Notes under the pieces: generated by a model
The model's input: the letters and a program-made list of their open reading frames with translations, nothing else
The model's database searches: none
Told to the model about the DNA's origin: nothing
Position numbers and translations under genes: made by a program
Assembly: GCA_023140255.1 (NCBI GenBank)
Contig: JAGLLX010000014.1
Location: 1 to 19,115 of the forward strand
From: Minisyncoccota bacterium
GTDB lineage: Bacteria; Patescibacteriota; Minisyncoccia; Phycocordibacterales; UBA12079
DNA: 19,115 nt
Reading direction: 5' to 3'
In this document: piece after piece, positions 1-19,115 of the stretch
Numbering within the stretch: the stretch's first letter is position 1
How the letters are laid out: every line of letters starts with the position of its first letter

Positions 1-697
1 TTCCGTCGTTTTCGTTTCCTGTTTTGTCAGTTGTTTTTGTTTCTTTAAGTGAAACATTGTCAATATAAACATTACCTGTACCAATGCTACCTAAATAAAA
101 AATTATTCGGGTATCCCCTGAAAATCCATTAGTTGCTACAAAAGTATAGTCAAAAGTTTGCCATTCAGAAGTAAGTGTAATAGTTTCTTCCAAACCACAA
201 TTCGTATATGGAGTAGAATCTTTTATTACCCGTACTGATACAGAAGAAGAGGGAGTAAAATCTGCTTTAATTGCAAAAGATAAACGGTAAGCCTTTCCTG
301 TAGCAATGGACATATATCTATTAGAAAAATTAATATCACCGTTAACAGAACCTCCTGCAGTAATGGTAATTTTGGCACCATAAGAACCAGAAAATTGTGT
401 ACTACTATCAATAACCTTACTACCGCTTGCTCCGTTACCCGAGTTAAAATAAGAAGACCAGTCAGTGAAATCACCTGTCTCAAAATCACCATTTGTGTTT
501 ATATTATCTCCAACTTTCTCACTCTCTTCATCCAACGGCCAATAACCAACCAGTGATGCTTTTGAATCAGAAACTATTCCATATATTAGAGCAGCTGATG
601 TTATACCAGAGAATATTAATATACCTGTTACTAACACTAGTATAGATGTGTTAATTTCTAATATTTTTTTAATTTTGTTTTTTATCTTTTTTCTCAT
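1..697 (-). CDS. Partial CDS (N-terminal part; C-terminus lies beyond window start): signal-anchored surface/secreted protein with CBM4_9/LamG-like jelly-roll domain
   Basis: Reverse complement of 2..697 is an uninterrupted ORF (checked codon by codon). It starts at an ATG that reads CAT at 695-697 on the + strand. It reads MRKKIKNKIKKILEINTSILVLVTGILIFSGITSAALIYGIVSDSKASLVGYWPLDEESEKVGDNINTNGDFETGDFTDWSSYFNSGNGASGSKVIDSSTQFSGSYGAKITITAGGSVNGDINFSNRYMSIATGKAYRLSFAIKADF...NVYIDNVSLKETKTTDKTGNENDG. The N-terminus is basic and followed by a hydrophobic helix. The GYWPLDE and NGDFE..W..S motifs are typical of LamG/CBM-like domains. It is missing from the supplied ORF track, presumably because it runs off the window edge. 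Confidence 0.6.
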   Translation of the reverse strand, partial: MRKKIKNKIKKILEINTSILVLVTGILIFSGITSAALIYGIVSDSKASLVGYWPLDEESEKVGDNINTNGDFETGDFTDWSSYFNSGNGASGSKVIDSSTQFSGSYGAKITITAGGSVNGDINFSNRYMSIATGKAYRLSFAIKADFTPSSSVSVRVIKDSTPYTNCGLEETITLTSEWQTFDYTFVATNGFSGDTRIIFYLGSIGTGNVYIDNVSLKETKTTDKTGNENDG

Positions 698-723
698 TTT
701 TAGATATATAAACAGGCTACTTC

Positions 724-751
724 AAACAAACAGGTCTTTACCTGTTTGTTT
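724..751. promoter_or_regulatory. Hairpin: 11-bp stem AAACAAACAGG/CCTGTTTGTTT with 6-nt loop, about 25 nt upstream of the minus-strand surface-protein start; function unknown
   Basis: Perfect inverted repeat 724-734 / 741-751 read directly. No flanking T-run on either strand, so it is not an obvious intrinsic terminator. Confidence 0.4.
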
Positions 752-826
752 AATAAATATATGTGTGTACTTCATATTATACCTTGTTTGGTTTTTGCTT
801 TTGTTTTTTGTTTTGGGGATAACTTA

Positions 827-852
827 CGAATGTTTTTTATAAAAAACATTCG
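827..852. promoter_or_regulatory. Perfect 26-bp palindrome CGAATGTTTTTTATAAAAAACATTCG (GAATGTT...AACATTC in everted orientation relative to the ArsR-type boxes); candidate protein-binding site or bidirectional hairpin
   Basis: Every base 827..852 pairs with its mirror partner (827-852, 828-851 ... 839-840). It shares the GAATG/CATTC core with the palindromes at 924-949 and 18768-18793. Confidence 0.45.
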
Positions 853-887
853 GTATTATGTATTAAGTAGTTTTAATAATAAATAGA

Positions 888-919
888 GAGTATTAGTGCA
901 ATCGATTGAACTAATACTC
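888..919. promoter_or_regulatory. Hairpin, 9-bp stem GAGTATTAG/CTAATACTC with 14-nt loop containing an ATCGAT palindrome
   Basis: Inverted repeat 888-896 / 911-919 read directly. Confidence 0.35.
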
Positions 920-920
920 C

Positions 921-950
921 TTGTTCTAACATTCTGCAGAATGTTAGAAT
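921..950 (+). promoter_or_regulatory. Candidate sigma70-type promoter TTGTTC(921-926)-18 nt-TAGAAT(945-950) with an embedded perfect 26-bp palindrome TTCTAACATTCTGCAGAATGTTAGAA (924-949) resembling the palindromes that flank the ArsR gene
   Basis: The -35 and -10 hexamers and the spacer were read directly. The palindrome 924-936 / 937-949 is perfect. Its half-site TTCTAACATTCTG matches TTCTATCATTCTA (18768-18780, 19102-19114) at 11 of 13 positions. Confidence 0.35.
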
Positions 951-961
951 AGTTATGTTTT

Positions 962-1007
962 AAGCCATGCTAAATGGCTCATTAAAATGAGCCGTTTAGC
1001 ATGGCTT
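962..1007 (+). repeat. 46-nt palindromic hairpin element (21-bp stem, loop TAAA, one T:G position that is a G-U wobble only in + strand RNA); REP-like repeat with a second related copy at 11722-11768
   Basis: AAGCCATGCTAAATGGCTCAT-TAAA-ATGAGCCGTTTAGCATGGCTT. Only 975/994 is a non-Watson-Crick pair. The 20-mer AAGCCATGCTAAATGGCTCA recurs at 11722-11741 with one mismatch. Confidence 0.5.
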
Positions 1008-1026
1008 TAGATATGGCTCAAATGAT

Positions 1027-1059
1027 TAAACGGCTACGTTCGTAGCCGTTTAGTTTTTT
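1027..1059 (+). terminator. Rho-independent terminator-like hairpin (12-bp stem AAACGGCTACG..CGTAGCCGTTT) followed by TTTTTT; shares the 10-mer AGCCGTTTAG with the preceding hairpin
   Basis: Stem 1027-1038 / 1041-1052 and T-run 1054-1059 read directly. On the minus strand the hairpin lacks a clean U-run. Confidence 0.5.
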
Positions 1060-1160
1060 AAATTTAAGTTCCACTATTCTTTAATACTTGATACTAAAAA
1101 TCAAAATAATCTAAATTTTTCAAAAAGAGGTCGAAAAATTTGATTATTTTTATTTTTTAG

Positions 1161-3464
1161 TTATTTAGCAACTTTAACCGCTTCAGCAAATTGTACTGAT
1201 AATAATTTAGAAATTCCATCTGATCCCATAGTAACTCCATAAAGAATATTAGCTCGAGACATTGTCTCTCTATTATGAGTAATTAAAATCAACTGAGAAT
1301 GAGAAGATAATTTTTCTATCATATCTCCATATTTTTTAGAATTAGCTTCATCAAGAGCTGCATCTGTTTCATCTAAAATAATGAAAGGTGGAGGTGACAC
1401 TTGTGACATAGCAAATAACAACGCAATTGAAGTTAGAGACCTTTCCCCTCCGGATAACATCTGTAAACCTTTTGTTTTTTTATTAGGCAAAATTACATCA
1501 ACCTCAACCCCTAATTCATCACTTTTAGATTCTTCATTTTCAACTTCATTTACTAATTCTTCATCGCTCACATTAAAATCATCTTTTTTTATTTTAAAAA
1601 TTTTTTCCCTTACTAAACTTAAGTTAGCCTTTCCACCCCCAAACATTAAAATAAAGAATTCTTTAAATTGAGAATTTATTTTTTCTAAACCATTCCGAAA
1701 TTCAATCTCTAATTTTTCTTTCAATTCATTAATTAATTTCAACAAAGACTGAGCAGTCTTTTCTAAATCTTCAATTTCTTTGTTCAAAAATTCATCTCTT
1801 TTTGAAGCTTCTTCATATTCTTTAACCACGTCCTCGCCTGAAAGTCCTCCACTATCCTCAATTAAAACCTTTATCCTTTCTATTTTCTTTAATCTATCAA
1901 CCTGATTTTGTCTATCTTCATTTATAATTTTTTCTTCTTCCAGTTCTAAATCTTTAAACTGAACAGCATCTCGCCCAGCTATAATATAAGATTCATTTAA
2001 TTCCTTCTTATAATTTTCATCAGCGAAGGAGGCTCTTTCTTCTATATTTCGTAAAGAGTTTAACATAGCGTTATGTTCTGTTTGCTGAGCCACAATTTCC
2101 AAAACAGCCAATTCTGCATCTTTATTTAAATCTTTATCTTTTTCTATCACTGTTTTTAAAGAATTATATTTTTCTAAAATAATATTTTCCTTTTCTGCTA
2201 ATTCTTTGATTTGTTTTTCTATTTCTTTTTTTTCTATTTTCTGTTCTTCAATTTTTTTAGTTGATTCATCTTCTACCTTTTTTAATAATTCAACAGGCTT
2301 ATCCTCTAATGAAGAAGATCGAGCTATTAAGTATCTTGATATAAATTGAGAAAAAGAATCTTTTATTTTAGCTAAGGCTTCCCTAATTTGACTAATATCT
2401 TCTAAATTATGAATTAATTTAATCTGTGAACTTATATCTAATTCTAATTCCTTTATTTCCTCTAAATCAACTTCTATTACCTCATTAGAGTTATCCCTCT
2501 TAATTTCTTCAACAAAGGTATTTTCTAAAGCAGAAATTATCCCTTCTACTCTCCCTAGTTTAAAAGTAGTCTGATCTTTTTCTTTTCTCAATTCATTTAA
2601 TTGAAATTTTAAATCGTTTAATTCAGTAGGCCTGTTATCTTCTTTTTGGGCATTTTCTAAAACATTTTTTGCTTCCTGAGCTTTAAGTTCTAATTCAGCT
2701 AATTTTTCTATTAATGGTTTTTTCTCTTTAATATTTTTTTCCTGCCAATAATCTATATAGGTTTTTTCTCTTTTAAAATATTCTCTATATAAAACACCTA
2801 AATCCTTTCTCATTTCTAAAGTCTTTTCAATTTTATTAATCTGCCTTTTTAAAAATTTTAAATGAGGAGCATTTTCTTTTCTTAAAGACTGAACTTCTTC
2901 TATATTTTTTTGAACTTTTTCAAGTTTTTTTTCACTAACAATTCTCTTATATTGATAAATCTTTAATCCCAGAGCCTCTTCTACCATAACTCTCCTTTCT
3001 TTTGAATTAACATTTAAAATCTTATCAGCCTCTCCTTGAGAAATCATATGATGTCCCGAAGACCCAATATTTGCTTTTGCTAATAATTCTGAAATATCTT
3101 TTAAGCGTACAACAGATTTATTTAAAAAATACTGATTCGTTCCATCTCTGTGGACATGTCTTTCTACAATTACTTCATCAAAATCAATATCTAAAAATCG
3201 CTTTGTATTATCAAAAACTATTTTTACGCTAGATCTATTCCCTCTAGGAACTGTTTGAGAACCATTAAAAATTAAGTCTTCCCCTCTTTTCCCTCTCATT
3301 GATTTAATTGACTGTTCTCCCAAAACAAAACGAAAAGCTTCTGCCACATTTGATTTTCCTGAACCATTTGGACCAACAATAGCAGACACACTAGAGTTAA
3401 ATTCTAAATTAGCTTTTTTACCAAAAGACTTAAAGCCACTTATTTCTAACGATTTTAAATACAT
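1161..3464 (-). CDS. smc: SMC-family chromosome-condensation ATPase, compact form (767 aa) with no recognisable hinge domain
   Basis: N-terminus MYLKSLEISGFKSFGKKANLEFNSSVSAIVGPNGSGKSNVAEAFRFVLGEQS carries the Walker A motif. The SMC-specific motif ISQGEADKILNVNSKERRVMVEEALG is present. A long charged coiled-coil middle follows. The C-terminal head has LSGGERSLTSIALLFA (ABC signature) and FIILDETDAALD (Walker B). No glycine-rich hinge segment was seen in the middle. Confidence 0.8.
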   Translation of the reverse strand: MYLKSLEISGFKSFGKKANLEFNSSVSAIVGPNGSGKSNVAEAFRFVLGEQSIKSMRGKRGEDLIFNGSQTVPRGNRSSVKIVFDNTKRFLDIDFDEVIVERHVHRDGTNQYFLNKSVVRLKDISELLAKANIGSSGHHMISQGEADKILNVNSKERRVMVEEALGLKIYQYKRIVSEKKLEKVQKNIEEVQSLRKENAPHLKFLKRQINKIEKTLEMRKDLGVLYREYFKREKTYIDYWQEKNIKEKKPLIEKLAELELKAQEAKNVLENAQKEDNRPTELNDLKFQLNELRKEKDQTTFKLGRVEGIISALENTFVEEIKRDNSNEVIEVDLEEIKELELDISSQIKLIHNLEDISQIREALAKIKDSFSQFISRYLIARSSSLEDKPVELLKKVEDESTKKIEEQKIEKKEIEKQIKELAEKENIILEKYNSLKTVIEKDKDLNKDAELAVLEIVAQQTEHNAMLNSLRNIEERASFADENYKKELNESYIIAGRDAVQFKDLELEEEKIINEDRQNQVDRLKKIERIKVLIEDSGGLSGEDVVKEYEEASKRDEFLNKEIEDLEKTAQSLLKLINELKEKLEIEFRNGLEKINSQFKEFFILMFGGGKANLSLVREKIFKIKKDDFNVSDEELVNEVENEESKSDELGVEVDVILPNKKTKGLQMLSGGERSLTSIALLFAMSQVSPPPFIILDETDAALDEANSKKYGDMIEKLSSHSQLILITHNRETMSRANILYGVTMGSDGISKLLSVQFAEAVKVAK

Positions 3465-3472
3465 TGAGTATT

Positions 3473-3481
3473 ATTATATCA
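3473..3481 (-). promoter_or_regulatory. Extended -10 element TGATATAAT (minus strand) ending 8 nt upstream of the smc ATG; implies a leaderless or near-leaderless smc mRNA
   Basis: + strand ATTATATCA at 3473-3481 is the reverse complement of TGATATAAT. No Shine-Dalgarno sequence lies between it and the ATG at 3464. No good -35 was found. Confidence 0.3.
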
Positions 3482-3535
3482 CTTTAATAACTTTATAGTA
3501 CAAGTCTAAATGTGGAATACTTAATTTTCAATCTA

Positions 3536-3565
3536 TTGACTAATACAATTAAACTATTGTATAAT
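3536..3565 (+). promoter_or_regulatory. Strong sigma70-type promoter TTGACT(3536-3541)-18 nt-TATAAT(3560-3565), with TG immediately upstream of the -10
   Basis: Read directly. It is divergent from smc and drives the micro-ORF at 3689. Confidence 0.55.
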
Positions 3566-3688
3566 AGCAACAAGAGTTCTTTAAATAAATAAGACATTTT
3601 TATCCACAACCCTTGCTGGTTTTATCATATCATTGTCCTATAATTATAGTGGCTGTATCAAAACCTGTAAATTTAAAAGGAGGGTAAA

Positions 3689-3829
3689 ATGAAAAAGTAT
3701 CTACAACATCATTTAAATGCTTTGAACTTTTACGCCTTCTTAAGAAAGTGTAAAGTTCGCAAAGTAGCAGCAAGGAAACTTGTTGCTTGGTGGGGAGACA
3801 GCTCATTTTACAAAACCTTTCTATACTAG
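3689..3829 (+). CDS. Small ORF, 46 aa (MKKYLQHHLNALNFYAFLRKCKVRKVAARKLVAWWGDSSFYKTFLY), basic hypothetical protein; bracketed by its own promoter, a perfect Shine-Dalgarno sequence and a terminator
   Basis: AAGGAGG at 3677-3683, 5 nt before the ATG at 3689. Codons were read through to TAG at 3827-3829. A terminator at 3847-3880 lies 18 nt downstream. The ORF is below the length cutoff of the supplied track. Confidence 0.4.
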   Translation: MKKYLQHHLNALNFYAFLRKCKVRKVAARKLVAWWGDSSFYKTFLY

Positions 3830-3846
3830 GTAAATTAAGTTTACAT

Positions 3847-3880
3847 CGCCCAGAAAACCGTCTCTGTCTGGGCGGTTTTT
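3847..3880 (+). terminator. Rho-independent terminator: GC-rich 8-bp stem CGCCCAGA/TCTGGGCG followed by GTTTTT
   Basis: Stem 3847-3854 / 3867-3874 and T-run 3875-3880 read directly. Confidence 0.6.
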
Positions 3881-3942
3881 ATCTTATTAACATCTAAAAA
3901 CTTGCATATATTTTATTTATATTGTATTACTGTTCCAATGCT

Positions 3943-4092
3943 TCCTGTTAGAAATTTGGAGAAAATAAATTATTTTTTCAAAAATACTAAATACGGGAAC
4001 AAAAAATTATCAGTTTAATTTAAAGATGTTTATTAAAAGTAATATGGGACTTGTCCCGTTAGAGATACTTTTAATACAGTGTCTCTAACAGA
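3943..4092 (+). promoter_or_regulatory. Upstream module of topA, homologous to the tyrS upstream module (16635-16748). Distal motif TCCTGTTAGAAATTTGG (3943-3959), an AT-rich conserved block CAGTTTAATTTAAAGAT..TTATTAAAAGTAA, then GGGACTTGTCCCGTTAGAGATAC and an imperfect inverted repeat whose 3' arm (4079-4092) ends at the topA ATG
   Basis: 4046-4078 (GGGACTTGTCCCGTTAGAGATACTTTTAATA) is identical to the minus-strand sequence upstream of tyrS. Arm CCCGTTAGAGATAC (4055-4068) pairs with GTGTCTCTAACAGA (4079-4092) over 11-12 positions, including one G-U wobble. Confidence 0.5.
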
Positions 4093-6321
4093 ATGAAAAA
4101 ATTATTAATTGTTGAGTCACCAGCAAAATCAAAAACTATATCAAAATATTTAGGAAGCGACTATGTCGTGGAATCTTCTGTTGGACATATTAGAGATATT
4201 CCTAAATCAAACTCTAAAAAAGCAAACGCTGTTGATATTGAAAATAATTTTAAGCCTAATTACGAAGTAATTAAAGGTAAGGAAAAAATAATAACAACTC
4301 TAAAAAGAGAAGCTAAGAAAGCTGACGAAGTTTTGCTCGCAATGGACCCAGACCGTGAAGGAGAAGCTATCGCTTGGCATATTGCTGAAGTTTTGAAATT
4401 ACCTAATGCACAAAGAGTAGTCTTTAATGAAATTACAGAAGAAGCTGTTCAAAAGGCTATTTTACACCCACGAGATATTGACCAAGATTTAAGAAAAGCA
4501 CAAGAAGCTCGTCGTGTTTTAGACAGACTTTTTGGTTATGGATTAAGTGGATTAATTTGGAAAAAATTACGTTACGGTTTATCAGCTGGAAGAGTTCAGT
4601 CCCCTGCTTTACGAATCTTAATGGAACGAGAAAGATTAATTAGAGCTTTTGAACCTGAAGACTACTGGACAATTACAGCCGAAGTTAAAGATCAAACAGG
4701 AAATATGTTTTCTTTAATTTGTTCTGAAGAACCTAGAGATGAAAAGAAAGTAGCTAAAATCACAAAAATTGCTGAGCAAGAAACTTGGAAAATTTTAGAA
4801 ATCAAAGAAACTAACACAAAGAGATCTCCTCGAGCTCCTTTTATAACATCAACATTACAACAAACAGCTAGCTCTAGATTAGGATACTCCCCTAGCCAAA
4901 CAATGATGCATGCACAAAGGCTTTATGAAGCTGGTTATATTACTTATATGAGAACTGATAGTATTACTTTAAGTGCTAATGCTCAAAAGCAAGCTCAAGA
5001 ACTAATTACAAAAGATTACGGAAAAAAATATTTAGAACCAAGAGTGTTTAAATCAAAATCAAAAAATGCTCAAGAAGCCCATGAAGCAATTCGTCCTTCT
5101 AATTTATCTACAGCTAATGCAGGAAAAACAGAAGAACAACAAAAACTATACTCTTTAATTAGAAATAGAACTTTAGCTTCTCAAATGAGTGATGCTAAAT
5201 TATTAAAAACTAAAATAATTGCGTCTGTTGGGAAAAGAGGAAAAGAAGACATAGATTTTCCTTATTTTGAAATTAATGGATCAAGATTATTATTTGATGG
5301 TTGGTTAAAAATTGACCCTGCTGCACGAGGAGAAGATGTTGAATTACCAGAACTTCAAACTGAAGATATCTTGAGTTTACTTAAAATATCAACTGAGGCT
5401 AAACAAACAACTCCTCCAAATAGATATTCTGAAGCTTCTTTAATTAAAGAGTTAGAAAAAAGAGGTTTAGGTCGTCCAAGCACCTATGCTACAATTACCC
5501 GTACTCTTTATGACAGAGGTTATGTAGAAAAAATAAATAAAGCCTTACATCCAACAGACACAGGTGATGCTGTAAGCTCATTTCTAGAAAATCACTTTGA
5601 AAATTATATTAGTGATGATTTTACTGCCGAAATGGAAAATGAATTAGATGAAGTAGCAGAGGGAAAAGGAACTTATGAAAAAGTTTTAACTGATTTTTAC
5701 ACACCTTTTGTTAAAGAAATTAAAAACAAAGAAGGAATTGAAAAAATATCTAATCTGGGTCCTGCTGAAGATAAATACAAATGTCCAAAATGTGGAGCAG
5801 GAATGGTTTATAAACTAGGAAAATCTGGTAAATTTATTTCTTGTGAAAAATTCCCTGACTGTGAAGGTGCATTAACTCTTGAAGGTAAAGAAATTGAAGG
5901 TCCAAAAGAAACTGGGGAAAAATGTCCTGATTGTAAAGACGGTAAATTAGTAATTCGTGAAGGGAAATTTGGAAAATTTGTTTCTTGTTCTAATTATCCT
6001 AAATGCAAATTTATTAAAGAAGATGAGGGAGAGAAAAAAAAGAAAATGACAGGAGTAAAATGTCCTGATTGTGAAGATGGAGAAATGATGGAAAGACGAG
6101 GTCGTTTTGGAATTTTTTATTCTTGTTCAAATTATCCAAAATGTAAAAATGCAATTAAAGCAAAACCCACTGGTAAAATTTGTGATTACCCGAGTGATGC
6201 AAAAGCAGGACAACCTTGTGGAGCTTTAATGATGGAAGGAACTAAGACTATTCCAGAAAGATGCTCTAATAAATCTTGTCCTAACCATAACCCACATAAA
6301 TTAAATAAATTAAAGGAATAA
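4093..6321 (+). CDS. topA: DNA topoisomerase I (type IA) with four C-terminal C4 zinc-ribbon motifs
   Basis: The N-terminus MKKLLIVESPAKSKTISKYLG matches the E. coli TopA N-terminus and the Toprim DPDREGEAIAWH motif is present. The C-terminus has repeated CPxCx..C..C ribbons: CPKCG..SCEKFPDC, CPDCKDG..SCSNYPKC, CPDCEDG..SCSNYPKC and a fourth C4 cluster. Confidence 0.95.
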   Translation: MKKLLIVESPAKSKTISKYLGSDYVVESSVGHIRDIPKSNSKKANAVDIENNFKPNYEVIKGKEKIITTLKREAKKADEVLLAMDPDREGEAIAWHIAEVLKLPNAQRVVFNEITEEAVQKAILHPRDIDQDLRKAQEARRVLDRLFGYGLSGLIWKKLRYGLSAGRVQSPALRILMERERLIRAFEPEDYWTITAEVKDQTGNMFSLICSEEPRDEKKVAKITKIAEQETWKILEIKETNTKRSPRAPFITSTLQQTASSRLGYSPSQTMMHAQRLYEAGYITYMRTDSITLSANAQKQAQELITKDYGKKYLEPRVFKSKSKNAQEAHEAIRPSNLSTANAGKTEEQQKLYSLIRNRTLASQMSDAKLLKTKIIASVGKRGKEDIDFPYFEINGSRLLFDGWLKIDPAARGEDVELPELQTEDILSLLKISTEAKQTTPPNRYSEASLIKELEKRGLGRPSTYATITRTLYDRGYVEKINKALHPTDTGDAVSSFLENHFENYISDDFTAEMENELDEVAEGKGTYEKVLTDFYTPFVKEIKNKEGIEKISNLGPAEDKYKCPKCGAGMVYKLGKSGKFISCEKFPDCEGALTLEGKEIEGPKETGEKCPDCKDGKLVIREGKFGKFVSCSNYPKCKFIKEDEGEKKKKMTGVKCPDCEDGEMMERRGRFGIFYSCSNYPKCKNAIKAKPTGKICDYPSDAKAGQPCGALMMEGTKTIPERCSNKSCPNHNPHKLNKLKE

Positions 6322-6343
6322 AGCACTTATTTAGATTTTTAAC

Positions 6344-6371
6344 TTGCTTAATCTTTAAAATTTGCTATTAT
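6344..6371 (+). promoter_or_regulatory. Candidate promoter TTGCTT-16 nt-TATTAT upstream of secG
   Basis: Hexamers at 6344-6349 and 6366-6371 read directly. Confidence 0.35.
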
Positions 6372-6419
6372 TACAACAACTAAAAAGCCTCCTTATCGGC
6401 AGGAATATATACGAAAGAA

Positions 6420-6650
6420 ATGGAAAATATATCTAATTTATTACCTTATATACAAATAACATTATCAATTCTATTGGTAATCGTTATTTTACTACAACAA
6501 TCAGACGCTGGATTAGGTGGAGCTTTTGGAGGTGGAGATGACTTTTCTGGAGGACATACTAGACGAGGTTTTGAAAAAATTCTTTTTTATACTACTATAA
6601 TATTAAGTATCTTATTTGTAATTTCTGCTTTTTTGGCAATTATAATATAA
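6420..6650 (+). CDS. secG: Preprotein translocase subunit SecG
   Basis: 76 aa with two transmembrane helices separated by a glycine-rich loop. LQQSDAGLGGAFGGGDDFSGG follows the E. coli SecG pattern LQQGKGADMGASFGAG. Confidence 0.75.
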   Translation: MENISNLLPYIQITLSILLVIVILLQQSDAGLGGAFGGGDDFSGGHTRRGFEKILFYTTIILSILFVISAFLAIII

Positions 6651-6688
6651 GCTTATAACTATTTATTAAACCCTACATCATTTCTATG

Positions 6689-6715
6689 AATAAATTTTGC
6701 AAAGCAAAATTTATT
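6689..6715. promoter_or_regulatory. Perfect 12-bp inverted repeat AATAAATTTTGC-AAA-GCAAAATTTATT after secG; a weak AT-rich terminator or an operator
   Basis: Arms 6689-6700 / 6704-6715 read directly. Confidence 0.35.
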
Positions 6716-6753
6716 CTTAAATCTTATTTCTTAAATCTTAAATCTTAAATCTT
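6715..6753 (+). repeat. Tandem heptamer repeat (TCTTAAA)n, about 5.5 units (TCTTAAA TCTTATT TCTTAAA TCTTAAA TCTTAAA TCTT), ending 6 nt before the ATG of the solute-binding-protein gene
   Basis: Units at 6715-6721, 6722-6728, 6729-6735, 6736-6742, 6743-6749 and a partial unit at 6750-6753. Confidence 0.7.
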
Positions 6754-6758
6754 TTGTT

Positions 6759-8498
6759 ATGCTAAATAAAATAAAAACTATTTTTAACGATTTACTTAAA
6801 TCAAAAATAGAAAAAATTCCTAGTATATATAATTCTTTTTCAACAACTGAAAGAGTAATATTTTATATATTATTAATAATATTTTCACTTTCATCTATCT
6901 TTTTATATAAAAATATAAACGACAGATTCTTAGTACAAATCCCTGTTAAAGGAGGAAGTATTGCTGAAGGAGTAATAGGGTCTCCACGTTTTATTAACCC
7001 GATTCTAGCTACTTCAAAAGCAGACCAAGACTTAAGCACCTTAATTTATTCTGGTTTACTAAAATCTACTCCTAGTGGCAAATTAGTTACTGATCTAGCT
7101 GAAAGTTACGAAATATCAGAAGATAGGTATGTTTATACATTTAAACTAAAAGATGATTTAAAATTTCATGATGGAGAAAAAATAACAACTGAAGATATTG
7201 AATTTACAATCAATGCGACTCAAGATAATATTATTAAAAGTCCTAAAAGAGCAAATTGGGATGGAGTTGATGTAAAAAGATTAAATGATAAAGAAATTCA
7301 ATTTATTTTACCGCAACCTTATTCCCCTTTCTTAGAAAATCTTACTTTGGGTATTTTACCTAAACATATTTGGGGAGAAATAAGCTCTGAACAATTTGTT
7401 TTTAGTGAATTTAATATAGAACCGATTGGTTCAGGACCTTACAAAATAAAAAAAATTAAAAAAAGTTCTTCAGGGATATTAGAAAATTATTCTTTAGAAG
7501 CTTTTAAAAATTATGTTTTAGGCGAAGCATATATCAGTGAATTAATAATAAAATTCTATCCTAATGAAGAAGCTTTAATAAATGCTTTCAATAAAAATAA
7601 TGTCCAAAATATAAATTCTATAAGCCCAAATAAAATCAAAGATTTAGAATTAGATAAAAATGACGAAATACTTTCAAGCCCCTTACCTAGGATTTTTGGA
7701 ATATTTTTTAATCAAAATGAAAATCCTGTCTTTACAAATAAAGAAGTAAGGCTTGCCTTAAGCAGAGCCATAAATAAAAAACAAATTATAAATGAAGTCC
7801 TTTATAATTACGGAGTAAGTATAGACAGTCCTGTTCCTTCCAATTCAACATTTTATATCCCCAACTCTGATGAATCAAATAAAGGAATAGATTCTGCAAA
7901 AGAAATTCTAAAAGAAAATGGATGGGCATTGAATGAAGATGGTATCTTAGAAAAATTAACTAGAAAAAGCACTACTTTATTATCATTTTCTATTTCAACA
8001 GCTAACACACCTGAACTAAAAGCCACAGCTGAATTAATTAAATTAAGATGGGAGGAATTAGGAGCTCAGGTTCAATTAAAAATATATGAAATCGGTGATC
8101 TCAACCAAAATGTAATCCGCCCAAGACAATATGACTCTATATTATTTGGAGAAGTTATTGGTCGTGATATGGATTTATTTGCTTTTTGGCATTCTTCTCA
8201 AAGAAATGATCCTGGTTTGAATATTTCAATGTATACAAATATCACAGTAGATAATTTACTTGAAGAAATACGAATTACTGATAATACTGATGAACAAAAA
8301 ATAAAATTTGAAAAATTTCAAAAAGAAATATTTGAAGATGTCCCAGCAATATTTCTTTATTCACCACATTTTATATACATAAATTCCAAAAACACTAAAA
8401 ATAATTTTATAAAACAAATAACAATCCCATCAGAAAGATTTTTGGATATTAATAACTGGTATATTAAAACAGATAAAATCTGGAAAATATTCCTTTAA
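6759..8498 (+). CDS. Membrane-anchored extracellular solute-binding protein, family 5 (OppA/DppA-like peptide/nickel ABC transporter substrate-binding protein); no cognate permease or ATPase genes adjacent
   Basis: N-terminal transmembrane anchor. GSIAEGVIGSPRFINPILATSKADQDLSTLIYSGLLK...LAESYEISEDRYVYTFKLKDDLKFHDGEKITTEDIEFT matches the conserved N-terminal region of SBP_bac_5 proteins. Confidence 0.7.
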   Translation: MLNKIKTIFNDLLKSKIEKIPSIYNSFSTTERVIFYILLIIFSLSSIFLYKNINDRFLVQIPVKGGSIAEGVIGSPRFINPILATSKADQDLSTLIYSGLLKSTPSGKLVTDLAESYEISEDRYVYTFKLKDDLKFHDGEKITTEDIEFTINATQDNIIKSPKRANWDGVDVKRLNDKEIQFILPQPYSPFLENLTLGILPKHIWGEISSEQFVFSEFNIEPIGSGPYKIKKIKKSSSGILENYSLEAFKNYVLGEAYISELIIKFYPNEEALINAFNKNNVQNINSISPNKIKDLELDKNDEILSSPLPRIFGIFFNQNENPVFTNKEVRLALSRAINKKQIINEVLYNYGVSIDSPVPSNSTFYIPNSDESNKGIDSAKEILKENGWALNEDGILEKLTRKSTTLLSFSISTANTPELKATAELIKLRWEELGAQVQLKIYEIGDLNQNVIRPRQYDSILFGEVIGRDMDLFAFWHSSQRNDPGLNISMYTNITVDNLLEEIRITDNTDEQKIKFEKFQKEIFEDVPAIFLYSPHFIYINSKNTKNNFIKQITIPSERFLDINNWYIKTDKIWKIFL

Positions 8499-8533
8499 AA
8501 AAAATAAAGTAAAAAAATATTATTTATTAAAAC

Positions 8534-8549
8534 TACCCCTTGGGGGGTA
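8534..8549 (+). terminator. Short GC hairpin TACCCC-TTGG-GGGGTA after the solute-binding-protein gene; possible weak terminator
   Basis: Stem 8534-8539 / 8544-8549. The downstream sequence is T-rich but not a clean T-run. Confidence 0.3.
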
Positions 8550-8579
8550 AACTAATTTATTATTAAAATAGAAGTAATT

Positions 8580-10358
8580 ATGGATAAAAAAATAACTACA
8601 AACACAAGAAGAAAAACTCAAACACACAAGAAACCTAGAAAAAGTTCTCAATTTTCAAAAATTAAAAAAGTCGTGAAAATACCTGAACCTGAAAACATAA
8701 GAATTATTCCTTTAGGTGGATTTGAAGAAGTTGGGAAAAACATGGTAGCGATAGAAGACAAAAATAATATCATTATTTTTGATGCTGGAGTTCAATTTAC
8801 TTCTGAAGAAAGTGCACCTGGAATTGATTACATTCTTCCTAATACAAAATATTTAGAAGAACGAAAAAATAAGATTAAAGGCATTATAATCACTCATGGA
8901 CATTTAGATCATATAGGAGGAATACCTTTTATTATGGATAGAATTGGAAACCCCCCTCTTTATGCTAGTAATCTAACTACTCTTACCATTAAAAAAAGAA
9001 TGGAGGAATTTCCAACTAAACCTAAAATTAAATATAATATAGTTGAGGCTGGAGAAAAAGTAAAAATTGGAGATTTAAAAGTAAAATTTTTCCCTGTTAC
9101 TCATTCAATTCCAGAAGCTTTAGGTTCTTCAATAGAAACGCCTCAGGGGAATATAGTAATTACAGGGGATCTTAAACTAGAACATGAAGACGGTATCCCT
9201 TCAGATAAAGAATTAAAAACTTGGACAGCTTTAAGTAAAGATAAAAATTTACTTTTAATTGCTGATTCTACTAATGTTGAAAAACCGGGATATTCTATGC
9301 CTGAAAAAGTAGTTTATGACAGCATAGAACAAATTATTAAAAATACTAACGGGAGATTAATTATCGGAACTTTTGCATCTCAATTTGAAAGATTAATAAA
9401 AATTGTTTCTATAGCAGAGAAATACAATAAAAAAATAATTTTGGAAGGAAGGAGTATAAAAACTAATATGGAAATAGCAAAACTTTCTAAAATATTTATG
9501 CCTAAAAAAGGAACTATTATTTCATCAAATGAAATAAAAAATTATTCACCTGATAGATTAGTCATTTTAGCGACAGGTTCACAAGGTGAAGAATTTGCGG
9601 CCTTAATGAGAATGGCAATTAAACAACATAAAAATATATTCTTAAATGAAAGAGATACAGTAGTATTATCCTCTTCTGTTATTCCTGGAAACGAGGTTTC
9701 TGTTAGAAGACTACAAGATAACCTTTATAGACATGATTTAAAAGTAATTCATTATAGAGTAGCTGACGTTCACTCTACTGGACATGGAAATGCTCAGGAA
9801 TTAGCTTGGATAAATACTCAAGTAAATGCTAAATTTTTTATTCCTGGATACGGGCATCATTCTATGCTTAAAATTCATGCCGGAATAGCAAAATCAATAG
9901 GAGTTCCTGCAGCAAATATAGTTGTTCCTGACAACGGAAGTCTAATTGAAATAACAAAAGATAATAAAATAAAAGTCTTAAAAGAAACAGCCCCTTCAGG
10001 GCTAATGATGGTAGACGGATTTTCTATCGGAGATATGCAAGAAGTTGTTGTTAGAGATAGACAAAATCTTGCTCAAGACGGGATATTCGTTGTTATTGCT
10101 ACTTTAGATATAAAATCAGGTGAATTAAGAAAATCACCTGATATTATATCAAGAGGTTTTATCTACCTTCGTGAATCAAAAGATTTACTAAAACAAGCTC
10201 GCTATCTTACAAAAAAAACAGTGGAAGGTAATGCTAAAAAAATGAAACCTATTGACTTTGATATCATTAAAAAAGAAGTGGCTGATAATGTAGGAAGGTA
10301 CTTATTTCAAATGACTAATAAAAAACCAATTATAATTCCTGTTATTTTGGGAGTGTAG
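8580..10358 (+). CDS. rnj: Ribonuclease J (metallo-beta-lactamase / beta-CASP family) with an N-terminal lysine/arginine-rich extension of about 38 aa
   Basis: IRIIPLGGFEEVGKNM and the HGHLDHIGG zinc-binding motif are present, and the beta-CASP and C-terminal domain order is conserved. Confidence 0.9.
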   Translation: MDKKITTNTRRKTQTHKKPRKSSQFSKIKKVVKIPEPENIRIIPLGGFEEVGKNMVAIEDKNNIIIFDAGVQFTSEESAPGIDYILPNTKYLEERKNKIKGIIITHGHLDHIGGIPFIMDRIGNPPLYASNLTTLTIKKRMEEFPTKPKIKYNIVEAGEKVKIGDLKVKFFPVTHSIPEALGSSIETPQGNIVITGDLKLEHEDGIPSDKELKTWTALSKDKNLLLIADSTNVEKPGYSMPEKVVYDSIEQIIKNTNGRLIIGTFASQFERLIKIVSIAEKYNKKIILEGRSIKTNMEIAKLSKIFMPKKGTIISSNEIKNYSPDRLVILATGSQGEEFAALMRMAIKQHKNIFLNERDTVVLSSSVIPGNEVSVRRLQDNLYRHDLKVIHYRVADVHSTGHGNAQELAWINTQVNAKFFIPGYGHHSMLKIHAGIAKSIGVPAANIVVPDNGSLIEITKDNKIKVLKETAPSGLMMVDGFSIGDMQEVVVRDRQNLAQDGIFVVIATLDIKSGELRKSPDIISRGFIYLRESKDLLKQARYLTKKTVEGNAKKMKPIDFDIIKKEVADNVGRYLFQMTNKKPIIIPVILGV

Positions 10359-10391
10359 AAATCATTAAAACACAAAAACATTAAAACAAAT

Positions 10392-10432
10392 GACAGATTT
10401 TGGCGAGGCCAAAATCTGTCTGTTTTAATTTT
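10392..10432 (+). terminator. Rho-independent terminator of rnj: 13-bp stem GACAGATTTTGGC/GCCAAAATCTGTC, loop GAG, then TGTTTTAATTTT
   Basis: Arms 10392-10404 / 10408-10420 and the T-rich tail read directly. Confidence 0.65.
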
Positions 10433-10482
10433 CTTGTGCCTGCCTGCCGACATAGATAAGTTCTAGTGTTCTAGTGCTTTAA

Positions 10483-10491
10483 TGTTATAAT
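10483..10491 (+). promoter_or_regulatory. Extended -10 TGTTATAAT ending 7 nt before the MFS ATG; leaderless transcript likely
   Basis: TATAAT at 10486-10491 with TG at 10483-10484. ATG at 10499. No Shine-Dalgarno sequence. Confidence 0.4.
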
Positions 10492-10498
10492 ATAGTTT

Positions 10499-11650
10499 AT
10501 GAAAAAGAAATTACGTTTAGTTATCTACATATTAGGGTTATTATTTGCGTTACAAGTAGCTCTACCAGGATACATTAACTCTAGTTTTATAGGACAATTT
10601 GTTCCTGAAAAAATAATCGGTATTTTATATACAATTAGCTCTATTATAGCAATAATCTGCCTTACTTTTGCCCCTAGATTATTAAGAAAAATTGGAAATT
10701 ACTCAATGATTTTTATTCTATCTATAATAAGTATTATTTCTTTACTTATCTTAGCCTTTAGCCAAAGTATTTATTTTATATTACCTGTTTTTATTATTTA
10801 TTTAACTATTCACGTTATTATAGCCTTAAATTTTGATATTTTATTAGAAAAACAATCATCTGACAGTAATACAGGAAATATTCGTGGTTTATATTTAACA
10901 ATTAGTAATTTAGCTTGGGTTGTGTCCCCTCTTATAGTAGGAACATTATTAACTAATGGCGACTATTGGAAAGTTTACGGGTTAGCTTCACTAACAATAA
11001 TTCCTGCTATTATTCTCTTGTCTTATTATTTCAAAGATTTTAAAGATCCTGTTTATATAAATACGCCTTTCTGGAAAACACTAAAAAAACTATTTAAATT
11101 AAAAAATATCTATAAAATATTTGCTATAAATACTCTGCTACAATTTTTTTATTCTTGGATGGTTATTTATACACCTATTTATTTGCACAAATATATGGGG
11201 TTAGATTGGAAAGCTATTGGATTTATTTTTACTATAATGCTTTTGCCATTTTTATTTTTTCAATTACCTTTGGGTATTTTAGCCGACAAAAAATTTGGAG
11301 AAAAAGAAATTTTAAATATCGCTATCATTATCTTAGGAATAACTACGATAACTCTTTCTTTTGTAACAACAAACACTGTTTGGGTTTGGGCAACGTTACT
11401 TTTTATAACAAGAATTGGAGCAAGTTCTGTAAATATAATGTCAGAAACATATTTCTTTAAAAAAGTTGATGCTAAAGATTCAGATATCATAAGTTTTTTT
11501 AGAATGGCAAAACCAATTGCTTACATACTTGGTCCAGCATTAGCTTCTTTAACTATATTTCTAATTGATTTCCGTTATATATTTTTAGTTTTAGGATTAA
11601 TTATGTTAACTGGACTGAAGTATTCATTAACGATTGAAGACACTTTATAA
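10499..11650 (+). CDS. MFS-type transporter (major facilitator superfamily), 383 aa
   Basis: About 12 hydrophobic segments. MFS-like loop motifs APRLLRKIGNYS (between TM2 and TM3) and GILADKKFGEKE (second half). Confidence 0.65.
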   Translation: MKKKLRLVIYILGLLFALQVALPGYINSSFIGQFVPEKIIGILYTISSIIAIICLTFAPRLLRKIGNYSMIFILSIISIISLLILAFSQSIYFILPVFIIYLTIHVIIALNFDILLEKQSSDSNTGNIRGLYLTISNLAWVVSPLIVGTLLTNGDYWKVYGLASLTIIPAIILLSYYFKDFKDPVYINTPFWKTLKKLFKLKNIYKIFAINTLLQFFYSWMVIYTPIYLHKYMGLDWKAIGFIFTIMLLPFLFFQLPLGILADKKFGEKEILNIAIIILGITTITLSFVTTNTVWVWATLLFITRIGASSVNIMSETYFFKKVDAKDSDIISFFRMAKPIAYILGPALASLTIFLIDFRYIFLVLGLIMLTGLKYSLTIEDTL

Positions 11651-11675
11651 AAAAGTTCCAAAATTATAATCAAAA

Positions 11676-11710
11676 ACAAACCTGCCGGCATAGGCAGGTT
11701 TGTCATTTTT
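11676..11710. terminator. Bidirectional rho-independent terminator between the convergent MFS gene and aspS: 11-bp stem (AAAAACCTGCC/GGCAGGTTTGT) with A-run upstream and T-run downstream
   Basis: Stem 11676-11686 / 11693-11703 with loop GGCATA. + strand tail CATTTTT (11704-11710). The reverse strand reads hairpin then GTTTTTG. Confidence 0.6.
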
Positions 11711-11721
11711 AGTCTTATTTT

Positions 11722-11768
11722 AAGCCCTGCTAAATGGCTCACTTTTTTGAGCCATTTAATTTTTTAGC
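11722..11768 (+). repeat. Second copy of the REP-like element (AAGCCCTGCTAAATGGCTCA...), here a 10-bp hairpin TAAATGGCTC/GAGCCATTTA with a T-rich loop, followed by ATTTTTT
   Basis: The 20-mer at 11722-11741 matches 962-981 with one mismatch. Hairpin arms 11731-11740 / 11749-11758. Confidence 0.45.
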
Positions 11769-11788
11769 TATGTTTTAATCCCTATATT

Positions 11789-13213
11789 TTAATTTTCTAC
11801 ACTATTATCAAACTTAATTTTAAGTTCTTTCAATTGTGCTTCTGATATATTAGCAGGAGAATTCATCATTAAATCCCTTCCTTCTCCTGTCTTCGCGAAA
11901 GGAATAACTTCACGAATAGAAGATTCTCCTAATAAAATTGTGACTAAACGATCAAGGCCCCAAGCAATTCCACCATGAGGAGGAGTTCCGTATTTCATAG
12001 CTTCTAAGAAATATCCAAAATTATTTTGCATTTCCTCATCAGAGTACCCTAATATCTCTAAAACGCTTTTCAAAGCCTCCAATTTATGATTTCTGATACT
12101 TCCTCCCCCTATCTCAAATCCATTCAAAGCAACATCGTACTGAGTGGCAATAATTTCCCCCACATTTTTTTTAGCCATTAAGTCATCCATATATTCATCC
12201 TTAGGGGCTGAAAATGGATTATGAGTAAAAGTCCATTCTCCTTCTGCTTGAGGATTATCTGAGTCTTTTGTTTTTTCAAAAAAAGGAAAATCAACTACCC
12301 AACAAAAAGCTAGCAAATCTGAATTATTCTTATCCTTTCTTAAATCAGGTCTATCAGTTCCATATTTTTCCATAGACTCTTTATAACTAATAACAGGAAA
12401 TGGCTTTTCTTGAATAGTTTTTTCAGGAAAATATTTTTCTACTATTCTAATAAGCAACTCTTCGTTTAATTTCATTATTTCTTCTTGGGTAGCAAAACTC
12501 ATCTCTAAATCCATTTGAGTAAATTCTGGTTGTCTATCACTTCTAGTGTCCTCATCTCTAAAACATTTAACTATTTGAAAATATCTTTCAAACCCGCCCA
12601 TCATCAAAAGTTGTTTGTATTGCTGAGGCGCTTGAGGAAGAGCATAAAAAGTCCCAGGATAAACCCTCGAAGGAACCACAAAGTCCCTTGCTCCCTCTGG
12701 AGTTGATTTTGATAGAATAGAAGTCTCAATTTCTGTAAAATCTTTTCTTTCTAATTCATCTCGAATAAATTTAACAATCTTTCCTCTCATTTTAATATTT
12801 TTATTCATCCGAGACCTTCTTAAATCTAAATATCTATATTTTAAACGATTTTCTTCTCCTATTTCATGCCCATCAGACAAAACATCAAATGGTGGAGTTT
12901 TTGCTTCATTCAAAACTTTTATTTCTAGAATTTCAATTTCTAATTCTCCATTCAATTCGTCTGCATTTACCATTTTTTCAGGTCTTTTGTTTACCTTTCC
13001 TTTTATTTCTAAAACCCATTCAGGACGAATTTTATTAGCTATTTCGCTTGCTTCTTGGTGGTTAGGCAGAGCTACCATTTGCACCATCCCAGTTCTATCT
13101 CGCAAATCAATAAAAATTAATTTCCCATGATCTCTACGAACATTCACCCACCCCAAAATCGTAACTTCTTGCTCAATATTATCTTTCAAATCTTTTATAT
13201 ATGTTCTTGTCAT
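11789..13213 (-). CDS. aspS: Aspartate--tRNA ligase, bacterial-type catalytic core, apparently lacking the GAD insertion domain (474 aa)
   Basis: Class II motifs QAPQQYKQ (QSPQ-like), FRDEDTRSDRQPEFTQMD and GGGSIRNHK. The segment between DRPDLR and VVDFPFFE is short, where the E. coli enzyme carries the GAD domain. Confidence 0.9.
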   Translation of the reverse strand: MTRTYIKDLKDNIEQEVTILGWVNVRRDHGKLIFIDLRDRTGMVQMVALPNHQEASEIANKIRPEWVLEIKGKVNKRPEKMVNADELNGELEIEILEIKVLNEAKTPPFDVLSDGHEIGEENRLKYRYLDLRRSRMNKNIKMRGKIVKFIRDELERKDFTEIETSILSKSTPEGARDFVVPSRVYPGTFYALPQAPQQYKQLLMMGGFERYFQIVKCFRDEDTRSDRQPEFTQMDLEMSFATQEEIMKLNEELLIRIVEKYFPEKTIQEKPFPVISYKESMEKYGTDRPDLRKDKNNSDLLAFCWVVDFPFFEKTKDSDNPQAEGEWTFTHNPFSAPKDEYMDDLMAKKNVGEIIATQYDVALNGFEIGGGSIRNHKLEALKSVLEILGYSDEEMQNNFGYFLEAMKYGTPPHGGIAWGLDRLVTILLGESSIREVIPFAKTGEGRDLMMNSPANISEAQLKELKIKFDNSVEN

Positions 13214-13248
13214 ATTTTTATTTTATTTAATTTACTTATTAAAATTAC

Positions 13249-14217
13249 TTAAATAGCTAAAGAAACTATATAAATAATAAACACAAAATACAAGAAAATA
13301 AGGGTTGCTCCTTGTTTCTTGCACAAAGTACGATCATCAGCAAAGAAATATAATATCAATATTACTGAAGCTAATAATCCAAAAATAATCTCTAAATTTA
13401 TAAATTCTATCAAAACAGGACCTTTATATATAACATAAATTAAAAGTGGTAACCCTATCCCGATAAGAATATCAAAAATATTTGAGCCAAAGACATTTGA
13501 AGTAGCACTATCAATATCCCCCTTTTTTGCGTTTACAACAGAAATAATCATATCAGGGACAGAAGTAGCAGTAGCGATTATTGTAAAGGCTATAATAATT
13601 GAAGGTATCCCTAAGGCAGCAGAAAGATTTATAGCTGAGTTAGTAAGGAAAAAAGTAACTATCCCAATAGCAAACATAGATAAAAAGAAAATAGAAAGTT
13701 CTTTAGATAATTTTATCTTCTGTATTGTTTTTTGCTCCAACTCTTTCTTGTAAGCTCTTGCATTGCTAATAATATCTTTGAGATAGAAAAAATAAATTCC
13801 TAGTAACAAAAGAGCTATTCCCAATCCCCAAACTTGGTAATAAACAAGCAAAACTATTAAAGTGAAGACAGCAATCATATAAAATAAAGCGTCTCTACTA
13901 ATTACTTTTTTAGAAACCTTAAAGGGCACGGGGGCTACAAAAACACAAATTCCAGGAATAATAAGCAAGTTAAATAACGCCGATCCAGCAATAGTTCCTA
14001 TTCCCACTTCAAATTGTTGAAAGAAAACTACAGAATACAAAACTACCAACAATTCAGGTAACGAACTAGAAATAGCATCAAAAGTAGCCCCTTTGACATC
14101 ACGAGGCAATTTAAAATAATCCCCTATTCTAGAAGAGGTATTTGCAAATTTTTTACCTGCAAAATATATAATAATACTAGAAAGCAGTATTATCCCTAAA
14201 TTCATTGTTATTGTCAT
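13249..14217 (-). CDS. Ca2+/Na+ antiporter of the CaCA family (YrbG-like)
   Basis: Two alpha-repeats: GATFDAISSSLPELLVVL and ATATSVPDMIISVVNAKKGDIDSATSNVFGSNIFDILIGIG. About 10 transmembrane helices. Confidence 0.8.
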   Translation of the reverse strand: MTITMNLGIILLSSIIIYFAGKKFANTSSRIGDYFKLPRDVKGATFDAISSSLPELLVVLYSVVFFQQFEVGIGTIAGSALFNLLIIPGICVFVAPVPFKVSKKVISRDALFYMIAVFTLIVLLVYYQVWGLGIALLLLGIYFFYLKDIISNARAYKKELEQKTIQKIKLSKELSIFFLSMFAIGIVTFFLTNSAINLSAALGIPSIIIAFTIIATATSVPDMIISVVNAKKGDIDSATSNVFGSNIFDILIGIGLPLLIYVIYKGPVLIEFINLEIIFGLLASVILILYFFADDRTLCKKQGATLIFLYFVFIIYIVSLAI

Positions 14218-14246
14218 ATAAATGTTATATTAGCCTAATCTCATCT

Positions 14247-15218
14247 TTATATCAAACCCACTTTCTTCCTTACCTCTTTCATCTTTTCTTCCGCTCTTTG
14301 TCTAGCTACTTCCCCACCTTTGTTTAAAATTTCTATTATTTTATCTGGATTTTTGGCGATTTCCTTTCTTTTTTCCCTTAAAGGACCAATAAAATCTTGA
14401 ATATTTTTTACTAAAATATCTTTTGATTCTTTATAACCCATTCCTCCTTCTACATATTTTTTTCTTATCTCCCCTAACTCATCTTCTGTGCTAAATAATT
14501 TGTGTAAAGCAAAAACATTACATTCTTCAGGATCTTTTGATTCCAATATATCTTTTGAATCTGTTGGAATACTCATCACCGCTTTATGAATTTCTTCGTC
14601 TTCAGCAAAAAGCTCAATCGTGTTTCCATAACTCTTGCTCATTTTTTGGCCATCTGTTCCTTGAACAACTTCTACTCCTGACACTAATTTAGATTTAGGC
14701 AATTTGAAAGTTTCTCCAAATATCTTATTAAATTTTTCAGCAATATCTCTCGCCATTTCAACATGTTGAATTTGATCTTTCCCCACAGGAACAAGGTCGG
14801 TATCTTGAATTAAAATATCTGCCGCCATTAAAATTGGATAATCAAAAACACCAATATTAATATCTTTATTTTTAGCCTCAGAATCTTTAAAAGCATGTGC
14901 TCTCATTAAATAAGGCATTGTGGTGATGCAATTAAAAATCCAAGTTAATTCTGTTACTTGAGGCACATCTGATTGTTTAAATAAATTAACTTTTTCCGGG
15001 TCTAAACCAATCGCTAGAAAATCTATCACAACATCTAAAGTGTCTCTCTGCATATCTTCTGCTGAATGAACAGAAGTTAAAGCATGATAATTAGGAATAA
15101 ACGGAAAAGAATCATATTCTTCCTGCATATCCACTATTTGTTTCATCATACCAAAATAATTTCCTATATGAGGTCTCCCTGTTGGTTTTATTCCTGATAA
15201 TAATATTTTCTTATTCAT
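14247..15218 (-). CDS. trpS: Tryptophan--tRNA ligase
   Basis: Class I motifs GIKPTGRPHIGNY (the HIGH region of the TrpRS type) and KMSKS, and its length of 323 aa. Confidence 0.9.
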   Translation of the reverse strand: MNKKILLSGIKPTGRPHIGNYFGMMKQIVDMQEEYDSFPFIPNYHALTSVHSAEDMQRDTLDVVIDFLAIGLDPEKVNLFKQSDVPQVTELTWIFNCITTMPYLMRAHAFKDSEAKNKDINIGVFDYPILMAADILIQDTDLVPVGKDQIQHVEMARDIAEKFNKIFGETFKLPKSKLVSGVEVVQGTDGQKMSKSYGNTIELFAEDEEIHKAVMSIPTDSKDILESKDPEECNVFALHKLFSTEDELGEIRKKYVEGGMGYKESKDILVKNIQDFIGPLREKRKEIAKNPDKIIEILNKGGEVARQRAEEKMKEVRKKVGLI

Positions 15219-15422
15219 GATTATTTTTTATTTATCGGTAAAAACATTCTACTTATAAAACTGCTTATATACACTTAGACTTGTAGTTGCTTTTGAGTTA
15301 GGTTGATTGTTTAAATCGTCTTTTATAGTCCAGATAGCTACTGGATTTAAGTACCAAACATCTTTTAAATATGAAGGAACTATACTCTTTAAATCGGCGA
15401 TAGACATTGTCTTTTATATTTT

Positions 15423-16634
15423 TTATTTCTTTAATCTAATAATTTTTCTTCCCAATTTCAATAAAATTGAATCTTCGTTATTAAAATCTAGCTGATACTT
15501 ATAATCAGTAATTTTTTCTTCTCCAATTTTTACAGCTCCTTCATCTACCTTTCTTCTTGCTTCACTTTTAGAACAAGCTAAATTTAATCCAACTAATATT
15601 TCCAAAATATCTTTTCCTTCTTTCAAACTAATTTCCTGAATATTTTCCGGAACCCCTTTGTTTTGGAATTGAATTTTAAAATTTTCTTCAGCTTTTTGTG
15701 CTTCTTCAGTATTATAAAAAATTTCTACTAAATTAAAAGCTAACTCCATCTTCAAATCTCGAGGATTTACAGAACCATCTTTTATTTTTTTTCTCATCAC
15801 TTCTATTTCTTCTAATGGTTTGTTTGTTATTAATTCAAATGTATTAGCTATAAACCCATCTGACAAAGACATTACAATCCCATATATATTTTCTGGTTTT
15901 TCATCCAAAAAGATAGCATTTCCTTCTGATTTACCCATTTTCTTTCCTACATCATCAGACAAAAGCTTCATTGTTAAAATGAATTTTTCTCGTTTATTAA
16001 TTGTCTTCTGTAAATCTCTTCCTCTCATCATATTGAACATCTGATCATTTCCTCCTATTTCTAAATCAACGTCCATTGCCACAGAGTCATAAGCCTGAGC
16101 TAAAGGATACAAAAACTCATGGAGATAAATAGGCTTTTCATCTTCTAATCTTTTCTGAAACATATCTCTTTGTATCATCTGTTGTACAGTAAAATGAGAA
16201 GATAGTTCAATTAAATCTCTAAAATTTAATTTATCGTTCCATTCACTATTATATTTTATCTCAGCTGGATTTTCTCCATCAAAATTTAAAAAAACTGAAG
16301 CTTGTTTTTTATAATGTTTTGCATTTGCTTCAATTTCCTCCTTGGTTAATTTAGGACGTGCAGCACTTTTATCTGTTGGGTCACCAATTAATGCAGTAAA
16401 ATCCCCCACTAAAAAAATTACCTTATGACCAAGTTTCTGGAATTCTGATAGTTTTTTTATTGAAATAGCATTTCCTATATGCAAAGAAGGTGCCGTAGGA
16501 TCATATCCACAATACAGCTTAATTTGTTTACCTGACATCAAAAGTTTTTTTAATTCTTCTTTTTCTGAAAAGATTTGTTCTACCCCCTTAGTTAAAATCT
16601 CATCTATAGCTTTTTCATCTGTATTTATTTTCAT
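15423..16634 (-). CDS. tyrS: Tyrosine--tRNA ligase with C-terminal S4 domain
   Basis: LYCGYDPTAPSLHIGN (HIGH) and KMGKS motifs. The N-terminus aligns with the E. coli TyrRS N-terminus. The C-terminal S4-like RNA-binding segment is present. Confidence 0.9.
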   Translation of the reverse strand: MKINTDEKAIDEILTKGVEQIFSEKEELKKLLMSGKQIKLYCGYDPTAPSLHIGNAISIKKLSEFQKLGHKVIFLVGDFTALIGDPTDKSAARPKLTKEEIEANAKHYKKQASVFLNFDGENPAEIKYNSEWNDKLNFRDLIELSSHFTVQQMIQRDMFQKRLEDEKPIYLHEFLYPLAQAYDSVAMDVDLEIGGNDQMFNMMRGRDLQKTINKREKFILTMKLLSDDVGKKMGKSEGNAIFLDEKPENIYGIVMSLSDGFIANTFELITNKPLEEIEVMRKKIKDGSVNPRDLKMELAFNLVEIFYNTEEAQKAEENFKIQFQNKGVPENIQEISLKEGKDILEILVGLNLACSKSEARRKVDEGAVKIGEEKITDYKYQLDFNNEDSILLKLGRKIIRLKK

Positions 16635-16748
16635 CCCGTTAGAGATACTTTATTAAAAGTATCTCTAACGGGACAAGTCCCTTACTTTTAATAACTATCT
16701 TTAAATTAAACTGGTAATTTTTAGCCCCGCCAAATCTCTAACGGGATA
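16635..16748 (-). promoter_or_regulatory. Upstream module of tyrS, homologous to the topA module. A perfect 14-nt inverted repeat CCCGTTAGAGATAC (16635-16648) / GTATCTCTAACGGG (16659-16672) with a 10-nt AT loop abuts the tyrS start codon. Upstream of it are GGGACTTGTCCC, the conserved AT-rich block, and a distal third copy of the motif (minus-strand TCCCGTTAGAGATTTGG at 16731-16747)
   Basis: Reverse complement of 16632-16681 is GGGACTTGTCCCGTTAGAGATACTTTTAATAAAGTATCTCTAACGGGATG. The first 32 nt are identical to 4046-4077. The block CAGTTTAATTTAAAGAT(A/G)(G/T)TTATTAAAAGTAA is also shared. Confidence 0.5.
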
Positions 16749-16823
16749 CATATTAAGTATTGTAACACAAAATAAAAACAGCTCAATGTACTATATGGGA
16801 TATATTATATTCAAGGATAACTC

Positions 16824-16853
16824 TTGACTTATCCCTAGTTTATATAGTATAAT
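16824..16853 (+). promoter_or_regulatory. Strong sigma70-type promoter TTGACT(16824-16829)-18 nt-TATAAT(16848-16853) for the SPFH operon
   Basis: Read directly. It lies about 90 nt upstream of the Shine-Dalgarno sequence and ATG at 16945. Confidence 0.55.
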
Positions 16854-16944
16854 TATGCCCAGTAAGTTTAAGTTATTCCCTATTCTCGGTTGAATTTGGA
16901 ATTAATTTTTTGATAATTAAATATAAACAAAAAAGGAGAAAGTT

Positions 16945-18078
16945 ATGAAAATTTTGAATTTGGTGTTATTGGTGTTGGTAATTTTAATTACCATGGGGAT
17001 AGTTATTTTTGTGAAAAAGAGACAGTTCTTGAAAAAACAAAAAACTACGGACAAAAGCGAAGATAATGATAAAAAAAAGAAGAATATTTTTGTCAGCCAT
17101 AAGGAAGGGTTGAAACAGATTTTATCTTTCGTGACAATGGCAGTTTTTGCTACTAATATCGGTCACATCTTAGGACACGAAGTTAAAGTATGGACAATTT
17201 CAAAAGGGGTCGAAGAAGTTTATGCCCAGGTAAACTATTGGGTAGCTTTATCAGGTATTTGGATAATTTCTTTCTTATGGACAAGAGATATTAAACCTTT
17301 CCATAAAGGGGTTCCACTTATTCTTGGAAGACCTATAGATTGGTTCACATTACCAAGTGGAAAATTTTGGATTCTTCCAAAACCCTTTATGGATTTTGAA
17401 GAGGTGGATGTTCGACAAAAAGATTTAGACATTGATATTAAAGAAGCTTTATCGAAGGATAATGTAAAAATTGATGTTGATGTTCTTGTTAAAGCTGCAG
17501 TATCTAACCCTTTTCAGTGGCTAAAAACAGAAGAGGCTGACAAAGCTCTAATGACTCTGGTTCGAAGAAATATTCGTGTTTTTGTTAACCAAATTGACTC
17601 AGAAAAAATGCCTGGCCAGAAAATTGAATTTTCCACCAACCTTGAAAAAGGAGTTACTTTCCCTGAGTTAGATGAAGATGGTAACCAAAAATCAGATGCT
17701 GAAGGGGAAAAATTGGTAACAGTAATAGAAAGCGTCTCTACTGTCGCTGCTGATTGGGGATATGGTGAAGGAATCGCTAAGTGTATCATTAATGATATCC
17801 GTTTACCCGAAGAAATGGTGAAAGCAAATATTGCCAAAAAGGTTGAGGAAGCTCAAGTAGAAACAGAAACAACTCAGCAAAATTTATTTCTTACCCAATT
17901 AGGCGGAGGAAATATTGAGAGAGGACGTAAAGATTTTCTCTTAATGGAAGCTGAAGAACGAGCAAAAAATATTCAAGCTGAACGAGGAAAGAGAACGGTA
18001 ATAACAGTAGATGGAAATCTTCCTAGTATAGCTAAAGGTCTTATTGCTGGAGCAGTAATTTCCAAAGGAGGAAAATAA
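16945..18078 (+). CDS. SPFH / band-7 domain membrane protein (stomatin/prohibitin/flotillin/HflK-C superfamily)
   Basis: N-terminal transmembrane helix. SPFH core ILPKPFMDFEEVDVRQKDLDIDIKEALSKDNVKIDVDVLVKAAVSNPFQWL...LVRRNIRVFVNQ matches the band-7 consensus (P.PF.D...VD.R...LD....E.LTKDNV.v.VDAV). C-terminal coiled-coil. AAGGAG Shine-Dalgarno sequence 6 nt before the ATG. Confidence 0.8.
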   Translation: MKILNLVLLVLVILITMGIVIFVKKRQFLKKQKTTDKSEDNDKKKKNIFVSHKEGLKQILSFVTMAVFATNIGHILGHEVKVWTISKGVEEVYAQVNYWVALSGIWIISFLWTRDIKPFHKGVPLILGRPIDWFTLPSGKFWILPKPFMDFEEVDVRQKDLDIDIKEALSKDNVKIDVDVLVKAAVSNPFQWLKTEEADKALMTLVRRNIRVFVNQIDSEKMPGQKIEFSTNLEKGVTFPELDEDGNQKSDAEGEKLVTVIESVSTVAADWGYGEGIAKCIINDIRLPEEMVKANIAKKVEEAQVETETTQQNLFLTQLGGGNIERGRKDFLLMEAEERAKNIQAERGKRTVITVDGNLPSIAKGLIAGAVISKGGK

Positions 18079-18710
18079 TGAGAACAATTACGGTGATGGT
18101 TATTATGGTGGTAATCATTGTCACAATCTGTTGGATGGGAAGCCCTGACAAAAAAGAGTCTTCTCAACAGCAAAAAAAGAAATGGGTTTATTCTTGGAAA
18201 CAAAAAGGAAACGGGGGAAAATGGTTCGAAGGGAAAGCCAGCCAAGTTAGATTTGACAAGGAAGGAAACGTTCTTTCCTTTCATGTTCTTTGGCCAAAAA
18301 CACAAACCAAAGCTGAGTATAGAAGAGACTCAGCCAAAAAAACGGGGACTTACACCCAGAAAAATGAAAAAGGAACTTGGTTCCTTAATAAACTCGCTCG
18401 AACAAATGAGTTCGGGGGTTGGGAAAAAAGTGATAAAGGAGTAGAAGGAGAAATTTTCCTCTTTACTCCTAAAAAACAAGTTTCGTTAGGCCCAGACTGG
18501 AAAGAAATTATCTTACAACCTGGGAAATGGTCAAAAGTTTTTCAAATGAGAAATGGTTCTCGTTGGGAGACTATTCAAGGTAAAGTTTGGGTGAAAGTTG
18601 GAAATAAAAAATCCATCTTAGATACACCAACATCCAAACTTCTGGTGGGGGGTAGTACAATTAGATTTTACCCCGAAACAGATGATGTTGTATTGTTTTT
18701 TAAATATTAG
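18078..18710 (+). CDS. Hypothetical membrane-anchored (possibly lipoprotein) Trp/Lys-rich beta-type protein, translationally coupled to the SPFH gene (TAATG overlap); candidate SPFH partner (NfeD-analogue?)
   Basis: AAGGAGG at 18065-18071, 6 nt before an ATG that overlaps the upstream stop. The N-terminus MRTITVMVIMVVIIVTIC is hydrophobic with a loose lipobox (VTIC). The rest is a soluble 185-aa W/K/G-rich region with no motif I recognise. A strong terminator follows immediately. Confidence 0.65.
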   Translation: MRTITVMVIMVVIIVTICWMGSPDKKESSQQQKKKWVYSWKQKGNGGKWFEGKASQVRFDKEGNVLSFHVLWPKTQTKAEYRRDSAKKTGTYTQKNEKGTWFLNKLARTNEFGGWEKSDKGVEGEIFLFTPKKQVSLGPDWKEIILQPGKWSKVFQMRNGSRWETIQGKVWVKVGNKKSILDTPTSKLLVGGSTIRFYPETDDVVLFFKY

Positions 18711-18713
18711 CAT

Positions 18714-18751
18714 CAGCAGGGAGAGCGAATTTATTCGCCTCCCTGTTTTTT
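18714..18751 (+). terminator. Strong rho-independent terminator of the SPFH operon: GC-rich compound stem CAGGGAG(A)GCGAAT-TT-ATTCGC-CTCCCTG followed by TTTTTT
   Basis: Arms 18717-18730 / 18733-18745. T-run 18746-18751. Confidence 0.7.
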
Positions 18752-18766
18752 AATTGATATTTTAAA

Positions 18767-18794
18767 ATTCTATCATTCTATAGAATGATAGAAT
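18767..18794. promoter_or_regulatory. Perfect 26-bp palindrome TTCTATCATTCTA|TAGAATGATAGAA (28 bp with flanking A/T) just downstream of the ArsR gene stop; candidate ArsR-family operator and/or minus-strand terminator hairpin for the regulator gene
   Basis: 18768-18780 pairs perfectly with 18781-18793. On the minus strand the hairpin is followed by TTTTAAAAT. The same half-site recurs at 19102-19115. Confidence 0.5.
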
Positions 18795-18808
18795 GTGGTA
18801 ATTCATTT

Positions 18809-19093
18809 TTAAAAAGTTTTTATAAAAGATACAAATCTTTTACCATATGGAGAAAGTTTATGAGAAACTGGTTTACCAATATACTGTTTATTTAATAAAC
18901 CTGCTAAAACAAGTTTTTCTGTATGCTGAGCAACAACTTTGTAATCAGTCTTTAGTCCTTCAGCTATATCAAAAAGACTAGAACCTTTATTTTTTTCAAT
19001 AAAAAGCAAAATGTCTATTCTTCTATGATTAGCAGGACCTTTAAAAAATCTTTCTAGTCTTTTTCCTTCTCTTTGGTTTTTAGTTTTCTTCAT
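18809..19093 (-). CDS. ArsR/SmtB-family winged-helix transcriptional regulator (94 aa, no cysteines, so probably not a thiol-metal sensor)
   Basis: FKGPANHRRIDILLFIEKNKGSSLFDIAEGLKTDYKVVAQHTEKLVLAGLL matches the ArsR HTH pattern (DPTRL.IL..L...E..V.DLA..L..SQS.VSHHLK.L..AGL). Zero Cys residues. Confidence 0.8.
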   Translation of the reverse strand: MKKTKNQREGKRLERFFKGPANHRRIDILLFIEKNKGSSLFDIAEGLKTDYKVVAQHTEKLVLAGLLNKQYIGKPVSHKLSPYGKRFVSFIKTF

Positions 19094-19101
19094 ATCTTAT
19101 A

Positions 19102-19115
19102 TTCTATCATTCTAT
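19102..19115. promoter_or_regulatory. Second copy of the palindrome half-site TTCTATCATTCTAT, 9 nt upstream of the ArsR-gene start codon; runs off the window; likely autoregulatory operator overlapping a TAGAAT -10
   Basis: Identical 14-mer to 18768-18781. On the minus strand it reads ATAGAATGATAGAATATAAGAT then ATG, with TAGAAT 7-8 nt before the ATG (leaderless geometry). Confidence 0.45.

Follow-up and report, generated by a model that had tools for sequence, protein, structure and literature searches.

A regulator-type palindrome and two terminator-type hairpins between smc and a surface-protein gene in a Patescibacteria contig

Positions 924-1059 of the DNA analyzed here (the window, 19,115 nucleotides of a Patescibacteria contig of the Paceibacteria type with ca. 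30% G+C) contain a palindrome followed by two hairpins, each of which is far beyond chance. The reading that we favor, albeit tentatively, is that of an orphan regulator site and a tandem terminator, which belong to a mosaic of hairpins along the edge of an inserted island. The palindrome would be an orphan site bound by the ArsR-fold regulator of 94 aa whose gene is 18 kb away, with dimers of the regulator sitting on it, and the hairpins at 951-1018 and 1024-1059 would be tandem structures of the terminator type that face the + strand. Transcription of the + strand would begin at the TAGAAT of the palindrome or further upstream; the nascent RNA would then fold hairpin 1 and stop at hairpin 2 before antisense entry into smc. 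A short + strand RNA ending at ca. 1059 is plausible from the sequence. In our judgement any such RNA of ca. 100-110 nt is likely a by-product of insulation and not a gene product. Binding, promoter activity and termination at 924-1059 are what we infer from the features described below.

The features of the locus are listed in Table 1. Other genes in the window are topA, secG, RNase J, aspS, trpS and tyrS; the window contains no tRNA or tmRNA genes. The spacer next to smc holds 7 of the 14 long intergenic palindromes of the window. It is bordered on its other side by the gene for a secreted CBM_4_9 (CBM/LamG) surface protein, which starts at 697 on the - strand and runs off the window, and the first + strand gene near 924-1059 begins only at 4093. 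The A+T-rich hairpin at the end of smc is the probable terminator of smc itself. Elsewhere in the window, an inverted repeat of 98 nt (90% identical) connects 4002-4099 with 16628-16722 and reaches up to the topA and tyrS start codons. This repeat contains a 12-19-bp hairpin (GTTAGAGATAC…GTATCTCTAAC) and has no Rfam match; one public scaffold stops within it, at window position 4093.

Table 1. Positions of the features discussed in the text (window coordinates; a dot marks features without strand).
Feature	Position	Strand	Remarks
Spacer between smc and the CBM/LamG surface-protein gene	698-1160		463 bp, between two - strand genes
26-bp palindrome CGAATGTTTTTTATAAAAAACATTCG	827-852	.	perfect; in the segment replaced in strain L006
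32-bp palindrome GAGTATTAGTGCAATC/GATTGAACTAATACTC	888-919	.	neighbor of the orphan palindrome, part of the hairpin mosaic
Candidate promoter TTGTTC-N18-TAGAAT	921-950	+	overlaps the palindrome; putative, read from sequence
Orphan copy of the regulator's palindrome, 12-2-12	924-949	.	TTCTAACATTCT GC AGAATGTTAGAA; perfect palindrome
Hairpin 1	951-1018	+	inner stem 962-1007, 22 pairs; outer stem 951-960 with 1009-1018, 10 pairs (4 G·U)
Hairpin 2, intrinsic terminator	1024-1059	+ only	stem 1024-1055, T6 1054-1059; terminator scan
A+T-rich hairpin with - strand T-run	1093-1161	-	inverted repeats; T-run read from sequence
smc	1161-3464	-	stop at 1161
Hairpin 1 paralogue	11716-11765	+	terminator between convergent MFS and AspRS (aspS) genes
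Palindrome copy just downstream of regulator gene	18768-18793	.	
94-aa ArsR/SmtB-fold winged-helix regulator gene	18809-19093	-	no cysteine
Half-palindrome upstream of regulator gene	19102-19115	.	cut by the window end

The palindrome TTCTAACATTCTGCAGAATGTTAGAA is perfect over its 26 bp, as the initial annotation had stated. The kinship with the palindromes at the regulator gene that was proposed at the same time also holds; 11 of the 13 positions of the half-sites are identical and all copies belong to the same sequence family. With a relaxed form of the pattern the window is matched only at 924-949 and 18768-18793, and 200 shuffled sequences gave no match. The palindrome had further been described as an operator placed between the two hexamers of a promoter. 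Both hexamers are indeed present (TTGTTC at 921-926 and TAGAAT at 945-950, with an 18-nt spacer), but the candidate -35 is weak. It matches TTGACA at three of six positions, the -10 matches at five of six, and with 8 of 12 consensus positions in total the pair falls below the threshold of the promoter scan and is absent from its list. That a palindrome of this family can carry a -10 follows from the gene of the regulator itself, where TAGAAT precedes the ATG by 7 nt (contig L001).

The assignment of the regulator to the ArsR/SmtB fold was confirmed by a comparison of the family profile with the PDB, which returned HlyU (5e-9), CadC, ArsR, CzrA and SmtB. The family is tightly conserved and 35 of its 44 members match PF01022; the window protein alone scores below the curated cut-offs (HTH_24, 19 vs 21.9 bits; NCBIfam HTH_metalloreg, 21.8 vs 55). 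Neither an alpha-3 Cys motif nor an alpha-5 His/Asp/Glu site for a metal or metalloid is present in the 94-aa sequence. The protein ends right after the wing and resembles in this respect the non-metal members of ArsR/SmtB. In a longer public contig (L001) the complete site upstream of the gene is a perfect palindrome of 48 bp, which includes the ATG of the regulator; the window ends at 19115 in the exact center of this palindrome. The palindrome lies 5-8 nt before the ATG of the regulator here and in L098, L102 and L030, and the protein would thus bind at its own promoter. The same contig L001 contains, at 9006-9815 and hence shortly past the right end of the window, two T4SS-pilin-like genes (TrbC/VirB2-type) directly upstream of the regulator and on the same strand; in the strain variant L004 a different gene precedes this pair.

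A paralogue of the regulator, wHTH2 (97 aa, 36% identical), is found at 11982-12349 of L248 (GCA_030636105.1), a contig with RNase R and in all likelihood from the same organism as the window. Its gene stands between two copies of another perfect palindrome, ATTATGTTATTATGCATAATAACATAAT, whose design follows the same plan. The gene after wHTH2, at 12426-14525 of L248, encodes a giant LamG-type protein and probably continues into positions 1-697 of the window. Because gene and palindrome co-occur across phyla, and because the paralogue has its own palindrome, there is a strong case from sequence comparison that 924-949 would be bound by the 94-aa regulator.

The long hairpin and the + strand terminator that had been noticed downstream of the palindrome were both confirmed by folding, and the terminator also by the terminator scan. 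Hairpin 1 has a folding energy of -44.7 kcal/mol on the + strand and of -31.9 kcal/mol on the - strand. The stem of hairpin 2 comprises 14 pairs, of which five are G-C and two are G·U on the + strand only, and the T6 run starts inside its last two pairs. It thus has, on the + strand only, the G+C-containing stem followed by a T-run that defines a Rho-independent terminator. Together the two hairpins reach -64.5 kcal/mol on the + strand (z = -13) versus -48.9 kcal/mol on the - strand, on which they lose 7 pairs and are without a T-run. The pair 975/994 is U·G on the + strand and C·A on the - strand, as annotated. The same is true for all seven non-Watson-Crick pairs of the hairpins and for the pair 923/950, which are G·U on the + strand and C·A on the - strand. 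Under a symmetric null, in which either outcome is equally likely, an asymmetry of 8/8 has a P of ca. 0.004; strand-biased mutation could be responsible for part of it. The preference for the + strand is in this way supported by all eight wobble pairs as well as by the T-run. The words said to be shared between the first hairpin and the terminator were found in part: AGCCGTTTAG occurs at 990 and 1044 and ATGGCTCA at 975 and 1012, but the second ATGGCTCA is in the linker and not in the terminator.

Hairpin 1, together with 35 nt of its 5' flank, is duplicated at 11716-11765, where 24 nt from the left arm and flank are 96% identical. Between the convergent MFS and aspS genes, two + strand terminators stand in tandem (11676-11758), of which this copy is the second; it has no adjoining palindrome or promoter. 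The relative L125 (smc 81%) has it in the corresponding position with a compensatory change from T:A to C:G; a compensatory change was seen only in this terminator copy. The stem TAAAYGGCTCA…TGAGCCRTTTA has at least 120 matches in metagenomes; among those listed, most are flanked by an A-run and a T-run and several are directly beside the ends of tRNA genes. A rough estimate gives ca. 100 chance recurrences of so short a stem among the terminators of such a collection, and only stems that either have AAGCC-N4 as a covarying outer stem or adjoin a hairpin 2 were counted as the hairpin 1 family. The stem family AAAYGGCT...AGCCRTTT is used elsewhere in this genome and in relatives, and related genomes contain similar arrays of long hairpins from a common repertoire. 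Hairpins 1 and 2 are lineage-typical, terminator-type modules of this stem family. Short motifs are also common to intergenic regions of different Paceibacteria. These are GTCAAAAGTC/TAAAGTC repeats and AAATTTGCAAAGCAAATTT hairpins, found in L006, L126 (21920-21960), L141 (7700-7900 and 8760-8785), L127 (5738) and at 6685-6719 of the window. Judged from their sequences, this suggests that different Paceibacteria may draw on a common repertoire of spacer modules.

The 463-bp spacer is missing from the three relatives L125, L126 and L127, in which smc is 81%, 73% and 67% identical. In those with 81% and 67% identity a convergent RNase R gene follows smc within 58 and 14 bp, respectively; the relative with 73% identity has an SpvB/RHS island after smc instead. 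The block that was inserted between smc and RNase R probably consists of the cassette of the second regulator, the giant LamG/CBM gene and the spacer. The spacer also varies between strains. Window positions 823-859, i.e. 37 nt including the palindrome at 827-852, are replaced in the variant L006 (4067-4201) by 135 nt with three other hairpins, one of which is a related palindrome centered on CAATCGATTG like the one at 888-919. A public scaffold from the same strain stops at position 1025, two bases into the stem of hairpin 2; assemblies break at such structures. As read from these sequences, the locus appears to be a young, recently assembled hairpin mosaic. That a relic of the RNase R terminator is preserved here, RNase R being convergent with smc in relatives, is conceivable but unsupported; the RNase R gene of L248 keeps its own bidirectional terminator (ca. 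11945-11980).

The initial annotation had interpreted the locus as a dedicated gene for a small RNA, and a true gene of this kind is the alternative that we weighed first. It would have TTGTTC-N18-TAGAAT as its promoter and the palindrome as its operator, and its product, repressed by the regulator, would be a functional RNA of ca. 100 nt, made up of hairpin 1 and the terminator, that acts on other targets. The locus has its own terminator, and G·U pairs and T-run are on the + strand only. An ORF of 20 aa or more is absent from 950-1060, which agrees with the annotation, and the palindrome can hold a -10 as it does at the gene of the regulator. However, conservation and covariation were not found for the locus, which is absent from the three relatives examined; hairpin 1 duplicates an ordinary terminator, and the -35 is weak. 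A search of the window against Rfam 15 at gathering and at permissive thresholds gave no meaningful match, the best sub-threshold matches being unrelated hairpin families. The four wobble pairs of the outer stem (953-959) and the pair 923/950 sit at or upstream of the proposed start at ca. 957, and if the pairing of the outer stem, which opens at 951, matters, the RNA must begin at or before 951.

The search for homologues of the hairpin pair, which the annotation had suggested as a check, was informative in the relative L141. Its assembly (FLOH01) also encodes a regulator with 81% identity. L141 has a stem of the hairpin-1 type, a GGCTCA word, an identical hairpin 2 stem (AAACGGCTACG/CGTAGCCGTTT) and, 38 nt from the hairpin pair, an orphan palindrome. 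The spacing from hairpin to hairpin is 32 nt in both genomes and the unit is likewise located between two - strand genes. All three parts thus recur together, which favors a small RNA gene, but their order differs. Since the palindrome of L141 is 3' of the hairpins, a fixed unit of promoter followed by hairpins is not conserved. Additional, weak evidence for a small RNA comes from terminators within 200 nt of palindromes of this family, of which 26 face outward and 12 inward; these counts include false positives in coding sequences. Taken together, the data do not support a dedicated small RNA gene and we consider it unlikely.

In a second alternative, to which we give a rather low probability, the palindrome is a distal operator of the giant surface-protein gene on the - strand, the smc transcript carries the hairpins as 3' structures and no + strand RNA is made. 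The palindrome is 227 nt upstream of the start of this gene at 697. Two more palindromes in the spacer are potential sites for other regulators, and probably this same gene has the second regulator cassette at its other end. Against this, the only good -10 on the - strand (TATAAT, 775-780) is ca. 150 nt downstream of the palindrome, which overlaps no - strand promoter, and the hairpins lose pairs and have no T-run on the - strand.

A scan of public genomes with TCTANCATTCTNNAGAATGNTAGA, in which each species was represented by one genome, found at least 131 copies of the palindrome with the exact core in at least 117 loci, mostly from many classes of Patescibacteria; sets of several copies occur also in two Phycisphaerae MAGs, one MAG labelled Gammaproteobacteria and one Rickettsiales MAG. 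The usual form of the palindrome is longer, ACATTCTAACATTCT-NN-AGAATGTTAGAATGT, and among the matches listed other genomes most often have the TTCTAAC variant. In about 34 of the 117 listed loci a homologue of the 94-aa protein is encoded right beside the palindrome. Among these regulator-adjacent loci, 16 have the stop codon of the gene (…K-T-F-stop) inside the palindrome; about 10 carry a pair of copies spaced 310-352 bp, one on either side of the gene, which is also the arrangement in the window.

A third explanation, to which we give as low a probability as to the second, is that the elements are repeats at the DNA level, similar to REP or MITE sequences, which were dispersed by duplication or insertion and have no local role in transcription. 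In its favor, the remaining copies occupy intergenic regions of all kinds, including at least 16 convergent ones, and stand beside unrelated genes. Three MAGs contain at least 14, 9 and 5 exact copies, and in some genomes the palindrome is the center of a longer repeated element and multiple copies share longer flanks. In the MAG CAZVCF01 (L032, L045, L049 and L084), for example, it is in the center of an A+T-rich inverted-repeat element of ca. 150 nt, which is present in at least four copies and looks MITE-like. The intergenic hairpin arrays with shared motifs that are common in related genomes, as well as the breaks of the assemblies at these sites, also agree with this explanation. It is opposed by the strand asymmetry of the wobble pairs, by the small number of copies in this organism (3 in ca. 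44 kb), by the absence of a transposase nearby and by the absence of the palindrome from the viral collection. The latter result, 0 copies, also speaks against a phage origin.

Several other roles of the palindrome were considered and rejected. A conserved regulon is not apparent, since the flanking genes show no kinship; clustering left 131 singletons, and 72 genes are spread over 70 Pfam families. A parS-like centromere, which a weak match to AspA had suggested, is at odds with copies that are unclustered and spread over many contigs in the multi-copy genomes. A DNA-uptake sequence was considered for AAACGGCT, which occurs 3 times in 19 kb where 0.6 are expected and 0 times in a further 10 kb, a density much too low for such a role. 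A portable leaderless promoter does not explain the family either; an ATG at the end of the palindrome opens at least 100 codons in 15 of 208 cases, which is not above a fair background that allows for in-frame extensions. Stop codons inside the palindrome are in excess, with 36 observed versus 9.5 expected, and much of this excess may come from the regulator genes. An attenuator formed via the shared stem words (990-999 with 1026-1035, and 987-994 with 1012-1019) can be dismissed, since there is no + strand gene downstream for it to control.

Individual loci have other transcription units near a palindrome. L054, from the closest relative in GTDB, has at 1330-1600 a TTGACT-N17-TAATAT promoter that is separated by ca. 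70 nt from an orphan palindrome. The ca. 230 nt after this promoter show long-range pairing without matching Rfam and are a candidate non-coding RNA. Two relatives, L098 (7460-7680) and L249 (10290-10600), have a TTGAAA-N17-TATAAA promoter and tRNA-His after the downstream palindrome of the regulator gene, and this unit closes with a CTAAAC…GTTTAG-T-run terminator. A flank in L098, AGTTATGTT, matches positions 951-959 of the window.

To our knowledge, gene regulation in CPR/Patescibacteria is almost unstudied. The motif is absent from the searchable literature, which also contained nothing relevant on transcription-factor motifs in CPR. A pair of regulator and site that is nearly invariant over many classes of Patescibacteria would offer in this situation a concrete and testable handle. 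Its useful features are that the site brackets its own gene, that paralogues have different palindromes and that orphan sites exist. The specific small RNA candidate matters less; if real, it would be a rare case of a repressor-controlled small RNA in these organisms. The self-bracketed cassettes of regulator and palindrome with their orphan copies are the lead of greater interest. A more far-reaching reading, which we regard as speculative and quite improbable, is that self-bracketed cassettes with ArsR-fold proteins of 90-100 aa are of an undescribed kind, widespread in Patescibacteria and present also in some MAGs of Planctomycetota and Proteobacteria. The palindromes of paralogues would differ in sequence and follow the same design, two 8-bp direct repeats, inverted. 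The cognate palindromes would have spread to orphan positions, in some genomes within elements of ca. 150 nt, and would serve there, bound by the regulator, as portable promoter or insulator modules; the one at 924-1059 would have captured terminators and become a regulated small RNA.

The locus can be compared with four known types of systems. It is similar to small RNAs under the control of Fur (RyhB) or LexA in that a putative operator overlaps the candidate -10 of a short, structured RNA that would have no ORF and end at an intrinsic terminator. In contrast to these, the locus is not conserved, its RNA body copies a terminator hairpin, and it is without a known target or an identified single-stranded seed. 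With tandem Rho-independent terminators that shield adjacent genes from antisense or divergent transcription, it shares the G+C core of the stem, a T-run on one strand and a second hairpin just upstream. The pair in the window differs in having no + strand gene upstream; the only candidate sources of a transcript are the palindrome itself or a divergent start from a neighboring promoter.

The REP/REPIN-RAYT system and the BIMEs of E. coli also have dispersed intergenic palindromes and a gene flanked by two copies, and as in BIMEs the spacers are mosaics of several hairpin families that are common to different genomes. The flanked gene, however, encodes a 94-aa DNA-binding protein of the ArsR fold and not an HUH (Y1) tyrosine transposase, and the genomes seen contain tens of copies at most. 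ArsR/SmtB autorepressors such as SmtB, CzrA and CadC, or HlyU as a non-metal example, bind 12-2-12 inverted-repeat operators. The regulator in the window resembles them as a small winged-helix protein with a 12-2-12 palindrome, one copy of which covers its own -10 and start codon. Unlike them, it has no cysteine or metal-site motif, a second copy of its palindrome is at or after the stop codon so that the gene is bracketed, and near-identical orphan copies stand beside unrelated genes in several phyla.

Follow-up and report, generated by a model that had tools for sequence, protein, structure and literature searches.

Near-identical modules at the start codons of topA and tyrS are very probably copies of a MITE family common in Patescibacteria

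Results

The near-identical modules that precede topA and tyrS in the window (the whole 19,115-nucleotide stretch of DNA analysed here) are very probably copies of a miniature inverted-repeat transposable element (MITE) inserted at the start codons of the two genes, and they belong to a family that is widespread, common in Patescibacteria and apparently undescribed. They bear the marks of a transposable element, namely terminal inverted repeats (TIRs), a 4-bp target duplication, tandem re-insertions and insertion polymorphism, and the element is shared by topA and tyrS because both genes start with ATGAA and not because they are co-regulated.

Two copies of one element precede topA and tyrS

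The topA-side element spans 3943-4093 on the plus strand (151 nt) and the tyrS-side element 16746-16634 on the minus strand (113 nt), and these two copies of one element are 91-93% identical over aligned blocks, which bears out the original prediction of near-identical 5' modules. Repeat detection, with which pairwise alignment agrees, matched 4043-4099 with 16628-16684 (57 nt, 91% complementary) and 4002-4042 with 16682-16722 (41 nt, 93% complementary). The longest exact run common to both, GGGACTTGTCCCGTTAGAGATACTTTTAATA (4046-4076 = 16681-16651), is real but 31 nt long and not 32 nt as first given. The distal motif described earlier is also present in each copy, as TCCTGTTAGAAATTTGG at 3943-3959 and TCCCGTTAGAGATTTGG at 16746-16730, matched up by a seven-sequence alignment in which all seven Pacebacteria-lineage copies are homologous over their full length. 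As claimed, only two indels separate the window copies, one of 3 nt (TAT) and one of ~34 nt (3960-3993), and an inverted-repeat arm stands directly before the ATG in both (..CTCTAACAGA-ATG and ..CTCTAACGGG-ATG), the last base of the element being the A of the downstream gene's ATG. Likewise, no Shine-Dalgarno sequence was found, a GGAG-like motif being absent before topA and tyrS but present before band7 and orf210 in the same window. The core 11-mer CCGTTAGAGAT, allowing up to two mismatches, has nine matches in the window compared with 3.5 ± 1.9 in shuffles, a count reached by 0/200 of these, and six of the nine fall inside the two modules.

Each module is preceded by an extra ATG (3938-3940; 16751-16749) that lies 7 nt 3' of a -10 box. 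On the topA side the stretch 3902-3930 (+) probably works as the topA promoter, judging from its -35 box TTGCAT (3902-3907), 17-nt spacer and -10 box TATTAC (3925-3930), and was missed by a consensus scan because the -10 hexamer ends in C. It is followed, after the 7 nt read from the sequence, by the old topA ATG and a decayed left target duplication TGCT (3938-3942, +; right copy TGAA), this ATG opening a 26-codon upstream ORF (uORF), MLPVRNLEKINYFFKNTKYGNKKLSV (3938-4018). The element itself then consists, on the plus strand, of the left TIR TCCTGTTAGAAAT (3943-3955), a lineage-specific 34-nt insert (about 3960-3993), CGGGA as partner of the left end (3994-3998), a conserved core (4002-4027), GGGACTTG (4046-4053), an internal third TIR copy (4054-4066) and the right TIR GTCTCTAACAGAA (4081-4093), whose final A is the A of the topA ATG, with bases 2-5 of topA (4094-4097, +) forming the right target duplication TGAA.

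The tyrS side repeats this layout on the minus strand. A promoter scan identified a tyrS promoter at 16759-16786 (-), with a -35 box TTGAGC, a 16-nt spacer and a TG-extended -10 box TACAAT (16764-16759), 7 nt before the upstream ATG, and in L005, a relative without the element, tyrS begins directly behind the same promoter. The old tyrS ATG and the left target duplication TGTA (16747-16751, -; right copy TGAA) come next, the ATG opening a 16-codon uORF, MYPVRDLAGLKITSLI (16751-16701). Within the element we located the left TIR TCCCGTTAGAGAT (16746-16734), CGGGG (16729-16725), the conserved core (about 16722-16697), GGGACTTG (16681-16674), the internal third TIR copy (16673-16661) and the right TIR ATCTCTAACGGGA (16646-16634), which again ends on the A of the gene's ATG, and bases 2-5 of tyrS (16630-16633, -) are the right target duplication TGAA.

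Insertion sites differ between relatives to the base

Conservation at orthologues had been set beforehand as a test of the modules, and here the element proved to be absent from the tyrS site of L005, L007 and L013, whose TyrRS orthologues are 82%, 76% and ~76% identical, and from the topA site of L013 (TopA orthologue 83% identical). At tyrS the window has the element and so does L009, whose copy is either independent or diverged, while an orthologous insertion occupies the topA site in the window, L011 and L012. The dnaJ site is filled in L009 and empty in L007, L011 carries the element at rnr where L012 and L014 lack it, and at all four genes the insertion polymorphism is exact to the base. 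The empty tyrS sites read ..TACAAT-atttagt-ATGATA.. in L005 and ..TAAAAT-atttat-ATGAAAATA.. in L007. In element-free relatives a -10 box lies ~7-12 nt before the ATG and the mRNA is therefore leaderless or nearly so. The pattern TTGCA(T/A)-17-TATTA(C/A) is kept before topA in L011, L012 and the empty-site L013, and the old promoter is kept in all three species with the ancient topA insertion. The upstream ATG has been lost in L012, and the old copies (L012 and the window topA copy) have lost the upstream repeat.

The same element precedes dnaJ, rnr, pheT, gatB, eno, clpB, prf, priA and other genes in other genomes, so the proposed joint control of topA and tyrS was not upheld. What stands of the shared cassette is that it is discrete, duplicated and ends at the start codon; it is not a regulon device for these two genes.

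The family has paired ends and a covarying hairpin

A scan of species-representative genomes with the TIR pattern gave more than 117 loci at the least, and those listed include a single-cell genome (L107, L126). Copy number is two in the window, at least six in JAHITU01 and at least four in JAGLSI01. Elements are mostly 100-120 nt long (family range 53-234 nt), within the limit of about 300 bp for a prokaryotic MITE, and end in 13-nt TIRs, YCCCGTTAGAGAT ... ATCTCTAACGGGR, a sequence set by the search pattern, from which part of its apparent invariance across phyla comes. The identical 13-nt ends found in Omnitrophota, Planctomycetota and other phyla suggest a wide horizontal spread of the mobilising transposase, and the paired-TIR pattern gave no matches in viral contigs. 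The coding capacity is limited to uORFs of 6-38 codons, with no transposase ORF, and because stop codons come within 6-38 codons, in-frame translation does not pass through the window copies or most T-ended ones.

The target duplication is 4 bp and usually TGAA, with an exact direct repeat (mostly TGAA/TTCA) at 70/156 of the elements listed compared with about 1 in 256 expected by chance. The duplications of the window copies are imperfect, with agreement at three of four bases for tyrS (TGTA/TGAA) and two of four for topA (TGCT/TGAA). We also detected tandem re-insertions at the regenerated target in L070 (279-676), L066, L099 and L113, including arrays of two or three elements before one gene in L070.

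The TIR helix is 98.8% paired in sampled copies. In the window, the tyrS copy pairs at 13/13 positions (TCCCGTTAGAGAT / ATCTCTAACGGGA) and the topA copy forms standard pairs at 11/13, including one compensated change from C-G to U-A and one G-U. G-U pairs compared with A-C mismatches in this helix number 14 and 9, which does not separate RNA- from DNA-level selection. A 7-bp subterminal hairpin adjoins the gene-proximal TIR and is present at that end only. This hairpin covaries strongly, with compensatory changes in 6/7 pairs (72 cells in total), at least 18 different stem sequences and 0/500 shuffles reaching its score. In canonical copies the 13-14-bp TIR helix is predicted to stack on this hairpin to give a helix of ~21-22 bp, while in the window copies, with folding z-scores of -3.6 and -6.95, the third TIR copy is predicted to pair instead with the right TIR in a local hairpin of 12 or 21 bp.

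T-ended copies are concentrated at start codons

The unusual feature of the T-ended subfamily is that it is almost confined to start codons: 51 of the 72 T-ended Patescibacteria copies listed have as their last base the start-codon A of an ORF (ATG start) of 80 codons or more. The expectation that copies would not be scattered in non-5' contexts thus holds for this subfamily. The C-ended copies, in Omnitrophota, Planctomycetota and others, lie near -35 boxes, near Shine-Dalgarno sites or in-frame in prepilin genes, as in L113, where a 57-nt unit regenerates the G-F-T cleavage motif.

The target of T-ended Patescibacteria copies is A|TGAA, in the opening codons of a gene without a Shine-Dalgarno sequence, and the ATG is rebuilt from the element's terminal A and the duplicated TG. 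Among the matches listed, 42 of 45 exact-duplication sites reconstruct to (A/G)TG[A/G/T]A, and 39 of these 42 have A at -1. The downstream proteins are unrelated housekeeping enzymes in which Pfam domains start within the first 25 residues, most within 12. A Shine-Dalgarno-like motif occurs in 0/44 upstream flanks (2.8 expected) and a -10-like hexamer 5-9 nt upstream in 20/44 (9.7 expected); a -10 box so placed at about half of the sites indicates that the mRNA was probably leaderless. In 21 cases the end with the hairpin points towards the gene, and in two it points away (33 and three in a simpler test). The upstream ATG is kept in 41/55 copies, always opening M-x-P-V-R-D, and the uORF stops are scattered 4-156 nt upstream of the gene AUG, with 6/41 uORFs ending at the right-TIR UAA. 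Read from the sequence, the three frames of the right TIR give a UAA 4 nt before the AUG, an overlapping AUGA and an open frame.

Database searches and excluded identities

An Rfam search (E <= 1) of the window and eight loci with canonical copies returned no relevant family, the single overlap being a chance microRNA-like hairpin, and a tRNA/tmRNA scan of the window found none. T-box, riboswitch and ribozyme identities were rejected, since none of the models matched and the module is not conserved where orthologous genes begin. An integron attC site, considered for GTTAGAG/CTCTAAC, was set aside because its core sites stand in the opposite order and there is a 4-bp duplication. IS200/IS605 PATE and REP/RAYT elements have no TIRs or duplication, carry subterminal hairpins and insert 3' of a fixed tetra- or pentanucleotide; here there are clear TIRs, a duplication and a subterminal hairpin at one end only. 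The stretch ATGAATCCC..TTTGG matches what we take to be the IS10 outside end at 16/22 bases, but IS10 makes 9-bp duplications, and the ATGAA here is flank and not element.

The sequence flanking 131 loci, ~1 Mb in all, yielded neither a transposase nor an autonomous element carrying these TIRs; where two TIRs lie 0.3-4 kb apart there is no ORF between them, solitary TIRs led to no autonomous copy, and clustering of 506 flanking ORFs gave no recurrent transposase-like ORF. Literature searches for the start-codon MITE concept and the TIR sequence returned nothing relevant, and the terms 'start codon', 'leaderless' and 'Patescibacteria' are all absent from the text of a review of prokaryotic MITEs published in 2024. 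While a MITE is a known kind of element, a start-codon family that rebuilds the ATG with its own terminal base is, as far as we searched, undescribed in the literature and Rfam.

Discussion

We propose that the element is moved by cut-and-paste transposition, with a DDE-type enzyme, perhaps one like those of IS1380 or piggyBac, supplied in trans. Once the element has inserted, the old ATG stays beside the promoter and opens a short uORF (M-x-P-V-R-D...), and the gene would still be transcribed from its old promoter, making the element a structured 5' leader. The module is almost certainly transcribed as such a leader, behind which the gene would be translated. The location at start codons may reflect the enzyme's choice of target, or the survival of harmless insertions alone.

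Among functional models for how the gene is then expressed, an RNA-processing step drawn by analogy is possible, and it is the one that we tentatively prefer. The composite helix would be cut or removed in the RNA, as with RNase III at Correia elements, and removal would leave a very short unstructured leader, usable by a ribosome accustomed to leaderless mRNAs. RNase III is known to cleave mRNA at Correia element TIRs (PMC10969869, PMC2649163). A cut by RNase III within the 13-bp helix would leave a leader of ~8-12 nt and not a true leaderless end.

Rather than the old promoter, the gene-proximal end of the element could itself carry an outward promoter, each insertion bringing its own leaderless or short-leader mRNA that starts at or a few bases from the junction A, or ~25 nt upstream in the hairpin. 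We consider this rather unlikely, although the strong orientation bias favours it, as do the two- and three-copy arrays tolerated in L070 (simplest if expression needs only the copy nearest the gene), a hexamer resembling TAAGAT, TAATAT or TAATTT immediately 5' of the hairpin in about half of canonical copies, and the ability of Correia elements to create promoters at their ends (PMC2649163). However, the hexamer is poor or missing in the other half, the positions -13 to -7 from the junction A are an invariant TATCTCT without the canonical -11A/-7T pair in register, the promoter scan found no promoter inside either window copy, and three species with the old topA insertion have kept the original promoter. 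It is improbable, too, that translation begins at the old AUG at the 5' end, with ribosomes reading the M-x-PVRD uORF and so melting the left TIR arm and freeing the regenerated AUG, or re-initiating there after termination. The frequent retention of the upstream ATG would suit such coupling, and the right TIR supplies the UAA or overlapping AUGA for it, but that retention may merely mean recent insertion, L012 keeps element and gene with no upstream ATG, and triple tandem copies would require three re-initiations in succession. The scatter of the uORF stops also led us to reject coupling through a fixed stop as a general rule.

That a conserved operator palindrome or riboswitch-like leader co-regulates topA and tyrS is highly implausible: the near-identity of the two copies, the palindrome adjoining the ATG and the folding z-scores speak for it, while its absence from orthologous sites of close relatives, its presence at many unrelated genes, the target duplications and tandem copies, and the lack of any Rfam family or T-box match speak against it. 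We give equally little credence to an intron-like or bypass gap, in which the TIR helix juxtaposes both AUGAA copies and leaderless reading is restored, either by cleavage and rejoining of the RNA or by a hop of the initiating ribosome from the first AUG to the second. T4 gene 60 and mitochondrial byp elements have as their hallmark matching take-off and landing codons on either side of a structured gap, which the identical AUGAA at both junctions, brought together by a 13-14-bp helix, recalls, and tandem copies are tolerated. Nevertheless, Rfam detected no ribozyme or intron family, no stop codon directly follows the first AUG, an initiator-tRNA hop is without precedent, the direct repeat is fully explained by transposase target duplication, and it has lost its upstream member in the old copies. 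A bolder version of the transposition reading, in which T-ended elements are targeted to +2 to +5 of leaderless or Shine-Dalgarno-less genes and then neutralised in the RNA, appears doubtful to us. Targeting could occur, for example, by recognition of the initiation complex or of open-promoter DNA, and neutralisation by precise cleavage at the 21-22-bp helix to give leaderless mRNA, or by a hop or rejoining between the AUGAA copies.

With transposition to start codons as the preferred reading, topA, tyrS, pheT, gatB, eno, prf, clpB and others are essential genes behind a structured leader of 100-240 nt with no ribosome-binding site, a placement that, in the reduced genomes of Patescibacteria, is predicted to point to an unrecognised route of mRNA processing or initiation. 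Leaderless genes seem to be common in Patescibacteria. The insertions amount to repeated natural tests of what a leaderless start requires. They also matter for annotation and for motif and regulon discovery in metagenome-assembled genomes, where near-identical upstream regions of this kind mean transposition and not co-regulation. Were targeting and RNA neutralisation both true, the element would be a mobile 'start-codon cassette', intron-like for the start of translation, and its insertion and precise excision could serve to tune Patescibacteria housekeeping genes reversibly.

Comparison with known systems

T-box leaders of aminoacyl-tRNA synthetase genes are likewise structured leaders upstream of tyrS; unlike them, the module is missing at orthologous tyrS genes and present at non-synthetase genes. 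As to the source of transposition, IS1380 and piggyBac ends begin CC(C) with a short TIR and an A/T-rich duplication of 4 bp (piggyBac, TTAA) or 4-5 bp (IS1380). The present ends, (Y)CCCG with a 4-bp T-N-N-A duplication, fit a derivative of this type, and what we take to be the 13-bp TIR of piggyBac, CCCTAGAAAGATA, is identical to CCCGTTAGAGATA here at 9/13 positions. However, the target is T-N-N-A and not strictly TTAA, the terminal base before CCCG is T or C, and because no transposase gene was found the link is a lead only.

ERIC/IRU, RUP, BOX and the 'putative mobile promoters' are short co-transcribed intergenic repeats that alter mRNA stability or supply promoters, and like the present family they explain near-identical upstream regions of unrelated genes, although none is reported as targeting start codons or leaderless genes. 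Rickettsia palindromic elements and other in-frame MITEs survive in essential genes with the frame or product preserved (PMC10969869). The C-ended copies in prepilin genes behave in this way, whereas in the window copies and most T-ended ones it is the rebuilt start codon, and not in-frame translation, that keeps the gene intact.

The Correia elements of Neisseria (CREE/NEMIS) share with the present family a non-coding length of ~100-150 bp, TIRs, many copies near gene starts and co-transcription with the neighbouring gene, the last being predicted here. CREE have 26-bp TIRs and a TA duplication, are known only from Neisseria and lie at variable distances from genes. The present family differs in its 13-bp TIRs of unrelated sequence and its 4-bp duplication (TGAA and relatives), on which grounds we rejected a Correia repeat enclosed element as its identity, and its T-ended members end exactly on the start-codon A. 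RNase III acts on the TIR hairpin of CREE, and promoters can arise from these elements (PMC2649163, PMC10969869). For the possible handling of the present leader, Correia elements are the best functional analogy.

Duplicated modules upstream of topA and tyrS

The 5′ regions of topA (topoisomerase I; ORF 4093–6321, + strand) and tyrS (tyrosyl-tRNA synthetase; ORF 15423–16634, − strand) were near-identical, with repeat detection and alignment giving collinear blocks of 57 nt (91%) and 41 nt (93%). As originally noted, both modules (3943–4093, + strand; 16746–16634, − strand) carried the distal TCCYGTTAGARATTTGG motif, differed by indels of 3 nt and ~34 nt, and ended in an inverted-repeat arm adjoining the ATG. 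The longest run of exact identity was 31 nt rather than the 32 nt claimed (4046–4076 = 16681–16651), and neither gene had a Shine-Dalgarno (SD)-like motif, which is found at two other window genes.

We compared the window with the corresponding loci in genomes that encode its nearest homologues of TyrRS and TopA. In the relative L005, tyrS (82% identity) had the same promoter as in the window, TTGAGC-16-TACAAT, with the ATG 7 nt later and no module. Likewise, tyrS of L007 (76%) and L013 lacked the module, with 6 and 12 nt, respectively, between the -10 box and the ATG, and these mRNAs are predicted to be leaderless or nearly so, while L009 tyrS (78%) had, at precisely this position, a module of 115 nt that has diverged in sequence. 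The topA module was found in the window, L011 (93% TopA identity) and L012 (89%), and was missing in L013 (83%), where TTGCAT-17-TATTAA is followed by the ATG after 9 nt. The element also adjoined the start codons of dnaJ in L009 and rnr in L011, with the dnaJ site empty in L007 and the rnr site empty in L012 and L014. The original observation was correct, but its interpretation as a topA/tyrS regulon is not supported.

All seven copies of this Pacebacteria lineage aligned over their whole length, with the common layout ATG-NN-TCCYGTTAGAGATTTGG-(0 or 34 nt)-CGGGA-AAAAATTAYCA.TTTAATT.AAGAT-hairpin-TATCTCTAACGGG-ATG. Filled sites have an ATG at both flanks, the upstream one being decayed at topA of L012. 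Between tyrS and trpS, we also observed a MazE/PemK toxin-antitoxin pair in L007 (11531–12105), L009 (11469–12049) and L013 (15091–15704), and only a 52-codon ORF in the window.

Examination of window gene starts (smc 3464, MFS 10499, asnS-like 13213, Na/Ca exchanger 14217, trpS 15218 and rnj 8580) showed that most genes had no SD motif and several had a -10-like box 6–8 nt before the ATG, with others further upstream. GGAG was present only at band7 (16945) and the next ORF (18078), and the organism therefore seems to rely mainly on leaderless mRNAs. The MFS start, ATGAAA behind TGTTATAAT-7, is an unoccupied potential target.

Other repeats were also present. A second family (TTTTAAGCCNTGCTAAATGGCTCA..TGAGCCRTTTA, 49–52 nt, 80–81% identity, internal palindromes) occupied 3′ intergenic sites at 950–1060, downstream of smc, and 11707–11760, where the MFS and asnS/aspS-like genes converge, and resembles either a hairpin repeat of the terminator type or a further small mobile element. 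About four copies of a short tandem repeat, TCTTAAA, lay directly 5′ of the SBP_bac_5 gene start (6700–6758). Away from any start codon, the rpsK-rpsD gap of L007 (GCA_900089805.1, 625–790) contained a TIR-loop-TIR hairpin of 47 nt (CCCTGTTAGAGAT..ATCTCTAACGGGG), bordered at each end by CGAG and nested in a larger palindrome, ggactgcttcgtcgc...gcgaggcacgaagcagtcc.

A family of small mobile elements

Using the pattern CCGTTAGARAT-N62–92-ATCTCTAACRG on one genome per GTDB species, we identified paired terminal inverted repeats (TIRs) at no fewer than 117 loci, with ~0.5–10 matches expected by chance, as estimated from the information content of the pattern. Across the relatives and the matches listed, 156 elements were detected, and 70 had an exact 4-bp direct repeat directly outside YCCCG...CGGGR. 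Among the matches listed this duplication was mostly TGAA/TTCA, with TAAA, TTGA/TCAA, TGGA/TCCA, TAAG and TTAG also seen. There were double and triple tandem insertions into the regenerated target (L070 279–676, L066, L099 and L113), and individual genomes held at least 4–6 copies. Since two of the loci belong to a genome obtained from one cell, binning did not create the element as an artefact. A MITE is defined by this combination of small size, TIRs, a duplicated target, multiple copies and polymorphic insertion sites, and the topA and tyrS modules are very probably MITE copies inserted at start codons. Such a pair alone is ordinary; the family that it reveals is not. An autonomous partner was not found among the listed loci, nor was the element found in the viral contigs scanned.

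In L070 (Paceibacterota STC_102), a single leaderless promoter (TGCTACAAT-7-ATG) is followed by the three tandem elements, with ATGAA at each junction between them, and then by an exonuclease gene; two more copies occur in the same 8 kb. Furthermore, the same housekeeping starts were occupied in distant Patescibacteria: dihydrouridine-synthase-like genes in L084, L106 and L114, topA in the window and the distantly related L126, gatB in L117 and L130, and clpB in L096, while in L046 a clpB-like start is preceded at 7 nt by a C-ended copy. This reflects either recurrent insertion at the same ATGAA or very old insertions.

Insertion at start codons

Copies with the T-ended form (TCCCG...CGGGA) were found in Saccharibacteria, Paceibacterota/Parcubacteria, Nomura-, Zambryski-, Yanofsky-, Lipton- and Taylorbacteria and related groups. 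In 51 of the 72 T-ended copies listed, the terminal A and next two bases formed the ATG of an ORF of ≥80 codons; most of the others were tandem copies, lay at the edge of a locus or preceded an ORF below this length. Among T-ended matches listed with an exact duplication, the target reconstructs to (A/G)TG[A/G/T]A in 42/45, and the unduplicated preceding base was A in 39 of these 42. The start codon is thereby rebuilt by the element's terminal A and the duplicated TG. The proteins encoded downstream have intact N-termini and no function in common (GT4 glycosyltransferase, PriA, ComM-like ATPase, PheT, exonuclease, EngB, release factor, ClpB, enolase, GatB, TopA including L126, TyrRS, DnaJ and RNase R). 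No SD-like motif occurred in 44 upstream flanks of the matches listed (2.8 expected), while a TAnnnT hexamer lay 5–9 nt upstream in 20 (9.7 expected), which, with the A|TGAA target, indicates insertion into the TGAA of ATGAA at SD-less, often leaderless starts.

C-ended copies (CCCCG...CGGGG; Omnitrophota, Planctomycetota, Nitrospirota, Deltaproteobacteria and some Patescibacteria) lay inside -35 hexamers (TTGA|CA), just 5′ of GGAG (TAAG|GAG, TAAA|GGAG), at start codons turned into GTG (nine cases among the matches listed), and in frame inside prepilin genes, all of which are harmless places. The position at start codons may reflect either target choice or selection; the near-exclusive location of T-ended copies there, compared with these varied sites, suggests more than passive survival. 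In an Omnitrophota MAG (L113, 5947–6056 and 6422–6474), C-ended 53-nt copies sit in frame at the G|FT cleavage motif of prepilin-like genes, one as a tandem pair. The unit including the duplication is 57 nt, or 19 codons; its TIR encodes (T)PLEI, a mimic of pilin TLVEI, and its right-end GGGG plus duplicated TTTA/TTCA restores G-F-T.

RNA structure and gene expression

In minimum-free-energy folds of most copies, a 14-bp TIR helix closes the whole element and takes in the first two bases of the gene's AUG, and in many the left-end UCCCG pairs locally with a downstream CGGGA. Among the matches listed, a hairpin of 6–7 bp lay directly inside the gene-proximal TIR in 26/45 canonical copies (exactly 7 bp in 20), at the end toward the gene in 21 versus 2 cases, or 33 versus 3 by a simpler test. 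It is G-C closed, with a 3–5 nt loop and at least 18 different stem sequences. The stem of this hairpin covaried, with two-sided changes in six of seven pairs (72 cells; 37-sequence alignment), a score reached by 0/500 shuffles, and slid controls falling to 35–45% pairing; the TIR helix was uninformative because it is invariant. Together, TIR helix and hairpin would form a composite helix of ~21–22 bp. The window and L012 copies have GGGACTTG and a third TIR copy in place of the 7-bp hairpin. In predicted folds this insert and the right TIR form a local hairpin, 12 bp long at topA and 21 bp at tyrS, where it includes the AUG, with a compensatory G-C to A-U change in L012.

CTTG (CAAG on the other strand) also recurs beside one TIR with TRAA at the opposite flank at many loci (among them L045, L059, L067, L086, L108, L128, L018 and L055), so these copies have no matching duplication. 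Its form in the window (4046–4053 and 16681–16674), L012 and L055 is (A)AGGGACTTG-TCCCG, and GGGA-CUUG-UCCC could form a tetraloop hairpin. The tetranucleotide may stem from nesting or truncation of a copy, or may belong to an asymmetric end of greater length.

The old ATG persists 7 nt after the -10 box as the start of a uORF that reads M-x-P-V-R-D before a variable tail. The old promoter probably still drives the gene, since three species that share the ancient topA insertion have all kept it, including one whose upstream ATG is gone, and as a promoter scan predicted no consensus promoter inside the topA or tyrS window copies, the element would be a structured, SD-less 5′ leader. Correia elements have TIRs that RNase III processes in the RNA (PMC10969869, PMC2649163), and the composite helix may be cut likewise, leaving a short leader free of structure that a ribosome competent for leaderless mRNAs could translate. 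Among functional models we prefer this one tentatively, at somewhat less than even confidence. Tandem arrays are tolerated, so the gene-proximal copy appears self-sufficient, and uORF stops are scattered; both favour processing, or an outward-facing promoter within the element, over uORF-coupled unfolding or re-initiation at the gene's AUG, although such a promoter is at odds with the negative scan. RNA-level excision, or translational bypass between both AUGAA copies, is a further alternative to processing.

Comparison with known systems

Rfam gave no relevant family match at E ≤ 1 in the window or in eight loci with canonical copies, and the T-box did not match the element. A 2024 review of prokaryotic MITEs held no start-codon, leaderless or Patescibacteria case, and full-text literature searches for the start-codon MITE concept and the TIR sequence found nothing. 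The family is widespread and apparently has not been described before; it is specialised for the starts of genes that lack an SD motif and carries an RNA-type hairpin that covaries. Its ends and 4-bp A/T-rich duplication resemble those of IS1380/piggyBac-type transposons, which we treat as a lead only. In its mode of action the element is comparable to MITEs of the Correia or ERIC type that are embedded in a 5′ UTR, and the C-ended in-frame copies resemble Rickettsia palindromic elements; however, it lies outside all three families because its TIR sequence, duplication and hosts differ.

Follow-up and report, generated by a model that had tools for sequence, protein, structure and literature searches.

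A palindromic motif bracketing a small ArsR/SmtB-like regulator gene in Patescibacteria is a candidate operator of the gene's own product

The regulator gene and its flanking palindromes

The DNA considered here (the window) is the whole stretch of 19,115 nucleotides at positions 1 to 19,115 of contig JAGLLX010000014.1 (GenBank assembly GCA_023140255.1) of a Minisyncoccota bacterium. At its right end lies a short regulator gene that is bracketed precisely by identical 28-bp sequences (Table 1). The core of the downstream copy, TTCTATCATTCTATAGAATGATAGAA, is a perfect 26-bp palindrome (18768-18793) that is separated from the stop codon by exactly 15 nt, the spacing given in an earlier note made from the sequence. 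On the other side of the gene, nucleotides 19102-19115 repeat the first 14 nt of this palindrome, and the window stops one base beyond the palindrome centre (19114.5), with the second arm lying past the window end. The distance between this upstream repeat and the start codon is 8 nt, not the 9 nt of the earlier note. The identical protein is encoded on four other contigs, two of which (L001 and L004) extend past the window end; L003 begins inside the upstream palindrome. On L001 and L004 the upstream copy is complete and forms a 48-bp perfect palindrome, CATATCTTATATTCTATCATTCTATAGAATGATAGAATATAAGATATG (9956-10003 on L001), that ends with the three bases of the start codon. The window sequence and the longer contigs thus bear out the earlier claim that the same 26-bp palindrome stands on both sides of the gene, and the proposed check beyond position 19115 found it in full.

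In the window, the centres of the two putative operators are 334 bp apart, and the 12-2-12 inverted repeat TTCTATCATTCT-AT-AGAATGATAGAA overlaps the predicted -10 element of the regulator's own promoter. The degenerate 26-mer of the earlier note has two matches in the window, against 0.00 expected from 200 shuffles. The second match, at 924-949, was absent from that note; it belongs to a third, intergenic site between a gene for a CBM_4_9 secreted protein and an SMC_N/AAA_23 gene. A canonical terminator sits 16 nt from the downstream operator, and scans of the window for Rfam families and tRNAs gave no matches. We also observed that assemblies from these organisms frequently end at precisely this palindrome, the window included, and that the left window end is likewise a point at which contigs stop.

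Table 1. Coordinates of the regulator gene and associated features in the window
Feature	Position	Strand	Description
Third operator-type site	923..952	.	TGTTCTAACATTCTGCAGAATGTTAGAATA; perfect 26-bp palindrome 924-949
Terminator of convergent gene 18078-18710	18717..18751	+	G+C-rich hairpin and T-run, read directly from the sequence
Downstream operator (predicted)	18767..18796	.	30-nt motif frame AATTCTATCATTCTATAGAATGATAGAATG
Regulator gene	18809..19093	-	94 aa, Cys-less, winged helix; ATG 19093-19091, stop 18811-18809
Upstream operator (predicted), in-window part	19091..19115	.	Right arm of 48-bp perfect palindrome, start codon included
Extended -10 TGATAGAAT (predicted)	19101..19109	-	Within operator half-site, 7 nt before ATG

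Where might transcription of this gene begin? On the minus strand, the hexamer TAGAAT (19101-19106) is directly preceded by TGA and followed, after 7 nt, by the ATG, and from this extended -10 sequence we would place the promoter of a leaderless mRNA here. The same arrangement is present in the relatives L206 and L208. In 57 of 78 lineages a -10-like hexamer precedes an in-frame start by 5-9 nt, compared with 18 when out-of-frame starts serve as controls; a leaderless spacing of 6-7 nt is likewise seen in 57 of the 78, and an SD-like sequence in only four. The earlier reading of TAGAAT as the -10 of a leaderless transcript holds on these counts. The gene starts 3, 6 or 15 nt past the 30-nt upstream site, or within it (offset -7) in the clade of the window, and most lineages have the -10 outside the palindrome. 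A positioned -10 occurs on the upstream copy only, and only toward the regulator gene. We predict from these sequence features that the regulator mRNA is leaderless and that its promoter is of the extended -10 type.

The encoded protein resembles the ArsR/SmtB repressors in its predicted structure. In the AlphaFold model of the monomer (mean pLDDT 84.9), helices at residues 10-17, 20-34, 40-47, 51-63 and 82-93 and strands at 67-71 and 76-80 follow the ArsR/SmtB-like order α1-α2-α3-αR-β1-β2-α5. The best Foldseek matches of the model are SqrR, AspA, YgaV, CadC and SmtB, with E values of 1e-4 to 7e-4 for matches that include SqrR, YgaV, CadC, SmtB and PagR. The best family-model match, NF033788, gives 21.8 bits for the regulator and 44-50 bits at most for its relatives, against a cut-off of 55; the best Pfam match, HTH_24, gives 19.0 bits, under the cut-off of 21.9. 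In the Pfam search, HTH_5 (PF01022) had no match to the window protein at E ≤ 0.01 and was matched at this threshold by 46 of 53 relatives. The designation 'ArsR-family' in the earlier note is upheld at the level of fold and superfamily but not by the curated family cut-offs. A protein search yielded 163 relatives of the regulator, and relatives are present in 315 species genomes.

We looked in this protein for an inducer-sensing site (Cys in α3/α3N, or His, Asp or Glu in α5) and found none. The window protein has no Cys, as had been noted from its 94-aa sequence; the 53-sequence alignment has no conserved Cys column; and helix 82-93 (PYGKRFVSFIKT) is without His, Asp or Glu. Because it lacks a recognisable sensor site, the regulator might be something other than a signal-responsive repressor. 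Three His residues, His23, His57 and His78, are conserved in the family.

Conservation of the motif with the protein across Patescibacteria

The palindrome of the window is the form taken here by a 30-bp motif, yATTCyNAyATTCT-NN-AGAATrTNrGAATr, in which 20 of the 30 positions are conserved at 88% or more. In 81 non-redundant species-level loci from Patescibacteria (657 kb), we counted 199 matches with at most five mismatches, whereas shuffled sequence gave none. The regulator gene has the motif on both its upstream and its downstream side in 73 of these 81 lineages and in 21 of 28 genes of an independent metagenome sample, and the motif is conserved across candidate phyla together with the protein. 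The centre-to-centre distance of the two sites ranges from 299 to 455 bp across lineages, and the per-lineage spacings show no visible compensation. Phasing of this spacing is weak (Rayleigh R = 0.27-0.28 at 10-10.5 bp, p ~0.004, for lineages that are not independent), a 3-bp period scores equal to the helical period of 10-10.5 bp, and the spacing in the window falls off the main modes. Sites within one genome, extra sites included, are alike at 26.7 of 30 positions, compared with 24.0 of 30 between lineages. There is no sign that the two bracket sites have been homogenised, in that they are no more alike than a bracket site and an extra site. Judged from this conservation, the unit of operator, leaderless gene and operator appears to be an ancient module of Patescibacteria that recurs in hundreds of CPR species.

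Does the protein itself read the motif? Two of its residues co-vary with two positions of the site. When residue 74, in the wing, is Arg, position 9 of the half-site is C in 72 lineages and another base in five, whereas with other residues at 74 it is not C in 13 lineages and C in three (Fisher p = 1.5e-9, spread over 10 separate protein clusters at 75% identity). Within the window clade, Lys74 (the window and L208) goes with CATTCT, and Asn74 (L206) with AATTCT. When residue 60, in the recognition helix, is Arg, 47 lineages have a central base other than G and one has G, whereas among lineages with Ser or Lys at this residue 39 have a central G and six do not (Fisher p = 2e-18). This co-variation argues that the regulator protein reads the motif.

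The downstream copy is anchored to the gene. In most lineages it overlaps the last codons and the stop: the codons ACA TTC TAA (Thr-Phe-stop) form its first CATTC block in 38 lineages, and in another arrangement, seen in 15 lineages, translation runs on through the operator as Thr-Phe-Gln-His-Ser-stop. This anchoring to the coding sequence is independent of which gene follows.

Further copies of the motif lie away from the gene. There are about six strict copies per genome, and about four further sites in each genome adjoin unrelated genes. In an unbiased metagenome sample some two-thirds of the copies do not adjoin the regulator gene. The extra sites are concentrated in the 3 kb or so around it (0.5-1.1 per 10 kb, compared with 0.1 per 10 kb at 4-5 kb). 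We found no positioned -10 and no antisense promoter, in either direction, at the downstream and extra sites. Only 10-37% of half-sites take the form TGnTAnnnT; at the downstream copies, where this form is in excess, the embedded TAA stop accounts for it. The extra sites do not differ from the background in their preference for 3' or 5' gene ends or for convergent or divergent gaps. Clustering of 419 site-adjacent ORFs did not yield a coherent regulon: the clusters comprised the regulator itself, two antisense artefacts and otherwise small unrelated groups (TspO, PIF1, NYN, DUF559, RhuM/Fic, enolase, fmt and RadC). The earlier note had held that copies at unrelated sites without promoter association would speak against an autoregulatory operator. 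This part of its concern applies to the two-thirds of copies away from the regulator, which have no positioned -10, and simple autoregulation thus does not account for everything.

Possible roles of the bracketing sites

How might these sites work? In the explanation that we favour, the ArsR/SmtB-like protein has as its cognate operator the repeat that brackets its gene, and is an autorepressor with one operator on its promoter and a conserved auxiliary operator; we give this explanation a probability of about 0.55. The upstream copy would overlap the promoter, and in the window lineage its right half-site would itself supply the extended -10. A dimer bound there would exclude RNA polymerase, so that the regulator gene would repress itself. 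The downstream copy may be a second high-affinity operator, most likely auxiliary to the upstream one, which could act through loop-type or cooperative occupancy over the ~334 bp or as a roadblock that seals the transcription unit. The third site at 924-949, and the handful of others in each genome, would put a few unrelated neighbour genes under the same protein. The earlier identification of the repeat as the regulator's operator gains support from the bracketing in 73 of 81 lineages and from the residue-base co-variation, from which we infer binding; that the protein represses rather than activates, and that the downstream site has a looping or roadblock role, are likewise deductions.

Alternatively, the protein may not be mainly a transcription factor but part of an architectural, insulator or centromere-like system that organises, insulates or segregates DNA throughout Patescibacteria. 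It would nucleate on the small cluster of palindromes near its own gene and at a few other intergenic sites, in the way of the archaeal centromere-binding protein AspA, and the palindromes would serve as protein-dependent boundaries (roadblock terminators or insulators) or as anchors for the nucleoid or for segregation. In structure, AspA is one of the nearest proteins (rmsd 0.8-1.0 Å over 69-70 columns, 23% identity) and is the best PDB sequence match, not significant at E = 0.16. The clustering of the extra sites near the gene, the lack of promoter linkage at the downstream and extra sites, the unrelated neighbour genes and the missing sensor site would all fit such a system, and in one lineage (L019) seven sites lie within 3 kb, one between nearly every gene. 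We nevertheless consider this unlikely, since the upstream copy is clearly promoter-linked, about two-thirds of the sites are away from the regulator gene, the resemblance to ArsR-type repressor structures is equally high, and no ParA/ParB-type partner was found by Pfam among the called neighbours in L001, L002, L206, L208 and L210. The dense sites of L019, the precise bracketing by identical sequences and the variation of gene neighbourhoods between distant lineages, and also between the window and its close relatives, might instead suggest a small mobile or duplicated cassette, as the earlier note had proposed, whose repeats are recombination or transposition ends comparable to those of REP/RAYT or integron attC. 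This idea finds little support, and we regard it as the least probable of the explanations. Arrangement and motif have been kept along with the protein in different candidate phyla, and close relatives (73-82% identity) share one syntenic location, in the order pseudouridine synthase, rplS (in two of three relatives), regulator and, further downstream, secE-nusG-rplK. No transposase, integrase or recombinase is listed near the regulator gene, and no regulator homologue was found in 2.9 million viral contigs. The low number of strict copies per genome and the lack of special likeness between the two bracket sites also count against a cassette. A single pattern match among the viral contigs lay within a large ORF, was not the canonical motif and was discarded.

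Other explanations concern one of the two copies. The upstream palindrome, perfect over 24-nt arms, A+T-rich and holding both promoter and ATG, could extrude as a cruciform and so bury the -10 together with the start codon. Protein binding would then keep the DNA linear and the gene on, a form of positive autoregulation. The ArsR-type protein HlyU of Vibrio attenuates a repressive DNA cruciform (PMC10325908), and the relative L210 retains the 48-bp palindrome by a paired C-to-T and G-to-A change in the outer arms. The palindromy of the arms past the motif is in general not selected, however: across lineages, perfect extension past the 30-nt frame averages only 2.5-2.9 nt, mostly conserved motif, the outer symmetry is lost in the relative L206, and the -10 usually lies outside the palindrome, so that cruciform control seems quite improbable. 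Turning to the downstream copy, its role might be mainly at the RNA level, as a terminator or a 3' stabilising hairpin, with its likeness to an operator incidental. It is followed by TTTT, as are 25% of downstream copies compared with 11% of upstream copies, and its transcript folds with z = -4.4 relative to shuffles. Yet only two of the 12 pairs of this hairpin (tail UUUUAAAAU) are G-C, its energy is -13.3 kcal/mol, and a consensus terminator scan of L001 9800-10450 found no terminator-like site, which speaks against the terminator function that the earlier note had considered possible. The organism has ordinary G+C-rich terminators, of which the one at 18717-18751 is an example, and 20 invariant bases in agreement with the promoter operator, and in co-variation with protein residues, would be superfluous for a hairpin. 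We think a primarily RNA-level role very unlikely. There is also only a slim chance that the downstream copy is the operator of the next gene and the bracket a by-product of genome compactness. A co-directional ORF does begin 2-70 nt after it in about half of the lineages, some with a -10 in between, but about 20 of 77 lineages have no such ORF within 150 nt, and the neighbour in the window is convergent and has its own terminator. A positioned -10 (at +3 to +9) follows 6% of downstream copies, compared with 32% of upstream copies, and the position of the site is fixed to the last codons of the regulator rather than to the neighbour.

Relation to known systems and significance

Two high-affinity copies of one operator a few hundred base pairs apart, one on a promoter and the other promoter-less and situated within or behind the transcribed region, are also the pattern of the looping repressors (lambda CI OR/OL, lac O1/O2 and gal OE/OI). 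In contrast to these, the operators described here bracket the 285-bp gene of the putative repressor itself, no oligomerisation domain is evident in the 94-aa protein, and the phasing is weak. REP elements flank RAYT transposase genes, with further copies dispersed in intergenic regions, and our module shares with them a gene flanked on both sides by a palindrome that its product would recognise, together with more intergenic copies. However, the bracketed protein here has no catalytic domain, the copy number is low, and the palindrome, unlike the species-specific REPs, keeps its sequence across phylum-level distances. AspA, the centromere-binding protein of the Sulfolobus plasmid pNOB8, binds a palindrome upstream of its own gene. 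The protein described here shares with AspA (PDB 4rs8 and 5k5q) a winged helix of ~90 aa (rmsd ~0.9 Å to the model) and a palindromic site upstream of its own gene, found in L001 and L004, but it is chromosomal and bacterial and is without ParB/ParA partner genes.

The closest parallel to the proposed autorepressor is with SmtB/ArsR proteins such as SmtB, CzrA, AzuR, SqrR and PagR, which have the same small, dimeric-type winged-helix fold and whose operator type is a 12-2-12 inverted repeat overlapping the promoter of the regulated gene or of their own gene (PMC8790569). The regulator here differs from them in having no Cys and no α3N or α5 metal or persulfide site, in its sub-cut-off scores, and in the lack of a transporter or detoxification partner gene. 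Its half-site consists of tandem CATTC blocks rather than TGAA/TTCA, a second operator is fixed at its own stop codon, and the module is conserved across a whole radiation rather than tied to a resistance operon. With HlyU, a weak PDB sequence match of the regulator, it shares the ArsR-like winged helix and a perfect palindrome over a promoter (PMC10325908). HlyU, however, derepresses another gene, and long perfect arms are exceptional in the family described here.

Patescibacteria (CPR) account for a large part of the diversity of bacteria and have tiny genomes with few regulators, and to our knowledge almost nothing is known about the control of transcription in them. Searches of the literature by organism, regulator type and motif strings did not find a description of the motif, the regulator family or the module. 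In this study, we have described one small protein and one DNA site that are conserved jointly across several candidate phyla, with identifiable residue-base co-variation, in an unusual architecture in which one predicted operator lies on the promoter and the other is built into the stop codon of the same gene. The palindrome also explains a practical nuisance, the frequent breaking of assemblies exactly at it. If the architectural explanation were true, the module would be a lineage-specific chromatin or boundary element in bacteria that have very few regulators. As a predicted autorepressor with its operators, it would provide a directly testable entry point to the control of transcription in Patescibacteria.

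Paired palindromes around the regulator gene

The perfect 26-bp palindrome TTCTATCATTCTATAGAATGATAGAA described in the earlier note was confirmed at 18768–18793, 15 nt past the stop codon of the regulator gene. Its first 14 nt are repeated at 19102–19115, 5′ of the start codon as described, but the gap to the ATG is 8 nt and not 9. The window ends one base past the centre of this upstream palindrome (19115), which had been expected to continue as a full copy. The identical 94-aa protein is encoded on four other contigs, and the two that extend past the window end (L001 and L004) carry the complete palindrome, within a 48-bp perfect palindrome CATATCTTATATTCTATCATTCTATAGAATGATAGAATATAAGATATG whose final three bases are the start codon. 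In the relative L210 (3119–3166, compared with L001 9956–10003), the ATG-containing 48-bp palindrome is kept at 73% protein identity via paired changes, one of them in the outer arms beyond the conserved motif (ATCTTATA/TATAAGAT to ATTTTATA/TATAAAAT); the outer symmetry is lost in L206. Because contig L003 (Logan) begins within this upstream palindrome, and many related contigs (e.g., L008, L014, L052, L072, L012, L043 and L059) start or stop within tens of bases of a site, the window boundary is most likely an assembly break at the palindrome, where assemblies of Patescibacteria metagenomes seem to break repeatedly.

How general is this arrangement? When 81 non-redundant loci (657 kb) were scanned with the 30-nt frame CATTCNNNCATTCTNNAGAATGNNNGAATG, allowing up to five mismatches, 199 matches were obtained, versus none in shuffled sequence. 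Both the upstream and the downstream copy are present in 73 of the 81 lineages, the remaining eight being mostly truncated contigs, and an independent sample seeded by the DNA pattern alone has both copies at 21 of 28 regulator genes. Twenty of the 30 motif positions are at least 88% conserved in upstream, downstream and other sites alike, and conservation runs about four bases past the motif on either side. The bracketing is thus of long standing and conserved, rather than the product of a local duplication.

The window is part of a bacterial chromosome of low G+C content (about 30%), encoding TyrRS, TrpRS, a class II Asp/Lys/Asn-type tRNA synthetase, RNase J, topoisomerase I, an MFS transporter, an SPFH protein and similar genes. 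In three close relatives (L206, L208 and L210), the regulator is followed 3′ by co-directional housekeeping genes (Cob_adeno_trans, adh_short, SIMPL and secE-nusG-rplK), and in two of the three rplS lies immediately 5′. In the window lineage, by contrast, the genes upstream encode T4SS pilins and those downstream form a convergent SPFH operon, whose terminator ends 16 nt from the downstream palindrome (regions 18794–18808 and 18717–18751); this difference in neighbours indicates a rearrangement breakpoint at or beside the operator. The SPFH/Band-7 gene (16945–18078) overlaps the start of the 210-aa gene by ATGA, and the latter may encode an NfeD-like partner.

Features of the window around the regulator gene and the third site
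Position	Strand	Feature	Basis
827–852		Perfect 26-bp palindrome CGAATGTTTTTTATAAAAAACATTCG; GAATG/CATTC blocks as in the motif but in everted order	
888–919		Near-perfect 32-bp palindrome	
955–1014		Hairpin with 29-nt arms	
1020–1059	+	Hairpin and T-run	
18078–18710	+	Convergent gene, 210 aa, without Pfam match	
18717–18751		Strong terminator of the convergent gene	sequence
18809–19093	minus	Regulator ORF, 94 aa	ORF reading
19101–19109	minus	Predicted −10 TGATAGAAT, the right half-site itself, followed by 7 nt and the ATG	

The regulator family and its probable match to the site

The protein is indeed Cys-less, with no cysteine among its 94 residues, and its last helix contains no His, Asp or Glu, in agreement with the reported absence of an α5 metal site. 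As the family alignment also has no conserved Cys column, neither canonical sensor site is present. The assignment to the ArsR family was upheld in part. Pfam matches of the window protein are weak, generic winged-helix and sub-threshold, and its top NCBIfam model, NF033788 (ArsR/SmtB metalloregulator subfamily), scores 21.8 bits versus a cut-off of 55; relatives reach up to 44–50 bits with this model, and 46 of 53 match Pfam HTH_5 at E ≤ 0.01. An AlphaFold model computed from the family alignment (pLDDT 84.9) has the topology α1-α2-α3-αR-β1-β2-α5, and the solved structures nearest to it are SqrR, AspA, YgaV, CadC, SmtB and PagR. By predicted fold and operator type, the regulator is thus ArsR/SmtB-like, whereas membership by curated sequence criteria is not demonstrated. 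The 12-2-12 layout of its operator is like that of known ArsR-type regulators, for which this is an established operator type (PMC8790569).

Family members are 85–121 aa long (mostly about 88–100 aa), with a mean column identity of 62%, and 315 species-representative genomes encode relatives of the regulator. A protein search returned 163 members, and every source-named one comes from Patescibacteria-type candidate phyla. The labelled records include Uhr-, Sung-, Giovannoni-, Wolfe-, Jorgensen-, Yanofsky-, Kaiser-, Nomura-, Campbell-, Moran- and Doudnabacteria, groups placed by NCBI in Minisyncoccota and related candidate phyla; the record of the window protein is labelled Pacebacteria.

Because adjacency alone is circumstantial, we examined protein–DNA co-variation in 93 gene/site sets. 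Residue 74, at the wing tip, co-varies with half-site position 9, where the inner CATTC block begins (Fisher p = 1.5e-9), and residue 60, in the recognition helix, with the central base (p = 2e-18), both p-values being inflated by shared ancestry. Position 9 is C in 72 Arg74 lineages and another base in 5, versus 3 and 13, respectively, in non-Arg74 lineages. Clustered at 75% identity, the latter fall into 10 separate groups, and C is found in most of their nearest Arg-type relatives. Within the window clade, Lys74 (window and L208) is paired with CATTCT and Asn74 (L206) with AATTCT. Similarly, the central base is other than G in 47 Arg60 lineages and G in one, while Ser60/Lys60 lineages have G in 39 and another base in 6. 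Within one genome, all sites, including the extra ones, share lineage-specific variants, and site identity is 26.5–27.2 of 30 within lineages versus 24.0 of 30 between them. Without direct contact between the protein and these bases, such repeated, independent residue/base switches would be difficult to account for, and on this comparative evidence we place the probability that the repeat is the cognate site of the regulator at about 0.85.

Proposed roles of the upstream and downstream copies

A positioned −10 accompanies the upstream copy only, and only in the gene-ward direction. Most lineages have it starting 3, 6 or 15 nt beyond the 30-nt site; in the window clade it starts within the site, at offset −7. 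The leaderless transcript proposed in the earlier note is supported: in 57 of 78 lineages, a −10-like hexamer precedes an in-frame start codon by 5–9 nt (mode 6–7), versus 18 in the out-of-frame control, 31 of these 57 have a TGn extension, and an SD-like sequence occurs in only 4 of the 78. The operator is centred at about −21.5 in the window and, as estimated from the −10 offsets, at about −32 in typical lineages. Because the window shows an ordinary spacing between the site and the conserved LER motif (42 nt, versus the usual 36–48), the start codon and −10 function of this clade seem to have shifted into sequence that serves as spacer in other lineages. Protein bound to the upstream operator would overlap the contacts of RNA polymerase. 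Almost all ArsR-type proteins repress, and by this analogy the likeliest effect is autorepression: the regulator probably represses its own leaderless promoter.

The downstream copy is anchored to the coding sequence rather than to the gene next to it. In 38 lineages, its start is 8 nt short of the stop codon's end, with ACA TTC TAA (Thr-Phe-stop) forming the first CATTC block. In 15 others (e.g., L009, L023, L037 and L045), a T-to-C change abolishes this stop, the embedded TAA having become CAA, CGA or CTA, and translation continues through the operator to give Thr-Phe-(Gln/Arg/Leu)-His-Ser-stop, which explains the ‘QHS’-type C-terminal extensions in the family alignment. The copy abuts the stop codon in eight lineages and lies at offset +13 in the 30-nt frame in the window. 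The next gene is a co-directional ORF in about half of the lineages; the rest have nothing or a convergent gene. No positioned −10 was found after the downstream copy in either direction (5–6% have one, versus 32% for the upstream copy), and as a rule it is thus neither a promoter nor an antisense promoter. The terminator role once suggested is not supported either: the window RNA hairpin is weak (−13.3 kcal/mol, 2 of 12 pairs G-C, tail UUUUAAAAU), and no consensus terminator was found there. What remains is to read it as another operator for this protein, one without a promoter, which would work together with the upstream copy by cooperative or looped occupancy, or as a roadblock closing the unit. 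We propose this auxiliary operator or roadblock role only tentatively, and support for looping specifically is thin. Operator spacing ranges from 299 to 455 bp (modes 307–308, 316–319, 327, 334 and 349–350) with modest periodicity (R = 0.27 at 10–10.5 bp, a 3-bp period scoring alike), and no compensation between distance components is visible by eye.

Further copies and alternative roles

The degenerate form of the 26-mer matches the window twice, versus 0.00 expected. The second match is a third site (924–949, TTCTAACATTCTGCAGAATGTTAGAA), missed in the earlier note, between a CBM_4_9 secreted-protein gene and an SMC_N/AAA_23 gene. The surrounding intergenic region (700–1160) is dense with palindromes. 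RNA 953–1064(+) has a folding energy of −60.3 kcal/mol (z = −11.9) and no Rfam match; it could be an sRNA of roughly 105 nt starting from TGTTAGAAT within the third site.

Among 119 adequately flanked sites in the DNA-pattern-seeded sample, 38 belong to a bracketed regulator gene, unlike the other 81, which corresponds to roughly six strict copies per genome. The extra copies are mostly intergenic and cluster near the regulator gene, with enrichment over a distance of about 3 kb; they occupy tandem, convergent and divergent gaps at background proportions. Their neighbours are unrelated (TspO, PIF1 helicase, NYN, DUF559, RhuM/Fic, a small membrane-anchored HTH protein, enolase, fmt and RadC). 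Many copies at unrelated places with no link to a promoter had been named beforehand as evidence against an operator, and this objection applies in part; the site is still best read as the operator of the regulator, but autoregulation is not its sole use. On the Sungiibacteriota contig L019, seven copies lie in 3 kb (1800–5000), about one per intergenic gap. The genes among them encode a small membrane-anchored HTH protein, a Cys-rich 330-aa unknown protein, the regulator and TspO, and these neighbours are found again beside sites in L013, L014, L040 and L028.

Could the sites serve another purpose? Identical repeats flanking a small gene had raised the idea of a mobile or duplicated cassette, which is unlikely, given that three close relatives (73–82% identity) share one syntenic location, that the motif is ancient and low in copy number, and that neither a recombinase near the regulator gene nor, among 2.9 million viral contigs, a homologue of the protein was found. 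An architectural or centromere-like role is suggested by the structural match to AspA (rmsd about 0.9 Å), the clustering of sites and a protein without a sensor site, although no ParA/ParB partner is annotated in the neighbourhoods. By analogy with HlyU (PMC10325908), cruciform attenuation is conceivable at the 48-bp palindrome of the window clade, which one paired change in L210 preserves, but such long arms are exceptional within the family.

A full-text search of open-access papers and bioRxiv preprints by taxon, regulator type and motif returned no description of the family or motif. What appears to be new here is an operator pair that encloses the regulator's own gene, an operator built into a stop codon, explicit residue–base co-variation, and the retention of the module throughout a whole radiation.
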